Shown here: piece after piece, positions 1-64,000 of the stretch | Layout: every line of letters begins with the position of its first letter | Position numbering within the stretch: position 1 is the stretch's first letter | Assembly (NCBI GenBank): GCA_041664625.1 | Contig: JBAYKK010000001.1 | Location: 1,956 to 65,955 of the forward strand | Source: Minisyncoccota bacterium | GTDB taxonomy: Bacteria; Patescibacteriota; Minisyncoccia; Phycocordibacterales; WO2-35-19 | Reading direction: 5' to 3' | Length of the DNA: 64,000 nucleotides | Position numbers and translations under genes: made by a program | Notes under the pieces: generated by a model | Seen by the model: only the letters and a program-made list of their open reading frames with translations | The model's database searches: none | Told to the model about the DNA's origin: nothing

Positions 1-12
1 TTGAAACTGAGT

Positions 13-72
13 TATAATTAAAGTCGCACTCTAGTCGACGTATCGTGCGACATGATTTCGCTAAATCATATG
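13..72 (+). promoter_or_regulatory. Conserved leader element, copy 1. It has a TATAAT box at 13-18, hairpin 1 (GTCGCAC 23-29 pairing GTGCGAC 45-51) and hairpin 2 (ATGATTT 52-58 pairing AAATCAT 63-69) directly abutting the ATG at 70.
   Basis: Perfect inverted repeats read directly. The same architecture recurs at 9782-9857 with a compensatory change in hairpin 2. Confidence 0.6.
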
Positions 73-2826
73 GAATACAAATTCCCACTACCAAAAATAC
101 CTTTTGAAAACACTGAGGATGAAATAACTCATTTGCGTAAATTGATTGCTGAAAAGGAAAAACATTTAGAAGATATTGGTTTAAAAAAAGAAGATCTTGC
201 GCCAGCCAGAGAAACTCTGGCACAATACAAAGCTGTTTCAGCAGGCAATACTCTCAGTCCTGGTTTTGAAATAAAAAAAGCTGACATAGAAAAAATAGTG
301 GTCAAACTTTCTCCAGAAGAGCACGACAAACAGATCAATGAGTTGGTCACTTTGGCCAAAGAAAAGGGCATCAAAAATGCTTTGGCAGTAGTAGAAAAAA
401 TGTCAAATTTTCATCTGACTGACGATTTCCATCGTTTTGTAGCTGAATATTTGAAAGAAGGCTTCACCATACCAGGTTTAAATATAAAAGAGAAAATTTC
501 TAAAGGCCTAGATATGGTTCTTTACGAAATCTTGATTCCAGAGGAAAGTAATAATGATAATGTCAAAAATACTCTGGAAGAAGTGATTTCTGGTATGGAG
601 CAGTTTTACGCTGGTATGCTTTCTATATCTGATTCTAACAAAGACGAAGGAAATTGGATGTCTTTGGAGATCGCCAATGCCAATTTTTCTCAAGAGATAA
701 TTTTTTATGTTGCGGTACCAAGTATAAGGAAAAATCTATTTGAAAAACAAATTCTTTCTATTTTTCACAATGCCAAAATCACCGAAAAACCCGATGATTA
801 TAATATTTTCAACGAGACCGGTGTGACGGTCGGAGTTTATGCTAAGTTTACCAAAAATCCGATTTACCCGATCAAAACATATGAAAGTTTTATTCACGAT
901 CCACTCAATGCGATGCTTTCTAGTTTTTCTAAGGTTAACCGAGACGGCGAAGGAGCCGCTATCCAACTTATTTGGTCGCCAGCCGGAGAAAAATACGTCA
1001 AAAGGTATAAAGGCGCTTTAGACAAAATCCAAAAAGGTGTGCCACTCAAAGAAGCTATTGATATTCCAGATAATTTTTCTGAAGATGTGGTGCATGTTTT
1101 TAAAGATTTTTTCTCATCGTCTTCTGATTCCAAAAATAAAGATGGTGTAGATAAAAAGCCAGAGCCAATTGATCAAAGCGCCGTAGCTGAAATAAACAAA
1201 AAAATATCAGCACCAATAGTCAGATGTAATTTAAGACTTTTAGCCTCGTCAAATACCAAAAATGAAGCCGAAGAAATATTGAGTAGCTTGAAATCTGGCT
1301 TCAATCAATTTGATAATACTTTGGGCAATGCTTTGGAATGGAAAAAAACTGACGGCGGTGATCTACGTAATTTAGTCAAAAATTTTAGCTTCAGGATTTT
1401 TGATGAGAGTTCTAGTTTGCCAATGAATTTAAGAGAGGTGACTTCAATAGTGCATTTCCACACCAAAGCTCTTTCGGCTTCCGAAGGTTTACGTCAATCC
1501 CGATCGGCTACTGCTCCAGCTCCGCTTGATATCGGTCAAGAAGGGCTACTTTTGGGTATAAATAAACACCGCAATATAGACACCGAAATAAAAATGGCAG
1601 AAGAAGATCGTTTGAGACACTTTTATTGCATCGGCCAGACTGGTACTGGTAAATCTACTTTGCTCAGAAAAATGATTATCCAAGATATCCAAATGGGCCA
1701 CGGAGTTTGTATGATCGATCCTCATGGTAATGATATCCAAGATGTTTTGGCAAGTGTACCACCCGAGAGATATGATGATGTTATCTATTTTGATCCGGCT
1801 TATACGCAGAGACCAATGGCTCTCAACATGTTGGAATTTGATGAAAATTTTCCTGAGCAAAAAACTTTTGTGGTCAATGAACTTTTCAGTATTTTTAGGA
1901 AACTATATGGCAACGTCCCCGAATCTATGGGCCCAGCTTTTGAGCAATATTTTAGAAACTCCGCTCTGCTTGTGATGGAAGACCCAGCTTCGGGTAACAC
2001 TTTGGTAGATATGTCGCGAGTGTTGTCAGACAAATCTTATCGAGATTTGAAAATGTCTAAATGCAAAAATCCTTTAGTCAAACAATTTTGGCTTAATGCC
2101 GAAAAAACCAGTGGTGATCAGGGACTGGCCAATTATGTGCAGTATGTGACCAACAAATTTGATGTATTTTTGGCCAACGAAATCATGCGTCCAGTCATAG
2201 CCCAAGAAAAATCTTCTTTCAATTTCCGCGACATCATGGATAACAAAAAGATTTTGTTGGTCAATCTTTCCAAAGGCAGACTAGGTGATATCAATGCCAA
2301 TTTGATCGGTTTGATTTTGGTGGGTAAGATTTTGATAGCCGCTCTTTCTCGTTCTGATTCTTTTGGTAAAGATTTCCCACCGTTTTATTTGTATATAGAT
2401 GAATTCCAAAACATTACTACCGATTCTATCGCTACTATTTTATCTGAAGCTCGCAAATACAAATTATCTTTAAATATTGCTCATCAGTTTATCGCTCAAT
2501 TGGAAGAAAACATCAAAGATGCAGTTTTTGGTAACGTAGGTTCTATCTGTGCTTTTAGAGTAGGAGCTGAAGATTCAGAAATTCTAGAAAAACAATTTAC
2601 CCCGACTTTTTCTAGTAGCGATTTGATGAATATAGATAATCTAAATGCTTATTTGAAACTTTTGGTAAATGGTAAGCCTGCCAAACCTTTTAATATTTTT
2701 GTACCATTTCCACCAAAAGGGGATTCTGTTCAGGCAGAAAAATTGAAAGAAATGTCTTATTTGAAATATGGTAAACCTCGCGAAGAAATAGAGAAATTGG
2801 TTTTGGAAAAATACAAAATAATATAA
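70..2826 (+). CDS. TraG/TraD/VirD4-like P-loop ATPase of the FtsK/HerA/T4CP superfamily, with a ~500 aa N-terminal domain of unknown function.
   Basis: Walker A 'GQTGTGKST' and a T4CP/HerA-like C-terminal half ('YLYIDEFQN', 'IAHQ'). The start is moved to ATG 70 because the ATG at 52 lies inside the conserved hairpin. Confidence 0.6.
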   Translation: MEYKFPLPKIPFENTEDEITHLRKLIAEKEKHLEDIGLKKEDLAPARETLAQYKAVSAGNTLSPGFEIKKADIEKIVVKLSPEEHDKQINELVTLAKEKGIKNALAVVEKMSNFHLTDDFHRFVAEYLKEGFTIPGLNIKEKISKGLDMVLYEILIPEESNNDNVKNTLEEVISGMEQFYAGMLSISDSNKDEGNWMSLEIANANFSQEIIFYVAVPSIRKNLFEKQILSIFHNAKITEKPDDYNIFNETGVTVGVYAKFTKNPIYPIKTYESFIHDPLNAMLSSFSKVNRDGEGAAIQLIWSPAGEKYVKRYKGALDKIQKGVPLKEAIDIPDNFSEDVVHVFKDFFSSSSDSKNKDGVDKKPEPIDQSAVAEINKKISAPIVRCNLRLLASSNTKNEAEEILSSLKSGFNQFDNTLGNALEWKKTDGGDLRNLVKNFSFRIFDESSSLPMNLREVTSIVHFHTKALSASEGLRQSRSATAPAPLDIGQEGLLLGINKHRNIDTEIKMAEEDRLRHFYCIGQTGTGKSTLLRKMIIQDIQMGHGVCMIDPHGNDIQDVLASVPPERYDDVIYFDPAYTQRPMALNMLEFDENFPEQKTFVVNELFSIFRKLYGNVPESMGPAFEQYFRNSALLVMEDPASGNTLVDMSRVLSDKSYRDLKMSKCKNPLVKQFWLNAEKTSGDQGLANYVQYVTNKFDVFLANEIMRPVIAQEKSSFNFRDIMDNKKILLVNLSKGRLGDINANLIGLILVGKILIAALSRSDSFGKDFPPFYLYIDEFQNITTDSIATILSEARKYKLSLNIAHQFIAQLEENIKDAVFGNVGSICAFRVGAEDSEILEKQFTPTFSSSDLMNIDNLNAYLKLLVNGKPAKPFNIFVPFPPKGDSVQAEKLKEMSYLKYGKPREEIEKLVLEKYKII

Positions 2827-2834
2827 AAGAGGGT

Positions 2835-2856
2835 GGGCTGACCTTGCGGTCAGCCC
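2835..2856. terminator. Perfect 9 bp-stem hairpin GGGCTGACC-ttgc-GGTCAGCCC between convergent genes.
   Basis: Inverted repeat read directly. A T-rich tract follows on the minus strand. Confidence 0.5.
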
Positions 2857-3104
2857 TTGATATGAAAACGGAACTTTTTTTGTCCGCCACTTTTTTTTGC
2901 TCTTTCTTGGTGGCGGATTTGGGAAATCTCTTTTCTCAGCCGGGAGATTTCGGCGGGGTCCTTGATGCCGTGGCCCCTGATCACCATGGTCAAGAGGTGA
3001 GAAAAGTCGATTTTCTCAACTTTTTCACCCTTCAATCTGGCGTATTCGAAGTTCACTTCGTTGGCCATGTACATGGCCTCTGTGGGGAATGCGGTAGGTG
3101 GCAT
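2850..3104 (-). CDS. Hypothetical small protein (84 aa) with GC-rich codon usage.
   Basis: ORF ends in the terminator hairpin and is divergent from the GC-rich pyrEF-like gene. No recognisable motifs. Confidence 0.3.
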   Translation of the reverse strand: MPPTAFPTEAMYMANEVNFEYARLKGEKVEKIDFSHLLTMVIRGHGIKDPAEISRLRKEISQIRHQERAKKSGGQKKFRFHIKG

Positions 3105-3255
3105 GCTTACTCCTTCTGCTTCCTATTATACCATATACACAATTTCTGTCAACTTGACTGTGGATAGCAAAAAATCTTGCTTTTTGACAGTTTTTCATTA
3201 GTATTGTTCTCGGAAGTCTTTTAGAGACTTGATCTTTGTTAGGGAGAAAAAAGTT

Positions 3256-4554
3256 ATGATGCAATCATGGCTTGATCCGTCAGAGCGTGAGTATTTGGTT
3301 TCTCGTTTACTCGAGAGCCAACTTATCAAATTTTCGAACGAAAGGAATTTGCCACTCAAAAGTGGTGGCAAGACTGACGTTTACATCAACTTGCGAGATG
3401 CTCGTAACGATCCACGAGCAATTGGGCTTGTTGCTAGAATGTTTGAAAACCCGCTACGGCGACTTAATCCGGCCCGCTTCATTGAAGTGCCGGATGCGGT
3501 GAGTTGCTTCGCTGGACCACTTTCAATGGCTCTCGGCATGTCATATATCACTGTTCGTGAGAAGCCGAAGGAAGGACGCGTGGCAAAAGCTACGGCCATC
3601 GGCTCAGCAAAGTTCGGAAGTACCGCAGTCATCATTGATGATGTTGTTACCGACGGCGAATCGAAAATCGTTCCGTTCTTCGAGGCAAAATCGATGGGAC
3701 TTCAGGTCAATGACCTCGTTGTTCTCGTCGATCGCCAACAGGGTTGGAAGAAAAAATTCGCTGAACGCGGTGTTGATCTCTCAGTTTGGCCAGGCATGAC
3801 ACTTCACGATGTGCGGAAACTTCTCATCTCGGATTTCGGGGTTATGCAGCGATGCAATCCCGAGACGGAAGAGAAAAATTGCATCATCGTGGCTCTCGAC
3901 GGCAAGAATTGGGAAGAGACGCTAGCGATCATCGACCCACTCCGCCCGTCTGGCTGCATCCTCAAGGTAAACGATCTCCTTTTTGATCAAGGGATCGCTA
4001 ACCTCATTCCCGATCTTCAGGTTTACGGACGAGTCATGGCCGATCTCAAATGCCATGACATTCCGAACACTGTGAAAAACACCTGCGAGCGACTTCGTAA
4101 GAATCCGCCATGGGCTGTTACCGTCCATGCTTCAGGTGCTTCCGGGATGGTTAAGGCTGCTGTCGATGCTCTAGTTGGTACGCCGACCAAGGTGCTCGCC
4201 ATCACGGTCCTTACCTCGATTGATTCGGTAACATGCGAAGATATTTACAATCGTCTTCCGCTGGATCAAGTGTTAATTCTGGCTGAGAAAGCATCTAAGG
4301 CGGGAGCACATGGTTTCGTTTGCTCTCCCGAGGAAGCACGCGAACTCAAACAAATCTATCCCGACAAAACGATTGTCACTCCGGGTATTCGCTCTGAAGC
4401 GACTCCCAAAGATGATCAAGCCAGGATTGCCACACCCTGTGGCGCCAGGGATAACGGTTCTAATTACCTGGTCATGGGCCGTCAAATCCTTGGGGCCAAG
4501 GACCCGGTTGCTGAAGTCAAACGAGTTCTGACTGAAGAACTCGAAATCAAGTAA
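3256..4554 (+). CDS. Bifunctional orotate phosphoribosyltransferase / orotidine-5'-phosphate decarboxylase, a UMP synthase-like PyrE-PyrF fusion.
   Basis: N-terminal half carries the PRPP-binding motif 'VIIDDVVTDGES'. C-terminal half carries OMPdecase motifs 'DLKCHDIPNT', 'VTVHASGASGM', 'VLTS' and 'TPGIR'. RBS GGGAG lies upstream of ATG 3256. GC content is clearly above the flanks. Confidence 0.8.
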   Translation: MMQSWLDPSEREYLVSRLLESQLIKFSNERNLPLKSGGKTDVYINLRDARNDPRAIGLVARMFENPLRRLNPARFIEVPDAVSCFAGPLSMALGMSYITVREKPKEGRVAKATAIGSAKFGSTAVIIDDVVTDGESKIVPFFEAKSMGLQVNDLVVLVDRQQGWKKKFAERGVDLSVWPGMTLHDVRKLLISDFGVMQRCNPETEEKNCIIVALDGKNWEETLAIIDPLRPSGCILKVNDLLFDQGIANLIPDLQVYGRVMADLKCHDIPNTVKNTCERLRKNPPWAVTVHASGASGMVKAAVDALVGTPTKVLAITVLTSIDSVTCEDIYNRLPLDQVLILAEKASKAGAHGFVCSPEEARELKQIYPDKTIVTPGIRSEATPKDDQARIATPCGARDNGSNYLVMGRQILGAKDPVAEVKRVLTEELEIK

Positions 4555-4577
4555 GTTTGGGAATCAATTTTCCAAAG

Positions 4578-4618
4578 GGTCGTCATGAAAGTGATGACCC
4601 ATTTTGTTTGTTGTTTTG
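4578..4618 (+). terminator. Hairpin GGGTCGTCAT..ATGACCC followed by a T-rich tract after the pyrEF-like gene.
   Basis: Read directly. Confidence 0.5.
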
Positions 4619-4678
4619 TATTATTTTTTGTATTAAAATATAGTAAAGGTCATTATTAATTATTAATTTATAAATCGT

Positions 4679-4933
4679 ATGAATTGGCAAAGTTTTTATG
4701 CAGGTCCGGTCAGTGCAGGTTTTTTGGGTATGGCAGGGCTTTTGATTTTAGTAGTTGCTCTCTGGACAATTGTCTGGAAAGGCATGGCTCTTTGGAAAGC
4801 CGCTCAAGAAAAAAATAAAGTTTGGTTTGTAGTTTTGCTTTTGGTCAACACTGTTGGCATTTTGGATATACTTTATCTTTACGTCTTCAGCAAAAGGAAA
4901 TCAGTGACACCAGTCGAAGCTCCAAAAATGTAA
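4679..4933 (+). CDS. Small membrane protein with two predicted TM helices.
   Basis: Hydrophobic segments 'GFLGMAGLLILVVALWTIVW' and 'VWFVVLLLVNTVGIL'. Confidence 0.4.
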   Translation: MNWQSFYAGPVSAGFLGMAGLLILVVALWTIVWKGMALWKAAQEKNKVWFVVLLLVNTVGILDILYLYVFSKRKSVTPVEAPKM

Positions 4934-5043
4934 TAATTTTTTGTTAAGCTTCAAAAAACAAAAACCATCTTTCATAAACATGAGAGGTGGTTTTTGTTGT
5001 GTTTTGGTGGGTTTGTTCTAATATGATAAATGGAGGTTTGGAA

Positions 5044-5424
5044 ATGAAGAAGACTGTTTTAGAGCCAAAGTATTGGCAAATGTCATTGGGTTTTCCATTG
5101 GCCAGATTGCTGAATCGGGTGGTCAGCAACTGTGGTTTCGCTGAAAAAGTAGAGGTGGTCTCGTTCCCTTCCAAGGAATGTTTCAGAGTATTGGTTTTTC
5201 TATTAGATCCATTAGGTGAGCCGATACACCGGGGTACTGGAAAGAGAGGTATTGAATTTATGAGGATCGAAATCAGGTTTCCTGACAGATTCAATATGAT
5301 TTTAGTGAATGCTAGTGGGGGTGGATTTGGTTTTGCCTTTTCTTCACCCACAGTTTTAGCTGTAAAATCAGAAAAAGCATTAACTGAAATTCTGTGTACA
5401 CTTTGGGTGGAAACCAATCCCTAA
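5044..5424 (+). CDS. Hypothetical protein (~126 aa).
   Basis: Good RBS GGAGG 7 nt upstream of ATG 5044. Ends at the bidirectional terminator. Confidence 0.4.
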   Translation: MKKTVLEPKYWQMSLGFPLARLLNRVVSNCGFAEKVEVVSFPSKECFRVLVFLLDPLGEPIHRGTGKRGIEFMRIEIRFPDRFNMILVNASGGGFGFAFSSPTVLAVKSEKALTEILCTLWVETNP

Positions 5425-5452
5425 AAGCCATGAGCGCGTCTCATGGCTTTTT
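5423..5452. terminator. Bidirectional terminator hairpin GCCATGAG-cgcgt-CTCATGGC followed by TTTTT.
   Basis: Read directly between convergent genes. Confidence 0.6.
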
Positions 5453-5462
5453 CGATTTTGCT

Positions 5463-6260
5463 TTACCAAATTTTTCTGAAAAGGCCACTCAATGGCTCGT
5501 GGCCGTTTTTGAATTCTTTTTGGTCTCCGTGTTTCTCTAATTCTTCATTGTATTTGAGGCCCATGCGGATCGGAGCTTTTTTAATCATTTCTAATATTTC
5601 GTTATGATCATCGGTGATGGTGTATAGCGAGAGATCATCTTTTGTTATAGTTTTGTTTTCAACTAAAAATTCTTTAAAGAATTTTTCTAATGCTGACCAA
5701 AAATTAACCCCTACTAATATTATAGGAGCTTTAGGAATCTTATTGGTTTGTACCAAAGTCAAAATTTCCAAAAATTCATCCAAAGTGCCAAAACCGCCAG
5801 GAAAGAAAACATAGGCTTCGGCCGAAAATGAAAGGCAAACTTTTCGGCTGAAAAAATAATGGAAATCTTCTTTGTCGGTTAAGTATCTGTTGTCTAATTG
5901 CTCGTGGGGCAATTCTATCGTCAGACCCAAAGAATTACCTCCAGCTTCAAATGCTCCACGATTGGCGGCTTCCATTATGCCGGGACCGCCACCTGTGGTC
6001 ACAGAATAATGAAGTTCGGTCACTATTTTGCCAGCCAGCTCTCTAGCTTTTTGATAACAAGGTTCATCTTCTTTGGTTCTGGCAGAACCAAAAAAAGTGA
6101 CAGATCTTGGGTAGTTTTTTACAAATTCAAAACCGTTTTCAAATTCTTTGGATATAAAAAGCACTCTTTTTTGAGCAGCTTCGCTTATTTCAGACAAAGT
6201 TATTGGGGCTTTTTGATTTTCCATATACTCACATTCTAATGGTTTTAAATAATAAGGCAA
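5463..6260 (-). CDS. LOG-family (TIGR00730, SLOG Rossmann-fold) nucleotide-binding protein, a cytokinin riboside 5'-monophosphate phosphoribohydrolase-like protein.
   Basis: Motifs 'GGGPGIMEA' and 'PGGFGTLDE'. Confidence 0.8.
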   Translation of the reverse strand: MPYYLKPLECEYMENQKAPITLSEISEAAQKRVLFISKEFENGFEFVKNYPRSVTFFGSARTKEDEPCYQKARELAGKIVTELHYSVTTGGGPGIMEAANRGAFEAGGNSLGLTIELPHEQLDNRYLTDKEDFHYFFSRKVCLSFSAEAYVFFPGGFGTLDEFLEILTLVQTNKIPKAPIILVGVNFWSALEKFFKEFLVENKTITKDDLSLYTITDDHNEILEMIKKAPIRMGLKYNEELEKHGDQKEFKNGHEPLSGLFRKIW

Positions 6261-6307
6261 TATGATAATATCTGGACAGTATTATTAAGAGCTAAATCAA
6301 ATCGCGT

Positions 6308-6808
6308 ATGAAAAAATTATCTAAAAAAGAGTGGGTCGCTGTCAGTGTGGGTGTGGTGTTTGTAGCTTACACTTTGTTTGGTGGTGATGTTTTGAGTTTA
6401 TTTCAAACGGGTAATACCAGTTCTAATTCTTTGGCAGCTACCGCTAGTGCCAACCCTACCAATAACAATGTCATCACAAGTGATGTCGTAGTTGGTCAAG
6501 GGGCTGAAGTCAAAGTGGGGCAGTTGGTTTCGGTTAATTATATCTTAGCTTTATCTGATGGTACCGTTGTGCAAAACTCTAAAGATTTTGGTCAAACTTT
6601 TAAATTTACCTTGGGTGCCGGAGAAGTGATCCCTGGTTGGGAAATGGGTTTTGCTGGTATGAGAGTTGGTGGTGTACGTGTCGTCACTATCCCTCCAGAA
6701 TTGGCTTATGGGGTCAACCAAGCTGGTCCTATACCTCCAAATTCAACTTTGATATTTACTATTGAATTAGTCGATGCTTCTGATATCGCCCCACAGCCAG
6801 TACAATAA
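6308..6808 (+). CDS. FKBP-type peptidyl-prolyl cis-trans isomerase with an N-terminal signal or anchor.
   Basis: FKBP-domain pattern 'VSVNY...DGTVVQNS...FKFTLGAGEVIPGWEMG..GMRVGGVR'. Confidence 0.8.
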   Translation: MKKLSKKEWVAVSVGVVFVAYTLFGGDVLSLFQTGNTSSNSLAATASANPTNNNVITSDVVVGQGAEVKVGQLVSVNYILALSDGTVVQNSKDFGQTFKFTLGAGEVIPGWEMGFAGMRVGGVRVVTIPPELAYGVNQAGPIPPNSTLIFTIELVDASDIAPQPVQ

Positions 6809-6816
6809 ACTCATCA

Positions 6817-8019
6817 ATGTTAAAAATTGAAAATAAAATAAAAAACTCTCTCGGTAGAGCTGGAGTTTTGACTACGGCTCATGGTTCAATCCAAACTCCG
6901 GCTTTTGTGGCAGTGGGCACCAAAGCTACTGTCAAATCTTTGTCTCCAGAACAAGTCAAAGCGGCTGGTTCGCAAGTAGTTTTGGCCAACACTTATCATC
7001 TTTATTTAGAACCCGGAGAAAAAATAGTGAAAGAAGCCGGGGGCTTACATAAATTCATGAATTGGCAAGGTCCGACCATGACTGATTCGGGTGGTTTCCA
7101 AGCTTTTTCTTTGGGGGTGGCTTATGGTAGTAATTTAAATAAGTTTATTGTGAGTGATGCTCCGACAGTTGCCGAGATCGATGAAGCGTATGATAAAAAC
7201 AAAATAAAAAAAGCCAAAATAACTGAAAATGGAGTAGAGTTTCAATCTATTATCGATGGTAGTGCACATTTTTTTACGCCCGAAAAATCTATCCAAATTC
7301 AAAATGATTTGGGGGCGGATATTATTTTTGCTTTTGATGAGTGCACCTCGCCTCACGCTTCCAAAGAATATTTAAAAGAAGCTATGGAGAGGACCCACCG
7401 ATGGGCAAAACGTTGTTTAGATTTTCATAATAAAAAAGAACAATTCTTGTTTGGCATCGTGCAAGGTGGGCGCTATGAAGATTTGAGAAAAGAAAGTGCC
7501 AAAACGATAAGCGGTATGGACTTCGGTGGTTTTGGAGTGGGTGGTTCGTTTATAAAAGAAGATATGGCTACAGCAGTAAAATGGGTCAATGAGATATTGC
7601 CAGAAGAAAAACCTCGGCATCTTTTGGGAGTAGGGGAACCAGTAGATTTAATTTTGGGAGTAGAAAATGGTTGCGACACTTTTGATTGTGTCTCACCGAC
7701 GAGACTAGGACGTAACGGCACATTTTTCACTCACCAAGGCAAAATACATATTGAAAATACAAAATATAGAAACATTTTTGAACCGATAGAAAAAGACCTG
7801 CCCGACGGCAAGGCGGGTTGTGGGTGCTACACTTGCCAAAATTATACTGCCGCTTATGTTTCGCATCTTTTTAGAAGCAAAGAAATGTTGGCTGGCACAT
7901 TGGCCTCGATTCATAATCTTTATTTTTTGAATAATCTTATGTCACGAATTCGTCAGTCAATTTTGGACGGCACATTTTTTGAACTAAAAGAAGAATTTTT
8001 GAGAAATTATAAATCATAA
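6817..8019 (+). CDS. tgt: Queuine tRNA-ribosyltransferase (tRNA-guanine transglycosylase).
   Basis: Motifs 'TDSGGFQ', 'LLGVGEP' and the Zn site 'CGCYTCQNYTAAYVSHL'. Confidence 0.9.
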   Translation: MLKIENKIKNSLGRAGVLTTAHGSIQTPAFVAVGTKATVKSLSPEQVKAAGSQVVLANTYHLYLEPGEKIVKEAGGLHKFMNWQGPTMTDSGGFQAFSLGVAYGSNLNKFIVSDAPTVAEIDEAYDKNKIKKAKITENGVEFQSIIDGSAHFFTPEKSIQIQNDLGADIIFAFDECTSPHASKEYLKEAMERTHRWAKRCLDFHNKKEQFLFGIVQGGRYEDLRKESAKTISGMDFGGFGVGGSFIKEDMATAVKWVNEILPEEKPRHLLGVGEPVDLILGVENGCDTFDCVSPTRLGRNGTFFTHQGKIHIENTKYRNIFEPIEKDLPDGKAGCGCYTCQNYTAAYVSHLFRSKEMLAGTLASIHNLYFLNNLMSRIRQSILDGTFFELKEEFLRNYKS

Positions 8020-8029
8020 CAAAAAGAAA

Positions 8030-8400
8030 AACCACATCCATCTCTCGACGGTTGTGGCTTTGCCAGGTTTCAGTTCCACGGGTTCTGGCTACCGGCTCGT
8101 TTTTTCCTGAGGTTTTAGCGAGTTCCTCTTCTTAATCCACTTGTGTCGTTCTCATTTCGAAGGCTCATTTTTTTGTTTCTTTCGACACTCTTTTTAAATA
8201 AAAAAAGTGTCTGGTCTAGCCTGGCCCCAAATATGGCCTGGGCTAGTTTTTGGATCGATTGCTGAGCAAGTGGGCGTTGTGCCTCTCCGCCTACCTGCTG
8301 TCACCCCTGTTTTAGAGCGGGTGGCTGCTCTTTCCTAGGTACGTCACTCTGTATATATCATAGCATAATCACATAATTTGTCAAGCATAATTTGCATTTT
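8030..8400. other. ~370 bp GC-enriched noncoding interval between tgt and the truB-like gene. It contains imperfect hairpins and no ORF of 60 aa or more on either strand. Candidate structured RNA.
   Basis: The ORF track is empty here and GC is visibly above the AT-rich flanks. I found no RNase P P4 'AAAGTCC', tmRNA or SRP consensus. Confidence 0.2.
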
Positions 8401-8480
8401 GTAAAATTAAGTGTTAAAAAACGGCTAAAAATAAGGATTTTTGCAAAATGGAGACAAAATGAGGTAGTATTTAGTCACTT

Positions 8481-9320
8481 ATGATTTACAATCTTTACAA
8501 ACAAAGAGGCGAAACACCGCTTGAATGCATCAGACGATTTGCCAAAAAGACTCCTGAGCTCAAAGGTCAGAAAATGACTTATCTGGGCAGGCTTGATCCG
8601 CTAGCCGAAGGAGTGTTGCTCATGGCCTCCGGTGAAGATACCAGTCAGGCTAGGCGTGAAGAATTTTTTGGATTAGATAAAGCTTACGATTTTGTCGCTA
8701 TATTTGGTTTTGCTACTGATAGTTATGATATTTTGGGCAAAATCGTCAGGGTAGAAAAATTGTCAGAACTTTTGGAAAATGATGTCAGGCGAGCGACTAT
8801 GATTTTTGAAGGCGAGCGCGAACAAGAATATCCTTTTTATTCTTCTAAAATGATCGCTAAAAGAAAAAATAAATTAAAAAATCAGAATACAAATTCTGAC
8901 TCCTCCTCCCTAAAGGGTTCCCACGGAGATCAAAATTTGCATCCCGATTTTTCTTCAGAGGACTTTCCTCAGAAGAAAGTGATCATTCACAAAATTCAGT
9001 TCCACAAACTAGAAACTTTAAATAATAAAGAACTTTTTGGGCGCTTACTCTCAGATATTTCCAAAGTGAATGGTGATTTTAGACAAAATGAGATTTTAAT
9101 TTTGTGGAATCAAATTTTATTTGGTTCAAAAAATGTTAAAGACAAAAAAGAAGCCAGTTATTTTATTGGCCGATTTAGTGCTGAAGTATCAAGTGGTACT
9201 TATATCAGGAGTTTGGTCAATGATTTGGGTAAAACTTTGGGTTGCGGAGCTACTACTCTTTCTATCAAGAGGACTCGAGTCGGGGATTTTAAGATAGAAG
9301 AGAGTTTACAATCTTTTTAA
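8481..9320 (+). CDS. tRNA pseudouridine synthase (TruB-like) with a ~35 aa low-complexity insertion.
   Basis: N-terminal 'YLGRLDPLAEGVLLMASGE' matches the TruB catalytic-Asp motif. Confidence 0.65.
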   Translation: MIYNLYKQRGETPLECIRRFAKKTPELKGQKMTYLGRLDPLAEGVLLMASGEDTSQARREEFFGLDKAYDFVAIFGFATDSYDILGKIVRVEKLSELLENDVRRATMIFEGEREQEYPFYSSKMIAKRKNKLKNQNTNSDSSSLKGSHGDQNLHPDFSSEDFPQKKVIIHKIQFHKLETLNNKELFGRLLSDISKVNGDFRQNEILILWNQILFGSKNVKDKKEASYFIGRFSAEVSSGTYIRSLVNDLGKTLGCGATTLSIKRTRVGDFKIEESLQSF

Positions 9321-9738
9321 CCATACTTCCGTCTGCATTCCCTTGGGTTTCTTTTATTATTGCTCCAATTAAAATTCCTACTTTACTTTTGTCTGTGATT
9401 TTTAATTCTTCAATTTTCAATTTTGCAATTTTTTCGATTTGATTCTCTGACATTTGAGCGGGCAAAAATTCTTCCAAAATTTTCATTTCAGCTTTTTCAT
9501 TTTCAGCCAAATCTTTGCGACCACCTTTTTCAAACTGTTCTATAGAATCTTTTCTTTGTTTGACTAATCGACGGATGACAGCGATAGCTTCTTCGTCGGA
9601 AAGTTTGTCTTGAGGTTTGCGTTTCAAATTCATCACTTCATTGGTAAAAGCGGCTAAAACGCCACGCAAAGTAGTGAGTCTGACTTCGTCTTTGGCTCGC
9701 ATAGCATCAGGGATTTGGTTTTGTATTTTTTCGTGCAT
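9289..9738 (-). CDS. GatB/YqeY-domain protein.
   Basis: Full-length similarity to the YqeY family ('MRAKD..RLTTLR', 'LSDEE..AVI...VKQRKDS'). Confidence 0.8.
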   Translation of the reverse strand: MHEKIQNQIPDAMRAKDEVRLTTLRGVLAAFTNEVMNLKRKPQDKLSDEEAIAVIRRLVKQRKDSIEQFEKGGRKDLAENEKAEMKILEEFLPAQMSENQIEKIAKLKIEELKITDKSKVGILIGAIIKETQGNADGSMVKKIVNSLLS

Positions 9739-9781
9739 CGTATTTGGATGTTATTTTTAATGATTAAATTTTATCAAATTT

Positions 9782-9857
9782 CTGATATAATGAAAAGGAA
9801 ATAAGTCGCACTCCAAAGGACGGTATCGTGCGACACGATTTCGCAAAATCGCATATG
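9782..9857 (+). promoter_or_regulatory. Conserved leader element, copy 2. It has an extended -10 (cTGaTATAAT, 9783-9791), hairpin 1 (GTCGCAC 9805-9811 pairing GTGCGAC 9828-9834) and hairpin 2 (CGATTT 9836-9841 pairing AAATCG 9846-9851) abutting ATG 9855.
   Basis: Same architecture as 13-72. Hairpin 2 shows a T:A to C:G compensatory change. Confidence 0.6.
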
Positions 9858-10895
9858 CAAAATATCGCTCTCATAATTTTGGCAGTTGGGCTTTTGGTGG
9901 CGGTTTTTGCTTTGCTTAAAAGGAAACCCGACGAAAAATCAAACGATGGAGCTATGAAATTGCTTTTGGAACAAATGAATGAACTTTCCCGGACTATGGA
10001 TAGGAAAATGGGTGAGACTACTAAACAGGTTAACGAATCCATGAAGGACCAGTTTAGAGAATCTAGCAAACTCATCCGTGATGTGACAGAGGGTTTAACT
10101 AAGCTTGATGAGACCAACAAACAAGTTATTTCTTTTGCTGATCAACTCCAAAATTTGCAAGATATTTTGAAAAATCCCAAACAGCGGGGGATCCTCGGTG
10201 AGTATTACCTGGAAACACTACTCAAAAATGTTTTGGCACCAGCTCAATATCAAATGCAATATGCTTTTGTAAATGGTGAAATCGTGGATGCTGTGGTTTT
10301 TGTCAAAGATAAAGTTATACCGATTGATTCCAAATTTTCACTCGAGAATTATAATCGTTTGATTGGAGCCAAAGATCCAGCTGAAAAAGAACGACTAGAA
10401 AAACTTTTTATAAATGATTTGAAATTGCGTATTACTGAAACTTCAAAATACATTCGCCCAACCGAAGGTACAATGGATTTTGCTTTTATGTTTATCCCTC
10501 ACGAAGCTATTTATTATGATTTGCTTATAAATAAAATCGGAGCAGTGACAGAAGATACGGAAAATCTGATCCAAAGAGCGGCTGGCAAATATAAAGTGAT
10601 TATTGTCTCCCCGACCTCGTTTTTGGCATACCTCCAGACAGTTTTACAGGGTCTCAAAGCAATGCAAATAGAGGAGACAGCAAAAGATATAATAAAGAGA
10701 GTTGGGGAGCTTTCTGAGCACTTAAAAAAGTATGAAATGTATCATGGCAAACTCGGCAACTCATTGGAGACGGTGGTCAATCATTTCAATGCTTCTAGCA
10801 AAGAGTTTAAAAAGGTAGACAAAGATGTGGTGCGTATAACCGGTGTTTCTCAAGCTTTTGAAGTCCCTATTTTGGACAAGCCAGATATAGAATAA
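9855..10895 (+). CDS. rmuC: DNA recombination protein RmuC.
   Basis: N-terminal TM segment followed by a coiled coil and the RmuC core ('GEYYLETLL', 'IPIDSKF', 'FAFMFIP'). Start set to ATG 9855, downstream of the conserved leader. Confidence 0.8.
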   Translation: MQNIALIILAVGLLVAVFALLKRKPDEKSNDGAMKLLLEQMNELSRTMDRKMGETTKQVNESMKDQFRESSKLIRDVTEGLTKLDETNKQVISFADQLQNLQDILKNPKQRGILGEYYLETLLKNVLAPAQYQMQYAFVNGEIVDAVVFVKDKVIPIDSKFSLENYNRLIGAKDPAEKERLEKLFINDLKLRITETSKYIRPTEGTMDFAFMFIPHEAIYYDLLINKIGAVTEDTENLIQRAAGKYKVIIVSPTSFLAYLQTVLQGLKAMQIEETAKDIIKRVGELSEHLKKYEMYHGKLGNSLETVVNHFNASSKEFKKVDKDVVRITGVSQAFEVPILDKPDIE

Positions 10896-11086
10896 TGCCA
10901 AAGTTAAAAACCTTCTCGCTTAGCCGTCGCATAATTTCTGCCTGCCCGCCATCGCTATGCTCAAGCATTGCAGGTGGGCTGAAATTTGCTATGCTCGGCA
11001 CGTTTGCCTACGCATAGGCACGCGATAAGCTTTTTGACTTTGGCCTGTTGCAATATTTTGTCAAATCCTGTAAAGTAGTATGCGTT

Positions 11087-11527
11087 ATGCCAGTAGCCAA
11101 AAAAACCACAAAAAAAGAGGTAAAAACCACCCCAAAGGCTCCTTCTGCCCCCGCTAAAGCTATGGCGGACAAGAAGGTTGTAAAAGCTGAAAAAGTCGTC
11201 CCAAATGGCAGTTTTGCCGTTGTGGAGACTGGTGGTAAGCAATACCGAGTGGCTGTTGGCGAAACTATCAAAGTTGAAGCTATAAATGGGGAATTGAAAG
11301 AGGGAGATGCTGTAGTTTTTGATAAAGTCCTTTTGATTGACAATGGCACCGATTCTACTGACATTGGTACTCCTTATATCGCTGGTGCCAAAGTGACTGG
11401 TACTCTAGTTGAAATTGGCCGTAATGCTAAAGTCATCGTCATCAAATACAAACAAAAATCTCGTTATTTCAAGAAAAATGGCCATCGCCAACCTTTCTTT
11501 GCTGTCCGTATTGATAAAATTTCTTAA
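11087..11527 (+). CDS. rplU: 50S ribosomal protein L21 with a Lys/Ala-rich N-terminal extension.
   Basis: 'FAVVETGGKQYRVAVGETIKVE' matches the bL21 signature. Confidence 0.85.
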   Translation: MPVAKKTTKKEVKTTPKAPSAPAKAMADKKVVKAEKVVPNGSFAVVETGGKQYRVAVGETIKVEAINGELKEGDAVVFDKVLLIDNGTDSTDIGTPYIAGAKVTGTLVEIGRNAKVIVIKYKQKSRYFKKNGHRQPFFAVRIDKIS

Positions 11528-11545
11528 TTAAAAACGCAATCTCAA

Positions 11546-11664
11546 AACCTAACCCCCTTAATCCCCCTTATCTTAAGGGGGAAACCACGCAACATAAATA
11601 AACCATTGAGTAATAAACAGTAGTCACCCTCTCCTTAATATAAGGAGAGGGAAGGGGTGAGGTT
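11546..11664. repeat. ~120 bp MITE-like element. Its terminal inverted repeats are AACCTAACCCC and GGGGTGAGGTT, and it holds two internal GC hairpins (CCCCCTTA/TAAGGGGG and CCCTCTCCTT/AAGGAGAGGG).
   Basis: Read directly. Related copies lie at 12570, 54257, 55026 and 58149. Confidence 0.6.
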
Positions 11665-11681
11665 AGAAAAAAATTTGAAAA

Positions 11682-12314
11682 TTAACTAAAGAAGAAATCT
11701 TTAAATTGGAAGAGAATAGAAAATATAATAAAGACATACCAGATTATCAAAATCTGGATGTGATTTTTTGATACGAAACGGAAGAAAGATGGCCAAAAAG
11801 TGAAATGATTTTCTCTAAAATTCCAAACAGTGGTGTAAAGCAAAAGTGGCCAAGTGACAGCCCAAACTATCATACAATAAATACAAAGTGAGCCAATGCG
11901 GTAAACGCTTTCAAAGAAAAACCACATCACGAAAACCATAGCAGCAAGTGTGCCCAAATTAACCAAAAGCCAAAGTGGTTTGCGAGATCTTCCACCAGAC
12001 AAAAGCATCACACCTATCGCTAAAAGCATAGCAAAAGCTACTATTCCCAAAAGCGAATTTGGGAAGCCAAATACTTCGGCCTGCCAAGTGGTAGCCACAC
12101 TAGTGCAACTAACAAAAGGATTTATATTGCAGGGGAGCTCAACTCCCGGGTTTTTTATAAGTTCAAAAGTATCTACGGTCAAAATAAAGGAGGCCAAAAG
12201 GCCGATGATACTCCCAACTATTAATATGTAAGAAAATGATTTTTGAATTGCCATATTATTGGTGTTGTTTTTTTTAAGAAAACTTTCTGGAAAAAAGTCT
12301 GGCCTGTGCAACAA
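11682..12314 (-). CDS. Vitamin K epoxide reductase (VKOR)-family membrane thiol oxidoreductase.
   Basis: Loop Cys pair 'LPCNINPFVSC' plus the TM CxxC 'CIYC' with multiple TM helices. Confidence 0.65.
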   Translation of the reverse strand: MLHRPDFFPESFLKKNNTNNMAIQKSFSYILIVGSIIGLLASFILTVDTFELIKNPGVELPCNINPFVSCTSVATTWQAEVFGFPNSLLGIVAFAMLLAIGVMLLSGGRSRKPLWLLVNLGTLAAMVFVMWFFFESVYRIGSLCIYCMIVWAVTWPLLLYTTVWNFRENHFTFWPSFFRFVSKNHIQILIIWYVFIIFSILFQFKDFFFS

Positions 12315-12358
12315 GGAGGTCCGAGGACTTTTTAGAAGAAACGTTTTTTGAAAAAATA

Positions 12359-13027
12359 TTAACTTCTGTTCCGGAGTGCATTTTTCATCGTCTCTGGATC
12401 AGTATACTCCAATTCGGTGCCCATAGAAAGACCTTTGCCCAAGTGCGAAATTTTGATTTTATTTTTTTCTAGGATTGGTTTTAAAAATTTGGCGACGTAA
12501 TCTCCTGTGTTTTCGCCTTCTGGGTTCCAATTGACGCCCAAAATAATCTCTTTAAGTCCAGAATAATGTTCCTCTCCTCGCCCCCCTCTTAAGGTAAGAG
12601 GGGGGTTGGGGGGTGATATTCTTTTTTCAATAAAACTTTTAAGTTCTTTGATGCGGATTCTTTTTTCCGGTTCTTTTTCTAATATCGGCACTGAACCACC
12701 AAGCACAAAATAAATGCCATTGAAACTGCCGTTTTTTTCTACTGATTCCAGATCGATATCTCTTTGTACCAACATCAAGACAGATTGGTCTCTAGTCTGA
12801 TCAGAGCAAATTTTGCAAAAGTGGCCATTATTGTTTTTGGATTCAAAAAATCTATGACAATCTTCACAAATCATCACATCATTTTTTAAATCTTTTATGT
12901 TTTGAGAAAGTTCTCTCAAAGTGCTATCGGTCCGGGTCAAAAGATAGTAGACAAACCGCCGAGCTTGCCGTGGGCCAATACCTGGGAATTGGGAAAATAT
13001 TTGAATGAGTTTTTCTATTGAGTTCAT
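12359..13027 (-). CDS. recR: Recombination protein RecR carrying a ~17 aa in-frame insertion encoded by a hairpin repeat.
   Basis: HhH 'GIGPRQARR', C4 Zn finger 'CEDCHRF...CKIC' and Toprim 'IILGVNWNPEGENTGDY'. The extra segment 'SPPNPPLTLRGGRGEEH' maps to 12570-12619. Confidence 0.9.
   Translation of the reverse strand: MNSIEKLIQIFSQFPGIGPRQARRFVYYLLTRTDSTLRELSQNIKDLKNDVMICEDCHRFFESKNNNGHFCKICSDQTRDQSVLMLVQRDIDLESVEKNGSFNGIYFVLGGSVPILEKEPEKRIRIKELKSFIEKRISPPNPPLTLRGGRGEEHYSGLKEIILGVNWNPEGENTGDYVAKFLKPILEKNKIKISHLGKGLSMGTELEYTDPETMKNALRNRS
12570..12619. repeat. GC-rich hairpin repeat (CCCCCCTCTT-aaggt-AAGAGGGGGG followed by GGGGGGTGA) lying inside the recR coding sequence.
   Basis: Perfect 10 bp stem in an otherwise AT-rich gene. 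Its end resembles the family's TIR. Confidence 0.55.
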
Positions 13028-13030
13028 ATA

Positions 13031-13067
13031 TACGAAATAACGAATGGATTACGAATGGCTACGAATA
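13031..13067. repeat. Left iteron arm with four ACGAAT repeats (tACGAAataACGAATggattACGAATggctACGAATa). It is the inverted partner of 13841-13900.
   Basis: ACGAATGGCTACGAATA at 13051-13067 equals the reverse complement of 13858-13874. Confidence 0.6.
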
Positions 13068-13456
13068 AGTTCACAAAATTTTTCCTTAGCTTCATGAGCA
13101 GAGCTTACAATATAGCCCGCTTTCTTCACAAATTCAATTGACCATTTTGGGTTCCTATTTTCCTGCCAAATAATAATAAGTTTATTGCAAAAATCACCTG
13201 GGTTTTTAACATTATTGGTGTAAAAATAGCCAATTTCAATCCAAGTGGCTTCTGAGGGGGCCATTCCTGGGTTTGCTATCATATAGTCACTGGATTTTAT
13301 CCCTTTTAAATCATCGGGAAAAAATGTATCTGGGGATGTTTGATCTGAATGTATTTCCCAGTCAAAGAAGTCACAATCGTTAATATTTTGGAAAATCTTT
13401 TTCCAGTTATTATCGTGCTCATTTGATTGTCCGGCTAAATATGCTTTTATTTTCAT
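13049..13456 (-). CDS. Nucleoside 2-deoxyribosyltransferase-like (SLOG-superfamily) protein.
   Basis: 'KAYLAGQ' N-terminus and 'SEATWIEIGYFY', which are typical of the NDT-like fold. Tentative. Confidence 0.4.
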   Translation of the reverse strand: MKIKAYLAGQSNEHDNNWKKIFQNINDCDFFDWEIHSDQTSPDTFFPDDLKGIKSSDYMIANPGMAPSEATWIEIGYFYTNNVKNPGDFCNKLIIIWQENRNPKWSIEFVKKAGYIVSSAHEAKEKFCELIRSHS

Positions 13457-13460
13457 GTAA

Positions 13461-13838
13461 TTAATCTGAATCTATTTTTAGAACTCTTATTGGTCTTAAA
13501 TGTAAAGTTCTAAAATTTACCAATAATCCTAATTTTTTGTTGGTTTGTTGGAGATAGTTTTGCAGTTGGCGATAATATTCTTTGTTAATTTCTCTGACCG
13601 ATTTTAACTCTAAAATTATTTTATCTTCAACTAAAAAATCCAAAACATTTCCGGTATTCCCAATCGCAAGCTCACGATTATATAAAATATTTTTCTCTTT
13701 AAAGTGTTTCTCAATTAAATCCGCATATTGTTTTTCTCTGGCATATTCTCCTAATTCTTTATGTACTTCAAAAAGTATACCCACAATAATATAAGAAAGT
13801 TCAGGATAAATAACTTTTGGACTCACTTTTTGTTCCAT
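13461..13838 (-). CDS. GxxExxY-family PD-(D/E)xK nuclease-like protein.
   Basis: '[11 protein letters not shown]' motif and a C-terminal '[13 protein letters not shown]' core. Confidence 0.55.
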
Positions 13839-13840
13839 AT

Positions 13841-13900
13841 TTCTATTCGTTATTTCTTATATTCGTAGCCATTCGTTGTAAATTCGTTACTTCGTATTTT
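13841..13900. repeat. Right iteron arm with five copies of ATTCGT (the reverse complement of ACGAAT).
   Basis: Read directly. It is inverted relative to 13031-13067. Confidence 0.6.
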
Positions 13901-15293
13901 AAAATTCGCGGAATTCGCCTTCGGCACCACTAAACTGAGCTTTTTCAAGTGGTAAAAACATAACCTTCTTTTCATCAAAGAAGAGGTCAACTTTGCCAGT
14001 GGCACCGTTTCTGTGTTTTTCAATAAGTATTTCGGCGATGTTGGTTTTTTCGGCGTCGTTGCTACCTTTGGCTTTGTCTTCGCGGTGTATAAACATAACC
14101 ACATCGGCGTCTTGTTCGATTGAACCTGAATCACGTAAGTCGGAGAGTTTGGGTCTACCACCACGCTGTTCAATGGCACGAGAAAGCTGAGAGAGAGCAA
14201 TGACTGGTACTTCAAGTTCGCGAGCCAAATTTTTGAGGGAACGAGAAATCTCGGTGACTTGGTTAACCATCGAATCATAATTTTTGGTGGTCACCATGAG
14301 TTGTAAGTAGTCCACGATGATAAGCCCCAAACCTTTTTCATTTTTGAGTCGTCTGGCGACTGAGCGCATTTTCAAAATGTTGTTGCCAGGCTGATCATCT
14401 ATGAAAATCGGAGCTTTGGAAAGCACATCTAAAGATTGGCGTATAGAGGCGAAGTCATCTTCGCGATTAAGTCTACCGGTACGCAATTTCCAAGCATCTA
14501 CGTTGGATTGGGAAGCGAGCATACGATCTACTAATTGTTGGGAGCTCATTTCTAAAGAAAATATACCGACTGGGACATTGTGATTGACCGCGGCTTGGCG
14601 AGCGATATCTAGAGCAAGCGCGGTTTTACCAACTGATGGTCTGGCTGCCAAAATAATGAGATCGGATTTTTGGAAACCAGAAAGTTTGTCATCTAATTCT
14701 TTGAAACCGCTGGGTACTCCACGTAGACCGTCTCCAGAATTGTGCATTTTATCAAGTCTTTCCCACGCTTCGGCCAACTCATCTTTCATTTCTACAAATT
14801 TGTGGATACTGGCGATGTTGGTCACATCATATATTTTTTTCTGAGCTTGATCCAAAAGTTCTTCCAATTCTTCGGCTTCGTCATAACCCAACGAGGAAAT
14901 GAAATCGGCTGCCGCAATCAGATTGCGAGCGATATGTTTTTTTTGGATTATTTGCGCGTAGTAGGTGGCATTGGCAGCTGAAGGTACCGAATTGATAACC
15001 TCTCCCAAATAAGTGTTACCACCGATTTCTTCCAAAATGTTTTTTTCTTTTAACCGAGCTGATACGGTGAGCAAATCAGTCGGACTCCTTTTGCTGAAAA
15101 GTTCGAGCATGGTCTCAAAAATCAAACGGTGCTTTTCAGAATAAAAAGAGGCACAGTGGGCTAAATCAGTAATTTCAAACATTACTTCTGGTCTGAGCAT
15201 CACCGAACCGAGGAGAGCCTTTTCGGCTTCGGTGTTGTTGGGTGGGATTCGCAGATGAGTTTTTTTGACTTCCATGCCCACATCATATATCAA
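13899..15293 (-). CDS. dnaB: Replicative DNA helicase DnaB.
   Basis: Walker A 'ARPSVGKTALAL' plus DnaB N-terminal and C-terminal domains. Confidence 0.9.
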   Translation of the reverse strand: MIYDVGMEVKKTHLRIPPNNTEAEKALLGSVMLRPEVMFEITDLAHCASFYSEKHRLIFETMLELFSKRSPTDLLTVSARLKEKNILEEIGGNTYLGEVINSVPSAANATYYAQIIQKKHIARNLIAAADFISSLGYDEAEELEELLDQAQKKIYDVTNIASIHKFVEMKDELAEAWERLDKMHNSGDGLRGVPSGFKELDDKLSGFQKSDLIILAARPSVGKTALALDIARQAAVNHNVPVGIFSLEMSSQQLVDRMLASQSNVDAWKLRTGRLNREDDFASIRQSLDVLSKAPIFIDDQPGNNILKMRSVARRLKNEKGLGLIIVDYLQLMVTTKNYDSMVNQVTEISRSLKNLARELEVPVIALSQLSRAIEQRGGRPKLSDLRDSGSIEQDADVVMFIHREDKAKGSNDAEKTNIAEILIEKHRNGATGKVDLFFDEKKVMFLPLEKAQFSGAEGEFREF

Positions 15294-15364
15294 GTTTCAA
15301 AGACTTCAAATTAAATTTATCAAAAAATTGTGATTAAAAAGGGGATAAGCATTTTTATGTTATA

Positions 15365-16285
15365 ATGTATCTAATTATGGTTTCAGTTTATAATCAACAA
15401 AGCTCAAATACAGCCAAAACCTATCTTTTAATGGGTTTATTTTTGGTGGTAGTGGGGGCTTTGGGTTACTTCGTTTCTTTTTATTACAACAATCCGGGCA
15501 TTTTTTATATCGCTATTATTTTTAGTTTATTTATGAATGTGGCTAGTTTTTGGTGGTCTGACAAAATAGTTTTGTCGATTTCCAAAGCCAAACCAGCAAG
15601 CAGATCAGAGTTTTTTGATCTTTATACGGTGACCGAAAATTTGGCCATCACCGCCGGCTTGCCTCTGCCCAAAATTTATGTGATTGACGATCCAGCACCC
15701 AATGCCTTTGCGACTGGGCGAGACAAAGAGCATGCGGTGGTAGCAGTCACTACTGGCCTTTTATCAAAATTAGAAAGATCCGAGTTGGAAGGTGTGATCG
15801 CTCATGAACTTTCTCATATTGGCAACAAAGATATTTTGCTTATGAGTGCAGTGGTGGTGCTCGTCGGTTTCGTTTCTATTATCTCGGATATGTTTTTGCG
15901 AGGTATGATTTTTGGCTCGCCTTCGCGGGGCTTCGGCGGAGTAAACGGCGATAGAGAAAATAATAATGGTGGGATATTGGCAATTGTTGGTATCGTATTG
16001 GTAGTACTTTCGCCGGTTATCGCTACTTTGATAAAATTGGCCATCTCTCGCCGGCGCGAATTTTTGGCTGATGCTTCGGGGGCTTTGCTTACTAGATACC
16101 CCGAAGGTTTAGCTTCCGCTCTTGAAAAAATTTCTTCATACAATCAGCCTATGAAAGTTTCAAGCACTGCTACCGCTCATCTTTTTATTGCTAATCCTTT
16201 TGGTTCTGGTACCAAATCGATCTCAAATCTTTTTGCTACTCATCCACCGATAGCTGAGCGTATCAAAATTTTGCGTAGTATGTAG
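15365..16285 (+). CDS. htpX: M48-family zinc metalloprotease HtpX.
   Basis: HExxH motif 'AHELSHI', TM helices and a C-terminal 'THPP..ERI' segment. Confidence 0.85.
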   Translation: MYLIMVSVYNQQSSNTAKTYLLMGLFLVVVGALGYFVSFYYNNPGIFYIAIIFSLFMNVASFWWSDKIVLSISKAKPASRSEFFDLYTVTENLAITAGLPLPKIYVIDDPAPNAFATGRDKEHAVVAVTTGLLSKLERSELEGVIAHELSHIGNKDILLMSAVVVLVGFVSIISDMFLRGMIFGSPSRGFGGVNGDRENNNGGILAIVGIVLVVLSPVIATLIKLAISRRREFLADASGALLTRYPEGLASALEKISSYNQPMKVSSTATAHLFIANPFGSGTKSISNLFATHPPIAERIKILRSM

Positions 16286-16344
16286 TTGTTGTGAACAGAT
16301 ATAATTAGACATTTTTTTCTTTCATAATATACTCCATATTAGAG

Positions 16345-16563
16345 GTGCGTCTGATGAGTGGCCAAACTGGTCTTCACTCTGAAGAGTATCAAATGATTCA
16401 CGGTTTTGGTCAGGTTCTGGGCCAAACCATCAACGATTGCCCGAAACATGGGAAGGCCATTTTTGTTCTTCTTGGAGATAAGACTAAGGATGGGAATGGA
16501 ACAAAAAAGATCTGCGAGAAGTGTTTGCTTCAGAGCAAAATCAACTCGTATAGGGATGATTAA
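16345..16563 (+). CDS. Hypothetical small protein (72 aa) with a possible Cys/His zinc ribbon and GC-richer sequence.
   Basis: RBS AGAGG upstream and a strong terminator directly after. Confidence 0.35.
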   Translation: MRLMSGQTGLHSEEYQMIHGFGQVLGQTINDCPKHGKAIFVLLGDKTKDGNGTKKICEKCLLQSKINSYRDD

Positions 16564-16583
16564 GGAGAGCCCGCGCTCTCCTT
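16562..16583 (+). terminator. Terminator hairpin AAGGAGAGC-ccgc-GCTCTCCTT.
   Basis: Perfect 9 bp inverted repeat. Confidence 0.55.
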
Positions 16584-16671
16584 ATCTGCTATATATTTTC
16601 AAAAATGGTTTTTAGTGTCTAGTTGCTCAGATTAATTCTTGTTTTAAATAAATCACTTGCTATAATAGCGA

Positions 16672-17100
16672 GTGATGAATCTAAAAGAATTAAAATTAGC
16701 AGGTGGGCTTATTTATATGTGTGAAGGAACTAAACTTCGCCAAGATCTGCGTTATAAAAATACTTTTATATATGCGATAGAGTTTACTAATTCTAATCCT
16801 AAATTGGTTTTTTTGTTCGTTAAATTTATGAAAAAGATTTTGAATATTGAACCAAATAAAATTAAAGGCCAACTTTTTATTTATCCAGATTTAGATAAGA
16901 AAAAAGTTATGGATATATGGAGCAGTCGGACGGGTGTGCCCATTGAACAATTTCAAAAAATCATTATGCTTAAGGCGAAGGTTTCAAAATTTAAACATAA
17001 CCCATTAGGTACGTTTAAAGTGAGGTATTCGAGTAAAGAAAAATTTTTGAAGCTTCAGGAAATAATGGATAGTATTTGGAGAGATGCGAGAGTGGTTTAA
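16672..17100 (+). CDS. Hypothetical protein. 'LAGGLIYMCEG' weakly resembles a LAGLIDADG motif. Its 3' end overlaps tRNA-Ser by ~23 nt.
   Basis: ORF only. The motif resemblance is weak. Confidence 0.3.
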   Translation: MMNLKELKLAGGLIYMCEGTKLRQDLRYKNTFIYAIEFTNSNPKLVFLFVKFMKKILNIEPNKIKGQLFIYPDLDKKKVMDIWSSRTGVPIEQFQKIIMLKAKVSKFKHNPLGTFKVRYSSKEKFLKLQEIMDSIWRDARVV

Positions 17101-17162
17101 TCGGCAGACCTGGAAAGTCTGTGTGGGGCAACTCACCAAGGGTTCGAATCCCTTTCTCTCCG
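17078..17162 (+). tRNA. tRNA-Ser (anticodon GGA) with a long variable arm. CCA is not encoded.
   Basis: Hand fold: acceptor GGAGAGA/TCTCTCC, anticodon stem CAGAC/GTCTG with loop CTGGAAA, and T-arm AAGGG-TTCGAAT-CCCTT. It closely resembles E. coli tRNA-Ser. Confidence 0.8.
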
Positions 17163-17275
17163 CATTGACAATTTAGTATCGGTGTGTCCCGATTACTTGA
17201 GAGTAATCTGCGACCGGAATACTATAAAAAGTTGAACAAAAAATACGAGAGCTATTCGTATTTTTTGTTTTCCTA

Positions 17276-18604
17276 CTAAGCTATCAGAGTTATCTTTTTA
17301 TCCTTATACTCCAACCTGCTTCTGAGATTAGCCAGCAGTTCTCTTTTCTCGCTCGTGCTCCCTTCCTTGAGGAGATACTTGGCGTAATTCCTAATGTCGG
17401 TATCGTAGTTAGTTTGCGTTTTTTCTTTGGCTCCAAGCACAGATCGCTGGAAAATATTGTATCTTTTAATCTCTTCTTCCAACTTATGTTGCATCCCAAG
17501 CTCATTGAGATTCACTTGGTCTATGATTTTAAGAAGCCCGTCAATCAGTTCTTCCTCCCTAATATATTTATTCTTGCAATTCCGGTCTCTAGCTCGGCTA
17601 CACCCGTAGTATATGTAGTGAGCCGAAGTACCATCTTTAAGCGGCTTCCATTTTTCTTCAGCTGATATGCCAGACTGGCAGTACCCACAGGTGAAAAGCT
17701 TGGTAAAGGCAAACTCTTTGTTTTCTCTCACTATCTGATCCCGCTTAAGTTGAGCTTGGGTTTTTTCAAAAAGTTCCTGAGTAATTAACGGCTGGTGCTT
17801 GCCTTGGTACCAGTTTCCAGACTTGGTTGGATACTCAAATGGGCCGTAGTAGAAGGTATTTTGCAGTACTCGGTATACTCCACTTAACGTCAGGGGTTTA
17901 TTCCCCCGGGTATGGAAATTCAGTTCAAATTTCATCCAGTTGTAAATCCTTCTGCCAGAATATTGCTCGTACGCCACCTTCTCAAACATCTTTTTTATTA
18001 TCGGAGCTCTCGCAGGATCAACTAACAACACGCACTTCCTATCCATCATTTTTTGGGTTAAATATCCAAGTGGTGCTTGAGTTGGCCAGAGACCCATCTC
18101 TACTCTAGTTCGCAAACCTCTTTTTACATTGATGCCTCGGTTATCGTTTTCTAGTTTTGCCTGACTGCCTAAAATCATCAGGAGGAATTTTTCATTAGGG
18201 TTATTTGAAAACTTCTGACTATATGTGCGTATTTCCACCAAAAGTTTGGCATCCATGAGGTCTACGATTTTTCCCAAGTCCCCGGCATTCCTTGAAATTC
18301 TGTCCGATGCCCAGGTTAATATTCCATTATATTTTTCTTTCCTAATATCATCGATTATTTCATTAAAGACCACTCTTGTACCGGTCTCTTTTGCAGAGTG
18401 ACTTTCTCTCTTAATTTCTACCACCTCCAACCCTTCCTTTTCAGCCAGTTGAAGCATCTCCTTCACCTGACTATCAATGCTCAAAACTTGCCTCTCCTCG
18501 GACTCGGTACTCTTCCTAGCATAGAGGCAGTATTTGACCGGAACCACCACTTCTTCTTTTTTCTTGAAATCTATAATCGAACTTCTTATTTGTGTTTCTT
18601 GCAT
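17276..18604 (-). CDS. Large serine recombinase (integrase).
   Basis: Catalytic 'YARKSTESEE..SIDSQ' N-terminus, a recombinase domain and a C-terminal Cys cluster 'CGYC...C'. Confidence 0.85.
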   Translation of the reverse strand: MQETQIRSSIIDFKKKEEVVVPVKYCLYARKSTESEERQVLSIDSQVKEMLQLAEKEGLEVVEIKRESHSAKETGTRVVFNEIIDDIRKEKYNGILTWASDRISRNAGDLGKIVDLMDAKLLVEIRTYSQKFSNNPNEKFLLMILGSQAKLENDNRGINVKRGLRTRVEMGLWPTQAPLGYLTQKMMDRKCVLLVDPARAPIIKKMFEKVAYEQYSGRRIYNWMKFELNFHTRGNKPLTLSGVYRVLQNTFYYGPFEYPTKSGNWYQGKHQPLITQELFEKTQAQLKRDQIVRENKEFAFTKLFTCGYCQSGISAEEKWKPLKDGTSAHYIYYGCSRARDRNCKNKYIREEELIDGLLKIIDQVNLNELGMQHKLEEEIKRYNIFQRSVLGAKEKTQTNYDTDIRNYAKYLLKEGSTSEKRELLANLRSRLEYKDKKITLIA

Positions 18605-18746
18605 AATATTTAAATTAGCTTGTATACATACAGAGATGACGCTTTTCGCCCTATGTGTCCAGAGCGTCCCGAGAGCTAACTGTTGGTAACTTTAGCCCCT
18701 AAATTCTTTACTAAAGCCAACAATTATCTTAATATTAAGTACCGTT

Positions 18747-19166
18747 ATGTTTTCAATAGATCTTAAAAAAATTACTAAAATATCAGCGATATTTATTATC
18801 CTGGGAGCAGTGATTTTTGGCTATTTTTGTCTAGACACATTTACTCACCATCAAATGGAAGCGGGGTTAACCGGTAACACTTCATCTGTAATGCAGAATG
18901 CTGAATCTTGTTGTAGTACAACTTTTTCAAAATATTCAGAATCCTTACTATCTAATTTTAATTTGTCATCAAGGGCTGATGATTATTTACTCATTCTTAT
19001 TATCTCAGTTGTATTAGCTTATATAATAAATTTGCTACTTCGCAGTATTACAAATACAGGTTCCTTATTGCAGAGATTGTTCTTACTGCAAAACCCAAAT
19101 CTCGTCGCGTTTAATTCTCTTAAACTAGCTTTTTCAAACGGAATAATTAATCCAAAAATTTTTTAA
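18747..19166 (+). CDS. Hypothetical membrane protein.
   Basis: Two hydrophobic helices. A terminator hairpin follows at 19181-19220. Confidence 0.4.
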   Translation: MFSIDLKKITKISAIFIILGAVIFGYFCLDTFTHHQMEAGLTGNTSSVMQNAESCCSTTFSKYSESLLSNFNLSSRADDYLLILIISVVLAYIINLLLRSITNTGSLLQRLFLLQNPNLVAFNSLKLAFSNGIINPKIF

Positions 19167-19244
19167 CTTCCCAAGTTGTTGCGCTTAATAATGTTTAAGC
19201 GCGTGCCTTTTTGTATTTTACTAATTATTAAACTTAAATAAGTT

Positions 19245-19967
19245 ATGGAAACCGAATTAAAAAAAGAGCGTATATCCATACCCACAGCAATTATCCTGGC
19301 GGGTGTATTAATTGCTGGAGCGGTGATATGGAGTAATAAAAGCAATGCAAATTTAGCTCAAAAACAGCAACCTCAACAAGTCGCGCAGCAGACCGGCGAC
19401 CTCGAGCAGATGGCTAAAATATCTGCTAGCGACCACATTCGCGGTAATCCAGATGCGCCAGTTAAAATCGTCGAATACTCGGACCCGGAATGTCCATTCT
19501 GCAAACGCTTCCACGACACGATGAAGCAGGTCATGGATGAGTACGGCAAAGACGGAAAGGTTGCGTGGGTCTACCGTAATTTTCCGCTTGATCAACTCCA
19601 TCCAAAAGCTCGCAATGAATCCGTGGCTATCGAATGTGCCGGTGATTTAGGAGGTAACGACAAATTCTGGTCATATGCCGATCGGCTCTACGAAGTGACT
19701 CCCTCAAACAACGGCCTTGATCCAGCAGAGCTTCCCAAAATAGCTCAATATGTTGGCCTTGATGTAAGTAAATTCAACAGCTGTCTTACGAGTGGAAAAT
19801 TCGACAAACACATTGAGGATGATGTTCAGAATGCCGCTGCAACAGGTGGAAACGGTACGCCATGGAGCATTGTGGTTGATAAGAATGGTAAGAAGTACCC
19901 TCTGTCCGGCGCACAGCCCTACGCTTCAGTAAAACAGCTAATAGATATCGCTCTACAAAGCAAATAA
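19245..19967 (+). CDS. DsbA-family thiol:disulfide oxidoreductase.
   Basis: N-terminal TM anchor and the thioredoxin-fold active site 'CPFC'. Confidence 0.75.
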   Translation: METELKKERISIPTAIILAGVLIAGAVIWSNKSNANLAQKQQPQQVAQQTGDLEQMAKISASDHIRGNPDAPVKIVEYSDPECPFCKRFHDTMKQVMDEYGKDGKVAWVYRNFPLDQLHPKARNESVAIECAGDLGGNDKFWSYADRLYEVTPSNNGLDPAELPKIAQYVGLDVSKFNSCLTSGKFDKHIEDDVQNAAATGGNGTPWSIVVDKNGKKYPLSGAQPYASVKQLIDIALQSK

Positions 19968-19971
19968 CTCT

Positions 19972-20514
19972 ATGGTATTTCAAGCTCTGCAAAAAGTATT
20001 CCGGAGACCACAGTATGCGCTACTTGCTTTCGTAACAAGCGTAACAGTCTTTGTGTTTGCTGTCTGGTTCCCAAACCTACCACTGATTGTAAGAATCATG
20101 GGACACTCAGACATATTATTCTCGCAGAAGTTTGATCTACCAATCAGTCTTTTAGGATCAATTGTTACCAACTTCACTCTGCTCTCCGCTTCATACACTA
20201 TAGCTATCGCTATTTTGTTCGGAATTAATCTGTCTATGCTCGTCTACTTTTTGCGGCGAAGAGTTGCTGAAGTAAAACAAGGAGGAATTGCCACAGGAAT
20301 ATTTGGTATTACGAGCGGAGTTGTAGGAATCGGCTGTGCCGCCTGCGGATCGTTTCTCTTGACCAGTATTCTCTCGCTAGTTGGTGCATCCTGGATACTT
20401 TCATTTCTTCCCTTGCGCGGAGCGGAATTTGGCATCTTAGGGGTAATCTTACTTTCCACATCACTCTACACAACAGCGAAGAAAATCCAAAATCCGGTTA
20501 TCTGCAAAATTTAG
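19972..20514 (+). CDS. Polytopic membrane protein with an intramembrane CxxC ('GCAACGS').
   Basis: Hydropathy pattern and the Cys motif. Confidence 0.45.
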   Translation: MVFQALQKVFRRPQYALLAFVTSVTVFVFAVWFPNLPLIVRIMGHSDILFSQKFDLPISLLGSIVTNFTLLSASYTIAIAILFGINLSMLVYFLRRRVAEVKQGGIATGIFGITSGVVGIGCAACGSFLLTSILSLVGASWILSFLPLRGAEFGILGVILLSTSLYTTAKKIQNPVICKI

Positions 20515-20537
20515 CCACAATCATTTAAATCAAAAAT

Positions 20538-21134
20538 ATGGAACCCACAATAAATCAAGAATTAACACGTCAGCAGCGCAGAGAGGTTGAACGACAAGAA
20601 AGAAAAAAAGGAGAAGGGTCGTCTCTACAAAAACGGAAAATAAAAAAGGTTTTGCTTTGGACAATCGGTACTCTTATCGTGATTGGGATAATCTATTTGC
20701 TTGCAATAAGTGTAAAAAACCAAAAACCAAGGCCTGGTGAAGCCTTTTCAGTACAAGGACAAGAACATATTGCGGTTGGAGCAACTCACGAAGAGTACAA
20801 CTCTAACTTACCCACATCCGGCCCTCATTACGCACAACCCGCAAAATGGGGAGTGTACCAGAGCGAACTGCCTGATGAACAAGTTGTCCACAATCTTGAG
20901 CACGGTGGCATCTGGATTGCTTATAAAGACATTCCTGAAGACACAAAAACTACTTTGGAAGAAATTACAAAATCCGGATTGAAGATAATTATGACACCCA
21001 GAGCCAAAAATGATGCACCTATCACTCTCGCTTCTTGGGGAAGAGTTCAGAAGTTTGAGAGTTTTGACAGACAGGCCATCTTAGACTTTATCAGAGCCAA
21101 TACTAACAAATCACCTGAACCATTTGCGCAGTAG
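20538..21134 (+). CDS. Membrane-anchored secreted protein, possibly DUF3105-like.
   Basis: 'SGPHY....HNLEHGGIWI' pattern. Family assignment is tentative. Confidence 0.4.
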   Translation: MEPTINQELTRQQRREVERQERKKGEGSSLQKRKIKKVLLWTIGTLIVIGIIYLLAISVKNQKPRPGEAFSVQGQEHIAVGATHEEYNSNLPTSGPHYAQPAKWGVYQSELPDEQVVHNLEHGGIWIAYKDIPEDTKTTLEEITKSGLKIIMTPRAKNDAPITLASWGRVQKFESFDRQAILDFIRANTNKSPEPFAQ

Positions 21135-21253
21135 GCGAGAAATAAAGAATGTTGGTTATCCACAGGTGTATATTTGACAAATAGAGTATAGGGGTATAGG
21201 GTATATATAGGTCGATAATAATCAATCCAAATTACCCTATAAACCACTAAATC

Positions 21254-21526
21254 ATGTTAGATCAAAAACTAAAAAAGAAAGCCACCCACCGAGCCAGAAT
21301 CATTCGCGGTCAGATGGATGGCTTAATAAAAGCAATAGAAGAAGAAAAGTATTGTGTTGATTTGATAACACAGTCTCGATCAATTCAGCTCTCACTCAAG
21401 AGTATGGACAGGGTGCTTCTTGCCAACCATCTTCAGGGTCATGTGAAGCACATGCTCAATGATAAAAAACAAGAAGCCAAAGCCATTAAAGAGCTCGTCG
21501 ACCTCTACGCGTTATCAAACAAATAA
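21254..21526 (+). CDS. CsoR/RcnR-family metal-sensing transcriptional repressor.
   Basis: 90 aa helical protein with Cys (YCVD) and His (HLQGH) at the CsoR metal-ligand positions. Confidence 0.6.
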   Translation: MLDQKLKKKATHRARIIRGQMDGLIKAIEEEKYCVDLITQSRSIQLSLKSMDRVLLANHLQGHVKHMLNDKKQEAKAIKELVDLYALSNK

Positions 21527-21528
21527 CC

Positions 21529-21738
21529 ATGCGCAAAAAAATTACATCATTTTTAAAGAAATTTGGAATGCATGAGGTGAAAGAACCTCAGACTTTCTTT
21601 GATGTTGTTTGCGGTATGGAGCTTACAGTGGATAAAATCAAGCACACCGTTGAGCACACGAACGGCACTGCGTATCATTTCTGTTCGAAGTCGTGCAAGG
21701 ATCATTTCGTCAATGATCCTCAAAAATATCTAAGTTAA
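21529..21738 (+). CDS. YHS/TRASH-domain metal-binding protein (1 of 3).
   Basis: 'DVVCGM....YHFCSKSCKDHFVNDP'. Confidence 0.7.
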   Translation: MRKKITSFLKKFGMHEVKEPQTFFDVVCGMELTVDKIKHTVEHTNGTAYHFCSKSCKDHFVNDPQKYLS

Positions 21739-21760
21739 TTAATCAATTAACTCAAAAAAT

Positions 21761-21997
21761 ATGAAGATGTCAAAAATATTGCATGTTGTCAGCGTTATAT
21801 CGGGAATCTTGGGAGTCCTCTCTTTTCTTGGTTTGTTTGGCGGAGGAATGATGTCTGGGTTCTCTGGAATGATGGGATACGGACAAGGGTCTACACTCAT
21901 GCCCATGGGTTCGATAGTATTCTTTCTCATCGCTATCTGGCTTCAGCTCGCAACCATGCATCACATGATGCTCGAGAAGAAAAGAGAGCTTGTTTAG
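21761..21997 (+). CDS. Small membrane protein with a Met/Gly-rich loop ('GGGMMSGFSGMMGYGQGSTLMPMGS').
   Basis: Met-rich motif of the kind seen in Cu(I)-binding proteins. Preceded by the AT palindrome motif. Confidence 0.45.
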   Translation: MKMSKILHVVSVISGILGVLSFLGLFGGGMMSGFSGMMGYGQGSTLMPMGSIVFFLIAIWLQLATMHHMMLEKKRELV

Positions 21998-22011
21998 ATT
22001 AAAAACTAATA

Positions 22012-22194
22012 ATGAAAACCATGGAAAATAACCACCCATCAAGAAAAGTGTTCGATCCAGTGTGTGGCATGGAGCTTGATATTGAAAATGTCAGACATTC
22101 TTTTGAACACGAAGGTATAGAGTATTACTTCTGTTCTGAGAAGTGCAAAACTGAATTTATTAATGATCCGGAAAAGTTTATTAAAAAAGATTAA
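22012..22194 (+). CDS. YHS/TRASH-domain metal-binding protein (2 of 3).
   Basis: 'DPVCGM....YYFCSEKCKTEFINDP'. Confidence 0.7.
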   Translation: MKTMENNHPSRKVFDPVCGMELDIENVRHSFEHEGIEYYFCSEKCKTEFINDPEKFIKKD

Positions 22195-22224
22195 TTATCA
22201 CTTAATTAATAATTAACAAAAAAT

Positions 22225-22491
22225 ATGAATCTCTCACTAAAATCATATGGCTGGAAGTGTGTCATTGGAGCCGAAGTGGCATACATTCTTTGTGTATTGG
22301 GCGGATTCCTCCCCTTACGGTCAGCGGCTGGGATACAGCTTCATCACACCATTTTTGAAACTCTACCTGGCTTTACTTGGATTAGTTTTGGCAGCTTCAT
22401 ACTTGGTGCAATCTATATGTTCGTCTTCGCTTGGATTTTCGCTTCCTATTTCGTGTGGATGCACAATTCAAGTTTAATAAGTACTAAATAA
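22225..22491 (+). CDS. Small membrane protein.
   Basis: Two or three TM helices. Preceded by the conserved TTAATTAATAATTAAC motif. Confidence 0.4.
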   Translation: MNLSLKSYGWKCVIGAEVAYILCVLGGFLPLRSAAGIQLHHTIFETLPGFTWISFGSFILGAIYMFVFAWIFASYFVWMHNSSLISTK

Positions 22492-22499
22492 TCAAAATT

Positions 22500-22799
22500 A
22501 TGCACAACCACGAAAAAGACAATAAAGGAATGGGTTCTATGATGTGGATGATGCTCATCTGCTGTGCTGTACCACTGATTCTTATTCTTCTCTTTGGAGT
22601 AGGAGGCAAAGCATTTGGCGCTTCGTCATGGGTTATTTTTGGTGGAGTTGCGTTTATGCTGTTGGCCCACTTCTTTATGATGAGAGGCCATGGACATTCT
22701 AATGAAGAAAAAGATAAACAAGGTATTGCTGGTGAAGATAGCAAAAACAAAGATGATAAGGACCACAAAGATCATTCCGGTCATGGATGTTGCAGTTAA
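22500..22799 (+). CDS. Met/His-rich small membrane protein ending in 'SGHGCCS'.
   Basis: 'MGSMMWMM', 'HFFMMRGHGHS' and a C-terminal His/Asp/Lys-rich tail with a CC pair. Confidence 0.45.
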   Translation: MHNHEKDNKGMGSMMWMMLICCAVPLILILLFGVGGKAFGASSWVIFGGVAFMLLAHFFMMRGHGHSNEEKDKQGIAGEDSKNKDDKDHKDHSGHGCCS

Positions 22800-22815
22800 A
22801 TAAAGTTAAAATTAT

Positions 22816-23025
22816 ATGGAAAACAAAATAAAATCATTGATCAAAAAATTGAGTAGGTTTGGTTTTAGTGTCAAACCCAAAAAAGAAAGCCATATAGATC
22901 CCGTGTGCGGAATGGCGGTGTCGGATGATTCTCTCAAAGCCGATTATAAAGGCAAAAGTTATTATTTTTGCTCAAGCCACTGTAAAGAACAGTTCATAGC
23001 CAATCCTAGTGAGTACGTAGATTAA
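22816..23025 (+). CDS. YHS/TRASH-domain metal-binding protein (3 of 3).
   Basis: 'DPVCGM....YYFCSSHCKEQFIANP'. Confidence 0.7.
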   Translation: MENKIKSLIKKLSRFGFSVKPKKESHIDPVCGMAVSDDSLKADYKGKSYYFCSSHCKEQFIANPSEYVD

Positions 23026-23029
23026 AAAC

Positions 23030-23482
23030 ATGGATACAAAACAGAAGACAAAAATATTCCTTAATGCCATTACGGCGACTCTTTCGCTTCTACTTTTGTA
23101 TTTTGCCATAGTTACTCTGGTATCTGGCTTCAAATTTGCCATGTCTCAATTTGAAAGCTTTTGGTATTTTTTAATCAGTCTGGCGATAGGATTTGGAATC
23201 CAGATTGGTCTGTACTCTTATCTCAAACAACTGGTTAAAAACAGCAACACGATTATGAAGGACAAGACTATTGCAGTAACTGGGACAACTTCCACTCTAG
23301 CCATGATTTCATGCTGTGCTCATTATCTTGCCAATATTGTACCCATACTTGGTATAGCCGGAGCGCTTACTATTATCGCCCAATATCAAACTGAGATTTT
23401 CTGGGTTGGACTTGCATTTAACCTGTTTGGCATTGCATTTATCAGTAATAAAGTCATTAAATTTAAAAAATATCATGAATAA
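23030..23482 (+). CDS. Membrane protein with four predicted TM helices.
   Basis: Hydropathy. Confidence 0.45.
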   Translation: MDTKQKTKIFLNAITATLSLLLLYFAIVTLVSGFKFAMSQFESFWYFLISLAIGFGIQIGLYSYLKQLVKNSNTIMKDKTIAVTGTTSTLAMISCCAHYLANIVPILGIAGALTIIAQYQTEIFWVGLAFNLFGIAFISNKVIKFKKYHE

Positions 23483-23936
23483 AACAATTACAATATTGGT
23501 ACTGGTACTTGCTTTTATAGGTGGCTTCCTGCTTTTTTATAAGCCTAAACAAATTTCTAGTCCGACTACAGACAATTCTCCTGCATCAAGTACATTGGGT
23601 CAGTGGGAAACAAAAACTGATGAACAAGCAAATGTAACGGTTACCATTACCCCATCTGACATATCCATAGATTCAAAGGAGTGGAAATTTGATGTTGTTA
23701 TGAATACCCATTCGGTAGAATTGGATCAAGATATGGTTAAGGCGACAATTCTTATAGATAATCCGGGGGAGGAATATAAACCATTGCGCTGGGAAGGCGC
23801 TGGGCCTGGGGGCCATCACAGAGAAGGCACTTTGGTTTTTGCTCCAATCAAGCCCTATCCACAACACCTAAGCTTGATTATTAAGGGTATTGGCGACAAA
23901 GACAAAGCCTTTGCGTGGATCTTAAATGGGGAATAA
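23475..23936 (+). CDS. Hypothetical anchored or secreted protein.
   Basis: N-terminal TM helix, then a soluble domain with 'GGHHREG'. Confidence 0.35.
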   Translation: MNKTITILVLVLAFIGGFLLFYKPKQISSPTTDNSPASSTLGQWETKTDEQANVTVTITPSDISIDSKEWKFDVVMNTHSVELDQDMVKATILIDNPGEEYKPLRWEGAGPGGHHREGTLVFAPIKPYPQHLSLIIKGIGDKDKAFAWILNGE

Positions 23937-23959
23937 TTTTTTAATCAAATCAGAACGAT

Positions 23960-24484
23960 ATGAATCCAAAAATAAGACATCATGAAGAAAGTACGATAGT
24001 AGACATTTCTCCTATGAGACTTTTTGCGTACGTGGATGACCATGCCCGTTTTGCGTCACACATGAATAGTTCTTCTTGGATGATGGGCGGAGGACATATG
24101 AATACCCAAGTTGATACGGGGCGTGGCCAAAGAGTCGGTTCACATATACAAATGGACGGAAAAATTTTGGGCATTAATCTTTATCTTGATGAAGTTGTAA
24201 CGCAATACGAACCGCCTTATTTAAAAATATGGAAAACAGTTGGAGATATAAACCTCTTAATAATCGGCCACTATCAAATGGGTTTTAAAATAGAAGAAGA
24301 ACGTGGTAAGTCATTATTTACGGTGTTTATAAATTATAAACTGCCCCAATATATCGGTACTCGCTGGTTGGGATATTTATTGGGAGGAGTTTATGCGAAG
24401 TGGTGCGTTAAACAAATGCTTTCAGGCCCAACAAAATATTTTAATCATAATAACAAGAGACAAAATTATGGAACACAATCATAA
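23960..24484 (+). CDS. Hypothetical protein.
   Basis: ORF only. Its end overlaps the start of the ATPase gene. Confidence 0.3.
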   Translation: MNPKIRHHEESTIVDISPMRLFAYVDDHARFASHMNSSSWMMGGGHMNTQVDTGRGQRVGSHIQMDGKILGINLYLDEVVTQYEPPYLKIWKTVGDINLLIIGHYQMGFKIEEERGKSLFTVFINYKLPQYIGTRWLGYLLGGVYAKWCVKQMLSGPTKYFNHNNKRQNYGTQS

Positions 24485-26654
24485 TCCAATGAAAGAAAAA
24501 GATGGAATAATATACACCTGCCCCATGCATCCGGAGGTAAGGAAAACCGAGCCAGGCAAATGTCCAGGTTGCGGTATGGACTTGATTCCTGAAAAGAAAT
24601 CGGTAGGGGTTCACGCTGACCATGATATGCAAAAGATGAGCCATATGGATCATGAATCTGCCATGACAAATCCTCAGATGGCCAAGAAAATGGAAAAAGA
24701 TATGCGCCGAAGATTTTGGATTTCTTTCTTACTTTCCATCCCCATCTTTCTCTACTCCCCAGTCGGCATTAATTTCTTTGGGCTCAATCTGCCAACCCCA
24801 ATACCTATAAATTGGCTTCTCTTTATACTTACAACTCCGATAGTATTTTGGACCGGCTCGATCTTTATTACTGGTACCTACTACTCGCTCAAAGCCAAAA
24901 AACTCAATATGGCCGTGCTTATAGCCACCGGCGTTTTAGCTGCGTATCTTTTTAGTGTACTCCTCACTTTTATTCGACCGGGTAGCGAAACTTTTTATGA
25001 AGCGGCAGCTCTTTTAGTTACTTTCGTGTTGTTTGGCCATTGGATGGAAATGAAATCCCGCAGAGGCACTTCTGATTCGCTTAGGGCTCTTTTTGATCTT
25101 GTTCCACCAAAGGCAATTGTTATAAGAGATGGAAAAGAGTTGGTTATTTTAAGTTCCGAAATTATTAAAGGAGATATTGTTTTGGTAAAACCGGGTGACA
25201 AAATTCCGGTGGACGGCAAGGTTATTGAAGGAGAAACCAGTATAGATGAATCTCTCATTACCGGAGAATCAATTCCCGTAAGCAAAAATATCGGCGATGC
25301 TGTCGTTGGCGGATCGGTCAATATCACCGGGGTTATCAAATTTAAAGCTGAAAAAGTCGGTGCTGACACTGTATTAGCAAGCATCATTAAAATGGTTGAA
25401 ACTGCCCAGAACTCCAAAGCTCCTGGCCAGCGTATTGCCGATAAGGCGGCCGGATGGCTGGTAGTTGTAGCGATTGGCTCAGGGCTGGCCGCTTTTTTTG
25501 GCTGGTATGTATTCGCCGGCGCTGCTTTGATCACTGCTCTTACCTTTGCAGTCTCAACAGTGGTCATCGCGTGCCCTGACGCTCTTGGTTTAGCTACCCC
25601 TACGGCCGTTGCGGTGGGTACTGGAATAGGAGCTAAAAATAATATCCTTATCAAAGATGCGGCTACTTTGGAAAATACTTCTCGCCTAACTGCTATCGTG
25701 CTTGATAAGACCGGTACTTTAACTGAAGGAAAACCGAAAGTGACTGATGTTATTGCTTTCAATGGATTTACTGAAGATGAGATCATGAAATACGAAGCCA
25801 CTATTGAGTCCGGTTCCAATCATCCAATTGCCAAAGCTATTATTGACGAAGCAAAAAATAGAAATATTGAAATTGCTTCTCATCAAAATTTTGAATCAGT
25901 GGCAGGACACGGGCTAAGAGCGGTCATAGACGGCAAAAAAATATTAACTGGCAAAGAAAAACTATTGAATGATAATGGTGTTGATATAATAAAAGAAAGG
26001 ATTGTCTTTGAACGCTTGGCGAGTGAAGGTAAAACAGTCAGTATTTTGGCAGTTGACGGCAAAGTTGCCGGAGTAATAGCGGTAGCCGATACTATTAAAC
26101 CAAATTCCAAGAAAGCGATAGTTGCTCTAAAAAAATTAGGGCTTGAAGTCATTATGATTACCGGTGATAACCAGCGTGTTGCTCAAGGTGTCGCTAATGA
26201 GCTCGGCATAGACCGCTTCTTTGCTGAGGTCTTGCCGGAAGAAAAAGAAAACTATGTAAAAAAACTGCAAGATGAAGGGAAATTTGTGGCTATGGTTGGC
26301 GATGGTATAAATGACGCTCCCGCTTTGGCTCGTTCGGATATTGGTATTGCCATAGGAGCGGGTACAGACGTGGCTATTGAGACCGGCAATATTGTGCTTA
26401 TGAAATCCGATCCTTATGATATTGTGGCCGCCATTCGTTTAAGTAAAGCGACTGTCAGAAAAATGAAGCAAAATCTGTTTTGGGCTGCCATATACAACCT
26501 CCTTGCCATTCCAGTTGCGGCCGGGGCATTTTATAACTCGTTTGGGTTATCTCTTCGACCAGAAATAGCGGCGCTTTTAATGTCCGCTTCATCTATAATT
26601 GTCGCTACCAATGCTGTTTTGCTTAAAAGAGTGGAATCAAAATTAAAATTATAA
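24468..26654 (+). CDS. copA: Heavy-metal (Cu+-type) translocating P1B-type ATPase.
   Basis: N-terminal Cys cluster 'CPMHPEV..CPGCGM', TM 'CPC' ('ACPDALGLATP'), 'DKTGTLT', 'GDGINDAP' and 'MITGD'. Confidence 0.9.
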   Translation: MEHNHNPMKEKDGIIYTCPMHPEVRKTEPGKCPGCGMDLIPEKKSVGVHADHDMQKMSHMDHESAMTNPQMAKKMEKDMRRRFWISFLLSIPIFLYSPVGINFFGLNLPTPIPINWLLFILTTPIVFWTGSIFITGTYYSLKAKKLNMAVLIATGVLAAYLFSVLLTFIRPGSETFYEAAALLVTFVLFGHWMEMKSRRGTSDSLRALFDLVPPKAIVIRDGKELVILSSEIIKGDIVLVKPGDKIPVDGKVIEGETSIDESLITGESIPVSKNIGDAVVGGSVNITGVIKFKAEKVGADTVLASIIKMVETAQNSKAPGQRIADKAAGWLVVVAIGSGLAAFFGWYVFAGAALITALTFAVSTVVIACPDALGLATPTAVAVGTGIGAKNNILIKDAATLENTSRLTAIVLDKTGTLTEGKPKVTDVIAFNGFTEDEIMKYEATIESGSNHPIAKAIIDEAKNRNIEIASHQNFESVAGHGLRAVIDGKKILTGKEKLLNDNGVDIIKERIVFERLASEGKTVSILAVDGKVAGVIAVADTIKPNSKKAIVALKKLGLEVIMITGDNQRVAQGVANELGIDRFFAEVLPEEKENYVKKLQDEGKFVAMVGDGINDAPALARSDIGIAIGAGTDVAIETGNIVLMKSDPYDIVAAIRLSKATVRKMKQNLFWAAIYNLLAIPVAAGAFYNSFGLSLRPEIAALLMSASSIIVATNAVLLKRVESKLKL

Positions 26655-26658
26655 ATTT

Positions 26659-28263
26659 ATGAAAAATAAACTAACTATAGGAATCATTGCAGCCGTAGTC
26701 ATCATAGGTGGGATTGTCCTTGTACAAAGTCCGGACACTGGTAATAAAGTATTGGCTGGAAGTTTTTCTACTGATATAACCGGTCTGGCAGAAGCCAAAA
26801 CATCAGAGACTGTTGAGCTTAAAAACGGCGATACCTACGATCTCACGGCTTCAATTGTGAAGAAGATGATTGGCAACAGCGTGGTCAAAATGCTCGCCTA
26901 TAACGGCATGATTCCGGGACCCATGATTAAAGTGGAGCAAGGTGCGGAAGTAACACTCAATTTCACTAATAATACAGATGTTGACACCACGATTCATTCC
27001 CACGGAGTGCGACTTGATAATAAATTCGATGGCGTTCCAGACGTGACACAAAAAGAAGTTAAAACGGGCGAATCTTTCACTTATAAGGTCAAATTCCCTG
27101 ACGAGGGCATGTACTGGTATCACCCTCATATTCGAGAAGATTACGCACAGGAGCTTGGCCTTTACGGCAACTATCTTGTTACTCCCAATGATCCGAACTA
27201 CTGGTCTCCGGTCAATCGTGAAGTTGCGTTGTTCATAGACGACATCCTTATAGAAAACGGCAAGATTGCGACGTTTAGCAAAGCGTCTGCAGATCGCACG
27301 CTTATGGGCAGGTTCGGCAATACCATGCTTGTAAATGGCGAGATTGACTACACACTTCAAGCAAAAGCAGGAGAAGTAATCCGCTTCTATATCACGAACT
27401 CCGCGAATACAAGAACGTTTAATATCTCTATCCCCGGCGCAAAAATGAAACTTGTGGGAGCTGATGGCGGAAAATATGAACGCGAAACGTGGAGCGACGG
27501 TGTGGTTCTAGGCCCTTCTGAACGTACAATCGTTGAGGTGCTCTTTGCGAATTCCGGATCTTATATGCTTCAGCACAAAACTCCGAATCGTACTTATACA
27601 TTGGGAACGATTAATGTTACCAACGAGAAAGTAATTAATTCATTTGAGAAAGAGTTTGTGATACTACGTTCAAACAAAGACATGCAAGCGGAAATTGACG
27701 CATTCAGACCATTTTTCAATAAACCGGCAGATAAGCGTTTGAAGCTCACTATTGATATGGGTATGCAGATGCAGGGCATGATGCAAAACAATACCGGTGG
27801 CCACAATATGAATATGATGGGCGGCAATCAAATGATGCCCAACAGCGAAATGGTGGCTAGTGGCGATCCTATTGAGTGGGAGGAAAACAGTGCAACAATG
27901 AACGTTATGTCCAATTCTGAAATTATGAAATGGGTTATCCAAGACGAAGACACTGGCAAGAAAAATATGGATATTGATTGGAGCTTCAAAGTTGGCGACA
28001 AAGTTAAAATCAAAATCACCAACGATCCGAAGTCCGTGCACCCAATGCAACACCCTATTCACTTCCACGGCCAACGTTTTTTAGTACTTTCAACAAACGG
28101 CAAACCGAACGATAATCTTGTGTGGAAAGATACTACTCTAATCCCAAACGGAGATACAGTTGAACTTCTTGTTGAAATGACAAATCCAGGTGAATGGATG
28201 GCACACTGCCACATTGCCGAGCATTTGGAGGCAAGCATGATGTTTGGTTTTAAGGTTAATTAA
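26659..28263 (+). CDS. Multicopper oxidase with a Met-rich insert.
   Basis: 'HSHG', 'WYHPH', C-terminal 'HCHIAEHLEASMM', and the Met-rich 'MGMQMQGMMQ...MNMMGGNQMM'. Confidence 0.85.
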   Translation: MKNKLTIGIIAAVVIIGGIVLVQSPDTGNKVLAGSFSTDITGLAEAKTSETVELKNGDTYDLTASIVKKMIGNSVVKMLAYNGMIPGPMIKVEQGAEVTLNFTNNTDVDTTIHSHGVRLDNKFDGVPDVTQKEVKTGESFTYKVKFPDEGMYWYHPHIREDYAQELGLYGNYLVTPNDPNYWSPVNREVALFIDDILIENGKIATFSKASADRTLMGRFGNTMLVNGEIDYTLQAKAGEVIRFYITNSANTRTFNISIPGAKMKLVGADGGKYERETWSDGVVLGPSERTIVEVLFANSGSYMLQHKTPNRTYTLGTINVTNEKVINSFEKEFVILRSNKDMQAEIDAFRPFFNKPADKRLKLTIDMGMQMQGMMQNNTGGHNMNMMGGNQMMPNSEMVASGDPIEWEENSATMNVMSNSEIMKWVIQDEDTGKKNMDIDWSFKVGDKVKIKITNDPKSVHPMQHPIHFHGQRFLVLSTNGKPNDNLVWKDTTLIPNGDTVELLVEMTNPGEWMAHCHIAEHLEASMMFGFKVN

Positions 28264-28281
28264 AATTATAAAAATAAAAAT

Positions 28282-28914
28282 ATGTCATCAGCATCAGGTT
28301 ATGGAATGTGGGGATTGGTAGTATTAAATGTAGCGATTTTTCTTATATTCGCTTTCAGTTTTACTCATCCAAAAACAAAAAGAGATTGGCGATCATTCGG
28401 AGCATTTTCGGCATTTATTGTGGCGTTGTTTACAGAAATGTATGGCTTTCCGCTGACCATTTATTTTCTTTCCGGTTGGCTTACGAAATGGGTACCCGGA
28501 CTTGATCCTTTTACACACAACTCTGGTCATATTTTAGAAGACCTTTTTGGGTGGGGTGGCGATCCTCATTTTGGACCGTTCCATATTGCAAGCTATATTC
28601 TGATTTTTTACGGATTTAGTTTGCTTGCTAAATCATGGAAAGTTCTTTATGCAAGTCAGCGTGAACATACTCTCGCCACTACCGGCCCGTACGCTCGTAT
28701 CCGCCATCCTCAATATGTGGGATTTGTAACTATCATGTTCGGATTTCTTTTGCAGTGGCCTACTATACTCACGGTTATCATGTTTCCAATTCTAATATGG
28801 GTTTATACTCGCCTTGCTTACAGAGAAGAAAGAGAAATGCAAAAAGAATTTGGCGATGTTTACAAAAAATATTATGAACAAGTTCCCGCTTTTATTCCTA
28901 GGTTAAAAAAGTAA
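28282..28914 (+). CDS. Isoprenylcysteine carboxyl methyltransferase (ICMT)-family membrane methyltransferase.
   Basis: 'RHPQYVG' motif and TM helices. Confidence 0.55.
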   Translation: MSSASGYGMWGLVVLNVAIFLIFAFSFTHPKTKRDWRSFGAFSAFIVALFTEMYGFPLTIYFLSGWLTKWVPGLDPFTHNSGHILEDLFGWGGDPHFGPFHIASYILIFYGFSLLAKSWKVLYASQREHTLATTGPYARIRHPQYVGFVTIMFGFLLQWPTILTVIMFPILIWVYTRLAYREEREMQKEFGDVYKKYYEQVPAFIPRLKK

Positions 28915-28941
28915 AGTATGCTATACTTTTAGCAACCAAAT

Positions 28942-29349
28942 ATGAAATACATTGCAACGTTGATTTTCATAAGTTTTTTGGGATTAGCCGTATTTAGCAC
29001 TATGGCTCTTAATCATAGGATGAACGATTCTGTGGATAACTGCATAGGTTCTAAAGTGGATAACACTCCTTGCCCTACCAACTTAGTGGCAGCGGCCGCT
29101 CATCACATTTCCGTTTATCAAGCGATTTTCAATACATTTATACCTTCAGTTAGTAACTCTCTTGTTTTATTAACATTACTGCTCCTTGCTCTAGCATTTA
29201 TATCCTGGTCTGCCAAAGATCTTATCAGCGAGACTTCCCAACTTAAATTTTTACATCAAAGATTAAGAGATTTTGAATTAGTAAGACATAAAGCTAGACA
29301 AAGATTTGTCTCTTGGCTTTCTCTTTTTGAATTGAGTCCTTCTATATAA
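28942..29349 (+). CDS. Hypothetical membrane protein.
   Basis: N-terminal and central TM segments. Confidence 0.35.
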   Translation: MKYIATLIFISFLGLAVFSTMALNHRMNDSVDNCIGSKVDNTPCPTNLVAAAAHHISVYQAIFNTFIPSVSNSLVLLTLLLLALAFISWSAKDLISETSQLKFLHQRLRDFELVRHKARQRFVSWLSLFELSPSI

Positions 29350-29446
29350 TCCGGCACGAATTAGCCTAAGCTTTTTCGTGCTGTTCAATATCCCATCTCT
29401 GGGATATTTCTATTTACTACTAAAATTATTAGCTTACAGAAAAATT

Positions 29447-30316
29447 ATGGAAATTCTCGTAGGAACATCTCTCGTGGCGGCATTCGTGGCCGGAGTAGCA
29501 GCTCTGTTCGCTCCATGTTGTGTGTCTGTTCTTCTGCCGTCTTACCTTGGGAACGTATTCAAAGAAAAATACAAAATTTTCTTTATGACTTTTGTATTTT
29601 TCCTCGGTATGGCAACAGTTTTCCTGCCGATCGGATTGGGAGCATCAATGTTGTCTCAAACTTTCAGCAAATACCACAGCCAAATATTCACGGTTGGCGG
29701 TATATTCCTGATGGTACTTGGGATCTTTATGCTGTTCGGTAAAAAAATGACCACACCTGCTTCTGTTAGAGATGGTATGAAAAAGCATGTTTCGTCCATC
29801 TATGTCCTTGGAATATTCTCAGCTATCGCAACTACTTGTTGCGCTCCGGTATTGGCTGGAGTGCTGACTCTCTCGGTCGCTAGTGGCACAGTTATTTGGG
29901 GAGTGATTTATACCCTTGCTTACGTCTTGGGTATGACATTGCCCCTATTCATCATTGCTGCACTTCTGGACAAATACAACCTTACGGAAAAAATAAAGGG
30001 GGCGAAAAAGATTGTGGCTATGCGGCTCGGAAGCTTTAAGTGGAGGATTACGGTCTCTGAACTCATCTCAAGCCTAATCTTCCTCGCAATGGGCGGATAT
30101 ATCACGTACTTGGCTTTTGCCAATAAATTGACTATGCATCCGTCCGATTATCAGCTGCAAATGAACATATACAACGCCAAATTTCTGGGTGCTATTCAGG
30201 GCTATGTAAAAATAATTCCCGAATATATTTGGGCTCTGATCTTCGTATTGATCGTGTCGTATATGTCATTTGCGTTTATCAAACTAATTAAAAAACAAAA
30301 CAATGAAAAAATTTAA
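29447..30316 (+). CDS. Polytopic membrane protein, possibly DsbD/CcdA-like ('APCC' in TM1).
   Basis: Six to eight TM helices with a conserved Cys pair. Family assignment is tentative. Confidence 0.4.
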   Translation: MEILVGTSLVAAFVAGVAALFAPCCVSVLLPSYLGNVFKEKYKIFFMTFVFFLGMATVFLPIGLGASMLSQTFSKYHSQIFTVGGIFLMVLGIFMLFGKKMTTPASVRDGMKKHVSSIYVLGIFSAIATTCCAPVLAGVLTLSVASGTVIWGVIYTLAYVLGMTLPLFIIAALLDKYNLTEKIKGAKKIVAMRLGSFKWRITVSELISSLIFLAMGGYITYLAFANKLTMHPSDYQLQMNIYNAKFLGAIQGYVKIIPEYIWALIFVLIVSYMSFAFIKLIKKQNNEKI

Positions 30317-30959
30317 GGAATACATACCGCTTTTAACAGCATTCATGTTCGTTATTGGGGTCGGGGCACTCGGATTTATTTTGTATAAATCGGCTCCGCC
30401 CCAAACTGCCCAATCTGCGACAGCGACTAATGATATGTCCAGCCATCACAGCGGAGGGGCTGGAGCAGTGACGGATAATGGTCCGCTCAATTCTCTAATA
30501 GGCAAAGCATTGCCGGATATAAGTCTCCAAGATAAAGATGGTAAAACATACGCCAATGCCGACCTTAAGGGTAAATATACAGTCCTTTTCTTCAATGAGG
30601 GGCTCATGTGTTATCCCGGATGTTGGAACCAAATTGCTGCTTTTGGCAGTGACTCGAGATTCAATTCGGCCGATGTACAGGCTATATCTGTAGTAGTTGA
30701 TTCGGCCAAAGATTGGCAAAAGGCTATCGCCAAAATGCCTAAACTGGCTAATGCTAGAACTATGTATGACACAGGGGCGAGCGCCTCAAAACAGCTCGGT
30801 ATGCTCTCCACTGCTTCTTCGATGCATAAAGGATCACTGCCCGGACACACGTATGTTTTGGTCGATAAAGATGGAATCGTAAAGTACGTTTATGACGATC
30901 CTAATATGGCTATCGCCAACGATTCTCTCTGGGGCAAAATTCAGGAATTAAACAAATAA
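30303..30959 (+). CDS. Thioredoxin-fold (redoxin/TlpA-like) protein with a CxxC ('CYPGC').
   Basis: 'KYTVLFFNEGLMCYPGC' and an N-terminal anchor. Confidence 0.55.
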   Translation: MKKFKEYIPLLTAFMFVIGVGALGFILYKSAPPQTAQSATATNDMSSHHSGGAGAVTDNGPLNSLIGKALPDISLQDKDGKTYANADLKGKYTVLFFNEGLMCYPGCWNQIAAFGSDSRFNSADVQAISVVVDSAKDWQKAIAKMPKLANARTMYDTGASASKQLGMLSTASSMHKGSLPGHTYVLVDKDGIVKYVYDDPNMAIANDSLWGKIQELNK

Positions 30960-30964
30960 CAATT

Positions 30965-31456
30965 ATGGACAAAAAACCAACAATGGAGGAGCTTGTGGAA
31001 AAAATAAATAAGCTCAAAGCTACGGGCGAACTTGATCTCTCTATGGAGGAAGATTTGAGTATAGCCATTATGAATCTGATTAGTCTGGAAGAACATTTCT
31101 ATTTTACCGGAGAAAAAACCGGTAAAAGCGAATATTTTGATTTGCTGGGCGAAACCAGGGAAATCAGAAAACAGCTTCTAGCTAAAATGATTGACAAAAA
31201 CGAAGGAGAGACTTGGTGCATTACCAAACACTTACTCGCTACGACCATGAGGCTTATAGAGGTCGGTACCAAGCTTCAATCGTCCGGCAAAAAAGAAGAA
31301 TCGCAAGATATGTTCAAAAAAGCCTATCAAATTTACTCTCTCTTTTGGGGACTTAGGCTTAAACTCATAGATTTACCTGAATTGAAAGAAGTATCAGGCG
31401 AGCCAATGACAAAAGAAGATATTATTAGCAAATTAGTAGACTGTTGCAAAGAATAG
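30965..31456 (+). CDS. Hypothetical protein.
   Basis: ORF only. Confidence 0.35.
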   Translation: MDKKPTMEELVEKINKLKATGELDLSMEEDLSIAIMNLISLEEHFYFTGEKTGKSEYFDLLGETREIRKQLLAKMIDKNEGETWCITKHLLATTMRLIEVGTKLQSSGKKEESQDMFKKAYQIYSLFWGLRLKLIDLPELKEVSGEPMTKEDIISKLVDCCKE

Positions 31457-31475
31457 ACTACACATTAAAAGTAAA

Positions 31476-32477
31476 ATGGAAAATAAAAAAACTTTCGAAA
31501 TACCTACGCCTGTGGCAATTATTATTGCTGGAGCATTGCTTTCCGGTGCTTGGATGTTCAATAATTGGCTGAATCTTCCAGTCAACCAGCAGAAGACGAC
31601 TCTGGCCGCCCAAAAGAAAGTCCAGGTTCAATTATCAGATGCGGAAAAGAAAGTCATCCCCGCTGGGGGGGTGGAATTACCAGTGACTTGGGGAGAACTT
31701 GGGAAACAGTTAACTGATGTCGGGGTCATTGATAAAGAAAAATTCAAAAAGTTGTATGTAGATCGCCAAGAATGGAATGCTGAATACGATAAGCTTCTTT
31801 CTGGTAATAACACAGGAAAGATCAGGGTTACCCCTGAAAATTCACCGTTTCTATTGAACTTACTATGGGCACTCGGCTTAGCTCAAAACAATCCTATCTT
31901 GTTTGATAAAGAAGACATAATGAATCCTAAGTATGCCAACGGCAAAACTCCTGGTTCAACATTTGCTTCTACCGGAGGCTGGAATATGGCCGTTGGAAAC
32001 AGTATGGACCACTATGGGAAGCACACCTTCTTTAATCTCACTCCTGAACAGCAGGCATTGGTTGATAAAATTTCTCGTGGCGTATACCGACCTTGCTGCG
32101 GCAATTCAACTCACTTCCCAGATTGCAATCACGGTATGGCCATGTTGGGGCTTCTAGAACTCATGGCCTCTCAAGACGCAAGCGAGCAAGACATGTGGAA
32201 AGCGGCTCTCGCAATCAATTCATATTGGTTTCCTGACACTTACATCACCATTGCTTCTTACATGAAAGAAAAGAAGAATATAGAGTGGAAAAATGTTAAT
32301 CCTCAAGAAGTTTTGGGAGTAGATTATTCAAGCGGTCAAGGCTTTGCAAAAATTTCTGCGCAGGTGGCTCCAGTATCTGGATCAAGCAGAGGTGGCAGTG
32401 GATGCGGCATTAGTTCCGGCGCACCGGCAGAAACAGTGGCACAGCCACAGAGAAGACAGAGCGGTTGCGGATTATAA
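31476..32477 (+). CDS. Secreted Cys-rich protein, paralog A.
   Basis: Shares 'YRPCCGNSTHFPDCNHGMAMLGLLE' and a Gly/Ser/Cys C-terminal tail with 32501-33388. Confidence 0.5.
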   Translation: MENKKTFEIPTPVAIIIAGALLSGAWMFNNWLNLPVNQQKTTLAAQKKVQVQLSDAEKKVIPAGGVELPVTWGELGKQLTDVGVIDKEKFKKLYVDRQEWNAEYDKLLSGNNTGKIRVTPENSPFLLNLLWALGLAQNNPILFDKEDIMNPKYANGKTPGSTFASTGGWNMAVGNSMDHYGKHTFFNLTPEQQALVDKISRGVYRPCCGNSTHFPDCNHGMAMLGLLELMASQDASEQDMWKAALAINSYWFPDTYITIASYMKEKKNIEWKNVNPQEVLGVDYSSGQGFAKISAQVAPVSGSSRGGSGCGISSGAPAETVAQPQRRQSGCGL

Positions 32478-32500
32478 GATTAAAATAGCCACAATAAAAA

Positions 32501-33388
32501 ATGGAAAACGAACCAGAATATGGAATTCAAAGGCAGACGAAAAAATCTGGCGACAAGTTCATGTTACCAATCTCTATCGTTATTGCTGGTATATTGATTG
32601 CCGGAGCTGTTACGTATAAATCAGGAGCCATTTCGTTACAGTCGCTGACAGCCAAGCAAGCAGTTCAAAACAGGCAAGCAACACTTATCGATGGAGGAAA
32701 AATTCTACCTCTGGAACAGGAAAAGAAAATACTTGAAACTCTAATCGCTAACGGCACTATTGATCCAAACCAGCTTTCTGAAGTGTCTGAGCTTAATCTG
32801 CTTTGGGCATTTGGCTTGGCTAATAAGAATCAGATTCTTGAGAATGGACCGATAATGGATTCTAGCTATGGCGGACCGACAAACATGGCTTCGGTTGGAG
32901 GGTGGACTGTAACAACAGGATCAGTGATGGATCACTATGACAAACACTCTTTAGTGGCACTTACAGTTGATCAACAGGCTCTTGTTGAAAAAATTGCAAA
33001 GGAAATCTATAGACCTTGTTGTGATAACTCTACCTACTTCCCTGATTGCAACCACGGAATGGCTATGTTGGGGCTTCTTGAATACCTAGCATTCCAAGGA
33101 GCAACAGAAGAGCAGATGTGGAATGCGGCCATAACGGCCAATATGAGCTGGTTCCCTGATCAATATCAGACGATCTCCCAATATTTGAAGATAAAGGGTA
33201 TTGATATAAAGACAGTGACACCTCAAATGCTTCTTAGCGCAGAATATTCAAGCGGTTCAGGATTTACAAGGATTTCAGCTCAAGTTCCTCAAAACCTGCA
33301 GCAAAGAAGTAGCGGTGGTGGGTGTGGTGTGGATTCAGGTGGAACTTCGGCTACACCCCAGAAACAGCAAGGCGGATGTGGGATATAA
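32501..33388 (+). CDS. Secreted Cys-rich protein, paralog B.
   Basis: 'YRPCCDNSTYFPDCNHGMAMLGLLE'. Tandem duplicate of the upstream gene. Confidence 0.5.
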   Translation: MENEPEYGIQRQTKKSGDKFMLPISIVIAGILIAGAVTYKSGAISLQSLTAKQAVQNRQATLIDGGKILPLEQEKKILETLIANGTIDPNQLSEVSELNLLWAFGLANKNQILENGPIMDSSYGGPTNMASVGGWTVTTGSVMDHYDKHSLVALTVDQQALVEKIAKEIYRPCCDNSTYFPDCNHGMAMLGLLEYLAFQGATEEQMWNAAITANMSWFPDQYQTISQYLKIKGIDIKTVTPQMLLSAEYSSGSGFTRISAQVPQNLQQRSSGGGCGVDSGGTSATPQKQQGGCGI

Positions 33389-33418
33389 AATTATAAATTT
33401 AGATTAAACATTAAAATT

Positions 33419-34042
33419 ATGGACATTACGATTAGAGGTGACGAGCAAAAACCATCAAAAGCCAAAGGATCAAGGTTGATTATTATCTCCGTCAGCGCCG
33501 CAATAATAATTCTCCTTGCCAGTCTCCAATTCTCAAGAGGTCTGCTTGTAGCGGCAACCGTTAATGGTAGCCCCATAAGCAGATGGGCAGTAATAGGAAA
33601 TTTGGAAAAGCAAGCTGGCAAACAGGCACTTGATTCTTTGATCACTGAAAAATTAATTGAAAGCAAACTGGGTGAAATATTTGTTTCTAAAGAAGAAATA
33701 GACGGCGAAATTAAAAAAATTGAGCAACAGGTTACTTCTCAAGGAGCAACCATGGATGCGGCTCTAAAGCAGCAAGGTATGACAATGGAACAGCTACAAG
33801 ACCAGATAACGATGCGAAAAAAGCTTGAAAAATTGCTGGCTGATAAAGCCCAGATATCGGATGAAGAAGTGAACACCTACATTAAAGATAACAAAGTTAC
33901 ACCTAAAAATGGCGAAAAGCCGGAAGATTTCAAGGTTCAAGTTAAACTGGAATTACAACAGCAGAAGTTTGACCAAGTAGCTGGGCAATGGATGAGTGAT
34001 TTAAAAACTAACGCAAAAATAAATTATTATGTAAATTATTAA
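33419..34042 (+). CDS. SurA N-terminal-domain-like chaperone protein.
   Basis: TM anchor followed by a helical domain typical of SurA_N. Confidence 0.45.
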   Translation: MDITIRGDEQKPSKAKGSRLIIISVSAAIIILLASLQFSRGLLVAATVNGSPISRWAVIGNLEKQAGKQALDSLITEKLIESKLGEIFVSKEEIDGEIKKIEQQVTSQGATMDAALKQQGMTMEQLQDQITMRKKLEKLLADKAQISDEEVNTYIKDNKVTPKNGEKPEDFKVQVKLELQQQKFDQVAGQWMSDLKTNAKINYYVNY

Positions 34043-34105
34043 AGAATAACATGTGACGTTTTCATATTAATAGTCCTGTCCGAGCAATTGGATGGGGCTA
34101 TTATC

Positions 34106-35935
34106 TCAAAACTCTCCCAAAATTCCTTTCAATTTAGTCTCATGGTCTCGAATACCAGCATCGTCTGGTTCAATTGAATCAATATCGATAATAAAATTAT
34201 CCTCAAAATGCAGGATCTCTTTTTGCTTGAAAATGCCACGTCTAGTTTTCTTTAGGTCATCTTTGGCTGCGTTGGTAGCGATCAAAATCGATTCGTTATA
34301 TAGCCTAATACAATCCTTTAAAAATTGTATCCTCTCGGCCACATGATAGGTAAAATCGGTCTCGTAAATTTTGACTAGTCTCTTGAATAGTTTTTCAAAA
34401 GCCAAAAGAGCGGCATAATTTTTAATCAGATTTTCTCGTCTTTCCTTAAACAATTTGTAAATCTGTTGGCTCCTGAACTTTATGATCGCTTTTCCATCCT
34501 CCCGCTCCTCTTTAAACACAGATTGTCCCTTGTGAATATTTGAGAGAAGGGTGATTGAGAGACCATAAACACTGAAAATATTTGGTTCACCCTTGCCGTT
34601 GTGGTCGCAGATAAGAAATTCTCTGTCCAGGTTTTCTCCATTTTCAGGATCGTCATTGGTATAAACGATGCCTAGATTTGGATCATATTTATCTGTTCTT
34701 TCTCTGAATTCTTTAACGAATTTGTAATCTGCTTTTAAATTATATAAACTTTTGCCAGTTATGACAGAGCCATCAAATGTCTCAAAGCATACTCTTTCGT
34801 CGGCTTCGCACTTAATTGGTTCGAGGCCGGCATTCTCCAGAACTTTGCGAGCGTTTTCAAGCTCTTTGTCGTATAAACCTTTGCTGTACAATTTTTCATT
34901 TCTGGTTTCTCTCTCGCTTCTCTCGCTCAATTTCAATTCTCCTTTTTTGACGTGATCTAGTAAAATTTTTCTGGCTTCCTTTTTAATCTCAAGCCACCTT
35001 TGGAAAAGATCGAAGCTATTACTCAAAACAAGAGGGGTATAGTCATCAAAGAGCCCATCATCGAACCACTTGAGGCAAGCTTCCTTTAGCATAGCTTTTA
35101 TATTTGTGTCGTTTTTGGTCGCGTACTCTTCCATTAGTTTAGAGACCTCTTCGTAGGTATTGCTCTGCTCATCATCAGCTTCTTGATTTTGAGACATGGA
35201 CTTGCCCTTAATTTCAATTCCCTTGTCTTTCAAAAAATATCTGGCAACTTCGGTCAGAGGGATGCAAGCGAAATAATGATAGAGCTGGTATTCGTGGGCA
35301 AATTTGTTGTAACTTTGCTCAGCCACCAGCTCTGCCAGTTTTTCTTTGCCGTCTTGGTTGAGTTCATCTTTGTCGCCAAAGAGATTGGCGATAATTTCCT
35401 CTTGATCTAAATACTGGTGGTCATATTCAATTTCAACATACAGCTCCTTAAGTTGCTCTTTTTCCGCTTCACTTAATCTTTCGAGAGCTAGTTGGTACAC
35501 AGCATAATCAAAATCAATTCCTTCTCGCAGCTTCATTTGTTTTTGCTTTTCGGCAATTTCCGCGGCTTCTTCAATGGTGACCATCTTTGTGCTCTTCAGG
35601 TTTTCGATGTACCTTTTCATTTCTCGGTGAGCTGGATATTGGGCCATGTCGGTAAGAATGGGAAGTTGAGCAAGGTATGCGGTCTGGCCGTCTTTGAAAT
35701 GGAATTCGACTTCGATTTCCATCCTACCTACATGTTTCCAGCCTTCATTCATACGGTTCCACTCTTTGGCTTCCCAGTTCTCTTTTGACTCCCAATTTTC
35801 AAGAGCCGCTTTATCGGCAGGAGTGAGAGATTCTTTTCCCGTTCTTTCTCTTTGGATGTCGTTTTGAATGAGGAGAATATACCTCTCCTTTGGAGTTAAG
35901 TTACTTCGGCCCAACATATTTGAAATATTTTTCAT
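34106..35935 (-). CDS. Large hypothetical protein (609 aa), Glu/Lys-rich with coiled-coil character.
   Basis: Long ORF with no P-loop or other recognisable motif. Confidence 0.5.
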   Translation of the reverse strand: MKNISNMLGRSNLTPKERYILLIQNDIQRERTGKESLTPADKAALENWESKENWEAKEWNRMNEGWKHVGRMEIEVEFHFKDGQTAYLAQLPILTDMAQYPAHREMKRYIENLKSTKMVTIEEAAEIAEKQKQMKLREGIDFDYAVYQLALERLSEAEKEQLKELYVEIEYDHQYLDQEEIIANLFGDKDELNQDGKEKLAELVAEQSYNKFAHEYQLYHYFACIPLTEVARYFLKDKGIEIKGKSMSQNQEADDEQSNTYEEVSKLMEEYATKNDTNIKAMLKEACLKWFDDGLFDDYTPLVLSNSFDLFQRWLEIKKEARKILLDHVKKGELKLSERSERETRNEKLYSKGLYDKELENARKVLENAGLEPIKCEADERVCFETFDGSVITGKSLYNLKADYKFVKEFRERTDKYDPNLGIVYTNDDPENGENLDREFLICDHNGKGEPNIFSVYGLSITLLSNIHKGQSVFKEEREDGKAIIKFRSQQIYKLFKERRENLIKNYAALLAFEKLFKRLVKIYETDFTYHVAERIQFLKDCIRLYNESILIATNAAKDDLKKTRRGIFKQKEILHFEDNFIIDIDSIEPDDAGIRDHETKLKGILGEF

Positions 35936-36171
35936 ATTTTTCTCTTTTTTAACATCTGTTCAAGAAATTCGACCCGGTCTTTGAGGTCTCTGACTTCTAT
36001 AAGTTTAGATAACGCCAAAGCCAAGCGGGAAATAGTGGCTGCCCGACGCAAAGAAGTTTTTCTCTCAGCCACATCCTGCAAAGTCTCTGAAAGAATGGCT
36101 GCCGCCTCTTCAGCACTCATGTAATTTTTCTTTTGTAAATCTTTTTCGTCCATATTTTTACATTCCTTCAA
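35932..36171 (-). CDS. Hypothetical small protein.
   Basis: ORF in the same orientation as its neighbours, with overlapping stop and start codons. Confidence 0.35.
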   Translation of the reverse strand: MKECKNMDEKDLQKKNYMSAEEAAAILSETLQDVAERKTSLRRAATISRLALALSKLIEVRDLKDRVEFLEQMLKKRKI

Positions 36172-36547
36172 TTATTTCCATCCAAGCTTTGACCTCGGCA
36201 GCCCTGCCGGTTTTGGTAGCTTCGCGATACAGAGCAGAGACGACATTTGGAGTTAGCTTCTTGGCCCAGGAATGGATAGATTTCATAAGGCCACCTGATT
36301 TCTCAATCCTCTTGTTCCATTCGGAAAGAGTGCCCAAATCCTTGATTCCAAACTTCTTGGCAAACTCTGTTTGGTTTTTAATTTCCAAAAGAGACATCGC
36401 CAGCTCGTCATCCACACCCAATTTTTCGACCACATGCCTCGGCTGTCCGCGCAGGATAGAAGGCATCGATCGCCAAAGAACATAGGATTCAAATTCCTGT
36501 TTTTTGTAGATGGTCGCATATTTTGAGTTATCATCCTCGTCTGGCAT
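36158..36547 (-). CDS. Hypothetical protein, possibly a phage small-terminase or HTH-like protein.
   Basis: ORF. The resemblance is weak. Confidence 0.3.
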   Translation of the reverse strand: MPDEDDNSKYATIYKKQEFESYVLWRSMPSILRGQPRHVVEKLGVDDELAMSLLEIKNQTEFAKKFGIKDLGTLSEWNKRIEKSGGLMKSIHSWAKKLTPNVVSALYREATKTGRAAEVKAWMEIIEGM

Positions 36548-36557
36548 ATAACTTGGG

Positions 36558-37340
36558 TCATTTTAAAATTTCAGCTTTTTTGTCGCTGAGTTTCTCCCAC
36601 CTTTCGACTATGGTGTTGCAATACGACTCCTCCATCTCAATCGCAAAACACCTTCGACCAAGATGTTCGCAAGCGATCAAAGTTGAACCCGATCCGGCAA
36701 ATGGATCAAAAACTATATCTTCTGGCTTGGTACTGTGGTATACGAGGCGACGCAATAGAGCCGGTGGCTTCATGGTTGGATGCAACTTGCTTTTGTGTGG
36801 TTTGGGATAGAAGAGGGCGGTTTTGTCTCGGTTACCGAAATATTCGTGCCTGCCGTACCAGCCATATATGATGAGCTCATGTTGGGGATGAAAATCTTTG
36901 CGGCCGACTATGTGATTGTTTTTAAGCCAAATGAGAAGAGAGGATTTGGTGTAGCTAGTGTCGTGTAGAGCATTCAAAAGTTCTCGCAACTTCATGTCAC
37001 TGTTGAAAATATAGAAGGCATTTTTGTCTTTAAGATATGGCCTCATCGGTTCAAGCCATTTTTTACAAAAACTATAATAATCCTGCTCAACCTCGTCTCC
37101 TTTTATGGCCGAGAATTTTTGATTGCTATTATCCTTATGAATTTTCTCCAAAAATTCCTGCTTGCCTTCGACGTAGCCAACTCCGTACGGGGGATCTGTT
37201 AAAACCAGAGTCGCTTTTTCTTTTTCAAAAAGCTGTTTTACATCCTCCACTTTTGTAGAGTCTCCAAGCATGAGCCTGTGCTCACCAAGTTTCCAGATTT
37301 TAGTTAAGTTTTTTTGCATGGTTGCCGGTGAAATGCTCAT
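36558..37340 (-). CDS. DNA methyltransferase of the N6-adenine/N4-cytosine class.
   Basis: 'LVLTDPPYGVGY' (motif IV) and 'FDPFAGSGST' (motif I). Confidence 0.8.
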   Translation of the reverse strand: MSISPATMQKNLTKIWKLGEHRLMLGDSTKVEDVKQLFEKEKATLVLTDPPYGVGYVEGKQEFLEKIHKDNSNQKFSAIKGDEVEQDYYSFCKKWLEPMRPYLKDKNAFYIFNSDMKLRELLNALHDTSYTKSSLLIWLKNNHIVGRKDFHPQHELIIYGWYGRHEYFGNRDKTALFYPKPHKSKLHPTMKPPALLRRLVYHSTKPEDIVFDPFAGSGSTLIACEHLGRRCFAIEMEESYCNTIVERWEKLSDKKAEILK

Positions 37341-38562
37341 AACGTCGAATGATGAGGTCGCAAAATGTCGGGTCGAGTTCGACCAAAAACGCTCGCCGCT
37401 TTAACTGCTCTGCCGCAATTAAGGTACTGCCACTGCCACCGAAGAGATCGAGGATAATTTCGCCGGGAGCAGAGCATCTTTTTATTGGTTTCTCATTTAA
37501 GGTAATTGGCTTTTGAGTTGGATGCTCGTAATCAGCAGAGTTGTCTCTCTTTACCAGCCAGAGTTGGACAATGCTCATGAGATCATCGTATAGGCCGATT
37601 GAGTTCACTTCTTTGTTTAGAACTTCGGATAGATTTTTAAGAGCCGGATTCAGAGAGGGAGTGCCTCGAGTGCCGTAAATGCAGGGCTCGATGACTTTGT
37701 TAAAAGCTACTTGTGGTGTTGGGTCAAAGTTATTTTTAACCCAAAAACAAATTCGGCGGTTGGTGACTTTATTCTGCCCGTAAAGTTGCTGGATTAGCCA
37801 GACATATTTTTCGTCACACCAGTAGAAGAGGTGGACATCGGGGTGGCTTACTGCTAGAGCATTTTGTATCGACTGTTCCAAAAATGTCTCGTACTCCTTG
37901 GCACTCTTGCTGTCATTCACCATTTTTTCAGGCGTATATTTTCCTTTGGAGCCAATGCCTTTTCTATAGTCCAAACCAATGTTATATGGTGGATCGCAGT
38001 ACACCATATTGGCTTTGTGCTCTCCCATGAGCTTCTGCACATTTTTCAAATCAAGGCAGTCTCCACAAAGAAGTCTGTGGTCTCCAAGTTCATACAGGTC
38101 GCCTGGCTTGCTTTCAGGAGTGACAATTTTTTCGAGTTCCTCTGCAACATTAAAATCGTCGTCTGTTATATCTAACACATCATCAAAAAATCCGTTAAGC
38201 TCGTCGGGAGTGAAGCCGACATCAAGGAGAAGGCCGGTATCAAAAGCTCTTAAAAGTTCCTCATCCCAGCTGCCCAAATTTTTGTTGAGCCGTAGGTTTA
38301 ACTCCTGCTCTCGCTCAAGCTCTGGAATAATGAGGTATACAACAGGCACTTCTGTAAAGCCCATCATTTTGGCGACCTTAAGGCGAAGGTGACCACCGAT
38401 CAGGATATTTTTTCTTTCTGGCGCACCATTCACTATTAGGGGATCGCATAGGCCAAATCGCTTTATACTCTCGGTCATATCGGCGATTGTTTTCTCATTC
38501 CATTTTCTGGGATTGTAGACCGAGGGTTTTAATTCACTCACTTTAACTTGTTCTATTTTCAT
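37300..38562 (-). CDS. ParB-like nuclease domain fused to a DNA methyltransferase.
   Basis: N-terminal ParB/Srx fold ('IGGHLRL'), then 'DPPYNIGLDY' and 'LDLFGGSGST'. Confidence 0.8.
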   Translation of the reverse strand: MKIEQVKVSELKPSVYNPRKWNEKTIADMTESIKRFGLCDPLIVNGAPERKNILIGGHLRLKVAKMMGFTEVPVVYLIIPELEREQELNLRLNKNLGSWDEELLRAFDTGLLLDVGFTPDELNGFFDDVLDITDDDFNVAEELEKIVTPESKPGDLYELGDHRLLCGDCLDLKNVQKLMGEHKANMVYCDPPYNIGLDYRKGIGSKGKYTPEKMVNDSKSAKEYETFLEQSIQNALAVSHPDVHLFYWCDEKYVWLIQQLYGQNKVTNRRICFWVKNNFDPTPQVAFNKVIEPCIYGTRGTPSLNPALKNLSEVLNKEVNSIGLYDDLMSIVQLWLVKRDNSADYEHPTQKPITLNEKPIKRCSAPGEIILDLFGGSGSTLIAAEQLKRRAFLVELDPTFCDLIIRRYEHFTGNHAKKLN

Positions 38563-38638
38563 AAAATTGGGTTAATTTTTAATTGTTTCTTTAATAATGC
38601 TTACTTGCGACATATAGTAACTATTTTAGGCAAAAAAA

Positions 38639-39172
38639 TTAGAATGATATCCCGGGCATCATGCGGAAGGGTAAATCGAGGTGTTCAAGCTGAATCCTGG
38701 CTACTGGTTTGGACACTCGGAACAATTTGGCGATGTCTTCAACAAATGGAAATGGTTCGTATTGATACACGTTTCTAACTGCCGGTTCCGGCATCAAAAT
38801 ATCCCCGGCAAAGCGGTCGCAGAGTCTCTCTACCCAACTATCATTGTCATCGGAATGGTACATTATGGCTGGTTCATTTGGAACGAGTACAATGTGAGCC
38901 AGTTCATGAGCGGCGGAGAATCTTTGCCTGACGATGCTTTCGTTTCCGTTAAGTATGATGAACCAACCTCTCTCCATGTCTCGGGTAGAGAAGGCGGAGA
39001 CTCCTTTCTCGAATGGAAAATCGGTCCTCGAGTGAACTTCTGCATCGCCCAAGTACTTGGTTATAACCTCCTTGATCACCACCGGAAGATTCAAAGATTC
39101 GCCATATACCTCTTTCAGTATCGCGTTGGCTTTATATTTAGAAACGTTTTTCCATTGCTCCGGGATCTCCAT
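38639..39172 (-). CDS. ImmA/IrrE-family metallopeptidase.
   Basis: 'AAHELAHIVL' HExxH motif in the DUF955 context. Confidence 0.7.
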   Translation of the reverse strand: MEIPEQWKNVSKYKANAILKEVYGESLNLPVVIKEVITKYLGDAEVHSRTDFPFEKGVSAFSTRDMERGWFIILNGNESIVRQRFSAAHELAHIVLVPNEPAIMYHSDDNDSWVERLCDRFAGDILMPEPAVRNVYQYEPFPFVEDIAKLFRVSKPVARIQLEHLDLPFRMMPGISF

Positions 39173-39178
39173 TGTCTT

Positions 39179-39520
39179 TTACTTAACTTTTAATTCCTTC
39201 TTGAGGTAGCCGATATAGTTTTCCACCATTTTCGACTGCTCCTCATTGAAGTTGTATTTGGCTCGGAGGAAGGTCGGGGTATCGGCCGATTTGATATAAT
39301 CCTCTTGAGTGATGCCCGCTTTGTTCAAAATGAATTCAAGCGGCTCACTTAACCCATCAGCTATTTTTCTTAATGTACTTACCGAGGGTGACTCATCTGG
39401 GTACTCACCTTGCTCTAAGCGGGAAATGTAGCCTCTGGTTAAACCAGAATTTTCGGCCAATTTCTCCTGCGTTAGTTCCTTATCCTCGCGCAAACTTTTT
39501 ATGACCTCAGCTAATTTCAT
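39179..39520 (-). CDS. XRE-family helix-turn-helix transcriptional regulator.
   Basis: 'QEKLAENSGLTRGYISRLEQGE'. Confidence 0.8.
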   Translation of the reverse strand: MKLAEVIKSLREDKELTQEKLAENSGLTRGYISRLEQGEYPDESPSVSTLRKIADGLSEPLEFILNKAGITQEDYIKSADTPTFLRAKYNFNEEQSKMVENYIGYLKKELKVK

Positions 39521-39849
39521 ATTTTTTCCTATTATTACTTTTCTATTCTAAGTCGACTGGAGATAGTATAGCATAAGTCGCTAAGATGTGAAGTATAGTT
39601 ACTATAAAAGTTGTGGATAACTGATTGTTTTTCATATCACAAAACAGAATTTAGCATTTGTCCAGAAAACCCAAAAGAATTTTGGCCTGTGCCAAAGTAC
39701 CTTTATTTTGCTTCATTTTCCGAATTTACTCTTTCACAGATTTGGCATTGTTTGGGTTTTCAAGACCCCGACCCGAACACTTCAATTCCACTTCTGGAAA
39801 TGTGCTAAAATACCCTTATGGTTACTAACCTAATGGGTACTTAACCCGA

Positions 39850-39925
39850 ATACACCGCCTTCGGTCCGCAGTAGCAGACCTTCGGCGTGACGAAGTCCGC
39901 CAGAAGGGGTGCGAAGGCGACCTTA
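39850..39925 (+). other. GC-rich multi-stem element directly upstream of the GIY-YIG gene.
   Basis: CGCCTTCG at 39861 pairs with CGAAGGCG at 39912, and an inner hairpin GACCTTCG-gcgtga-CGAAGTC sits between them. Confidence 0.35.
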
Positions 39926-39931
39926 GCCAAA

Positions 39932-40165
39932 ATGAATTACGTATACTCACTAAAATGCAAAGACGGCTTCTACATAGGATGTACTAATGATTTGAAAGAC
40001 AGAATCAAAAGACACGAAGCAGGACAGGTTGGTGCAACAAAAGATAGATTGCCTATTGAATTAGATTTTTATATAGCTCTTGATAATCAATACAAGGCCT
40101 TCAACTTCGAAAAATATTTGAAATCTGGTTCGGGTAGGACTTTTATAAAAAAGCATTTTGTTTAA
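39932..40165 (+). CDS. GIY-YIG nuclease-family protein.
   Basis: 'YVYSLKCKDGFYIGCTNDLKDRIKRH'. Confidence 0.7.
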   Translation: MNYVYSLKCKDGFYIGCTNDLKDRIKRHEAGQVGATKDRLPIELDFYIALDNQYKAFNFEKYLKSGSGRTFIKKHFV

Positions 40166-40250
40166 AAAACATAAAATTATGATTCCAATTTTGATGTAAA
40201 AAAGAGCCGCCCAGAGAGCGACGGCTCTCCGAGGCGGCGTTTGTGAAGAA

Positions 40251-40943
40251 CTATTTCGGCGGATCGGGTGGAGGTGTCCACGACTTCGGACAATACAGTC
40301 CGGCCCTTAGTTTTGCGCTGGGCTTAAGCACTTCGTGGAACGCAATCATGTCGAACTTACCATAGCCCCAATGACGACGCACCACTTGGTACAATTGGCC
40401 GGTGTATTCAAAGGAAAGGTACCAATTGCGTAACCAAGTCGGCATCGAAACTTCGTGGGAGATGTCCTTCTGAAGAAAGAGAGCCAGGGGTTGGTTCATT
40501 TTCCAGAAGAAAAATCGGTCGGCATAAGGCGGAATCCAGTTAATCTCTGCGACATCAAGCTCTTCGGGAAGTCCGAGCGATGACTGGAATGAGCGAACGC
40601 TCTTACCAACATCGCAATGACCCCAATCAATGAGGTAGAGTTCGCCGACATACTCGATACCTTTCCCTTTAAGGTAAGCTGAGGTCTTGCGGTTGATATC
40701 GGTCTCCGAGAGTTTAAGCGACAGCAACTGCTGAAGCTGCTCCGGCTCTGGGAGAGTGTTTTGTTTCGGTATGGCAGCAAGTAGCCGGTTCTCCTTGAAA
40801 AACTGGAGAGAAGAAAGAAGGGCATGCACTTGTTGAGGTGAACGCTCTCCTCTCTCAACGAAACCAACGGCTTGTGCGTAAAGACTGGCCAGATTCGCCA
40901 GCTCCTTGTTCCTCTCAAGTCTGGTATTTGCAGACATTGTCAA
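40251..40943 (-). CDS. Hypothetical protein in a GC-rich islet.
   Basis: ORF with clearly elevated GC. Confidence 0.4.
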   Translation of the reverse strand: MTMSANTRLERNKELANLASLYAQAVGFVERGERSPQQVHALLSSLQFFKENRLLAAIPKQNTLPEPEQLQQLLSLKLSETDINRKTSAYLKGKGIEYVGELYLIDWGHCDVGKSVRSFQSSLGLPEELDVAEINWIPPYADRFFFWKMNQPLALFLQKDISHEVSMPTWLRNWYLSFEYTGQLYQVVRRHWGYGKFDMIAFHEVLKPSAKLRAGLYCPKSWTPPPDPPK

Positions 40944-41139
40944 AGTCCTTTCAATGAATTTTCTCTTTGCAGTGTTAGTGCAACGAGTGTCCCCAGACGA
41001 ACCTGCTTGGTATTCGCAAACAGATTTTAATCGTTTTGGGTAAGGTTAGTCTAAATATATTTAATCATAATGTAAGTAATTTAGCAAATTGACGAATATC
41101 TCATAGTATGTTATCTTTTGCACAGGAAAGGAGGCTAGT

Positions 41140-42000
41140 GTGCACGGAAAAAACATTGCTCGCGGTTTGTTGGGAGCAGTAGGTATCTGGCTCACAGCCG
41201 GTCTCGCTCTCCCATTCGTCAATGTTTTGAAGTCTTTTACTCCCGAGCAGCTCATGTTTGCTCGCGGAATAATGACAGCCATCTTCGCGATTCTCATCAT
41301 GAGAGGAAAAGTGTTTCCGATTGATCGGTACACTCTCCTTTCAGGAGTCGGATTTGCATTCGGTTGCTTAGGACTGTACCACGGCATCCGAGAACTTGGA
41401 CCGAGCTTGGCGATCATCATTATCACCACCGCCCCAGTAGTTAATTTCTTGTTCGCTTGGGGCAGAGGCCGGCATGTTTCTTTTGCTGCCATCGGTAGTT
41501 TGGTGATCATGCTTGCAGGAGTAGTGTTTGCTCTCCATCCGTGGAATAGCACGACAACCCTCACGTTCAAAGGAGTGGCTTGGAGCATTTTCGGAGCAAC
41601 TTCCGGAGCGCTGTATTATGAAGCACTGTCCAAAGCCAAAGGAAGTCGCTTAACTCGCTGCTTCTGGCAAGCTTTGGTGGTAGCTCTAATTGCGATCTCG
41701 GGAAATATGGTTACAGGATCTGTAGTCCATATCCCTGAATTCAAAACCATGCTTCTCCTGGTCGCCTTCGCTCTCATGGGTGGTTTCTTGTACTTTATCG
41801 CCAACATCGAAGCTTTCGACAACCTGCCGACTGAAGTTGCAAGTGTGCTCGCTCAGGGAGAAACTCCGGCAGTCATTATCATGGCCGGGGTACTTCTCGG
41901 AGAGAAGCTCAGTTTGTCTCAATGGCTCGGGGTCGGAATTGCTCTTCTTGGTGCAGGATATCTCTCTCGCTGGATTTCTAACCAGCAAAAGGTCTCGTGA
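41140..42000 (+). CDS. EamA/DMT-family transporter.
   Basis: Ten TM helices with an internal duplication. GC-rich. Confidence 0.65.
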   Translation: MHGKNIARGLLGAVGIWLTAGLALPFVNVLKSFTPEQLMFARGIMTAIFAILIMRGKVFPIDRYTLLSGVGFAFGCLGLYHGIRELGPSLAIIIITTAPVVNFLFAWGRGRHVSFAAIGSLVIMLAGVVFALHPWNSTTTLTFKGVAWSIFGATSGALYYEALSKAKGSRLTRCFWQALVVALIAISGNMVTGSVVHIPEFKTMLLLVAFALMGGFLYFIANIEAFDNLPTEVASVLAQGETPAVIIMAGVLLGEKLSLSQWLGVGIALLGAGYLSRWISNQQKVS

Positions 42001-42087
42001 TACGCGTCACGGGACCTGCTTTTTTATTAATTTTCGATCTTGACTACCCCTAAAGTTTGAATCGCCAAAACATCGTCAAATAAATTA

Positions 42088-42120
42088 GCTTTATTTTTAT
42101 CCAAATTTCAATTAAACTGG
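42088..42120 (+). promoter_or_regulatory. Conserved upstream motif GCTTTATTTTTATCCAAATTTCAATTAAACTGG, copy 1.
   Basis: Near-identical 33-mer at 45407-45438. Confidence 0.5.
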
Positions 42121-42125
42121 TAATA

Positions 42126-42659
42126 ATGAAATTCGTAATTGGCTCGGGAAGTAAAAGAAAAATTGATATTGCTGAAAAAGTAATAAAGCAGTTTTTTAAT
42201 GGAGAGATTTCAATTGATAGTTTTGGAGCCAAATCCCAAATGCCAGACATCCCGTGGGACAAACAAACTTTTGATGGAGCAAGAAATAGAGCTTTGGACA
42301 GCAAATCTAATATAGCCGAAGGAGATTATTATATCGGTTTAGAAAGTGGTCTCATTGAGCGTTATGGGCATATTTATGAGGAGGCTTGGGCAGTTGTCGT
42401 TACTAAAGATGATACAGAATATAACGGCTACTCCAGTGGCCTCAAAGTCCCAGATTTTATACTCAAAAAGATGGATGAGCTCAAAATGGAACATTCTGAT
42501 GTTATGACTATCATTGAAAAAGAATACGGCAAGTTACCTAATGATACTTGGGGTACATATTCTGGCGGAACGATTTTACGAGAAGTGAGTCTGGAAGAAG
42601 CTCTGCGAAATGTTTTTATTCAAATCACTGCCCCAGAAAACAGTTTTTACAAAAAATAA
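42126..42659 (+). CDS. Non-canonical purine NTP phosphatase (YjjX/DUF84-like inosine/xanthosine triphosphatase).
   Basis: 'GARNRA', 'IGLESG' and an overall YjjX-like pattern. Confidence 0.5.
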   Translation: MKFVIGSGSKRKIDIAEKVIKQFFNGEISIDSFGAKSQMPDIPWDKQTFDGARNRALDSKSNIAEGDYYIGLESGLIERYGHIYEEAWAVVVTKDDTEYNGYSSGLKVPDFILKKMDELKMEHSDVMTIIEKEYGKLPNDTWGTYSGGTILREVSLEEALRNVFIQITAPENSFYKK

Positions 42660-42660
42660 T

Positions 42661-43260
42661 ATGGAAAATATAAATAATAATTGGACTGTATTACTTATTG
42701 GCGGTAGTTCTGGATTGGGCAAAACATATCTTGCTCAACAAATTGCGGAAAGGTATCGCATATCGCATATGGAAGCCGATGACCTTCGGGTGGCATTGAG
42801 AACAGTTACTAACCGAGAAGCACATCCTGAACTTTTTACATTCGTTGACCATCAAAATTATCTTGAAGAATTTGCGGAGGAGGAATTTGTAGAAAAGCAC
42901 ATTGCTGTTGGAGAAACCATTTGGCTTGCCATCAACGACATCATAACGAAGCATATAGGATTTAATGAACGGCTAATAATAGACGGGGATAGCGTTATTC
43001 CAACTTCGCTCGCAAAGCGAGACCAAACAGGTATAAAATCTGTTTTCCTATACGATGACCTTGAAGGTATTCGAGAGAGACAGATTAAAAGAAATCGCAA
43101 TAAAAAACGAACTCCCGAAAAAATGGAAACTAACGCTCAGTTTTCTTTTGCTTACAGTGAAGCCATCCGAAAACAAGCAGAGGAGTGCGGACTTATCACC
43201 TGCAAAGTTTCTCCCATTGAAACCCTGTTTGACCGTGTGGTTGATATTATTGAGGAATAA
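42661..43260 (+). CDS. P-loop NTPase / kinase-like protein.
   Basis: Walker A 'GGSSGLGKT'. Confidence 0.45.
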   Translation: MENINNNWTVLLIGGSSGLGKTYLAQQIAERYRISHMEADDLRVALRTVTNREAHPELFTFVDHQNYLEEFAEEEFVEKHIAVGETIWLAINDIITKHIGFNERLIIDGDSVIPTSLAKRDQTGIKSVFLYDDLEGIRERQIKRNRNKKRTPEKMETNAQFSFAYSEAIRKQAEECGLITCKVSPIETLFDRVVDIIEE

Positions 43261-43285
43261 AAAAGAAGGTTTACTTTGAAATAAA

Positions 43286-44058
43286 ATGAAAATAATTTCT
43301 CTCAACATCTGGGATGCTCGTATATTTGAGCCGCTTATGGGTTTCTTTGAACACAACCAAGATATTGATATTTTTTGTTTGCAAGAAGTGTTTAATGGTA
43401 CAGAACCAGTTTTTTTAGGAGAGGAGAGAAAAGAGTAAACGGTTTTTCGGAGATTGCATCAAAACTACCAAACTATAATGGATTTTTTATACCAGCAGAG
43501 GAAGCTCTTGATGATGAACCTCCGAGAGGAATATCTGTTCCTTATGGATTAGCAATTTTTGTGAAGAAAAACATAAAAATACTTTCACACCACCACGACT
43601 ATATTTTTGGTACTGGTAACGAATCATTGAGTGATGACGCGAGAACTCATAAGAGATTAATACAGACCGTGTGCATTTCTCATAATGGCTCGCCTGTGGC
43701 TATTTCAAATGTTCACGGACTATGGAATGGGCAGGGAAAAACAGACACCACAGACAGAATTGAACAATCTAATAAAATAAAAACCCACATAAAAAAATTT
43801 GAGCACCCAGTAATACTTGTTGGGGATTTTAATCTTCTACCAGATACAGAAAGTTTGGCAATTATCAGACACGAAATGAGAGATTTGATTAAGGAATACA
43901 ATATAACTTCTACACGAAGCAAACTTTATACTAAACACGAAAAACCTGTGCTTTTTGCAGATTATATTTTTACTTCACCAGAAATTAAGGTGGATGACTT
44001 CAAAGTTTTGCCAGATGTCGTCTCGGACCATTTACCTTTGTTATTAGATTTTAGCTAG
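43286..44058 (+). pseudogene. Endonuclease/exonuclease/phosphatase (EEP)-family gene interrupted by a -1 frameshift at a T7 run near 43410-43418.
   Basis: N-terminal 'ICLQEV' runs 43286-43438 and the rest, through the C-terminal 'SDHLP', continues from ~43396 in another frame. Confidence 0.5.
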
Positions 44059-44199
44059 TTACTAAGTGTTCACAATGTTGAATTTGGTGTAATCTGAAAG
44101 CATTAACGAGGTTCTCACTTCGTCTAATACCCTCCGCAATGATCCGCAAGGATAGCTTTGAATAGCTATGATTTTGATTCTGTGGTTTAATATTCTTAT

Positions 44200-44271
44200 G
44201 ACAAGGTAGCTCATCGGTAGAGCACCGCTATCACATAGCGGAGGTAGTGGGTTCAATTCCTACCCTTGTTA
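44200..44271 (+). tRNA. tRNA-Val (anticodon CAC).
   Basis: Hand fold: acceptor GACAAGG/CCTTGTT with a G1-U72 pair, anticodon stem CCGCT/AGCGG with loop ATCACAT, and T-loop TTCAATT. Confidence 0.75.
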
Positions 44272-44273
44272 CT

Positions 44274-45368
44274 ATGTCCACAAGTGATTGGTATAACCAA
44301 ATAGAAACTTCAGTCGCAAATCTTACTTCAAAAGGATTATTAAACGCCCTTGAGAAATTTGACGGCAAAGACAAGGAGGTTTTATCCAATCTTTTCATTA
44401 AGAAAATAGAGAAAAATAAAAATTTTAGACCCTTAGTTTTTTATATTGGATACTGTCTCGCAAAAGGTAAATTCATTCCGATTGATAGTTTATCTGATGA
44501 GGAAAAATCTATTATAGGTGATGTTACGGCTTCAATAGAAGCGGAAAACATATCCACATATTATGTTAACCACTATATTGACCAGAAAGGTGATATTAAA
44601 GACAAGCAGGACGAGAAAAACAGGGTGCTGGCGGGTATTTTGAGCAATACTATTGCACAGAACGTAATTGAGAATACAAGTCTTAGTCTTGATATAAAAG
44701 CTGAACTGATACGTTTGATAAACCAGATTGATATGGACATAGCAAAAGCACAAATCTACGAAGTAAATGTGGGTCTTTTTAGTAACCTTGAGGATTTCAA
44801 AAACGAGGAGGACTTTTTGAAAATTTATTTTGAAAGATGCAGAAAAATAAGTGGGCAGTTCTATGGTCGTTCAGCAGAAATGGGCTACATTGTCGGCTCC
44901 AGAAATATAAAAGAAACGAACGACAGAAAAAAAATAGAACAGTTTTATACTGAAATGGTAACGCTTCTTCAATATGCAAATGATATTGGAGATTACGCTC
45001 TCCCTAATATGCATTCTGGAACAGCAGAGAAGAATTTTTATAAGGATTATGGTAGTGATTTCAAGAATCAACGGTTAACATATCCGAATTATTTACTCCT
45101 AAAAAGAGTGGAGGATTTGAACGATAAAGAATTAATAAAGAGCATTCTTTCAGAAGGTTTTGACACACACAGGATGAAAGATTTTATGGCACTGATGAAT
45201 AAATTGGAAATATTCAAAGATTGTTTCAGTCTACTTAATTCAAAATTTAACCAAGAAAAGAAGAAGCTCTGGTTACGGAACTCTGAATTGAGGAAGCTTA
45301 TTTCAAGTTCCGTCATCATTATAAGGTCAAACAAATTATTAACCTCAATAAAGAAAGTTATGGTCTAA
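44274..45368 (+). CDS. Hypothetical protein starting 3 nt after the tRNA.
   Basis: AT-rich ORF. Confidence 0.4.
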   Translation: MSTSDWYNQIETSVANLTSKGLLNALEKFDGKDKEVLSNLFIKKIEKNKNFRPLVFYIGYCLAKGKFIPIDSLSDEEKSIIGDVTASIEAENISTYYVNHYIDQKGDIKDKQDEKNRVLAGILSNTIAQNVIENTSLSLDIKAELIRLINQIDMDIAKAQIYEVNVGLFSNLEDFKNEEDFLKIYFERCRKISGQFYGRSAEMGYIVGSRNIKETNDRKKIEQFYTEMVTLLQYANDIGDYALPNMHSGTAEKNFYKDYGSDFKNQRLTYPNYLLLKRVEDLNDKELIKSILSEGFDTHRMKDFMALMNKLEIFKDCFSLLNSKFNQEKKKLWLRNSELRKLISSSVIIIRSNKLLTSIKKVMV

Positions 45369-45406
45369 TTGATTTTAGCAGTAGCAAACTGATTAAAAAT
45401 TACTGG

Positions 45407-45438
45407 CTTTATTTTTATCCAAGTTTCAATTAAACTGG
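45407..45438 (+). promoter_or_regulatory. Conserved upstream motif, copy 2 (GGCTTTATTTTTATCCAAGTTTCAATTAAACTGG).
   Basis: Matches 42088-42120. Confidence 0.5.
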
Positions 45439-45442
45439 GGGT

Positions 45443-45764
45443 ATGAAGATTGTTAAATTTAGACCACATTTAACCTCTGATATTATCCGGAGAGAAAAAT
45501 TCTACTTGGAGATTATTTGATGATAAAGATTTATCTTTAAATGACGAGTTTATTATTCAAGAATGGGGTACGGGGGAAAATTTCGGTAAGGCGTTGATAA
45601 TTAAAGTTGAAGAAAAGAAACTTAAAGATTTGCAAGATAGTGATTTTGAAGGGCATGAGAAATATGAGAGTGAAGAAAAAATGTATGAGAATTACAGGAA
45701 ATATTATGGAGACAAAGTGACCCCCGACACTGTTGTAAAAATGATCGATTTTAAACTTAATTAG
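45443..45764 (+). pseudogene. ASCH-domain protein gene with a single-nucleotide frameshift near 45472-45476 (a C-run).
   Basis: Frame 0 reads 'MKIVKFRPHLT' to a stop at 45518. Frame +1 then reads 'PLILSGEKNSTWRLFDDKDL...' to 45764. Confidence 0.5.
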
Positions 45765-45882
45765 TAGTAGAAAATAATTTTCTAACGAATTACTTCTTTT
45801 CAAAAAAATCTTTTTTGGATTTTTGGGTAAATAGAAAGAGGGCGGCCGCTTGGGTCGCCCCCATAAGGATGCGGAGTTTTTC

Positions 45883-46338
45883 TCAATTTTCGCAGATCGA
45901 ACATCGCGCTGGAATGAGAACTTGTACCACCCGCACCTCAGCATCATCCGGAATCTCAATGTCGTTTCGAAGGTGTACCGACTCCGGCGGTAGCGACCCG
46001 AATGTGCACCCATTGAGCAACTTCACACACCCTCGAAGTGTCTGGTCTGATGGGTTGCTGAGTGCCGGATAGGCTAGGGTCTGCCCGATAAATACTCCAT
46101 TTTTGTAGAAATGGAGCAAAAACATGAAGCTGTTGACCTCGGCCTCCAACGGGCTTCTATCCGGTTGAACCTCTTTTTTAATCTCGGTCGTGGCATCGAT
46201 GAAGGCCGCTATCACGATCCAGCCCACAAAAAACAACATAATCTCGAGCCACATTTTAGTGGGAGAAAACATCGTAAAAGTGTAGCGTCCCACCATGAAG
46301 GCGAGAGCTATGAGCAAAGAAACCGCAGCAGTGTTCAC
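45883..46338 (-). CDS. Hypothetical membrane-anchored protein, GC-rich.
   Basis: GTG start with RBS AAGGAG and two N-terminal TM helices. Confidence 0.45.
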   Translation of the reverse strand: MNTAAVSLLIALAFMVGRYTFTMFSPTKMWLEIMLFFVGWIVIAAFIDATTEIKKEVQPDRSPLEAEVNSFMFLLHFYKNGVFIGQTLAYPALSNPSDQTLRGCVKLLNGCTFGSLPPESVHLRNDIEIPDDAEVRVVQVLIPARCSICEN

Positions 46339-46450
46339 ATCAAACTCCTTTTAATCTGTGTATAAGTATATCAAACTACGCATACAAAGTCAATGATTGT
46401 AAAGTAGTAGAGAGAATAAACTCATAGCGGAGCTTTTAAAAGCAATAAAC

Positions 46451-47650
46451 TTATTTCAAAGCCAAAAATGCGTTGACGTAATGGATAGCGATACCGCCAA
46501 AATTTGGATTAGAATTAAAAGCTTTGTTTATTTTACTGATTTGACCAGAGAGATAGTTTTTGGAAGTCCTGTGGAAAGTGATGTATGGAGGCATCACATC
46601 GCCAGTCTCTTGAGCGATGACCACTTGAGTATTGTATTTGCCATTTTTTGCAGTTTGCATTTCATTATTGGAAATTTCTATAGACCCGTCATAACCTTCG
46701 GCAAAACTTCGATAAGACATAATAATGATAGAGCTATCGGGCTTCCTGTCCAAAATGTTTAGCAGATGTTTGAATGTGTAATCTTTTTTGCCGTTGTATG
46801 CAATTTTGGGAGTCATTTGGTCTTCTTTGTCATAAAAATCCGGTATAACTATGCTGAATTTCAATGAGCTGTCTTGCATGAAATTTTCAGTTTGGTCAAT
46901 CAATTGGATGAAATTTTTTAGAACAACGCTTTTATTTTTTTCGTAAGAAGCCAAGAGATAAGGTTCTACATCGTATTGAAAGCCTCTGAATTTATTGGCT
47001 CTAGTGTTATTGAAATTTTTGACATAATTTACGATAGCAAAAGCTTTGTAAGTGTTGCCTTCTTCAGCCCAATTTTGCCAACCTGCTTCAGCATCTACTG
47101 CTATGCCCCTACTATTTGCAGAAACGATGAAGTTTTCTAATTTATCCGAGAATGCCTTTTTGGCTTGTTCTCTTTTTTCACCTTTGGGCATTACAAATAC
47201 GTCGAGGTAGGTATCAATAGAAATGTATATGGTGTTTACCCTGTTAACTTGGGCTTGAGAAAGGGTCGACTCGATATATTCTGGGGTCATGATCATGATA
47301 GGTGTCCAGATCCAAATGCCATGTTCTTTTGTATTTTGTTTGGGTTCAGTTGGATTAGTACCCAAAGTTTTGATGCTTTTGATTACGCTAGCAATTTGAT
47401 TGGTAAAAAAATAAGACTTTTTTTGAGGTACTGCGTCAAAAGTGATTTTTTGAAATTCGGGATTAGAGGCGATAGCGTTTGGAGTTATGATTTTGTTTGA
47501 ATATTGCGATATTTGAGTGTCTATCGGATTGCGATGGGGGATATACTCTGTTTTTATGATCGAAGCAAACATCATAATACCTATACCTAGTATCACACAT
47601 CCTAGGAACATATTTCTTTTGGTTGTTTTGTTTTGCTTTTTATTTTTCAC
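46451..47650 (-). CDS. Hypothetical membrane-anchored extracytoplasmic protein.
   Basis: TM anchor plus a ~360 aa domain. Confidence 0.45.
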   Translation of the reverse strand: MKNKKQNKTTKRNMFLGCVILGIGIMMFASIIKTEYIPHRNPIDTQISQYSNKIITPNAIASNPEFQKITFDAVPQKKSYFFTNQIASVIKSIKTLGTNPTEPKQNTKEHGIWIWTPIMIMTPEYIESTLSQAQVNRVNTIYISIDTYLDVFVMPKGEKREQAKKAFSDKLENFIVSANSRGIAVDAEAGWQNWAEEGNTYKAFAIVNYVKNFNNTRANKFRGFQYDVEPYLLASYEKNKSVVLKNFIQLIDQTENFMQDSSLKFSIVIPDFYDKEDQMTPKIAYNGKKDYTFKHLLNILDRKPDSSIIIMSYRSFAEGYDGSIEISNNEMQTAKNGKYNTQVVIAQETGDVMPPYITFHRTSKNYLSGQISKINKAFNSNPNFGGIAIHYVNAFLALK

Positions 47651-47717
47651 TTTTAATTATTATAACACTGTTTGAAAAATAAAAAATTTCTGCTATATTT
47701 ACGATGTTCCATAACAT

Positions 47718-47793
47718 GCGCGGTTAGCTCAGTTGGTAGAGCGCGTCATTGACGTTGACGATGTCAGAGGTTCGAGCCCTCTATCGCGCACCA
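47718..47793 (+). tRNA. tRNA-Val (anticodon GAC) with CCA encoded.
   Basis: Hand fold: acceptor GCGCGGT/ATCGCGC, D-arm GCTC..GAGC, anticodon stem CGTCA/TGACG with loop TTGACGT, and T-arm AGAGG-TTCGAGC-CCTCT. Confidence 0.9.
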
Positions 47794-47890
47794 GACAAAA
47801 TATCTCCACTTTTATTTTAAGATTTTTCGGTTTACAGATATTATATAGTATGTTTATATATGTTAGTAAAAGTTCTTGAAAGGAGTCAGT

Positions 47891-48256
47891 ATGGCCGTTA
47901 AAGTTTTGGTGGTGGAAGACGAAGAGGACTTCCACAGATTATGGAAGGAAGAGGTAGGGAACAACGTGGAAATTCTCAGTGCCTATAGCATTCAGGATGC
48001 TATAGCTCTGTTCAATTCCAATCCGGACATATCCATGATAGTCATGGACGCATGTGTACCTGGGAACCAACAAAATACAGCCCCTTTAGTAAAGTGGCTG
48101 AGGGAAAAATTCAAGGGCCCACTCATTGCAACCTCGAGCGTGCCCTGTTTCAGGGTCGAACTCCTGAAGGCTGGATGCAGTCATGAGTCCCAGAAGCGAC
48201 ACGTACCCAAGAAGGTGCTGGAACTTCTGGAATCTGGAATTGTGTCCGGGCATTGA
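47891..48256 (+). CDS. Stand-alone response-regulator receiver domain (CheY-like).
   Basis: 'KVLVVEDEED' with a phospho-acceptor Asp in the 'IVMDACVPG' context. Confidence 0.55.
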   Translation: MAVKVLVVEDEEDFHRLWKEEVGNNVEILSAYSIQDAIALFNSNPDISMIVMDACVPGNQQNTAPLVKWLREKFKGPLIATSSVPCFRVELLKAGCSHESQKRHVPKKVLELLESGIVSGH

Positions 48257-48344
48257 GTGAGGTCTGCCCATCAGGGCCAGTCTGCGATAACATCAATGGC
48301 TGGCTCTTTCTTTTTGTTTAATTCACATTTTTTAAATACAAAAT

Positions 48345-48378
48345 AGCCGCAGGGGTGCGTGGAGCGCCCCTGCGGCTG
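48345..48378 (-). terminator. Hairpin with an 11 bp stem AGCCGCAGGGG...CCCCTGCGGCT downstream of the PEP-CTERM gene.
   Basis: Read directly. Confidence 0.5.
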
Positions 48379-48388
48379 TTGTGGAGCG

Positions 48389-49072
48389 TTAGCTCCTACT
48401 GTTGCGTTGACGACGGGCGATAAGCCCGACGAGAAAAAGTCCGAGAGTCGCCGTGCCGTAGGTGGCCGGTTCGGGCACCTGACTGCCCGTGACCTGCAGC
48501 TCACTGGCGATCCCGTTGGAGTCGCCAAAGAGCTGGAATGAAGTTATTTTCAGAACGTTCGTTCCAGACTGGAACCATGCCGGGTTCAGGGAACCCGAGA
48601 ACATGGTGCTGGAAACGCATCCTGGCGTCCCCAACACGCAGTGTTCAGCCGGGTTGGTGTCCGTCGGTGAGACGGCCAGTTGCCCGTTCAGGGTGGCCGA
48701 AGCGGTGTCGTCGGCCAGAAGCTTCAATGTTGCCGATGTGACCATGAAGCCAGCCGGCAGAGTGAAGGTTTGGGTGAACTCCTGCACGGTCCCGTTGGGG
48801 ACCTGGAAGTATTCCGCGTTGTGAGCACCAGACTGCCAATGGGAGATCCACGGCACTCCGGGCATCGAATACCACGCCGAGTTGGCCGGAATGGCCAGAA
48901 CCGAACCGTCGCCCTTGTCGACCCAGATTGAGTCATCGGCAGTGTTTGTGGCCGAAGAATGCGACTGGAAAGTCAGGGTAGTGACGGGTGTCGCGCCGGC
49001 CGTGATGGCCAACACGAAAATCAAAAAAGCTGCCGTAAGGTAGCCGTTGTACTTCACTTCTTTTTCCTCCAA
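48389..49072 (-). CDS. Secreted PEP-CTERM sorting-domain protein. GC content is very high (~55-60%).
   Basis: N-terminal signal peptide. C-terminus reads 'VPEPATYGTATLGLFLVGLIARRQRNSRS' (PEP + TM helix + Arg cluster). Confidence 0.7.
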   Translation of the reverse strand: MEEKEVKYNGYLTAAFLIFVLAITAGATPVTTLTFQSHSSATNTADDSIWVDKGDGSVLAIPANSAWYSMPGVPWISHWQSGAHNAEYFQVPNGTVQEFTQTFTLPAGFMVTSATLKLLADDTASATLNGQLAVSPTDTNPAEHCVLGTPGCVSSTMFSGSLNPAWFQSGTNVLKITSFQLFGDSNGIASELQVTGSQVPEPATYGTATLGLFLVGLIARRQRNSRS

Positions 49073-49219
49073 AGATCAATTTTTGGGTTACCTCAGGGGC
49101 AACCTCTAGAACTGCTTATATAGTAAACAAATATAAAAGATTTGTCAATAAAGTATATCCTAATCTATATTTGGGTGTTCGAGATCTTTATTATGCACCG
49201 GTATTACACCAAAATATAC

Positions 49220-49247
49220 TTGACAAGTATTGGGGTGGGCGTAAAAT
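49220..49247 (+). promoter_or_regulatory. Sigma-70-like promoter: TTGACA, a 16 nt spacer, then TAAAAT.
   Basis: Read directly upstream of the large surface-protein gene. Confidence 0.4.
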
Positions 49248-49303
49248 CTCTAACATAGTGTTAGGTGCTAGGAATTTATTAAGTGTTTATTAATTTTAAT
49301 ACT

Positions 49304-52300
49304 ATGAAAAACAAATATTTTGAAGCCGGGCTTTCAAAATTAGCCTTGGCATTTTTGGCGTTGATAATAGCGCTACCGATGACATTTATGCCGTCAGTGG
49401 CAAATGCGATTAGTCCTACAACTATTTTTTCTGATGGATTTGAAGCCCCAACTGGTGTAGGTAATTGGATAGAATCTGGGTGGAGTTCAAGTAGTGACGG
49501 TCATGGTGTTGGTAAATCAGCAAAATTGGTTGGAGCAGAAAATGCCCAGACAATGCAAAAAAATATATCAACATCAGGTTATGAAAATATCTCTTTGAGT
49601 TTCTGGTATAAGGCATATGATCTTGATACTTCTGGTCATCTTGACAAGGTTGAGGTATTTTACACACTAGATGGTTCTAGCTGGGTTGAAGTGTCTGGCG
49701 CTCAAATTGATGACAATGATGATGATAATAATTGGCACCAATTTTCTTTCTCTAGTTTTCCATCTGGAGCAAACAATAATCTAAATTTTGGCGTAAAATT
49801 TGATGGGGATTTGAATTCTGATAATGATAAAGTTTGGGTGGATGACGTTTCTTTAACTGGCGCCTCAATTCCAGTTCCTGTAAACGGTGGTTGGTCAGAG
49901 TGGTCTCCATCTTCTTGCCCAACAGCTCCGGGTTCTCCCGAATCTCAGTTGGTACGTACATGCACAAATCCAACTCCCGCTAATGGGGGCAGAGAGTGTC
50001 AAGGAGAAGCTACTCAAGTCTGTGCTGCTGTGCCAGCTGATACAGATCAGGATGGTGTGCCAGATTATACAGACAATTGCCCTTCAACAGCAAATTCTAA
50101 TCAAGAAGACAGAGACGGTGATGGTGTAGGCGATGCTTGTGATAACTGCATATCAAACGCAAACGCTAATCAGGCCGATGAAAATCAAAATGGTGTAGGT
50201 GATATTTGTGAGGTTCCAGATGAACCAACAACAGGAACAATTAAAATTACAAAATATGCATGTCCTGCAGATACTTCTGTAGTTAGATCTGCAAATGGTG
50301 TTGAGGGAACAGTTCCTCCTTTGTGTGAACTTCAATCAGGAGCAACATTTGGATTTGTCCACGGCACACAAACAGATGCAAATGCTCCATATCCGGAATT
50401 GACTGCGAATCTTACTGCGGGCGGTACAACTGATGGTAGTGGTGTATTAAATATTACTGATTTACCAGCAGATGGGAGATATTTGGTAGTAGAAACCGAT
50501 GGTAATAATACAAAAATCCCGGATGGAGATATTTTAGGACTATATTGTGTAGGAGATGGTGATACGTCAAATAATAATGATAACCAAGAGCTAACTTTTG
50601 TTTCTGCGGGTGGTACAGTAAATTGTGTTGCTTATAACAAAGCTAAAGAAGTGCCTGCACCTGTCTGTGATCCAGAAAAAAATCTTATTGCAAATGGTGG
50701 TTTTGAGAATCCACTTGTTGAGACCCCAGAAAAATGGAATACGTTTGCTTCTGGATTTACTGGTCTTGAGTGGATTGTAAATTGGTTAAATCCTGATGGG
50801 GCACCAACGGTTGCAAATCTAGAACTTCATAAAACTGGTATCATATCAGGATGGAATGCTCTAGAAGGTGTTCAATATGCAGAATTAGATACCGATTTTG
50901 GAGCACCTCCATCAAATCCAGGTGGAGCGGCTTCCGTTTCTATCGCACAAGAAATACAAACTATTCCAGGCAAAAATTACAAACTTACTTTTGATTTTTC
51001 ACCACGACCAAATAGAGATACAACAGAAAATGTTTTAGGAGTATTTTGGGGTGGAGAGCAGGTACCAGGTAGCCCAGTTTCAGCTGCTGGCAATGGTACT
51101 AATAATGTTTGGGCACCTTATACTTTCAATTTTTCCGCGACAACCTCTCTTACAACCTTGATGTTTAAAGATTTGGGTATTTCTAATTCAGAAGGAACAT
51201 TTTTGGATAATGTCAGTTTGACTTGCCAAAACGAAGCAGAAGATCCTTGTACTTATTTTGATGAAGTTGTCGTTTCTGATGAGACCAATATGGTTGGCGA
51301 AAATCCTGCTCAATTGACGTGGACTCATGAATTATGGGTCTCTACTACTACTTCCGCCAAATGGATATGGAGTGATGCCACAGTTCAAAATCCTACCCAA
51401 TACGAGGTAAAAACATTTACCAAAACTTTCACTTTGAACGGTAATCCGACATCTGATGCTCTGCTTTCTATCGCTTCTGACAATACATACAAAGTGCTCG
51501 TAAATGGTAATGAAATTGCTTCTACCACCAATGAAGCAAATTATGCAGCCTTTACTGATTATGTAGTCCCTGCGTCTGCTCTGATTTATGGTGAAAATAC
51601 GATTACTGTCGAAGTCCACAATTGGGCATTAGAAGGAGCTACTCCAGAGACCAACCCAGCCGGAGTTATTTATGCACTTTATGTCAATACCAAAAACTGC
51701 CCTGGTGACAATCCTCAAGAACCGGACAAATTACAGGTGAAGATATACAAATATCTTGATGGTGTTCAGGCGACGGCTCAATCTGTAAACAATTACGAAT
51801 TCCCAATGCATGCGGTTTGGAGTTGGCCAGCAAGTGAACAACTTCAAGGAAGTGAAGGGGCTGGTGATTATTTGTTGGGGCTCAGCGGCCATGGTGGCTC
51901 AGGTTCTTATGAAGCTTTCACTTCGACTATGAACGCGCCTGCCATATATCAAACCTACGAAAGGACTAGTGATATGTATGCGGAAAGTAATGTATTGCCG
52001 ATAGATAGCCAGTGTGTTGAGGGTAAATATAGATTGAAGGGTTACAGATGGGGAAATTCTCCAACTGAAGCGCAATCGGCCTCACTTTCTACGACTTATC
52101 CTGACTTCACCAATTTGACAGCTGATAAGTATGTAATCGTTGAGAACGAAACCTGTCCTGAGGTTATTGAGCCTCTACGATGTGAACAGGGATATCATGA
52201 AGAGGAAAACGTGTGTGTACTAGATGAAAGAGAAGAACAACAACAAGATCCAGCTCCAACCATAACTCAAACCTCTGGTGGTAGAAGACATGATGTGAGC

Positions 52301-52669
52301 GGTTTATTCGGAGGAGGATCAGTTTTGGGAGCTTCAACTGAAGGCAGTTTGTTATGCGAACCATATTTAAAAGATTATATTAAATTTGGAGGCAATAATA
52401 ATTCAGAAGAAGTCAAAAAACTTCAAATATTCCTAAATCAATTCTTTGAGACCAATAATCCGGTTACTGGATTTTACGGCCAGATCACTTATGATATGGT
52501 GAAAAAATTCCAGGCCCATCAAGAAGCAGGCACTCTCACTCCTTGGGCTTCTGCAGGAGTACCAACAGATGGACCAACAGGTTATGTTTATAAAACCACC
52601 AAGAGATGGATAAATATCTTGAAGTGTCCTGATATGATCGCAAGTACTCCTGTTCCACAACTTCCATAA
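49304..52669 (+). CDS. Large secreted surface protein with a TSP1-like repeat, thrombospondin type-3 (Ca-binding) repeats and a C-terminal PG_binding_1 domain.
   Basis: Signal peptide. 'WSEWSPSSC....C' (TSP1-like), 'DTDQDGVPDYTDNC...DRDGDGVGDACDNC' (TSP3) and 'LQIFLNQ...GFYGQITYDMVKKFQ' (peptidoglycan-binding). Confidence 0.7.
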   Translation: MKNKYFEAGLSKLALAFLALIIALPMTFMPSVANAISPTTIFSDGFEAPTGVGNWIESGWSSSSDGHGVGKSAKLVGAENAQTMQKNISTSGYENISLSFWYKAYDLDTSGHLDKVEVFYTLDGSSWVEVSGAQIDDNDDDNNWHQFSFSSFPSGANNNLNFGVKFDGDLNSDNDKVWVDDVSLTGASIPVPVNGGWSEWSPSSCPTAPGSPESQLVRTCTNPTPANGGRECQGEATQVCAAVPADTDQDGVPDYTDNCPSTANSNQEDRDGDGVGDACDNCISNANANQADENQNGVGDICEVPDEPTTGTIKITKYACPADTSVVRSANGVEGTVPPLCELQSGATFGFVHGTQTDANAPYPELTANLTAGGTTDGSGVLNITDLPADGRYLVVETDGNNTKIPDGDILGLYCVGDGDTSNNNDNQELTFVSAGGTVNCVAYNKAKEVPAPVCDPEKNLIANGGFENPLVETPEKWNTFASGFTGLEWIVNWLNPDGAPTVANLELHKTGIISGWNALEGVQYAELDTDFGAPPSNPGGAASVSIAQEIQTIPGKNYKLTFDFSPRPNRDTTENVLGVFWGGEQVPGSPVSAAGNGTNNVWAPYTFNFSATTSLTTLMFKDLGISNSEGTFLDNVSLTCQNEAEDPCTYFDEVVVSDETNMVGENPAQLTWTHELWVSTTTSAKWIWSDATVQNPTQYEVKTFTKTFTLNGNPTSDALLSIASDNTYKVLVNGNEIASTTNEANYAAFTDYVVPASALIYGENTITVEVHNWALEGATPETNPAGVIYALYVNTKNCPGDNPQEPDKLQVKIYKYLDGVQATAQSVNNYEFPMHAVWSWPASEQLQGSEGAGDYLLGLSGHGGSGSYEAFTSTMNAPAIYQTYERTSDMYAESNVLPIDSQCVEGKYRLKGYRWGNSPTEAQSASLSTTYPDFTNLTADKYVIVENETCPEVIEPLRCEQGYHEEENVCVLDEREEQQQDPAPTITQTSGGRRHDVSGLFGGGSVLGASTEGSLLCEPYLKDYIKFGGNNNSEEVKKLQIFLNQFFETNNPVTGFYGQITYDMVKKFQAHQEAGTLTPWASAGVPTDGPTGYVYKTTKRWINILKCPDMIASTPVPQLP

Positions 52670-52690
52670 GCTAACAAAGTAGCTAAAATA

Positions 52691-52730
52691 AAAAACACCC
52701 CATACGATACAGGGGGGTGTTTTTTATTTT
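52691..52730 (+). terminator. Strong intrinsic terminator AACACCCC...GGGGGGTGTTTTTTATTTT.
   Basis: Read directly. Confidence 0.7.
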
Positions 52731-52760
52731 ATTGTTTAATGTGGTATTATGTAAATTAAG

Positions 52761-53276
52761 ATGAATAATAAAAAAGAAATTATGAGACTAAAAATATTTA
52801 CTGCAATTTTAGTAGTGTTGGTCCTTTTGATGGGGACGGTGCCCTCTTTTAGAGCACCTATCTTTGACTCACTTTCTGCTATTTATGCTTCTGTGCTTGT
52901 AAATTTGACCAATAAAGACAGAGTATCGGCCAATCTCTCCGAACTTAAAGTCAATGCTTTGCTAGAAAAAGCGGCTCAAATGAAAGCCGATGATATGGCT
53001 ACCAAAGGTTATTTTGCTCACAATACACCCGAAGGTTTTACCCCGTGGTATTGGCTTGGCAAAGCTGGTTATGAATATATTTATGCCGGCGAAAATCTAG
53101 CTGTCAATTTTGAAGAAAGTAGCCAAGTAGAAACCGCTTGGATGAATTCTCGTGGTCACTTTCTAAACATAATGAACCCCAAATATACCGAAATTGGCAT
53201 AGCTACTTCTACCGGCATGTACAAGGGTCGCCAAGCCGTGTTTGTAGTCCAAATGTTCGGCACACCTGTTAAATAA
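52761..53276 (+). CDS. CAP/SCP (PR-1-like, YkwD-type) domain protein.
   Basis: 'GYFAHN', 'GENLA' and 'GHFLNIMNPKYTEIGIA'. Confidence 0.6.
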   Translation: MNNKKEIMRLKIFTAILVVLVLLMGTVPSFRAPIFDSLSAIYASVLVNLTNKDRVSANLSELKVNALLEKAAQMKADDMATKGYFAHNTPEGFTPWYWLGKAGYEYIYAGENLAVNFEESSQVETAWMNSRGHFLNIMNPKYTEIGIATSTGMYKGRQAVFVVQMFGTPVK

Positions 53277-53287
53277 TAAATAGTTTT

Positions 53288-54217
53288 TTATTTTATTTTC
53301 TGTAACTCTAGATAAATATCTTCTAGGGCTTTGATGGCGTCGCCGACGGCGATGTTGTTTTGGTGGTAAAGACCATCGGTGCAATCTCCAGATGCCCAAA
53401 TGCCTTTGATGTTGGTCCTTTGATTTTTATGGTCTACTATAATATTTTTAAACTCATTCATTTTTATGCCGATTGGTTCCGCGAAACCAGTAGAAGGTAT
53501 GTGGCCGATTTCTACAAAAATGCCGTCCACTTCGATCTCTACATTTTTGGCAGAAGCTTCATTTTTTTTGTAAATTAAAGATTTTACAAAATTATCACCT
53601 TTTATTTCTATTGGTGTAGTGTTGGCCAGAGCGGTCATCTTGGGATTGGCCAATACTTTTTCTATTGTTACGGGGTCTGCTCTGAAATCACCACGACTCA
53701 TGAGGGTGACGCTTTTGCAGTAAGCGAGCAGTTGAGCGGCCGACTCAAATCCGGCGTTACCTCCACCTATTATGGCCACATTTTTGTCGGCAAAAAACAA
53801 CCCATCACAAGATGCACAATAACTTATACCTTTGCCTTCAAATTCAGAAGCTCCTGCAATATCCAACTTTTTTCTAGAACTGCCACTAGATATCAAAATA
53901 GTTTTGGTATCGTAAGTCTCTTTGTTTGTTTTTACAGAAAATCCTTGGTCTGTCTTTTCTACTTCTTCCGCTCGTTCTCCTTCTTTTATTTCTACAAACT
54001 TACCGGCATAAAATTTAACATGCTCCTTCAATTTTTTGGCAAGTTCGATACCAGAAATAGCGGGTGTGCCTATCCAGTTTTGGATTTCTTCTGATTCTAC
54101 ACTTTGACCGCCAAAAGACTCGGCTACGAGTAATGTTTTTATTTGTTTGCGGGCTGCATAAACCCCGGCAGCCGCTCCGGCTGGTCCACCGCCTATAATA
54201 ATTAAATCATATTCCAT
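53288..54217 (-). CDS. trxB: Thioredoxin-disulfide reductase.
   Basis: 'DLIIIGGGPAGAAAG', redox 'CASCDG' and 'GGGNAGFE'. Confidence 0.9.
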   Translation of the reverse strand: MEYDLIIIGGGPAGAAAGVYAARKQIKTLLVAESFGGQSVESEEIQNWIGTPAISGIELAKKLKEHVKFYAGKFVEIKEGERAEEVEKTDQGFSVKTNKETYDTKTILISSGSSRKKLDIAGASEFEGKGISYCASCDGLFFADKNVAIIGGGNAGFESAAQLLAYCKSVTLMSRGDFRADPVTIEKVLANPKMTALANTTPIEIKGDNFVKSLIYKKNEASAKNVEIEVDGIFVEIGHIPSTGFAEPIGIKMNEFKNIIVDHKNQRTNIKGIWASGDCTDGLYHQNNIAVGDAIKALEDIYLELQKIK

Positions 54218-54311
54218 AAAATTATTGTATCATATAGCTACCTCATTTTGAAATTACTACCTCACCCCTAACCCCTCCCCTTGCAAAGGGGAGGGGAAAG
54301 AGACAAAAACA

Positions 54312-54665
54312 ATGTCAAAAATTCATAATAATAAAATTTTCATAGAAAGAAGAGTAGAATTACGAAAGAATCAAACTCCGACAGAAGAAAAATTGTGGTT
54401 CTTTCTTCGAGGTAATAAACTTAACGGAGTAAAATTTAAAAGACAGCATAGTATAGGAGGTTATATTCCGGATTTTTATTGCGCCAAAAAGAAATTGATT
54501 ATTGAACTTGATGGAGAAATACATAACACAACTGAAGCTCGAGAATATGACGAAGTAAGAGATAAGTTTTTTAAGGAACTTGGATATACAACACTCAGAT
54601 TTTTGAATAGGGAAATAGAGAATGATATTGATGAGGTTTTGGACAAAATATCAAAATTTTTGTAA
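54312..54665 (+). CDS. DUF559 (Vsr/PD-(D/E)xK-like) endonuclease-domain protein.
   Basis: 'RKNQTPTEEKLW..LR......KFKRQHSIGGYIPDFYC..KKLIIELDGEIH' with a C-terminal 'LRFLNREI'. Confidence 0.75.
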   Translation: MSKIHNNKIFIERRVELRKNQTPTEEKLWFFLRGNKLNGVKFKRQHSIGGYIPDFYCAKKKLIIELDGEIHNTTEAREYDEVRDKFFKELGYTTLRFLNREIENDIDEVLDKISKFL

Positions 54666-54715
54666 CAGAAAACCCGCCCATCGCACGAGCAGGAATTCCT
54701 GTCGCCAATGGCGGG

Positions 54716-54928
54716 TTAGCGAGAAACCACAATCTCGCCGGTCCGAAGGTCTACGATATGGGACCAGTCGTAACCGTCGAAGCCGGTGGTCTTGGGCAAC
54801 TTCTCAGTTGCTTCCTCGGTGGTGTTGAAGGACATTACTCGGCCGTCTTCTTTGCGAAGAACAGATTTCCACCCCTCGTGTTCGTCGCCATCGTTAATAC
54901 AGCCTGCGAAAATGATATATCTCAGCAT
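54716..54928 (-). CDS. Hypothetical small acidic protein (~70 aa), GC-rich, inside the TIR element.
   Basis: RBS GGAG upstream of ATG. A bidirectional hairpin (AACCCGCCCAT...ATGGCGGGTT) separates it from the DUF559 gene. Confidence 0.35.
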   Translation of the reverse strand: MLRYIIFAGCINDGDEHEGWKSVLRKEDGRVMSFNTTEEATEKLPKTTGFDGYDWSHIVDLRTGEIVVSR

Positions 54929-55101
54929 ACTCAATCTCCTCTGTCTTAATTATACACCCATTCAATATATATGTCAAGCAAGAAAGAGTAAAAATGTTTT
55001 AAAATAAGGAGATTTTGGTATTTAGCCCCTCCACTTTGCAAGGGGAGGGGCAATCCGACGCAAGTCGGATGGGGTGAGGTAGTTTTTGAAGTGGGGGAAA
55101 A

Positions 55102-56268
55102 TTACTTGAGTTTTGACCTTCGCAGGAAAGCTGGCACAGCGCCCCATTCGTCATCATCGTCTATAATGTTTTGTTTTTTTTCTTCTTCGGGCTCAGCTAC
55201 TTCATCCTTTTTTTCTACCTTGTCGTTTCGGAAAACGGAATTGAAAATCTTACCTTTGGTGTCTTCGGTTTCTTCTGTGGTTCTATCATTGAATACGTTT
55301 TTTTTGGCATAACCATCTGGGAAGCCTGAAGCGATAACGGTGATTTTGATCTCACCTTTTTTGAGTTTTTCATCATGGACTGTTCCAAAAATGATTTTGG
55401 CATTTGGATCAACTGATTCAGTTATGAATTTGGCCGCATCATGAATTTCAAACATGGTTAAGTCGCCTCCACCGGCGATAGAAAATAATACACCTTTGGC
55501 ACCGTTTATTGAAACATCCAAAAGAGGGGAGTTGATAGCCATTTTAGCGGCTTCTTCGGCTCTTTTTTCGCCTGAAGCTCGCCCTATACCCATCAATGCC
55601 CCACCGGCGCCTTCCATGACCGCTCGGACATCGGCGAAGTCTATGTTGATGATACCGGGCATAGTGATGAGGTCGGAGATACCTTCAACCGCTTGTTTCA
55701 AAATATCATCACACATCGCAAAAGCATTTTTGGCTAAGGTTTCTTTGTCGATGGTCGCAAGTAGTCGGTCGTTTGGTATAACGATCAAGGCGTCAACTGA
55801 TTGTCTGAGTTCTTCTAAGCCCGCTTCAGCGATGCGCATTCTTTGTTGGCCTTCAAATGAAAATGGTTTGGTAACTACACCGACAGTGAGTGCCCCCAAT
55901 TCTTTGGCGGTACGAGCGATGACGGGGCCAGCTCCGGTGCCGGTACCACCACCTGGTCCATAAGCGATGAAAACCATATCAGCACCTTTTAAAGCTTCTT
56001 GTATTTCTTCTTTGGTTTCTTCTACCGCTCGCTTACCCATTTCAGGGTTCATACCGGTACCCAAACCTTTGGTTAAATTTTTGCCAATGTGGATTTTCTT
56101 CTTAGCTTCTGAATGATGTAAATCTTGAGCGTCTGTATTGACAGCGATGAATTCTACCCCTCTAACTTTGGAGTTTATCATATGGTTTACGGCGTTTTTA
56201 CCAGAACCACCAACGCCGACAACCTTTATTCGAGCAAATACTTCTACGTCTGATTTTATTTGAGGCAT
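55102..56268 (-). CDS. ftsZ: Cell division GTPase FtsZ.
   Basis: '[13 protein letters not shown]' tubulin signature. Confidence 0.95.
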
Positions 56269-56333
56269 AGGTATAGTCTACAAAAAATTGCCAAAAAAGC
56301 AAAGTTTGCAGTTGGCTTTAAATGTGTCGTAAA

Positions 56334-57524
56334 TTAGGGCAGAAACTGCTTTAAAGTTTCAAAAATATTTTTGATGAGATTGGTGCCGTGCTTTTTGAGG
56401 CCCAATCTTTTTTCCTCATCTGGCAAATTGCTTATGATACAAAGTCCGTAAGCTACAGACCAAGAAGAATCTTTGATTTGGAATTTGCCAGTTTGAGCGG
56501 TCGTATTACTTTCAATATTTAAAGAAGCGATACGGCTAGGTAATCTCAAATAACTTCGGGCTAGATCTTCTATCGGGCCAACTGATGATGAGCCACCGGT
56601 GATGATGATGCCGGCCGGCAAAACTCCAGACTTACCGTTTTTTTTGAGATGAGTTTCTATCAATTCAAAAATGTCTCCAAGTCTGGCAGAGATAATATCT
56701 TCCAATTTTTTTCGAGAATAACTGGTGCTGGTCACTCCACCTAGTTTGATAGCCTCAGCTTCTTCCAAAGAAATTTTTAAACCCAATGCGATATCGTTGG
56801 TGATGTCTGACCCGCCGATAGGGAAAACTTCAAGAGATATTGGTATGCTATTTTCAAAAACTACGATCGAAACTGTCTCTGCGCCAATGTTTGCCAAAAC
56901 ACAACCGGCGATTTTTTGGCTTTTGGTGAGAGTGACGAAACTAGCGGCGATAGGTGAGGCAACTACGTCGATCACTATCACCCCAGTGGCTTCTACGGCT
57001 TCCACCAAATCATCTAAATGTGATTCAATACAGCTTACAAACAAGGCTTTGCTCTCGAGTTTGATGCCTTTCAGACCGACTACTCTACCCAAAACCTGTT
57101 TGCCGTCTACTTTCCATGAGGTGGGAATTGAATATATGATTTTTCGATTTTGCATTAAAACTCCAGGGATAGATTCTTCAGCAGCGAGGAGAGCTTGCTC
57201 AGTGTCTGCTTCGGTGATTTCTTGATCAGCCTTGGAAACCATAGTTGATCCGTTGGAATTAACTCCAGATAGACCGATACCACCAATAGAAATAAAAGCC
57301 TTTTTTATTTTAATACCAGAAGTTTTTTCAGCTTGTTTGACGGCGAGGTCTACACTTTTGGCTACATCAGCAGTGTTGATGATATAACCGTGTCTCAAAC
57401 CTTTTGAACTTGCTCTGCCAGTACCGAGAATGATCGGCAAAGTATTTTCATCGTTTTGCTGCGCCACTACTACACGTACTTCATAAGTTCCTACGTCTAT
57501 ACCGGCTGTAATACGTGAGCTCAT
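56334..57524 (-). CDS. ftsA: Cell division protein FtsA.
   Basis: Actin-fold motifs 'GIDVGT' and 'IIITGGSS'. Lies next to ftsZ. Confidence 0.85.
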   Translation of the reverse strand: MSSRITAGIDVGTYEVRVVVAQQNDENTLPIILGTGRASSKGLRHGYIINTADVAKSVDLAVKQAEKTSGIKIKKAFISIGGIGLSGVNSNGSTMVSKADQEITEADTEQALLAAEESIPGVLMQNRKIIYSIPTSWKVDGKQVLGRVVGLKGIKLESKALFVSCIESHLDDLVEAVEATGVIVIDVVASPIAASFVTLTKSQKIAGCVLANIGAETVSIVVFENSIPISLEVFPIGGSDITNDIALGLKISLEEAEAIKLGGVTSTSYSRKKLEDIISARLGDIFELIETHLKKNGKSGVLPAGIIITGGSSSVGPIEDLARSYLRLPSRIASLNIESNTTAQTGKFQIKDSSWSVAYGLCIISNLPDEEKRLGLKKHGTNLIKNIFETLKQFLP

Positions 57525-57846
57525 ATTTTTCCATTTTATCACTATGTTCTAAGCCTTTCAAATGTAAATTTCCGTGGATAACTAAAAATAACAGATAATC
57601 GGCGAAAGTCATGCCAAATTTTTTTGATTTTATTTTTGCAATTTCTTTGCAGATCAAAATTTCTCCACTTTTTTTATCAAGCGGAAAAGACAAAATGTCA
57701 GTAGCTTCATTTTTTTGTCTATAAGTTTTATTTAAAAATTTTATACGTGCTTTGTTTACAAAAGCAAAAGAAAGCTCGTAACGCTTTCCTAAAATGTCTT
57801 CTTTTATTTGTTCGATAGGTAAGTTTTTCATTATTAAACAAATCAA
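57481..57846 (-). CDS. ybeY: rRNA maturation endoribonuclease YbeY.
   Basis: Zinc motif 'HGNLHLKGLEHSD' (H-x3-H-x5-H). Confidence 0.7.
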   Translation of the reverse strand: MICLIMKNLPIEQIKEDILGKRYELSFAFVNKARIKFLNKTYRQKNEATDILSFPLDKKSGEILICKEIAKIKSKKFGMTFADYLLFLVIHGNLHLKGLEHSDKMEKYELTYYSRYRRRNL

Positions 57847-57872
57847 ATTAAAAATTTGATTTGCTCAAGATA

Positions 57873-58109
57873 TTATTCAATAGTACCGGTCATTTTGCCC
57901 ATCTTGATAAGCTCGTGGATTTTGGCTTTTTCGCCAAGTCTTTTTAAAGTTTTTTTCTTGGTAACGTATTCTGAAAGTTTCCTGACACTGTATCTTCGGC
58001 CACGGAGACGCGATAAAATACCAGAGCCTTGTACTCTTTTGGTAAACTTCCTTATAAGTCCCAAATTGTTATCTTTTTCGCCTTTGGTTATTTCTACGTT
58101 TATTGCCAT
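57873..58109 (-). CDS. rpsU: 30S ribosomal protein S21.
   Basis: ~79 aa basic protein ('LIRKFTKRVQGSGILSRLRGRRY'). Start set at the internal Met. Confidence 0.55.
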   Translation of the reverse strand: MAINVEITKGEKDNNLGLIRKFTKRVQGSGILSRLRGRRYSVRKLSEYVTKKKTLKRLGEKAKIHELIKMGKMTGTIE

Positions 58110-58148
58110 ATGCAATATCCTAACATACCTTATAATTTTGTGCAAAAG

Positions 58149-58216
58149 AACCTCACCCCTAACCCCTCTCCTAGATGCAGGAGAGGGGAAAATGTCAAAG
58201 GTGCCCTTTGACATTT
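58149..58216. repeat. Repeat-family copy (AACCTCACCCCT + CCCCTCTCCT-agatgc-AGGAGAGGGG) followed by a perfect 12 bp hairpin AAATGTCAAAGG-tgc-CCTTTGACATTT.
   Basis: Read directly. Lies upstream of rpsU. Confidence 0.55.
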
Positions 58217-58383
58217 GGAGATGTGTTGTAATTTTTCTCTGATCATCCCACATCTGGCCGATCGGCCAAATAGGGGGTGAAAACAGTTAAGGGAGATTTG
58301 TTTTTTTAATATTTAAAAAAAGAAAGCCCTGCACGATGGCGCGGGGCCAATCTTGCGGGGCTGGGGGAGGAAGAACAGATGTT

Positions 58384-58890
58384 TTACTCGTTTGCGATAC
58401 GAGCTCGTACATGATCGTACGAATATTTGATGTCCCAAGAATCCAAACGGAAGCCACCATCAACTTCCTTACGAAATGCAATGCCTGCCACCGAAAGTCC
58501 TTTTGGGTCTTGGGGACCACCGGCACAGAGAGTTACACTCTGATGGTCAAGGTGATTCCCGTTTGAAGCTTCGTTGTATTGAAGTTCAAGTATGAGTCGC
58601 TCGCGAAGTGTGATGCAACGGTCTAGTAGACTCTTCTCTTTCAAGTTTTCCACCGAAAGATTTTTGTATTCTTCGTCGCTTTCGATGTTGGGAACGAAGG
58701 TTCTTTCTGTTACAGAGGATGGTTGAGGGAATATCTCATCCAACATATCCCATTCCCAATAACTACTAAACGGGTAATCTCTAAGCATCAACTCCCATGC
58801 AAGTTCTGAAGTCTTGGGTTTTTCAGGGCCGTCTGAGACTACATTCCACATTGATTTTAACTCCTTTATTCTGCCATAAGTATAGCACAA
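58384..58890 (-). CDS. Hypothetical protein.
   Basis: ORF with a hairpin (CTCGT-ttgcgat-ACGAG) downstream. Confidence 0.4.
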   Translation of the reverse strand: MCYTYGRIKELKSMWNVVSDGPEKPKTSELAWELMLRDYPFSSYWEWDMLDEIFPQPSSVTERTFVPNIESDEEYKNLSVENLKEKSLLDRCITLRERLILELQYNEASNGNHLDHQSVTLCAGGPQDPKGLSVAGIAFRKEVDGGFRLDSWDIKYSYDHVRARIANE

Positions 58891-58919
58891 TCACAGAATT
58901 TGTCAAGCAGATTTAGATT

Positions 58920-60035
58920 TTATTTAGCTAGTTCTTTGGCACGGGCGGCGAGGTTACCAATGAGCACAGTTTCTTGAGCGCGAGTAGAAGTATTCCTGAT
59001 CACCACTGAATTGTCTAAAGCTTCTTTTTGACCGATCAAAATAATGTAAGGGGCCTCCGAATTTTCTGCAGTAGTCATCTGCCCACCCAATTTATCTTTG
59101 GCGATGGTATGCACGACGTTGACGCCGGCTTTATAAAGTTCTTTCAAAATCAAAAAACTTTTTAATTTGGCTTCGGGACCAAACTGGATCAAATAAAACT
59201 GCGGTTTAGTATTTTTGACTTTAACTTTCTTTAAACTCTTTTTTGCTTTGTCCGCCGTAGTTTTAGCGGAGGATGGAAGTTTAGCTGAAATATCTAATAT
59301 GGTGGCGGGTAAATCTTTTTTGCAACCCAATTTTTTGGCCAATCTATTGAAACGGAAACCATAAGCTAGTTCCTCACCGTCATTTTTAATAGCAAATACC
59401 GTTTCTGAACCGATATCCAAATCACCGACTAAATGCGGATTGATCTGATAAGGGATATCCAAAACTTCCAAAAATTCGATTACTTCTTTGAAATGTAAAC
59501 GACTGGTTTCTGATAAAAAATCAATAGATTTTGGACATTCTGTATCAAAATTTGCGCACTCATCTTTTTTTTCTTTGAAAATCGCGCACAAATCTTTTTT
59601 GACGGCTTGTCTCAAATTGGCTGAAAACGAATTGATATTTTTGCGGACGAATACAGCCAGTTTTTTTTGGAACTCATTCATGGACTCTTTGTCGCCGATA
59701 GAATTGATTTCAACTTCTAAATTTTTGTAGCCTAGACTGTTTAATATGGTGATGCCGGTTTCTATAGAAAGACATTCGCAGATACTTTTGGAAGAACCTA
59801 ACGAAACGATAGAGCAATCAAGTTTGGAAGCTTTGTGAGATTTTTCACAATAAAACATATTTGGTTGAGGCGATGCCATCATTCTTTCTTCAAAATATAT
59901 ACGGATGAAAGCTTCTTTGAGGCCCTCCTTTTCTAAATTGGGAGCGATAATAGGTTTGAAACCATAAAATTTGGCTATTTTACCGACTTCATTTATTTCT
60001 TTGACCGATCGGTCTGGGATTGGTTTTTGTTCCAT
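58920..60035 (-). CDS. Class-II aminoacyl-tRNA-synthetase-like protein (HisRS/HisZ-like) with a C-terminal anticodon-binding-type domain.
   Basis: The C-terminal ~100 aa follow the class-II anticodon-binding-domain pattern. The N-terminal catalytic motifs are poorly recognisable. Confidence 0.35.
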   Translation of the reverse strand: MEQKPIPDRSVKEINEVGKIAKFYGFKPIIAPNLEKEGLKEAFIRIYFEERMMASPQPNMFYCEKSHKASKLDCSIVSLGSSKSICECLSIETGITILNSLGYKNLEVEINSIGDKESMNEFQKKLAVFVRKNINSFSANLRQAVKKDLCAIFKEKKDECANFDTECPKSIDFLSETSRLHFKEVIEFLEVLDIPYQINPHLVGDLDIGSETVFAIKNDGEELAYGFRFNRLAKKLGCKKDLPATILDISAKLPSSAKTTADKAKKSLKKVKVKNTKPQFYLIQFGPEAKLKSFLILKELYKAGVNVVHTIAKDKLGGQMTTAENSEAPYIILIGQKEALDNSVVIRNTSTRAQETVLIGNLAARAKELAK

Positions 60036-60039
60036 AATT

Positions 60040-60594
60040 TTAAAATAGGCCGGGCCAAAATGCTATTTGGTTTAATGGTAAAAGTCGGACGATTGGCCTG
60101 CCTATAATGTATTTTCTAGGTACTGGGCCCCATATCCGAGAATCAGAACTACCAGCTCGGTTGTCACCCATGACGAAATATTCATCTGTGCCTAATTTTA
60201 TAGAAAAATTATCATATTTTGGGTAAACGACATAAGGCTCATTTAATTTGATGCCGTCTTTGTTTTGATTATTATATATAGTGACTACGCCTTTTTTGAT
60301 ATCGACGGTTTCTCCGGGGAAACCAATCATCCTTTTTATAAAAAATTTTGAAGGATCTTTGGGGTATCTTATAATGACTACCGATTCTCTTTTGGGTTCT
60401 TCAAATCTTTTGGAGAGTTGATCCACGATGAGGTAATCAGCATCTTTGAAAGTCGGATCCATAGACAAACCAGATACAATATAAGGTTGAGCTATAAAGA
60501 TACGGAAAGGCACCACTATGAGCAAAGCGATGATGGCATATCTCACGAATTCCCAAATAGAGCTTGGCTTTTTAATTTGAATTTCTTCATTCAT
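60040..60594 (-). CDS. lepB: Signal peptidase I.
   Basis: 'GLSMDPTF' (Ser box), 'GDNRAGSSDSR' and an N-terminal TM helix. Confidence 0.85.
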   Translation of the reverse strand: MNEEIQIKKPSSIWEFVRYAIIALLIVVPFRIFIAQPYIVSGLSMDPTFKDADYLIVDQLSKRFEEPKRESVVIIRYPKDPSKFFIKRMIGFPGETVDIKKGVVTIYNNQNKDGIKLNEPYVVYPKYDNFSIKLGTDEYFVMGDNRAGSSDSRIWGPVPRKYIIGRPIVRLLPLNQIAFWPGLF

Positions 60595-60722
60595 TCTGCC
60601 ATTTTATTATATAAATCTCTTTAACACAAATTTTGAATTATGAAGCAAGAATTATGAATTATGCAAGTCATTATTTTTTGTGTATTATTATTCCATGATT
60701 CATTATTCATAATTCTTAATTC

Positions 60723-61358
60723 ATGTTCTATATCGTAGGTTTGGGCAATCCTGGAGAAGAATATATAAATACTCGACACAACACTGGACGTATGGCGATT
60801 TTGAAATTGGCCAAAGACTTGGAGGCTCCAGAATTTGTTTTTAACAAAAAAGCCAACGCTTTAATTTCTGAAACCAAAATAGGAAAAGAAAAATTAACTT
60901 TAATTTTGCCCGAAACCTTCATGAACAAATCTGGCAACGCAGTTTCTTATTTTGTTAAGCCTTTGGTTAAAGTCAAAGCCGCCTCCGCCAAAGCTACGTC
61001 GAGCCAAAGGAAAGGTTTAGAAAATTTGATAGTTGTACATGATGATTTGGATTTGCCACTAGAAACTTTAAAAATTTCTTACAATAAAGGTGTGGGGGGG
61101 CATAGAGGACTCGATTCAGTCAGAAAAGCGGTTAAAACTTTAGAGTTTGTGAGAGTGCGTATCGGCATCTCACCTGCAACTAGCAAAGGCCGAGCCAAAA
61201 AACCAGAAGGGGAGCAAAAAGTCTTGGATTTTATTTTAGGTAAATTCAAACCAACCGAAACGGATACGATGAAAAAGATTTTTAAAAAAAGTAGCGAAGC
61301 TATGCAATCAATAATCGCAGATGGTCGCGATAGGGCTATGAATGTTTACAATTCTTAA
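60723..61358 (+). CDS. pth: Peptidyl-tRNA hydrolase.
   Basis: 'IVGLGNPGEEYINTRHNTG'. Confidence 0.9.
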   Translation: MFYIVGLGNPGEEYINTRHNTGRMAILKLAKDLEAPEFVFNKKANALISETKIGKEKLTLILPETFMNKSGNAVSYFVKPLVKVKAASAKATSSQRKGLENLIVVHDDLDLPLETLKISYNKGVGGHRGLDSVRKAVKTLEFVRVRIGISPATSKGRAKKPEGEQKVLDFILGKFKPTETDTMKKIFKKSSEAMQSIIADGRDRAMNVYNS

Positions 61359-61365
61359 TTTAAGA

Positions 61366-61390
61366 GCCGGAGGATTTCATGTCCTCCGGC
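61366..61390. terminator. Hairpin GCCGGAGGA-tttcatg-TCCTCCGGC between convergent genes.
   Basis: Perfect 9 bp stem. Confidence 0.45.
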
Positions 61391-61397
61391 CCCTGGC

Positions 61398-61691
61398 TTA
61401 TCGACCATGCATCACAATGATGTTGGTCAGTCCTTGCAGGCTCGTTTTCCAATGCACGCAGTAGCCAGCGGCATTGTAAAGTCGTTGAAGCAAATCATGA
61501 ACTTCATGGGGGATCTTCTCCCTCGGAGAAAAAACTTGCAGTCCGTGGTCCGTGTTGAACCAGCCATTGATGGTTAAGGCTTCGTCAATAATTTTCTCAC
61601 CTTCTTCTATCTTTTGTATGATAGTTGAAGGTTGCTGTGAGATAGTTTTTTTCACCACCTTCAAAGCCCGGTCTTGATTCGTGAGTGCCAT
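61398..61691 (-). CDS. Hypothetical protein.
   Basis: ORF only. Confidence 0.35.
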   Translation of the reverse strand: MALTNQDRALKVVKKTISQQPSTIIQKIEEGEKIIDEALTINGWFNTDHGLQVFSPREKIPHEVHDLLQRLYNAAGYCVHWKTSLQGLTNIIVMHGR

Positions 61692-61718
61692 AAGAACTCC
61701 TTCCTCAAAAAATATACT

Positions 61719-62828
61719 CTATTTTTCTATAAAACTCAAAGCCATCTTTTGGTCTTTAGGATCAAAGACGTTGATTTTGAAATTGTAAGTTTTGCCGAGT
61801 TCTAGTTTCTCGCGGAGTTTGTCTTCGGTACCAAATTCAGAAACATGAACCAAACCAGCTACTCCTTCTTCGATAGAAGCCAAAGCGCCGTGTTTGTTGA
61901 ATTTGATAACTACCCCAGTCACGATGTCATCTTTTTTGTATTTTTTGGAAGCTTCAGTCCAAGGGTTATCCCTCAAAGCTTTGATAGAAAGGGAAATTTT
62001 ACCATCTTTGACTTCTATCACTTTTACTTTGATTTTATCTCCGACTTTAGCAAATTTGTGTGGGTCATCTACCAAGCCCCAATCGATTTCTGAAATATGA
62101 ACTAATCCCTCCAAACCTTCTTCTATTTTGACAAAGATACCGAAGTCTACGATACCTGTGACATCACCCATCAATTCATCACCCAAGACATATTTGTCTA
62201 TGATTTTGCCTTTTTCGTCGCTGTTTGGATCTTTTTCAGAGAAAATCAGTTTACCTTCTTTGGCGTTTACACCAATGATTGCTACTGATATCTTTTGGCC
62301 GACTAATTTGCGTAATTCTTCAAGTATTTTGTCTTTGTCGCCATCAGCGATACGAGGGTAGTGCTCGGTTTTCAATTGAGAAGCTGGCAAAAATCCGGTG
62401 ATGCCTTGCCATATCATCATGAGACCACCTTTGTTGGCTTCTTTGACTGGTAATTCAAATACTTTTTTGTCTCTGATAGCTTCTTCGGCGTCGCTCCAGA
62501 TCAAAGCTTGTTTAGCTTCTTTCAATGAAATTTCTATATAACCTTCTTTGTTGTCATTGCCGACTATTTTACCAGTGATTTTGTCACCAATATTTATTTT
62601 TTTTATTAAATCACGAGCGTTGATGTATTCTTTACCAAAAATCACCCCAGTACCCCAAGGTGCTAAATCTACGAATATAGAATTTTTAGCAATCGCGATG
62701 ACGGTCCCGTCTACGATCGCTTCTTTGATCGGTGGCAAAACAGAATTATCCAAAAATTTGGACATTTTGCTTTCTTTTACTACTTCGCCTTCAATAATTT
62801 TTTTAACCATACAATGAAAAAACCGCAA
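61719..62828 (-). CDS. rpsA: 30S ribosomal protein S1 with multiple S1 domains.
   Basis: Repeated S1-domain pattern ('G.V..I..FG.FV.I..G..GL.H.SE'). Confidence 0.8.
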   Translation of the reverse strand: MRFFHCMVKKIIEGEVVKESKMSKFLDNSVLPPIKEAIVDGTVIAIAKNSIFVDLAPWGTGVIFGKEYINARDLIKKINIGDKITGKIVGNDNKEGYIEISLKEAKQALIWSDAEEAIRDKKVFELPVKEANKGGLMMIWQGITGFLPASQLKTEHYPRIADGDKDKILEELRKLVGQKISVAIIGVNAKEGKLIFSEKDPNSDEKGKIIDKYVLGDELMGDVTGIVDFGIFVKIEEGLEGLVHISEIDWGLVDDPHKFAKVGDKIKVKVIEVKDGKISLSIKALRDNPWTEASKKYKKDDIVTGVVIKFNKHGALASIEEGVAGLVHVSEFGTEDKLREKLELGKTYNFKINVFDPKDQKMALSFIEK

Positions 62829-63090
62829 GCTTTTCTACATATCTGGCTTGCCCGCCGTAACTTCAGTGAAGGCTGGGCCATTTCGGTATTGTAGAAGGTT
62901 AGACTTCGGATTTCTTCTAATAATGCTCAAGTTGAGCCCACCCATATTAACACCTTGACTTTTAGAACGCAAGGGTATATACTTATAGGGTAAGTGTTAA
63001 GTTCTATTTGTTTGTTTTGTGGCTTTAAACCCAAACGAGCAAGCGGAACTCGCTTGGTCGTTTAATCGCAATGTAATTTAAAGCAACGCA

Positions 63091-63372
63091 ATGAAAAAGC
63101 TTTTCGTAGGCAACTTGCCATACAAAGCCACCGATGCCGATTTGAGAGACATGTTCTCTAAAAACGGTGAAGTCACCGAAGCTGTCGTTATTATGGACAG
63201 AGAAAGAGGTGTCTCCAAAGGTTTTGGTTTTGTAACTATGACAAATGATGCCGAGGCAAATGCCGCTATCGATGCTTGGAATGGTAAAGACGTTGAAGGT
63301 AGAGCTCTCACAGTAAATGAAGCTCGCCCTCAAGAAGCTCGACCTCCTCGTAGAGATTCTTTCCGAAGATAA
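63091..63372 (+). CDS. RRM-type RNA-binding protein.
   Basis: RNP-2 'LFVGNL' and RNP-1 'KGFGFVTM', plus an Arg-rich tail. Confidence 0.85.
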   Translation: MKKLFVGNLPYKATDADLRDMFSKNGEVTEAVVIMDRERGVSKGFGFVTMTNDAEANAAIDAWNGKDVEGRALTVNEARPQEARPPRRDSFRR

Positions 63373-63400
63373 AGTGCTCCGCATTTTGTTCCGGAATAAC

Positions 63401-63430
63401 AAAAAACCACTCACTCGAGTGGTTTTTTGT
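63401..63430 (+). terminator. Intrinsic terminator AAAAAACCACTC-actc-GAGTGGTTTTTTG.
   Basis: Read directly. Confidence 0.7.
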
Positions 63431-63472
63431 TTATCCCTAGAAGCTTTAGCGGAGGAGGGTTATAATGATGTA

Positions 63473-63949
63473 GTGAAAAAAAATATTTTTATACTAATGA
63501 TAGTTTTTGTGGGTATTTTGGTAGTTTTGGTTATAAAAAATCAAAAAATAGAGCCAAATGAGCAAAAAGTAAGCATAGAAAGCGTTAAAACTTTAAAAAT
63601 AGGTGATGCGACATTAAATATTGAAGTGGCTGATACTGATGCAAAAAGAGTGCAGGGCCTTTCGGGCAAGGTGGGGTTAGCCCAAAATGAAGCAATGCTC
63701 TTTGTTTTTGATGCAGAAGGTTACCACAGCATTTGGATGAAAGACATGAATTTTGCTATCGATATAGTTTGGTTAAATAAGGATAAAAAAATAATTTACA
63801 TAGAAAAAAATGTCTCGCCAGACACTTATCCCAAAGTTTTTTATGCCAAAAAGGCAGACCTGCCGATTTTAAGTTTTTATGTTTTGGAAACTCCATCAGG
63901 ATTTTTGGCGGAAAATAACATCCAAATCGGGGACATTGTTGCTTTTTGA
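63473..63949 (+). CDS. DUF192 (COG1430)-domain protein with an N-terminal TM anchor.
   Basis: 'MLFVFD...SIWMKDMNFAIDIVWLNKD' and 'YVLETPSGF'. Start is uncertain: GTG 63473 follows a GGAGGAGGG RBS, and ATG 63497 is the alternative. Confidence 0.55.
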   Translation: MKKNIFILMIVFVGILVVLVIKNQKIEPNEQKVSIESVKTLKIGDATLNIEVADTDAKRVQGLSGKVGLAQNEAMLFVFDAEGYHSIWMKDMNFAIDIVWLNKDKKIIYIEKNVSPDTYPKVFYAKKADLPILSFYVLETPSGFLAENNIQIGDIVAF

Positions 63950-64000
63950 TTTGTTATGTTTTGAACTGATATTTTTGAAACTTATCCACAGTTTTTTTGA

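Follow-up and report, generated by a model that had tools for sequence, protein, structure and literature searches.

An intergenic element of a Patescibacteria genome is an inverted pair of BoxC/PIT/TM-type modules, a repeat class possibly partnered by DUF559 nucleases

RESULTS

A GC-rich doublet between rplU and VKOR

The window, that is, the whole 64-kb stretch of DNA that was analyzed, contains a GC-rich intergenic element of 119 bases (11546-11664), flanked by the convergent genes rplU and VKOR. Both genes point inward at a 154-bp spacer, which is organized as follows:

11048-11527, + strand: rplU (Pfam L21, E 9e-33)
11546-11582, + strand: left module of the doublet, with outer C-rich block AACCTAACCCCC, linker TTAA, and hairpin TCCCCCTTA-TCT-TAAGGGGGA
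11583-11626, no strand: AT-rich spacer of the doublet, separating the two modules
11627-11664, − strand: right module of the doublet, inverted, with hairpin CCCTCTCCTTA-ATA-TAAGGAGAGGG, linker AA, and outer block GGGGTGAGGTT
11682-12314, − strand: VKOR (PF07884, E 7e-39)

The original prediction had described a segment of ~120 bp with complementary termini and two GC hairpins at this place, and the description was confirmed. The termini, AACCTAACCCC (11546-11556) and GGGGTGAGGTT (11654-11664), are reverse-complementary at 10 of 11 positions, and the interior contains two perfect hairpins, at 11562-11582 and 11627-11651. In the left module, the hairpin arm is mirrored by the outer block, which is a triplex-type architecture. 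When 131 nt around the doublet were folded as single-stranded DNA with a tool that considers Watson-Crick hairpins only, a structure of −24.9 kcal/mol with paired termini was obtained, compared to a mean of −11.3 for shuffled sequences (z = −5.5), and none of 200 shuffles folded as well. The doublet encodes no product. A search of the whole window against Rfam at the gathering threshold returned three tRNAs only, and matches to the element itself at E up to 10 were at chance level (microRNA families and CRISPR-DR54).

The position between two convergent genes would suit a host element with a regulatory or structural role in the rplU/VKOR spacer (a bidirectional terminator, for example, or an mRNA-stabilizing hairpin); in an AT-rich genome, GC hairpins used convergently would then explain its likeness to other copies. 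However, none of the three terminator-like sites found in 11300-11900 overlaps the element, a T-run is absent 3′ of both hairpins, and a terminator would have no use for the outer block or for its mirroring of the stem.

The recurring unit is a single module

The outer motif by itself is weakly overrepresented in the window (5 matches versus 1.8 expected). The composite of the outer motif and an adjacent GC hairpin was found seven times, whereas 100 dinucleotide shuffles gave 0.12 on average and never more than 1. One composite match (3467-3503) was rejected as a false positive; it lies inside an ORF and has no C-rich arms. The window thus holds six genuine modules per 64 kb, five intergenic and one intragenic, versus 0.12 expected, and the doublet does belong, as had been proposed, to a repeat family with common termini and hairpins. 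All six copies have the same three-block layout: a C-rich outer block, a linker of 2 to 5 nt (or, in its place, a small hairpin of variable sequence), and a GC hairpin with mirror-repeat arms. Two of them lie apart from the doublet and from the cassette described below:

12560-12616, − strand: recR-internal module of 57 nt (TCACCCCCCAACCCCCCTCTTACCTTAAGAGGGGGGCGAGGAGAGGAACATTATTCT), in frame in the Toprim domain, encoding SPPNPPLTLRGGRGEEHYS
58148-58188, + strand: solitary module upstream of rpsU, GAACCTCACCCC-TAA-CCCCTCTCC TAGATGCA GGAGAGGGG

The recR insert, 19 residues long, is missing, at both the protein and the DNA level, from the 83 to 87% identical RecR of relatives; the Pfam Toprim match spans 114 residues on an 84-position profile, and the identical insert-bearing protein was read on three contigs. 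The rpsU-upstream module has the pan-bacterial canonical sequence and contains an exact 20-mer common to viral and genome stretches (see below). Upstream of rpsU lies an ORF of 168 amino acids; locus L174 has an unrelated ORF at this site.

In the available data, the doublet as a whole did not recur. Over 35 nt, its left module has 91% identity with one from the TGT/FKBP spacer of relatives (L002:15177-15211), and its right module shares a 22-nt identity with a module of a Falkowbacteria genome (L080). The recurring unit is the single ~40-bp module and not the 119-bp pair.

A DUF559 cassette bounded by modules

Modules also form the ends of an 826-bp cassette at 54257-55082:

54257-54296, + strand: left end, CTACCTCACCCC-TAA-CCCCTCCCC TTGCAAA GGGGAGGGG, fitting a register-shifted TM pattern (see below)
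54312-54665, + strand: DUF559 gene, 117 amino acids (PF04480, E 1e-35; NCBIfam YcjD family), a Vsr-like PD-(D/E)XK nuclease
54716-54934, − strand: cargo ORF of 70 to 72 amino acids, with a visibly higher G+C content than the DUF559 gene and no family match
55026-55082, − strand: right end, with hairpin CCCCTCCAC TTTGCAA GGGGAGGGG (one mismatch), hairpin TCCGAC-GCAA-GTCGGA, and outer block GGGGTGAGGTAG

The ends of the doublet had been said to match those of this element. The match holds for the termini (CTACCTCACCCC / GGGGTGAGGTAG) and for the architecture, but not for the hairpin sequence: the cassette hairpins, CCCCTCCCC..GGGGAGGGG, show a compensated change relative to CCCTCTCC..GGAGAGGG, and the hairpin version CCCCTCTCC..GGAGAGGGG is located not in the cassette but at 58163-58188. 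The left end is also present in cassettes of relatives (L176, L178, and L175); the main hairpin of the right end recurs in L176, and the small hairpins vary with compensation in all three. The four cassettes of the clade share their ends and differ in cargo, with unrelated ORFs (117, 158, and 92 amino acids) at the equivalent position in the relatives. A direct repeat, TGAGGTAG, is found 11 nt past the right end and has no left counterpart.

The DUF559 protein matches PF04480 with 122 bits (cut-off 20.6) and Protein Data Bank entry 3HRL with an E of 3e-20. Weak matches were obtained to the catalytic domain of I-Bth0305I (3R3P, E 0.046), to Hjc, and to the PADLOC “homing endonuclease” model; a separate DNA-binding domain was not detected in the protein. 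Sixteen diverse homologs all retain residues D54, E65, D67, H71, and D80. With its catalytic residues invariant and a fold family that includes I-Bth0305I, the nuclease looks active as judged from its sequence. The cargo ORF has a consensus promoter of its own (TTGACA at 54977-54972 and TATAAT at 54954-54949, 17 nt apart), the ribosome-binding site AGGAG, and, at about 54670-54712, a terminator formed by a GC hairpin. Cargo ORFs gave no significant family in Pfam, PADLOC, or NCBIfam. The cassette contains no transposase domain; its contents are DUF559 and the 70-amino acid ORF.

The original prediction regarded the doublet as fitting a non-autonomous derivative of this element. Blastn searches of the window, the DUF559 cassette, and the other fetched loci found no homolog of the 45-bp doublet spacer. 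Because the spacer is without similarity to the cassette interior, a deletion derivative is unproven; entry of DUF559 into a preexisting doublet is equally possible.

Modules are unstable among relatives

The number of modules in the rplU/VKOR spacer is zero in relative L006, one in L002 to L005 and L007, and two in the window. A doublet of ~95 bp occupies the FKBP/TGT spacer of L002 and L007; in the window and in L006, this spacer is empty. The trxB/ftsZ site is occupied by DUF559 in three lineages and by a spacer of 35 to 143 bp in three others; the cassettes at this site diverge about as much as trxB does (71 to 76% versus 71 to 73%). In L002, modules lie in frame inside trxB and truB, and the in-frame inserts (these two and the one in recR of the window) measure 33 to 57 nt. 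When module sites alone were scored, every site compared (rplU/VKOR, FKBP/TGT, recR, trxB, truB, and trxB/ftsZ) differed among relatives. Sequence comparison thus shows gains and losses of single modules and pairs at intergenic sites, as well as the in-frame presence of modules in housekeeping genes of the Paceibacterota/Zambryskibacteria clade.

Since the orthologous sites are not all filled and the module number differs, the relatives do not carry the same sequence throughout, as an ancestral regulatory hairpin would have led one to expect. In L006, a hairpin and T-run of the classical kind do occupy the place of the element, which would favor a host regulatory role; yet close relatives carry zero, one, or two modules there, and together with the distribution and activity data given below, this makes such a role very improbable.

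The doublet had also been likened to MITEs, for which target-site duplications would be expected. Comparison with empty sites revealed no such duplication at any boundary of the doublet, the recR insert, the cassette, or the FKBP/TGT doublet of L002. Since the sites differ among relatives and target-site duplications are absent, the element is unstable and probably mobile but is not a classical MITE. A deletion derivative of an insertion sequence, mobilized in trans by a known transposase (DDE-type or other), would account for terminal inverted repeats matching at 10 of 11 positions, for the length of ~120 bp, and for ends held in common with a larger gene-carrying element. It is nevertheless very improbable and already largely refuted: 0 of 4 compared sites have a target-site duplication, no transposase was found in the larger element or beside modules in 164 loci, internal homology to the larger element is lacking, and single modules rather than pairs recur.

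The modules belong to the BoxC/PIT/TM class and are pan-bacterial

The exact 20-mer CTCACCCCTAACCCCTCYCC is present in 45 viral and at least 119 genome stretches. Among the matches listed, hosts included Chloroflexota, Bacteroidota, Cyanobacteria, Planctomycetota, Proteobacteria, Patescibacteria, Spirochaetes, and others; the viral loci range from 37 to 70% GC. The 3′ arm, which lay outside the search query, is complementary with at most one mismatch in 159 of 172 sites. The third block perfectly mirrors the stem in 58% of hairpins versus 6% of controls (p = 5e-16), and covariation of the mirror was demonstrated over 112 hairpins. These results show that the module family is pan-bacterial. The same 20-mer across phyla and inside coding genes also argues against a host feature of one spacer.

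Literature searches with sequence strings found nothing. The two ~40-bp modules that make up the 119-bp segment, in inverted orientation, are of the BoxC/PIT/TM type, and this identity of the family is the point that the original prediction missed. Hoyne and Maher reportedly worked on the TM(ECO) intrastrand-triplex motif in 2000. Earlier descriptions of BoxC and PIT (Bergler 1992; Bachellier 1999) are among the works cited by Holder et al. (PMC4666352), who found in 2015 that the three-block layout folds into an intrastrand triplex in single-stranded DNA. Triplex formation was demonstrated by circular dichroism and nuclear magnetic resonance for the E. coli sequence only, and no triplex was seen in duplex DNA or in vivo (PMC4666352). 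In the same study, mobility genes were not found near the E. coli copies, and an origin of modules via replication slippage or recombination at non-B DNA was proposed (PMC4666352). Thirty-three BoxC copies are annotated in K-12 (PMC5172473), which has five inverted pairs, and the E. coli copies are described as “always intergenic” (PMC4666352). Motif-bearing loci are more variable between close relatives, and PIT/BoxC showed neither promoter nor terminator activity in E. coli (PMC4666352); the latter again speaks against a regulatory hairpin.

The copies described here share with the published class a C-rich stem, a loop, a G-rich stem, ~3 nt (often TTA), and a mirror-symmetric second G-rich block. 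They are likewise multicopy and interspersed, occur as singles and close inverted pairs at loci variable between close relatives, and include a recurrent single-mismatch form (the “mm” type in E. coli; here GGCGAGGGG). The published TMECO pattern, CCCTCNCCC-N3-6-GGGNGAGGG-N3-GGGNGAGGG, had no matches in the window. Moving each of the three blocks by one position gives a pattern that matches 54260-54296 and 58151-58188 and that, in the 119 genome loci listed, has 131 matches versus 3 for the strict form. The window copies (C4TCTC2 versus the published C3TCTC3) are, at the level of sequence, a variant that shares the TM architecture and not literal TMECO. Other differences are the AT-extended stems of the two copies in the doublet; the distal position of the outer blocks, which form terminal inverted repeats here and face each other in E. 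coli pair 1+2; the host, a Patescibacteria genome of 39% GC; and the in-frame location of some copies inside genes, compared to the “always intergenic” E. coli copies. Published work names no associated gene.

DUF559 genes recur beside modules

When the ORFs within 1 kb of modules were clustered all against all, one large family emerged, DUF559, with 13 loci including the window; the next largest cluster comprised 5 loci. In the fetched loci, 12 of the 13 DUF559 genes are flanked by modules. DUF559 is the only gene family that recurs beside the motif across phyla. No other consistent gene was found between inverted module pairs in the motif loci, and no transposase lies next to modules in 164 loci.

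The converse analysis used 80 metagenome loci picked by DUF559 similarity alone, a sample that represents short stand-alone proteins like that of the window and not the entire Pfam family. In these independently sampled loci, the density of triplex-type hairpins was 3.06/kb within 200 bp of the DUF559 gene, compared to 0.27/kb in other noncoding DNA (an 11-fold enrichment) and 0.10/kb in coding DNA. At least one such hairpin was present in 46 of the 69 evaluable loci. The same sequence variant flanks a DUF559 gene on both sides, and the variants differ from locus to locus. Near DUF559, modules occur in both orientations, with the outer block distal or proximal to the gene. The link with DUF559, noted originally for a single element, is thus general and extends beyond the window. 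No DUF559 gene was found in the 45 viral motif loci or in L001 to L007. Flanking repeats are not mentioned in the DUF559 papers, and the link appears to be unreported.

In E. coli, the stop codon of ycjD lies inside a TM-type hairpin, and TMECO #9, which matches the strict published pattern, is located 168 bp downstream. The ycjD gene is present in 3378 of 5426 E. coli genomes (absent in 38%). In an evenly spaced sample, the median number of matching places was 21 in ycjD-positive and 7 in ycjD-negative genomes (p = 3e-10, not corrected for phylogeny), a correlation confounded by phylogroup. Genomes lacking ycjD still hold modules, at up to 17 places. A B2 strain lacks both ycjD and TMECO #9 and instead has TetR and RND-efflux genes upstream of fabI; no precise boundaries of an empty ycjD site could be read in this strain.

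DISCUSSION

The explanation that we favor, and consider somewhat more probable than its negation, is that the modules spread as non-autonomous partners of the DUF559 nuclease, whose gene sits in cassettes bounded by the same modules. The route of spread suggested by these associations is as follows. The small nuclease would recognize the hairpin or triplex when extruded, perhaps at the conserved T·C mismatch, and would then nick the recognized module. Repair by recombination or gene conversion between copies may duplicate, delete, or exchange modules, and the sequence between two modules (the DUF559 gene and variable cargo) could move likewise. Binding or cutting of modules by DUF559 is a prediction, and several results sit uneasily with the proposed partnership: Holder et al. 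saw neither a triplex in duplex DNA or in vivo nor mobility genes near E. coli copies (PMC4666352), modules exist without DUF559 in ycjD-negative E. coli and in the 45 viral loci, and the occurrence of both module orientations near DUF559 would not be predicted by a simple transposon model.

Module pairs could instead be targets of DUF559 and not its dependants. Modules would then turn over independently, by slippage or recombination at non-B DNA, and DUF559 would be a free-standing, homing endonuclease-like selfish gene that cuts module pairs and is copied into them, the 119-bp doublet being an unoccupied target site. The layout of the cassette, which is that of a doublet with genes replacing the spacer, agrees with this, as do the unrelatedness of the doublet spacer to the cassette interior and the trxB/ftsZ site, occupied in three lineages and holding a short spacer in three. 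The distant relationship of DUF559 to I-Bth0305I, the weak PADLOC match, and the fact that modules are far more numerous than DUF559 genes and are also found without them point in the same direction. However, independent turnover leaves unexplained the ~3-fold higher module number in ycjD-positive E. coli, the near-identical module sequence across phyla, and the in-frame entry of modules into coding genes, and the divergence of the trxB/ftsZ cassettes fits vertical descent with loss as well as it fits repeated homing. We regard this alternative as rather unlikely, though it is the most serious of those considered here.

The partnership of modules with DUF559 would parallel that of REPINs with RAYT transposases (Bertels & Rainey 2011; PMC3116915, PMC3337134), with a different class of enzyme. 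In both cases, the repeats are short, GC-rich, and palindromic; the unit can be an inverted doublet folding into one long hairpin; the associated gene is itself flanked by repeats, with many repeats per gene copy; and genomes without the gene have fewer repeats (in the E. coli sample). Unlike in REPIN/RAYT systems, the associated gene here encodes a Vsr-like PD-(D/E)XK nuclease and not a Y1/HUH (IS200-like) transposase. The tags that define the GTAG and CGTC superfamilies of REP (PMC3733652) are absent, the outer block being (A/C)CCTCACCCC. A mirror-repeat third block and cargo genes in cassettes are present, and the module sequence is common across phyla rather than lineage-specific. By analogy, we infer a REPIN/RAYT-like relation of the modules with a Vsr-like nuclease; since the flanked gene is DUF559 and not a Y1 transposase, the modules and DUF559 work like REPIN/RAYT at most and are not a member of that group. 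The EDxHD/Vsr-like homing endonucleases such as I-Bth0305I (PMC3239194, PMC3384342) provide a precedent for a selfish, mobility-promoting nuclease of the same fold. DUF559 has the Vsr-like catalytic core, E-x-D-x3-H...D, invariant in the alignment, and differs in being free-standing, ~115 amino acids long, and without an intron or intein.

More broadly, and more tentatively, DUF559 proteins, including E. coli YcjD, may be the missing partner of BoxC/PIT/TM repeats, which together would constitute a third REP-like system, pan-bacterial and horizontally spread. A PD-(D/E)XK nuclease recognizing the hairpin/triplex fold would drive the copying, loss, and exchange of repeats and small cassettes, and the repeats would colonize housekeeping genes in frame in the reduced genomes of Patescibacteria. 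The element itself is ordinary in kind: the BoxC/PIT/TM class has been known since the 1990s and was surveyed in 2015. If true, the link would answer two questions, namely, which factor moves or maintains BoxC-type repeats, and what function is served by DUF559 nucleases, which are among the most widespread uncharacterized small nucleases. BoxC-type repeats reach Patescibacteria and are not confined to Proteobacteria and Cyanobacteria.

The in-frame inserts in recR, trxB, and truB matter for the annotation and protein alignment of such genomes. Rickettsia palindromic elements (RPE), reportedly described by Ogata et al. in 2000, offer a comparison: there, too, palindromic repeats lie in frame in housekeeping genes of a reduced genome and add a short peptide segment. 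RPE are classed as CGTC repeats (PMC3733652). The modules described here have no CGTC tag and belong to an unrelated sequence family; their inserts are shorter (33 to 57 nt), and they have a three-block mirror layout that is not a feature of RPE.

The doublet is an inverted pair of a recurrent hairpin module

The genome that contains the window belongs to Patescibacteria and has a GC content of ~39%; sources label identical proteins as “Candidatus Paceibacterota bacterium,” and the closest named relatives are Candidatus Zambryskibacteria. The doublet (11546-11664) is located, as originally predicted, between rplU and a VKOR-family gene, which converge on a 154-bp spacer. Its termini (AACCTAACCCC on the left and GGGGTGAGGTT on the right) are complementary at 10 of 11 positions and it contains two perfect hairpins (11562-11582 and 11627-11651), so the structure had been described correctly. 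Folded as single-stranded DNA, the region reaches −24.9 kcal/mol, with the termini pairing around both hairpins (a z-score of −5.5 compared to 200 shuffles).

A composite signature, defined as the outer motif followed by a GC hairpin within 14 nt, occurs seven times in the window, whereas 100 dinucleotide shuffles average 0.12 occurrences. One of the seven occurrences (3467-3503) is a false positive, and six are real module copies of ~40 bp each.

Modules in the window and neighbors of the doublet (coordinates, strand, description)
11048..11527, +, rplU, left neighbor of the doublet
11546-11582, +, left module of the doublet
11627-11664, −, right module of the doublet
11682..12314, −, VKOR-family gene, right neighbor of the doublet
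12560-12616, −, module within recR
54257-54296, +, module at the left end of the 826-bp DUF559 segment
55026-55082, −, module at the right end of the 826-bp DUF559 segment
58148-58188, +, module upstream of rpsU

The modules are laid out as (A/C)CCTCACCCC, 2 to 5 nt, CCCCTCTCC, a loop, and GGAGAGGGG. Stem variation is compensatory (CCCCTCCCC/GGGGAGGGG, CCCCCTTA/TAAGGGGG, and CCCCCCTCTTA/TAAGAGGGGGG), and the outer block co-varies with the stem as its mirror image, CCTAACCCCC accompanying CCCCCTTA, for instance. Since the ~40-bp module recurs and its outer block changes together with the stem, the doublet is an inverted pair of modules. The two are separated by a 44-bp AT-rich spacer, a homolog of which was found neither in the window nor in any fetched locus.

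The module belongs to the BoxC/PIT/TM repeat class

No Rfam family matched the element, and a literature search found its sequence string in no paper. The E. coli counterpart was reached through the protein of the 826-bp DUF559 cassette (54257-55082), whose NCBIfam match is the YcjD family. In E. coli K-12, the ycjD stop codon is overlapped by a hairpin of the module type, and CCCTCGCCCCTCTGGGGAGAGGGTTAGGGTGAGGGG, located 168 bp downstream of ycjD, is listed by Holder et al. 2015 (PMC4666352, Table 1) as TMECO #9. According to that work, TMECO, with the pattern CCCTCNCCC-N3-6-GGGNGAGGG-N3-GGGNGAGGG, is equivalent both to the BoxC repeat known from the 1990s and to Hoyne and Maher's potential intrastrand triplex (PIT) elements. 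MG1655 carries 23 TMECO copies (PMC4666352), and 33 BoxC copies are annotated by GenBank (PMC5172473). The same authors counted 3610 TM copies across 262 genomes of proteobacteria, reported numerous G/C-rich triplex motifs from cyanobacteria, found five close inverted TM pairs in K-12, and observed higher strain-to-strain variability at TM-bearing loci; TM single strands formed a stable triplex in vitro, but neither duplex DNA nor in vivo experiments gave evidence of one (PMC4666352). Transposase or integrase remnants were “never found” near E. coli copies, nor were mobility genes (PMC4666352); the words ycjD and endonuclease are absent from the text of that paper. A terminator role for the element is unlikely given both our terminator scan at the doublet and an earlier study, reported in PMC4666352, in which promoter or terminator activity of PIT/BoxC was absent.

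The strict published TMECO pattern was matched by no window copy. Two window copies match when each of the three blocks is moved by one position, and in a cross-phylum sample this shifted pattern yielded 131 matches versus 3 for the strict pattern; both doublet copies are AT-adapted forms of the shifted version. Therefore, the family assignment is based on the three-mirror-block architecture, the continuity of sequence variants, and the shared mismatch type (see below) rather than on a literal pattern match. The element adds a sequence variant from a new phylum to a repeat class that was already known.

Modules are spread across phyla and share a mismatch form

Two window copies contain the 20-mer CTCACCCCTAACCCCTCYCC, exact matches to which were found in 45 IMG/VR stretches and in at least 119 stretches of a one-genome-per-species collection, where ~2 matches are expected by chance (our own arithmetic, uniform base composition). 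Among the matches listed, hosts include Chloroflexota, Bacteroidota, Cyanobacteria, Planctomycetota, Acidobacteriota, Spirochaetes, Verrucomicrobia, Alpha-, Gamma-, and Deltaproteobacteria, Ignavibacteria, Clostridiales, and several Patescibacteria; the GC content of viral loci with the 20-mer is 37 to 70%. The 3′ hairpin arm, which lay outside the search pattern, was scored afterwards at 172 non-redundant sites. It was fully complementary at 110 and had at most one mismatch at 159. The modules are a structured, conserved repeat and not a product of chance. An A-to-C change (GGCGAGGGG) that creates a T.C mismatch is shared by 23 of the 49 single-mismatch sites, and most E. coli “mm” copies are of this form (Table 1, PMC4666352). 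Across the motif loci (L008-L171), the T.C pair, formed by the 3′ arm GGCGAGGGG facing CCCCTCTCC, is spread over phyla.

Some motif loci carry many modules. In viral contigs with a GC content of 42 to 47% (L039:10426-11783, L014, L021, L030, L041, and L043; IMG/VR 3300028586_000777/_000791 and 3300022936_000189), modules run at ~335-bp spacing, each followed by a conserved tail (GGAGAGGGGAACTCA..CCGGCTTACTC) and accompanied by an inverted partner copy, which resembles a tandem array of short module-bounded units. A Synechococcales MAG (L127:2975-5994) contains at least 17 overlapping modules in 3 kb, in alternating orientations and with a recurring AGTCGGA(T/C) linker, a density consistent with the high cyanobacterial counts reported.

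Modules turn over at orthologous sites without duplications

We compared the window with loci of relatives whose flanking proteins are 71 to 87% identical. All compared sites differ between genomes.

Spacers at orthologous sites (L002-L007 and L172-L174, loci of relatives)
rplU/VKOR: L006, 28 bp, ordinary AT-type hairpin and T-run; L002-L005 and L007, 32 bp, one module; window, 154 bp, two modules
FKBP/TGT: L002 and L007, ~95-bp inverted pair laid out like the doublet; window, 8 bp; L006, 2 bp
trxB/ftsZ: L172-L174, 35 to 143 bp; window, 884 bp

Empty sites and target-site duplications were among the checks that the original prediction had proposed for a mobile element. The former exist, as the rplU/VKOR spacer has no module in L006 and one in L002-L005 and L007; the latter were found at no boundary compared with relatives. 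Modules thus turn over at orthologous sites without duplications. A classical MITE, the label originally given to the doublet, is largely excluded: the terminal inverted repeats do fit this label, which is only partly apt, but target-site duplications, a transposase, and internal homology are all absent.

Modules also occur inside genes. The window recR contains an in-frame 57-nt insert in the Toprim domain, encoding SPPNPPLTLRGGRGEEHYS, that is missing in relatives at both the protein and DNA levels; since the identical insert-bearing RecR protein is read on three contigs, it is not an assembly artifact. In L002, a module encodes an in-frame 11-residue insert in trxB (L002:284-304; PPTPLILRGEQDK; 320 aa versus 309 aa) and another encodes in-frame GSPPLVVRRGLGGV in truB (L002:12754-12777); at the position of the trxB insert, L178 carries a different one, also of 11 residues. 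These copies recall Rickettsia palindromic elements and contrast with E. coli TM copies, which are always intergenic (PMC4666352). The loop and tail common to three L002 copies (CTTAC-A/T-ACAAGAG...GGGGCTTC) indicate that modules proliferated within that genome.

The rpsU side looks like a second variable spot adjoining a module. Downstream of the solitary module (58190-58900) are more hairpins (AAATGTCAAAGG-TGCC-CTTTGACATTT and GGCCGATCGGCC), a degenerate GGGGGTGA block, and a 168-aa ORF without a family (58384-58890). In relatives, 43 to 133 bp separate rpsU from a tRNA-synthetase-like gene with an HGTP_anticodon domain; L174 has an unrelated 178-aa ORF at this site.

Modules bound DUF559 cassettes with different second genes

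The 826-bp cassette consists of the left module, a DUF559 gene (117 aa), a bidirectional GC hairpin, a convergent ORF (70 to 72 aa), and the right module. In this cassette and those of relatives, the linker that joins the outer block to the main hairpin is often itself a small hairpin, whose stem variation is compensated. The second ORF (within 54666-55010) is visibly G+C-richer than the DUF559 gene and has a TTGACA-17-TATAAT consensus promoter, an AGGAG ribosome-binding site, and a GC terminator hairpin. Two Zambryskibacteria lineages carry cassettes with the same ends, also at trxB/ftsZ; their DUF559 proteins are 76 and 71% identical to that of the window, and their second ORFs are different (117 aa and 158 aa, the latter with a weak HTH match). 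Another cassette, between an aldolase gene and rplY, encodes a 69% identical DUF559 protein and a 92-aa membrane ORF; its contig and the 80-kb contig of the window have an identical DUF559 protein in common. Comparison of 54666-55010 with L176:4379-4860, L178:4352-4940, and L175:8355-8730 revealed a different small second gene in each cassette, and none of the second ORFs had a significant match in Pfam, PADLOC, or NCBIfam.

DUF559 has a Vsr-like nuclease core (PDB 3HRL, E = 3e-20), with weak matches to the catalytic domain of homing endonuclease I-Bth0305I and to resolvase Hjc; 16 diverse homologs share D54, E65, D67, H71, and D80 without exception. The occurrence of a conserved mismatch beside genes of this mismatch-nicking fold is suggestive.

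DUF559 genes are flanked by modules across phyla

The generality of the association was assessed in three tests, each with its own sample. The motif-first test clustered, all-against-all, the ORFs that lie no more than 1 kb from a module in the window or in any of 164 motif loci. The one large family was DUF559 (13 loci including the window); the next cluster comprised 5 loci. Profile searching of the fetched loci yielded 13 DUF559 genes (Bacteroidota, Planctomycetia, Anaerolineae, Methylococcaceae, and others), 12 of them with modules within ~100 bp, mostly on both sides.

In the gene-first test, 80 metagenome loci were picked solely by DUF559 similarity (39 to 64% identity), a sample representing short stand-alone proteins like that of the window rather than the whole Pfam family. 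GC hairpins with C/G-asymmetric arms were 15-fold denser within 200 bp of the DUF559 gene than beyond 500 bp. Under a stricter definition requiring a mirror third block, the density was 3.06/kb near the gene versus 0.27/kb in other non-coding and 0.10/kb in coding DNA of these loci; at least one such hairpin was present in 46 of 69 evaluable loci, and several of the remaining loci have imperfect hairpins by eye. The third block was a perfect mirror of the stem in 58% of hairpins versus 6% of controls (p = 5e-16). Both flanks of one DUF559 gene carry the same hairpin variant, and sequences differ widely between loci.

The third test concerned E. coli, in which the module matches a median of 17 places per genome by blastn (5426 complete genomes) and ycjD is present in 3378 of these genomes. 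Chromosomes were sampled at even steps along the ranking of a composite query (ycjD plus TMECO #9). The ycjD-positive chromosomes (n = 37) had 13 to 30 matching places (median 21) and the ycjD-negative ones (n = 22) had 1 to 17 (median 7; Mann-Whitney p = 3e-10, ignoring phylogeny). O25b:H4 and O2:K1 strains had 1 to 4 places and O157:H7 strains had 12. In one O2:K1:H4 (APEC) strain, the place of ycjD and TMECO #9 upstream of fabI is occupied by TetR and RND-efflux genes, and K-12 homology restarts ~45 nt past TMECO #9.

Overall, modules bound DUF559 cassettes and flank DUF559 genes across phyla. The relation to the DUF559 element suggested in the original prediction was the source of the most interesting result; no report of a link between BoxC/PIT/TM repeats and DUF559 was found in the searchable literature.

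At the K-12 locus (L260:11185-11830), the hairpin containing the ycjD stop codon is of the mismatch type, so that the protein ends ...SPSP. A ~45-nt near-copy of the ycjD 3′ end lies ~60 nt downstream, followed by TMECO #9, and ycjD is immediately preceded by a perfect 17-bp inverted repeat (TCACCTCATTCTGACAA...TTGTCAGAATGAGGTGA). In some strains (H141 and H147), IS1 is inserted in ycjD.

A possible role of the DUF559 nuclease

The folded module, be it a hairpin, a cruciform, or a triplex, may be the substrate of the DUF559 nuclease, with the conserved mismatch as a possible site of action. Recombination between copies would then repair the nick or break, whereby modules and the DNA between two of them would be duplicated, deleted, or swapped. 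Such behavior would be of the same kind as that of REPINs and RAYTs (PMC3116915), with a different enzyme. The nuclease-driven mechanism, if true, would also account for cargo that varies at a single site and for the difference in copy number between E. coli genomes. The present data are also compatible with the main rival explanation, in which DUF559 would be a selfish gene of the homing type that does no more than target module pairs.

Other structured and mobile regions in the window and relatives

The non-coding tgt/truB spacers of the window (8020-8480) and L002 (L002:13375-13967) are 460 to 590 bp long, contain GC-rich structured-looking stretches, and are similar by eye. A search against Rfam at E up to 1 returned nothing; the spacer may be an unannotated RNA gene. 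In L002, it also contains a module and a second hairpin (AGAGGGTGACCC...GGGTCACCCTC). In a relative (L173:7921-8990), an IS3-type transposase pair (rve and HTH_Tnp_1) unrelated to modules is located beside a CAP-domain gene near trxB; ordinary insertion sequences thus occur in this clade, too.

Follow-up and report, generated by a model that had tools for sequence, protein, structure and literature searches.

The recR gene of a Minisyncoccota bacterium carries, within its coding sequence, a GC-rich hairpin that is followed by a G-rich tail, 50 bases in all. The question raised by this locus is what kind of sequence lies in frame within a recombination gene, and whether its conservation reflects the protein, the mRNA or the DNA. 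The gene was analyzed within a stretch of 64,000 nucleotides (contig JBAYKK010000001.1 of assembly GCA_041664625.1), hereafter called the window, and was compared with the corresponding loci of relatives. A first-pass annotation had read the segment as a repeat-family insertion tolerated as a loop of RecR. The analysis supports this reading, with corrections that concern the stem, the tail, the site and the host gene.

The recR Gene and Its Product

The recR reading frame of the window encodes a protein in which Pfam recognizes the RecR_HhH, Toprim_4 and RecR_C families, and whose top PDB match is a RecR structure (PDB code 3vdp; E 1.4e-29). The gene is intact, with an HhH domain, a Cys4 zinc finger, a Toprim domain and the C-terminal motif, and the four cysteines C54, C57, C71 and C74 are invariant in an alignment of the window protein with 46 relatives. 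Because the identical 222-residue protein is recorded on several independently assembled contigs, the insert is not an assembly artefact. The description of the host gene as essential in the first-pass annotation needs to be amended, as recR is non-essential in model bacteria.

A codon-level comparison with four alleles that lack the segment (L001, L003, L085 and L087) delimits the insert. Nineteen codons, S138 to S156, stand where the 205-residue form of RecR has the two codons K-E (AAA GAG), which gives a net gain of 51 nt; the coding strand across the insert encodes I-SPPNPPLTLRGGRGEEHYS-G (residues 138–156). Two native codons are swapped out, and the event is hence not a clean insertion. 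The site lies in the turn that leads from a helix to the next strand of the Toprim domain. The proposal that the insert separates the segments FVLGG and EIILGVNW, contiguous elsewhere, is incorrect: about 25 residues (SVPILEKEPEKRIRIKELKSFIEKRI) part FVLGG from the insert, a spacing shared by all RecRs, and their equivalent is present in 3vdp, whose alignment places some 20 extra residues of the window protein between the ...IRIKEL... helix and the ...KEVIL... strand.

The AlphaFold2 model of the protein (alignment of 47 sequences, mean pLDDT 68) has RecR structures as its best structural matches throughout. In this model, residues 138–159 form a coil, with pLDDT values below 50 for residues 140–154, preceded by a helix (residues 126–137) and followed by a strand (residues 160–164). 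The prediction agrees with the earlier suggestion that the insert is tolerated as a loop, and the segment is probably translated and harmless to RecR.

Table 1. Features of the window; positions are counted from its first nucleotide, and R1 is the covariance model described in the text.
Feature	Position	Strand	Evidence and remarks
Divergent, weaker copy 3' of rplU	11547..11584	+ (model orientation, C-rich strand)	R1 20 bits, E 0.0055
Intergenic copy 3' of the VKOR gene, between convergent genes	11624..11663	+	R1 34.5 bits, E 2.6e-6; 10/11 triads
recR coding sequence, 222 aa	12359..13027	-	Stop codon included in span; ORF list, Pfam, PDB matches
Inserted segment, 19 codons S138-S156 (SPPNPPLTLRGGRGEEHYS)	12560..12616	-	Protein and codon-level alignment
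3' part of the insert, CGAGGAGAGGAACATTATTCT	12560..12580	- (coding)	Weak R1 match, triad count
Pyrimidine (C-rich) arm of the hairpin, CCCCCCTCTTA	12581..12591	+	Sequence, palindrome search, triad count
Loop 1, AGG	12592..12594	+	Sequence, triad count
Purine arm of the hairpin, TAAGAGGGGGG	12595..12605	+	Sequence, palindrome search, triad count
Loop 2 (TT), then G-rich third strand GGGGGGTGATA	12606..12618	+	Triad count, architecture of Holder 2015
Intergenic copy flanked by a thioredoxin-reductase-like and a DUF559 gene	54259..54298	-	R1 50.3 bits, E 6e-10, non-seed; neighbours by Pfam
Putative composite weak copy 3' of ftsZ: GCCCCTCC...GGAGGGGC, small hairpin, GGGGTGAGGTA	55023..55080	+	R1 E about 1
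Intergenic copy CCCCTCTCCT-gcatct-AGGAGAGGGG-tta-GGGGTGAGGT	58150..58190	-	R1 72 bits (seed member); 10/10 triads

Architecture of the Element

The forward strand reads CCCCCCTCTTA-agg-TAAGAGGGGGG-tt-GGGGGGTGATA at positions 12581–12618. The hairpin proposed in the first-pass annotation is confirmed, with a perfect stem of 11 rather than 10 bp (Table 1). The tail GGGGGGTGA, which had been likened to a terminal inverted repeat (TIR), belongs instead to the third strand of a triplex motif of the BoxC/PIT/TM type: positions 12608–12618 are the mirror, not the inverted complement, of the purine arm, and 10 of the 11 triads formed with the stem are allowed purine-motif triads (G.G-C, T.A-T and A.A-T). 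The TM (ITxF) definition comprises three consecutive triplex-forming blocks on one strand, a hairpin and a third block that follows triad rules (in class II, G.G-C, A.A-T and T.A-T); the stem has 6–15 nt and no more than one mismatch, and each loop has 1–6 nt (Holder 2015, PMC4666352). The recR copy, with its perfect stem, loops of 3 and 2 nt and 10/11 triads, fits this definition.

The window contains the exact 25-mer palindrome a single time, whereas 100 shuffles give an expectation of 0.00. The folding energy of the hairpin is -12.4 kcal/mol (z = -2.0), and two copies in relatives reach z = -3.7 (L002 and L162). The remaining, 3' part of the insert, CGAGGAGAGGAACATTATTCT, is a degenerate second tail that resembles a third strand in inverted orientation, and a better version of it, GGGGAGAGTTA, is kept in the type II alleles described below. 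The evidence for this second tail consists of a weak match to the R1 model on the forward strand (12570–12607; 17.8 bits, E 0.018) and of the triad counts, which are 6/9 in the window and 9/11 in L164 and L169.

Filled and Empty recR Alleles

The 120 closest RecR homologues come from Zambryskibacteria and other Patescibacteria, and have a base length of 203–205 residues, with many longer members. Their alignment has three length hot spots, one of which is the insert site (...FIEKKIK^EGLKEIIL...). Most relatives with 70–87% RecR identity lack an insert at this position, as do the solved RecR structures; the nearest relatives P0006, P0008 and L165 are among the alleles without the segment. A homologous insert is found in eight relatives, and reads SPPNPPLNLR[GE]G... 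in P0003 and P0007, and THPNPSLKLREGQGESY in P0001, P0004, P0005, P0009, P0017 and L002. On the basis of this comparison, the recR insert is derived relative to most orthologues. Unrelated short inserts occupy the same site in other relatives (NPPSQNASAR, SPTSHEASRGQNN and RQAQGEKEK). Those of the forms NPPSQ[ND]A[ST]AR and LRQAQ... were considered as repeats and rejected, as they show no significant folding and do not recur elsewhere in the loci.

Net insert lengths across nine alleles are 42, 48 and 51 nt, always multiples of three and free of stop codons. Six recR alleles with the insert fall into two subtypes, type I and type II, which are told apart by two positions that change on all three strands at once. 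Filled and empty alleles are interleaved in a weakly resolved neighbour-joining tree built from 119 RecR proteins. The closest filled and empty pair (L164 and L165) has 89% nucleotide identity, and the empty alleles L165 and L168, which read K-E-N with identical DNA, have type II alleles as their closest neighbours in the tree. Both a single origin with subsequent losses and repeated gains at one codon fit this distribution.

A Dispersed Family in the Window and in Relatives

Further copies were found through a motif adjoining the stem, CCCCAACCCC, with one mismatch allowed. In the window and in close relatives they take the form (A)ACCTCACCCC-[TC]A[AG]-CCCCTCTCCT-loop-AGGAGAGGGG. Because differences in loop length threw MAFFT alignments of the full set of copies out of register, the covariance model R1 was seeded with nine intergenic copies that share a 6-nt loop, and with no recR copy. 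Run with filters off, R1 recovers the recR insert (12619–12579) at full model length (41 positions), with a score of 27.7 bits and an E-value of about 1e-4. A model built from intergenic copies thus identifies the segment in recR, and, together with the absence of the segment from most relatives, this bears out the earlier assignment to a repeat family that lies in frame within the gene.

Over 750 kb, R1 yields 33 matches that represent 28 distinct elements. All of them come either from the window or from 15 loci with at least 65% RecR identity to the window protein (about 267 kb), and about 483 kb of loci from more distant Paceibacteria yield none. Five matches with E < 0.01 are located in the 64-kb window, the recR copy included; the composite sequence 3' of ftsZ is of uncertain membership. 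Most copies are intergenic, in either orientation, with a start codon 10–45 nt away or with convergent genes on both sides. The junction between dnaB and recR provides a direct comparison of filled and empty states: in L007, L083 and L090, it consists of TAA, 0–3 nt and ATG, and in L003 and L008 the complete motif stands immediately after the dnaB stop codon. Further copies lie just 5' of recR in L001, L089, L091 and L162.

The same 17-mer head, CTCACCCCTAACCCCTC, is present in 49 IMG/VR stretches with GC contents from 0.30 to 0.70, and is followed by the CCCCTCTCC...GGAGAGGGG hairpin in 55 of 60 IMG/VR occurrences. Similar sequences reside on plasmids of cyanobacteria, Cupriavidus, Xanthomonas, Hymenobacter and Capnocytophaga. 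A gathering-threshold Rfam scan of the window returned three tRNAs only, and Rfam E-value scans of the intergenic copies and of an IMG/VR array returned nothing but chance matches to miRNA-like hairpins.

A role of the head as a promoter -10 box, a Shine-Dalgarno sequence or a terminator was considered and discarded: its distance to the start codon varies (12–45 nt), a T-run is lacking, and the copies are found in either orientation, some of them where two genes converge. A gene encoding a DUF559 protein, considered as a candidate mobilising nuclease, is flanked by family copies in the window, and no DUF559 homologue was found in any other examined locus. For the open reading frame at 57873–58109, a tentative identity as ribosomal protein S21 found no confirmation in Pfam.

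The existence of filled and empty sites, the inverted doublets with outward heads (L006/L082, L086 and the IMG/VR locus L203) and the near-identical copies at non-orthologous sites of different species are what would be expected of a transposase-driven MITE or of a REP/REPIN-like element, whose G-rich tail would be a TIR or the recognition head of an enzyme. The head, however, is not a fixed sequence: it covaries with its own stem, and its relation to the stem is a mirror rather than an inverted one. No consistent target-site duplication distinguishes filled from empty sites, and the genes predicted in the window, which covers 64 kb of the source genome, and in the loci include no transposase; the search of these genes and loci for any other signature of mobilisation was equally negative. 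For the E. coli motif, too, Holder et al. saw no association with mobile elements (PMC4666352). We regard this explanation as unlikely.

Nucleotide-Level Constraint and Covariation

Within each subtype, the head and hairpin are 90–97% identical, and the flanking third codon positions of identical amino acids only 51–60%; the nucleotide conservation of the element exceeds that of the flanking synonymous sites. Type I has the stem CCCCCCTCTTA/TAAGAGGGGGG and type II the stem CCCCTCCCTTA/TAAGGGAGGGG, with two positions that differ in both arms, and the corresponding third strands, GGGGGGTGATA and GGGGTGGGTTA, each fit their own arm. Among 32 distinct members of the family, 98.1% of the stem cells are paired, five of the ten pairs show double changes, and G.U accounts for 2 of 320 cells.

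The relation between the third strand and the hairpin was evaluated by swapping flanks among 26 copies, which had been selected without reference to triad fit. With their own flanks, the copies form a mean of 9.38 valid triads out of 10, against 8.36 ± 0.14 with swapped flanks, and none of 20,000 shuffles reaches the observed value, although this is not a clean probability because the copies are related to one another. The two arms of the stem show Watson-Crick covariation, and each third strand changes in step with the arm of its own copy.

These patterns bear on the possibility that RecR of this lineage has the segment as a linker, either ancestral or under functional selection, and not as an insertion. 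The first-pass annotation had taken a segment shared by orthologues and conserved as protein to be the mark of such a linker. A homologous segment does occupy the same position in eight relatives, but what is conserved in it is the nucleotide palindrome and not the peptide: the change from type I to type II turns P-P-L-T-L-R-G-G into P-S-L-K-L-R-E-G, so that the amino acids vary exactly where both stem arms vary, and base pairing is kept. Moreover, the segment is predicted to be a disordered loop, it is missing from solved RecR structures and from most relatives, the three nearest ones included, and the same DNA family is found in non-coding DNA. A linker is, on this evidence, extremely unlikely.

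Selection on an mRNA structure, either a hairpin or an RNA triple helix of the pyrimidine type that sets the pace of translation or controls the stability of the message, would account for a hairpin conserved far beyond the flanking synonymous sites and for the presence of the C-rich version on the sense strand in all six recR alleles, and pyrimidine-type intrastrand triplexes can form in RNA (PMC4666352). An RNA role agrees poorly with the intergenic copies, which have both orientations and include some between convergent genes, and with the rarity of G.U; the imperfect recR stems contain two non-wobble mismatches against one wobble. In truB of L005 the sense strand carries the opposite orientation, and most relatives do without the element. 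The mRNA structure is accordingly a quite improbable explanation.

We infer that the constraint acts on a DNA structure, a hairpin or triplex in single-stranded DNA, and not on the protein or mRNA. A mirror relationship cannot arise by template copying, and a third strand that tracks its own arm may therefore be comparative evidence that the capacity to form a triplex, and not just a hairpin or a word bound by a protein, is itself maintained in living cells. This is a tentative reading of the sequence comparison, and we consider it rather doubtful. If it were true, in-frame copies in housekeeping genes would be natural reporters of triplex structure, and the recurrent use of one recR codon would point to homing guided by structure or microhomology.

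Other Coding Copies

In-frame copies occur also in truB of relatives, which answers in the affirmative whether copies other than that of recR preserve reading frames. The truB gene of L165 contains a composite family copy in frame (KKTSHHALPLHLGEGQHNEVVRDEVKK), and that of L005 a reversed copy (GSPPLVVRRGLGGV). A different hairpin, of 13 bp, is present in L001 and L005 at the first truB site, and its pairing likewise stays perfect through a double change (GGT/CAC to GAT/CAT). One more copy lies within an annotated cas10d gene of the cyanobacterium Stanieria PCC 7437.

The family consensus is open in two of the three frames of each strand, and three combinations of frame and orientation are in use across recR and truB. 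The encoded peptides vary accordingly (SPPNPPLTLRGG, TSHHALPLHLGEG and SPPLVVRRGLGG), and the use of different frames in different genes argues against a peptide function. A search with four open-frame peptides against a collection of 5.8 billion proteins gave no match at E ≤ 10, because the segments are too short. In coding copies, the reading frame and the nucleic-acid structure constrain the same bases, so that covariation between stem and third strand provides a usable test of conserved triplex geometry.

Origin of the recR Copy

The inserts have short stretches in common with the native sequence of the nearest empty alleles: AAATTAAGG for type II and L165 (9 nt; P about 0.0016), and AAGAGGG for type I and L001 (7 nt; P about 0.03). 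The shared stretches fall in the loop and 3' arm of the insert, cross comparisons give 5 nt only, and the comparison is post hoc and limited to two pairs. The 7–9 nt in common hint at a microhomology-linked process or integration, or at remnants of deletion. The idea that the 3' arm derives from the target site was dropped, since the dnaB-recR junction contradicts it, and the similarity is retained as microhomology only.

The same shared nucleotides would be explained if the hairpin had arisen locally, by template switching at the purine-rich K-E-G stretch. Copying a template, however, cannot yield a mirror repeat such as that between the third strand and the purine arm. Identical gcatct loops recur at non-orthologous sites, and empty dnaB-recR junctions have no purine tract, whereas filled ones hold the whole motif. 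Given these observations, and the post hoc character of the microhomology, a local origin is very unlikely.

It is likely that the recR feature is a copy of a repeat of the BoxC/PIT/TM class that lies in frame and is read through as a loop without a required role in RecR. A copy of the repeat would have landed in recR, at the turn between a helix and a β-strand of the Toprim domain, where only in-frame versions that are free of stop codons would survive. The ribosome would read through it and produce a disordered loop, rich in proline and glycine, that RecR does not require. Copies presumably arrive whole, by a copy-and-paste or a recombination route, and may be lost again through the deletion-prone behaviour reported for this repeat class. 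Inserts of this kind would explain many short Pro/Gly-rich "loops" and spurious small open reading frames (PNPSP... and GEGLGVR...) in annotations.

Comparison with Known Repeats

Yeast GC clusters, byps, fungal double-hairpin elements and the repetitive hairpin-forming elements of sponges (PMC2800124) are GC-rich sequences of AT-rich mitochondrial genomes, sometimes within coding sequence. Like the local element, they are short GC-rich hairpins that have spread in compact genomes. The mitochondrial elements are, however, organellar, and byps interrupt the reading frame and are bypassed by the ribosome, whereas all local alleles keep the frame. To our knowledge, no third block of the triplex type has been described for the mitochondrial hairpins.

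REP sequences have a head that is a fixed GT[AG]G tetranucleotide recognized by a RAYT transposase. The local element resembles REPs and REPINs in its length of about 35–40 nt, in its GC-rich hairpin with a conserved head, in its high copy number, in its doublets and in its mostly extragenic location. It differs from them in that its head is 9–11 nt long, is not GTAG and covaries with the stem, and in that some copies are intragenic. No Y1/RAYT transposase gene is found among the genes seen in the window and loci, which represent a fraction of any genome.

Rickettsia palindromic elements (RPEs; Ogata et al. 2000) measure about 100–150 bp and encode a conserved peptide that is specific to each family (reviewed in PMC10969869 and PMC3184786). 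They are, like the present family, dispersed palindromes that occur in frame in unrelated housekeeping genes, appear compatible with the fold of the host protein and are also found between genes; RPEs are translated, as the present copies probably are. By contrast, the local element has about 40–57 bp, is GC-rich in an AT-rich genome and includes a mirror block of the triplex type, and it is used in at least three frames or orientations with no common peptide. The element resembles RPEs in its behaviour, and its size and the lack of a conserved peptide set it apart from them. With the copies in recR and truB, the "selfish DNA in protein-coding genes" of Rickettsia gains a counterpart in the tiny genomes of the Patescibacteria, a different phylum, and in a different class of repeat.

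The BoxC/PIT/TM class has been on record for some thirty years, with work by Bachellier (BoxC), by Hoyne and Maher 2000 and by Holder et al. 2015. The E. coli member, BoxC/PIT/TMECO, is CCCTCTCCC-N3-6-GGGAGAGGG-TTA-GGGTGAGGG, a potential intrastrand triplex (Holder 2015, PMC4666352) whose last block mirrors the purine arm and can bind it through G.G-C, A.A-T and T.A-T triads. In E. coli MG1655, it is "always located intergenically", it has no link to transposons or other mobile elements and no promoter or terminator activity, and it marks unstable, deletion-prone loci; its single strands form a triplex in vitro, and the triplex was not detected in vivo (PMC4666352). The strict TMECO pattern, 5'-CCCTCNCCC N3-6 GGGNGAGGG N3 GGGNGAGGG-3', has no match in the window, because the register is 4-1-1-1-2 in the local family and 3-1-1-1-3 in TMECO. 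The local blocks are CCCCTCTCC / GGAGAGGGG / GGGGTGAGG, and a generalised pattern finds two copies in the window, against none expected.

In both families, a C-rich arm is followed by a purine arm and then by a G-rich block that mirrors the latter, with loops of 3–6 and 2–3 nt, a second loop that is often TTA and an internal TGA in the third block (GGGTGAGGG in TMECO and GGGGTGAGG here). The correspondence is apparent when the local form CCCCTCTCCT..AGGAGAGGGG-TTA-GGGGTGAGGT is set against the CCCTCTCCC..GGGAGAGGG-TTA-GGGTGAGGG of TMECO. Both have many copies, in both orientations, mostly upstream of genes and in part as inverted doublets, and the patchy presence of the local element among close relatives matches the instability reported for the class. 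The local family differs by the shift of its register by one G, by its host, a Zambryskibacteria-like member of the Patescibacteria with 40% GC, and by the several copies that lie in frame within protein genes, TMECO being intergenic in MG1655. This in-frame context in housekeeping genes is not described for BoxC/PIT/TM in the searchable literature. The element of recR is a known kind of repeat, BoxC/PIT/TM, in a new host lineage, the Patescibacteria.

Length variation in RecR

The alignment of RecR with its 120 closest homologues (A1; P0001–P0120) shows that, in the clade of the window, the protein has two length hot spots besides the insertion point in the Toprim domain. One is the zinc-finger loop, with inserts such as RRSFSEGG and HKNKNYNDGHCK, and the other follows KPxxE, with inserts such as QAQSPQR, NTQSTSAKLRR and IQSSSDKAAAD. 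At the Toprim insertion point itself, other RecR proteins in this alignment carry unrelated inserts (NPPSQNASAR, SPTSHEASRGQNN, NPTSQSFAG and RQAQGEKEK). Examined as DNA, two of these inserts showed no significant folding in either case, and neither was found a second time across the compared loci.

Surroundings of recR

Two small genes, at 13049–13838 on the reverse strand, lie between dnaB and recR in the window. In several relatives, the recR start codon (ATG) directly follows the dnaB stop codon, or the place of the small genes is taken by a triplex-type repeat. The window and the related loci L165/L166 share 94% identity in the PDDEXK_3 protein despite recR nucleotide identities of ~72–79% among the same alleles, which suggests that the gene spread recently. 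On the other side of recR, the spacer between its stop codon and the VKOR gene, which is encoded on the same strand, contains an AT-rich inverted repeat (12269–12356; 31 nt, 77% complementary, arms 26 nt apart) that may be a terminator or a regulatory hairpin.

Features of the window and of two further loci
Feature	Location	Strand	Remark
truB	window 8475-9317	+	
Nuc_deoxyrib_tr-like ORF	window 13049-13456	-	weak match
PDDEXK_3 gene	window 13461-13838	-	PD-(D/E)XK
dnaB	window 13899-15293		
GC hairpin	window 48345-48377		11 bp; inside GC-rich island
ORF	window 48389-49072	-	227 aa; inside GC-rich island
DUF559 gene	window 54312-54665		117 aa; Vsr-like endonuclease fold
Small unannotated ORF	window 57873-58253	-	adjoins repeat copy 58150-58190
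Tandem array	L203 10380-11900		IMG/VR UViG_3300028586_000777
Triplex-type motif TACCTCTCCCCCAACCCCTCTCCTataAGGAGAGGGG	L220 290-345		Stanieria cyanosphaera PCC 7437 plasmid pSTA7437.01; inside annotated type I-D cas10d coding sequence

Variable loops in truB

Comparison of the window with relatives (loci L001, L003, L005, L009 and L165) reveals two variable loops in truB, the first of which follows YSSKMIAK. This first loop holds a triplex-type copy in L165, a different, 13-bp GC hairpin (GAGGGTGACCCTT...AAGGGTCACCCTC) in L001 and L005, and a low-complexity stretch of ~35 residues (KNKLKNQNTNSDSSSLKGSHGDQNLHPDFSSEDFPQ) in the window, and is nearly empty in L003. The 13-bp hairpin occurs a second time in L005, upstream of truB.

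Other regions of the window

The DUF559 gene, for which no homologue was found in any other locus compared, is flanked by a repeat copy upstream (54259–54298) and by a composite, inverted and weakly matching copy downstream (55023–55080). Read from an internal ATG at 58109, the small unannotated ORF would encode 78 residues rich in K and R; a resemblance by eye to ribosomal protein S21 was without a Pfam match.

A GC-rich island at 48271–49072, which reaches 75% GC in 40-nt windows compared with 40% for the whole window, may have been horizontally acquired. The ORF in this island scores 20.7 bits for the PEP-CTERM sorting motif at its C-terminus, a value equal to the Pfam cut-off.

The triplex-type motif in a viral contig and a cyanobacterial plasmid

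The array in the viral contig L203 adjoins phage-like genes and consists of five tandem units of ~335 bp, with no convincing ORF, each containing one inverted doublet of the motif, whose heads face outward on either side of a ~55-nt spacer. Because the motif also sits within the annotated cas10d coding sequence of Stanieria, in-frame copies are not limited to Patescibacteria.

Follow-up and report, generated by a model that had tools for sequence, protein, structure and literature searches.

The insertion between dnaB and recR

Based on Pfam matches, dnaB and recR are separated in the window (the whole stretch of DNA that was analysed, 64 kb in length) by a short segment that lies between inverted arms (Table 1). 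A repeat finder reported one inverted repeat here, with arms of 38 nt each that are 87% complementary and have 792 nt in between. The sequence-only reading of this DNA had described inverted arms of ACGAAT iterons sharing a 17-mer that is exactly reverse-complementary between them, and both observations are real: the 17-mer, ACGAATGGCTACGAATA, lies at 13051-13067 (+) and 13860-13876 (-). When up to three mismatches are allowed it has two copies in the whole 64 kb, both in the arms (0.18 expected), and the pattern ACGAA-N5-ACGAA is likewise confined to the two arms within the window (0.09 expected). The hexamer ACGAAT is not enriched across the window (32 found, 35 expected), with 7 of the 32 copies inside the arms, and clusters of at least three iterons comprise the two arm arrays and a degenerate, chance-like run at 22426.

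Each arm in the window consists of four (T)ACGAA(T) iterons. The counts given earlier, four on the left and five on the right, stand as totals that include variants, but exact copies of ACGAAT number three on the left (13040, 13051 and 13061, with the variant ACGAAA at 13032) and four on the right (13845, 13861, 13871 and 13882, with the variant ACGAAG), and the copy at 13845 is part of a second, truncated arm and not of the main right arm. As had also been claimed, the arms bracket exactly two ORFs, both on the minus strand and 4 nt apart, of which the NDT-like one extends into the left arm with its final six codons and its stop. The inserted segment is lower in GC than its flanks, at 27% in the nuclease gene versus about 40-45%.

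Table 1. Features of the dnaB-recR junction in the window, from dnaB to recR.
Feature	Position	Strand	Composition or role	Basis and placement
dnaB	13899..15293	-	upstream flank of insertion site	Pfam DnaB and DnaB_C
dnaB-proximal arm	13860..13897		minus-strand reading ATACGAAGTAACGAAT-TTACA-ACGAAT-GGCT-ACGAAT, four iterons	inverted repeat and 17-mer; starts 1 nt past dnaB stop
truncated second arm	13842..13862		two iterons, one mutated to AAGAAA	21-nt inverted repeat, 90% complementary to 13028-13048; directly 5' of GxxExxY ATG
GxxExxY / PDDEXK_3 nuclease gene, 125 aa	13461..13838	-	constant component of the insertion	PF13366, TIGR04256, AF2 fold
NDT-superfamily gene, 135 aa	13049..13456	-	variable partner or cargo	PF05014 (sub-threshold), PDB profile and Foldseek
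recR-proximal arm	13030..13067		plus-strand ATACGAAATAACGAAT-GGATT-ACGAAT-GGCT-ACGAAT	inverted repeat; ends 2 nt before recR ATG, overlaps NDT-like stop
recR	12359..13027	-	downstream flank of insertion site	Pfam RecR_HhH, Toprim_4 and RecR_C

Neither a sigma-70 promoter nor an intrinsic terminator in the arms rose above the shuffle background. The distance from arm to ATG ranges from -2 to 12 nt, so that a fixed leaderless promoter does not fit. A generic promoter motif of this genome was rejected as an identity for the arms on the lack of ACGAAT enrichment and of any further arm in the window. Shine-Dalgarno sequences are present in 6 of the 64 genes of the window, a rarity that makes their absence at these genes uninformative.

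Several of the related loci come from Hainich groundwater, in samples where these genomes are abundant. About 70 loci of relatives have dnaB and recR side by side, often with a TAATG overlap, and the segment in the window is therefore an insertion; the synteny comparison proposed with the sequence-only reading thus bore out its view of the junction. Empty sites have the TAATG overlap or spacers of 3-90 nt. In a single comparison, the empty site of locus L046, TAAAATATG, was regenerated by removing ATACGAAG...TTTCGTAT from the window, with no duplication. Occupied sites are scattered over the RecR tree with some incongruence, as seen in short neighbour-joining trees with synonymous saturation. 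The same junction hosts unrelated insertions in other lineages, namely a GIY-YIG gene, an epimerase, a prephenate dehydratase and GC-rich hairpins. At every dnaB|recR locus the nuclease gene is co-oriented with dnaB and recR, and an invertible segment was rejected on this ground.

Across the orthologous loci the nuclease gene is constant, and the NDT-like gene is separate, fused, decayed, replaced or absent. The nuclease gene stands alone in L010, L014 and L073, accompanies an unrelated 80-aa ORF in L008 and a decayed NDT gene in L057, and is fused to NDT in one ORF in L087 and L088. P0027 carries a one-ORF fusion of the two as well. No NDT remnants were detected in the nuclease-only loci, L057 excepted. 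In L099 and L100 a pair of arms (a doublet) occupies the junction with no gene at all, and in L017 and L073 a complete tandem second arm, giving eight iterons, takes the place of the truncated copy of the window. The discrete two-gene cassette that had been proposed does not survive this comparison.

In every comparison the recR-proximal arm is conserved more strongly than any other feature, with 86-95% nucleotide identity in L001, L008, L057, L073, L087, L010 and L014. The dnaB-proximal arm reaches this rank only in the closer relatives (92-97% in L008, L057, L073 and L087; 76-82% in L010 and L014, with the lowest value in L014). The corresponding identities are 77-85% for the nuclease gene, 72-79% for dnaB and 65-80% for recR. 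The arms are under strong purifying selection. Recent horizontal transfer was also considered from synonymous divergence, a test that is uninformative here because of saturation at these sites, with a plateau depressed by the AT-rich composition.

The NDT-like call is sub-threshold in Pfam and is supported by fold search. The match to PF05014 reaches 19.1 bits against a gathering cut-off of 28.8 (E=0.0015) and aligns residues 37-82 only, and a precomputed match to this family is present in some homologues. A profile of the protein matched BcmB and BlsM in the PDB at about 4e-4, and its AF2 model (pLDDT 89.3) retrieved BcmB (5e-5), MilB, NDTs, BlsM and DNPH1 with Foldseek at TM 0.6-0.73. On this modelled structure, placement of the predicted protein in the NDT/CMP-glycosidase/DNPH1 fold group holds. 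Residue E74, within WIEIGYF, is invariant among homologues and may occupy the position of the nucleophile glutamate in the E-hydrophobic-G loop of NDT and DNPH1. No SLOG family was found among the Pfam or PDB matches, and the SLOG name given in the sequence-only reading is best taken in a loose sense.

The main idea of the sequence-only reading was that these two genes, or two domains, constitute a defence, addiction or nucleotide-salvage module, with the iteron arrays as its operators. The 4-nt gap between the genes, their fusion in L087, L088 and P0027 and purifying selection on both would all suit such a module, as would the relationship of the NDT fold to TIR and STING-associated effector domains, which was also seen in the fold search. 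However, in most orthologous loci the nuclease and arms persist and an intact NDT-like gene does not, being missing, replaced or decayed, and homologues of the NDT-like gene stand alone, without arms or nuclease gene, in the two other contexts examined, one of which is a nucleotide house-cleaning cluster. Arms, too, occur far from any such gene pair. PADLOC-DB returned nothing for the NDT-like protein and, for the nuclease, weak generic PD-(D/E)xK matches (best 4.7e-5, partial), none of them a significant match to a defence system. IMG/VR held neither a close relative of the nuclease nor a match to the arm pattern, a result that tells against the module and on which a phage origin was rejected as well. 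We regard a two-gene module as improbable.

A dispersed family of arms in Patescibacteria

The iterons are unique to the insertion within the window, but they are not private to it. In a scan of one genome per species, 27 stretches matched the arm pattern, nearly all of them in Patescibacteria MAGs; 15 assemblies were matched, and the four-iteron arm was found in at least 13 Patescibacteria MAGs. Two single matches, in Actinomycetota and Niallia MAGs, are chance-like. Single genomes carry 3-5 copies on different contigs. Most of the stretches are gene-less plus/minus inverted doublets of about 85-95 nt between housekeeping genes, in which the iterons of an arm are spaced 8 to 11 nt apart with inter-iteron spacers of 4-6 nt. 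Iterons as a generic element were what the sequence-only reading had itself named as evidence against it, and the dispersed doublets bear this out in part, yet the window has only these arms. The arm family looks like a previously undescribed intergenic repeat of Patescibacteria, and the two arms of the window are the halves of one such palindrome, normally a compact doublet and here, at the dnaB|recR junction of a Paceibacterota genome, parted by an accessory segment.

The arms have neighbours as varied as tuf/rpsJ, nusA, dnaK, topA, prfA, def, dus and ABC transporters. As these genes are functionally unrelated, the arms define no coherent regulon, and a regulon operator was rejected on the same grounds. 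Iteron operators nevertheless keep a small probability, as part of the two-gene module.

In about 55 of 80 arms the outer end abuts a stop codon (0-3 nt) or a start codon (0-6 nt). The two arms differ in spacer type (RGGTT-like and AAAYT/TTAAA-like) in 11 of 12 independent doublets, the AAAYT/TTAAA type tending to follow a stop codon and the RGGTT type tending to precede an ATG. Copies within one genome keep their iterons and differ in their spacers, and none are near-identical, which argues for selection on the repeats over a long time and against recent copying.

These properties would be expected if the arms were host intergenic "punctuation" of the REP, BIME or Correia type, with a role in transcription, in the processing or stability of mRNA, or in binding a chromosomal DNA-binding protein, with no tie to GxxExxY and with the loop of the doublet serving as a tolerated or recombinogenic landing spot for small accessory genes (GxxExxY, NDT-like, PemK and small ORFs). 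Their location between many housekeeping genes, their abutment of stop and start codons, the conserved iterons with variable spacers, and the two spacer types, which suggest a polarity relative to the genes, all favour this explanation. So do the genes of other types found between arms and the unrelated insertions at dnaB|recR. The arms of the window could also pair in a dnaB-recR transcript, with a computed duplex energy of -47 kcal/mol. On the other hand, the spacers of doublet partners match each other's complement less closely than they match that of arms in different doublets, so that selection for a simple hairpin is not evident. The better-folding strand is often antisense to the flanking genes and not consistently sense, and on these two observations selection for a perfect hairpin was rejected. 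Rfam gave no credible match to arms or doublets. It is also hard to account, without a specific link, for the arms that bound every GxxExxY locus examined, including those in arm-poor DNA, as set out below. We consider host punctuation of this kind rather unlikely.

The GxxExxY nuclease gene and the arms around it

The assignment of the smaller protein to the GxxExxY PD-(D/E)xK nucleases was upheld, with matches well above the cut-offs to PF13366 (7e-22, 78.4 bits, cut-off 22) and TIGR04256 (1.2e-20, 74 bits, cut-off 35). Residues D67, E77 and K79 of the catalytic D...(D/E)xK motif, and E35 and Y38 of the ExxY helix motif, are invariant among 52 homologues. The AF2 model (pLDDT 92.9) has the PD-(D/E)xK fold, a restriction-endonuclease-like alpha/beta fold, and its best structural matches in the PDB are all PD-(D/E)xK enzymes (lambda exonuclease, Cas4, Hjc and tRNA-splicing endonuclease), at E-values of only about 3e-3 and TM of about 0.5; the catalytic domain of I-Bth0305I was a weak match in the same search. 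A profile of the nuclease found no matches among PDB sequences. GxxExxY (TIGR04256/PF13366) is a widespread family of no known function, for which full-text searches yielded incidental mentions only and no experimental work. According to the TIGR04256 description, certain other phyla have paralogous families of it with multiple copies. Members of the Patescibacteria clade sampled here share 63% identity or more with the protein of the window.

The nuclease gene is under strong purifying selection, with a dN/dS of 0.03-0.09 and the catalytic D/E/K unchanged. The GxxExxY sequences at dnaB|recR form one clade, with synonymous sites saturated. One lineage (L017/L073) has acquired a nonsense mutation in the gene and this, together with the decay of the NDT gene in L057, is among the signs of a dispensable element. 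A low dN/dS and a position by recR, recA, ruvA or fpg are also expected of a host DNA-repair nuclease.

All eight of the GxxExxY loci examined are bounded by arms, with no spacer between ORF and arm. Besides dnaB|recR, they are at wzm|wzt (L040, L122, L128 and L143), at prgI|traC (L134), upstream of recA (L140) and at ruvA|fpg (L144). In the usual arrangement the 5' arm is plus and the 3' arm minus, and the gene is flanked by inverted arms in the window, L040, L128, L134, L140, L143 and L144. In arm-poor DNA (the 64-kb window and the 12.4-kb sequences of L143 and L144) the arms coincide with the nuclease gene. Clade members that sit flush between arms of a dispersed family point to the likely DNA substrate of GxxExxY proteins.

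In L014 a perfect 42-nt direct arm repeat lies on either side of the nuclease gene, and in L122 near-identical direct arms of about 45 nt surround it; duplicates of this kind agree with insertion by recombination at an arm. The gene can also be accompanied by a single arm or by arms in direct orientation (plus-plus or minus-minus). Contigs with diverged flanks share a 2,506-bp block at 100% identity, and the block stops precisely where an arm has its outer end. Between arms, PemK toxin genes have been found in addition to the NDT-like gene and the 80-aa ORF.

The resemblance of the arms to transposon ends, which the sequence-only reading had pointed out, was weighed against these findings. The ends of Tn7-, Mu- and IS21-type elements each carry several repeated sites. 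The arms could by analogy be multi-site terminal inverted repeats for a transposase encoded elsewhere, with the two genes as cargo and the gene-less doublets as MITEs, and the occurrence of short dispersed doublets beside a larger gene-carrying version agrees with this, as do arm termini (ATA...TAT) compatible with a TA target site. However, no transposase turned up in or beside the window element, nor in the related loci. Within a genome, the copies are not nearly identical, no target-site duplication is demonstrable (the one comparison available, with the empty site of L046, needed none), and single and directly repeated arms surround the nuclease gene as well as inverted ones. The serine recombinase at 17276-18604, beside tRNA-Ser, is missing from the orthologous regions of L010 and L014, and is thus unrelated to the element. 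A classical transposon or MITE is very improbable on this evidence. An integron gene cassette was likewise rejected, as no tyrosine integrase was found and both genes share one pair of arms with no arm between them.

A proposed unit of nuclease and repeat among known systems

The reading that we favour is that the nuclease gene and a cognate iteron palindrome constitute one unit, analogous to REPIN-RAYT systems or homing elements; its chance of being right may fall a little short of even. The constant part of the inserted segment is the nuclease, with the NDT-like gene as a partner or cargo open to fusion, splitting, decay and loss. In favour of this reading are the insertion at dnaB|recR, the dispersed arm family, the arms at every GxxExxY locus examined, the duplicated arms in L014 and L122, the lone doublet of L099 and L100, the conservation of arms and nuclease, the signs of dispensability, the apparent transfer of a block that stops at an arm, and the lower GC of the segment. 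The sequences show the architecture, the insertion, the dispersal of the arms, their strict association with GxxExxY and the purifying selection on both, whereas the action of the nuclease on the arms and the way in which the element moves are inferred. The nuclease would recognise or cut the iteron arms, or a structure formed by them, and recombination would repair the breaks with an arm-flanked, nuclease-carrying copy as template. The gene could then land between or beside the arms at other arm-bearing junctions and, after DNA uptake, reach the same junction in other genomes. Gene-less doublets would be targets or deletion derivatives. On the whole, a selfish or semi-domesticated pairing of nuclease and repeat, of a kind not described before, seems to account for these features better than a transposon or a cassette for defence.

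A unit of nuclease and palindrome may be called into question by the other small genes between arms, since PemK, the NDT-like gene and the 80-aa ORF suggest that the arms may be merely permissive or recombinogenic spots for any small gene. With a single dnaB|recR clade and saturated synonymous sites, ancient vertical inheritance with losses explains the patchiness equally as well as repeated homing does. Two further points count against the unit: the copies of one genome, with their constant iterons and differing spacers, and the low dN/dS and repair-gene neighbours of the nuclease, which a host repair enzyme would share. A stronger version of our favoured reading is that GxxExxY proteins are the cognate enzymes of the Patescibacteria iteron-palindrome population, in a REPIN-RAYT-like symbiosis of repeat and "caretaker" nuclease built on a different fold, in which cutting of arm DNA or of a doublet cruciform would copy gene and repeats among junctions and genomes. 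This is speculative, and we would call it unlikely as it stands. If it were true, it would provide the first function for a large uncharacterised family. A real link between nuclease and arms would help to explain the shuffling of accessory genes into operon junctions of the ultra-compact Patescibacteria genomes. Should that link be false, these genomes would nonetheless have in the arms an intergenic element that is strongly conserved and undescribed.

Of the repeat systems already known, Correia/NEMIS elements of Neisseria and other MITEs are palindromic intergenic sequences of about 100 nt near gene starts or ends, co-transcribed with their neighbours and able to form long hairpins. The doublets share each of these traits, but have no near-identical copies and no demonstrable target-site duplication, are built of iterons, and in some copies have a specific nuclease gene at their centre. 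The insertion sequences IS1397 and ISKpn1 insert specifically into the loops of REP/BIME repeats, and so does ISPpu9 (PMC8450116). Their resemblance to the present case lies in a gene-carrying element that sits within a palindromic extragenic repeat or at its centre; in contrast, the element described here has a lone PD-(D/E)xK nuclease, with neither a transposase nor inverted repeats of its own.

Free-standing homing endonuclease genes, such as seg and mob, lie between conserved genes of phage T4, and I-Ssp6803I is a PD-(D/E)xK example of a homing endonuclease. Several of their features recur at dnaB|recR: a small nuclease ORF exactly between two conserved genes, occupied and empty alleles of the same site among relatives, a GC content lower than that of the flanks, and occasional decay, as in the nonsense mutation of L017/L073. 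Unlike the present gene, they are not normally bracketed by multi-iteron inverted repeats, and the saturation and monophyly of the dnaB|recR clade fit old vertical descent just as readily.

TIGR-Tas arrays are known from Patescibacteria and their phages, with 36-nt units, two spacers of about 9 nt (8-12 nt), box C/D motifs and an adjacent Nop-domain Tas gene (PMC12045711). Both consist of short conserved motifs separated by short variable spacers, and both occur in this bacterial group, but the arms have spacers of 4-6 nt, four iterons each and an inverted pairing, and there is no Tas gene. A TIGR-Tas array was rejected on this mismatch of architecture and on the neighbours, which are dnaB, recR, the nuclease and the NDT-like gene.

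The REPIN-RAYT systems of Proteobacteria (PMC3686654, PMC3479197) offer a further parallel. There, as in the relatives studied here, short extragenic repeats are scattered between genes, mainly as inverted doublets, of which the window holds one split pair. One gene of nuclease type has inverted copies of the repeat on its two sides, variants of the repeat seem to vary with the lineage of this gene, and the gene is long-lived under purifying selection. In the present case, the gene encodes a 125-aa PD-(D/E)xK GxxExxY nuclease rather than the Y1 HUH (IS200/IS605-like) transposase of RAYT, and each arm is a row of four direct iterons that lacks an internal palindrome, in contrast to REPs, which have a GTAG/GGAG head, absent here, followed by a short internal palindrome (PMC3686654). 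Copy number appears low, with none besides the insertion in 64 kb, and the gene sits at several different junctions, patchily distributed among relatives. If the association reflects a functional bond between GxxExxY and the arms, it would represent a second, independent invention of the REPIN-RAYT-like lifestyle of a repeat together with its nuclease.

Arms, genes and proteins of the dnaB-recR segment

The window derives from a Candidatus Paceibacterota (Patescibacteria) genome, and an NCBI MAG encodes proteins 100% identical to the two products of the cassette. A GxxExxY nuclease gene and a nucleoside 2-deoxyribosyltransferase (NDT)-like gene lie between two inverted arrays of (T)ACGAA(T) iterons, the arms, whose outer ends are 1 nt from the dnaB stop codon and 2 nt from the recR ATG. 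The inverted arrays proposed in the sequence-only reading were confirmed by a 38-nt inverted repeat, as well as by an exact 17-mer and a two-iteron pattern with 5 nt spacing, both restricted to the arms within the 64 kb (0.18 and 0.09 occurrences expected, respectively). The hexamer ACGAAT shows no overall enrichment (32 copies in the window versus 35 expected), with 7 of the 32 in the arms. A single perfect palindrome far from the cassette, ACGAATTCGT, consists of two overlapping iterons in opposite orientation and is probably a chance occurrence.

Coordinates of features in the window and in related metagenome loci (L handles)
Locus	Feature	Position	Strand	Remark
Window	recR	12359-13027	minus	
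Window	NDT-like gene	13049-13456	minus	
Window	GxxExxY/PDDEXK_3 gene	13461-13838	minus	
Window	dnaB	13899-15293	minus	
Window	Inverted-repeat arms	13030-13067 and 13860-13897		87% complementary; repeat finder
Window	Second arm, truncated	13842-13862		just upstream of nuclease ATG; repeat finder
Window	Iteron palindrome	7944-7953		
Window	Putative element edge	16672-18604		
Window	tRNA-Ser(GGA)	17078-17163		
Window	Large serine recombinase gene	17276-18604	minus	
L087	Nuclease-NDT-like fusion	473-1312		
L088	Nuclease-NDT-like fusion	1-501		
L017	Nuclease gene with nonsense codon	2639-3010	minus	
L073	Nuclease gene with nonsense codon	2705-3076		
L140	Arm-bounded GxxExxY, upstream of recA	6001-6540		
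L144	Arm-bounded GxxExxY, ruvA/fpg	5403-7361		
L125	Identical block	421-2926		2,506 bp
L122-L127	PemK/MazF-like genes	372-806 and 1966-2409		
L109	GIY-YIG nuclease gene	575-970		
L096	Interrupted dnaB	309-2960		
L115	Interrupted dnaB	837-3485		

The nuclease matches PF13366 and TIGR04256 well above both cut-offs, and none of 52 homologues departs from it at D67, E77, K79 or the ExxY motif. The structural neighbours of its model (pLDDT 92.9) are exclusively PD-(D/E)xK enzymes, with weak scores, and its dN/dS of 0.03-0.09 is similar to that of DnaB. No functional study of GxxExxY proteins was found in the literature searched. The second protein scores under the Pfam cut-off for PF05014. It is nevertheless placed in the fold group of NDTs and nucleotide N-glycosidases: its profile matches BcmB and BlsM in the PDB, BcmB, MilB, NDTs and DNPH1 can be superposed on its model (pLDDT 89.3; TM 0.6-0.73), and the glutamate of its WIEIGYF motif is invariant among homologues. 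The NDT-type fold of the supposed "NDT-like SLOG protein" was thus upheld by profile and structure matches, while "SLOG" is only a loose label.

Variable content at the dnaB/recR junction

A metagenome scan with RecR as query gave 80 loci; for about 70 of these, tblastn placed dnaB immediately 5' of recR. Many of these junctions are stop/start overlaps (TAATG) or have spacers of 3-15 nt, and the occupied sites are scattered across the RecR tree. The dnaB/recR segment is thus an inserted stretch, and what it contains differs between loci. The two genes are separate in the window and L001, and fused into one ORF in L087 and L088, as in protein P0027. Other loci hold the nuclease with an internally deleted NDT gene (L057), with an unrelated 80-aa ORF (L007, L008) or alone (L010, L014), a nuclease gene with a CAA-to-TAA nonsense codon (L017, L073), or a bare arm doublet, the compact inverted pair without a gene (L099, L100). 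Synteny in relatives therefore bore out presence and absence of the cassette, but not a fixed gene pair. The nonsense codon lies at the otherwise invariant Q37, downstream of two intact tandem arms; as it occurs in two independent assemblies, this is likely a real pseudogene.

The sequence-only reading had considered a small defence or addiction module. Two results weaken this reading: the NDT gene is dispensable, and PADLOC gave no significant match for either protein. The natural fusions, however, speak for a possible functional link. These fusions, from two or three lineages and with a linker of ~15 aa, hint at a tie between nuclease and N-glycosidase/transferase despite NDT gene loss elsewhere. 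Among 344 NDT-like homologues, two other contexts were seen, both without arms or nuclease, one of them next to genes for pyrophosphatase, Maf, NUDIX and Ham1 proteins.

Further lineages carry different insertions at this junction. The 108-aa GIY-YIG nuclease gene of L109 (Pfam 1.5e-15) is bracketed by an inverted repeat unlike the arms, GTCATTCCCGCGTAGGCGGGAATC ... GATTCCCGCCTACTCGGGAATGAC, and therefore represents a second small nuclease family arranged as a gene between inverted repeats. Many "empty" spacers (L042, L043, L044, L048, L049, L052, L055, L070, L074, L079, L089) contain recurring GC-rich hairpins, also unlike the arms (…CCTCACCCC…CCCCTCTCC-loop-GGAGAGGGG…, then an A-rich run), which appear to constitute a further class of intergenic repeats in these genomes. 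In L096 and L115, dnaB is interrupted by ~1.2 kb at window-protein residues ~399/~400, which looks like an intein or other intervening element.

Elsewhere in the window, the tRNA-Ser gene is followed by the serine recombinase gene (Resolvase, Recombinase and Zn_ribbon_recom domains), itself preceded by a 142-aa ORF of 27% GC with no Pfam match. This stretch is absent from the orthologous regions of L010 and L014 and probably marks the border of an integrated element. Shine-Dalgarno-like motifs precede only ~6 of the 64 predicted genes, and in several a TATAAT-like box stands 7-13 nt ahead of the ATG. Both features suggest that non-Shine-Dalgarno or leaderless translation is widespread in this genome.

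The arms as a dispersed repeat family and their association with the nuclease gene

Scanning one genome per species for ATACGAARTAACGAAT-N6-CGAAT yielded 27 stretches, nearly all from Patescibacteria MAGs and with 3-5 contigs each in several genomes, so the arms are not private to the cassette. Most copies are compact doublets (plus arm, ~4-30 nt loop, minus arm), and the outer ends of ~55 of 80 arms adjoin stop codons or outward-reading start codons. Their neighbours are unrelated housekeeping genes (tuf/rpsJ, S14, nusA, dnaK, topA, prfA, def, dus, ABC transporters). Within one genome, iterons are constant between copies and spacers vary. According to the arm list, different spacer types (RGGTT-like versus AAAYT/TTAAA-like) are combined in 11 of 12 independent doublets, and an arm pairs less well with its own partner than with arms from other doublets; as a result, one strand can fold as a continuous hairpin via G-U pairs and the other cannot. 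In the doublets of L019, L022, L023, L025, L028, L030, L031, L034, L037 and L039, where the two arms nearly always differ in this way, the favoured strand is G/T-rich in both spacers, the source of its G-U(T) pairs, and is often antisense to neighbouring genes, not consistently sense. No Rfam family matches the arms, no viral contig carried the pattern, and no description was found in the literature searched.

All GxxExxY loci retrieved have arms flush with the ORF on its bounds, at five junction types: dnaB/recR (window and orthologous loci), wzm/wzt in four lineages (L040, L122-127, L128-133, L143), prgI/traC (L134-139), upstream of recA, and ruvA/fpg. Three of the five involve DNA recombination or repair genes (recR, recA, ruvA/fpg), which could reflect chance, target preference or a role in repair. 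The usual topology is that of the window, with plus arm(s) 5' and a minus arm 3'; in L014 and L008, direct plus arms flank the gene on either side and a minus arm lies at recR (a perfect 42-mer direct repeat in L014), and L122 has near-identical direct minus arms. In arm-poor DNA (window, L143, L144), arms occur solely at the nuclease gene. Across orthologous dnaB/recR loci, nucleotide identity is 86-97% for the arms (lowest 76%, the dnaB-proximal arm of L014), 77-85% for the nuclease gene, 72-79% for dnaB and 65-80% for recR.

The block of L125 (PemK, Wzm, PemK and GxxExxY with arms) is 100% identical to its counterparts in L122 and L126 of one metagenome, with flanks diverged or unalignable. 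Its right boundary is the exact outer arm end and wzt ATG, and the sequences suggest a recent block transfer or conversion that stopped at the arm. The two PemK/MazF-like toxin genes of L122-L127 lie between arms inside a polysaccharide-export operon; each follows two arms in tandem, with 7-8 iterons, and no obvious antitoxin gene accompanies them.

Interpretation and known systems

An iteron palindrome, normally a doublet, is here split by an accessory segment centred on the GxxExxY nuclease gene. By analogy, we favour a reading in which nuclease and cognate repeat would form one unit, in REPIN-RAYT or homing-element style, because the gene-arm association is strict and flush, nuclease and arms are conserved jointly, the arms are duplicated around the gene, and gene-less doublets exist, one at dnaB/recR itself. 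The main rival holds that the arms are "punctuation" repeats of the host that simply tolerate the landing of genes; it gains from PemK, NDT-like genes and small ORFs likewise lying between arms, and from within-genome arm diversity, which points to selection having acted on the repeats over the long term rather than to copying. Excising ATACGAAG...TTTCGTAT from the window restores an empty site, TAAAATATG, as in L046. Despite the earlier likening of the arms to transposon ends, the element is unlikely to be a classical transposon or MITE: a transposase is absent, the copies are not near-identical, and no target duplication could be demonstrated.

The closest analogues of the nuclease-repeat unit are REPIN-RAYT (PMC3686654), free-standing homing endonucleases, Correia-type MITEs and REP-loop-targeting IS elements. 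REPIN-RAYT has an HUH transposase and a GTAG-headed palindromic REP, whereas the element in the window has neither, nor a transposase of any other kind. Free-standing homing endonucleases cut the empty site, an activity that is at most putative for the GxxExxY nuclease. Because it departs from defining features of each, the element is classed with none of these four families.
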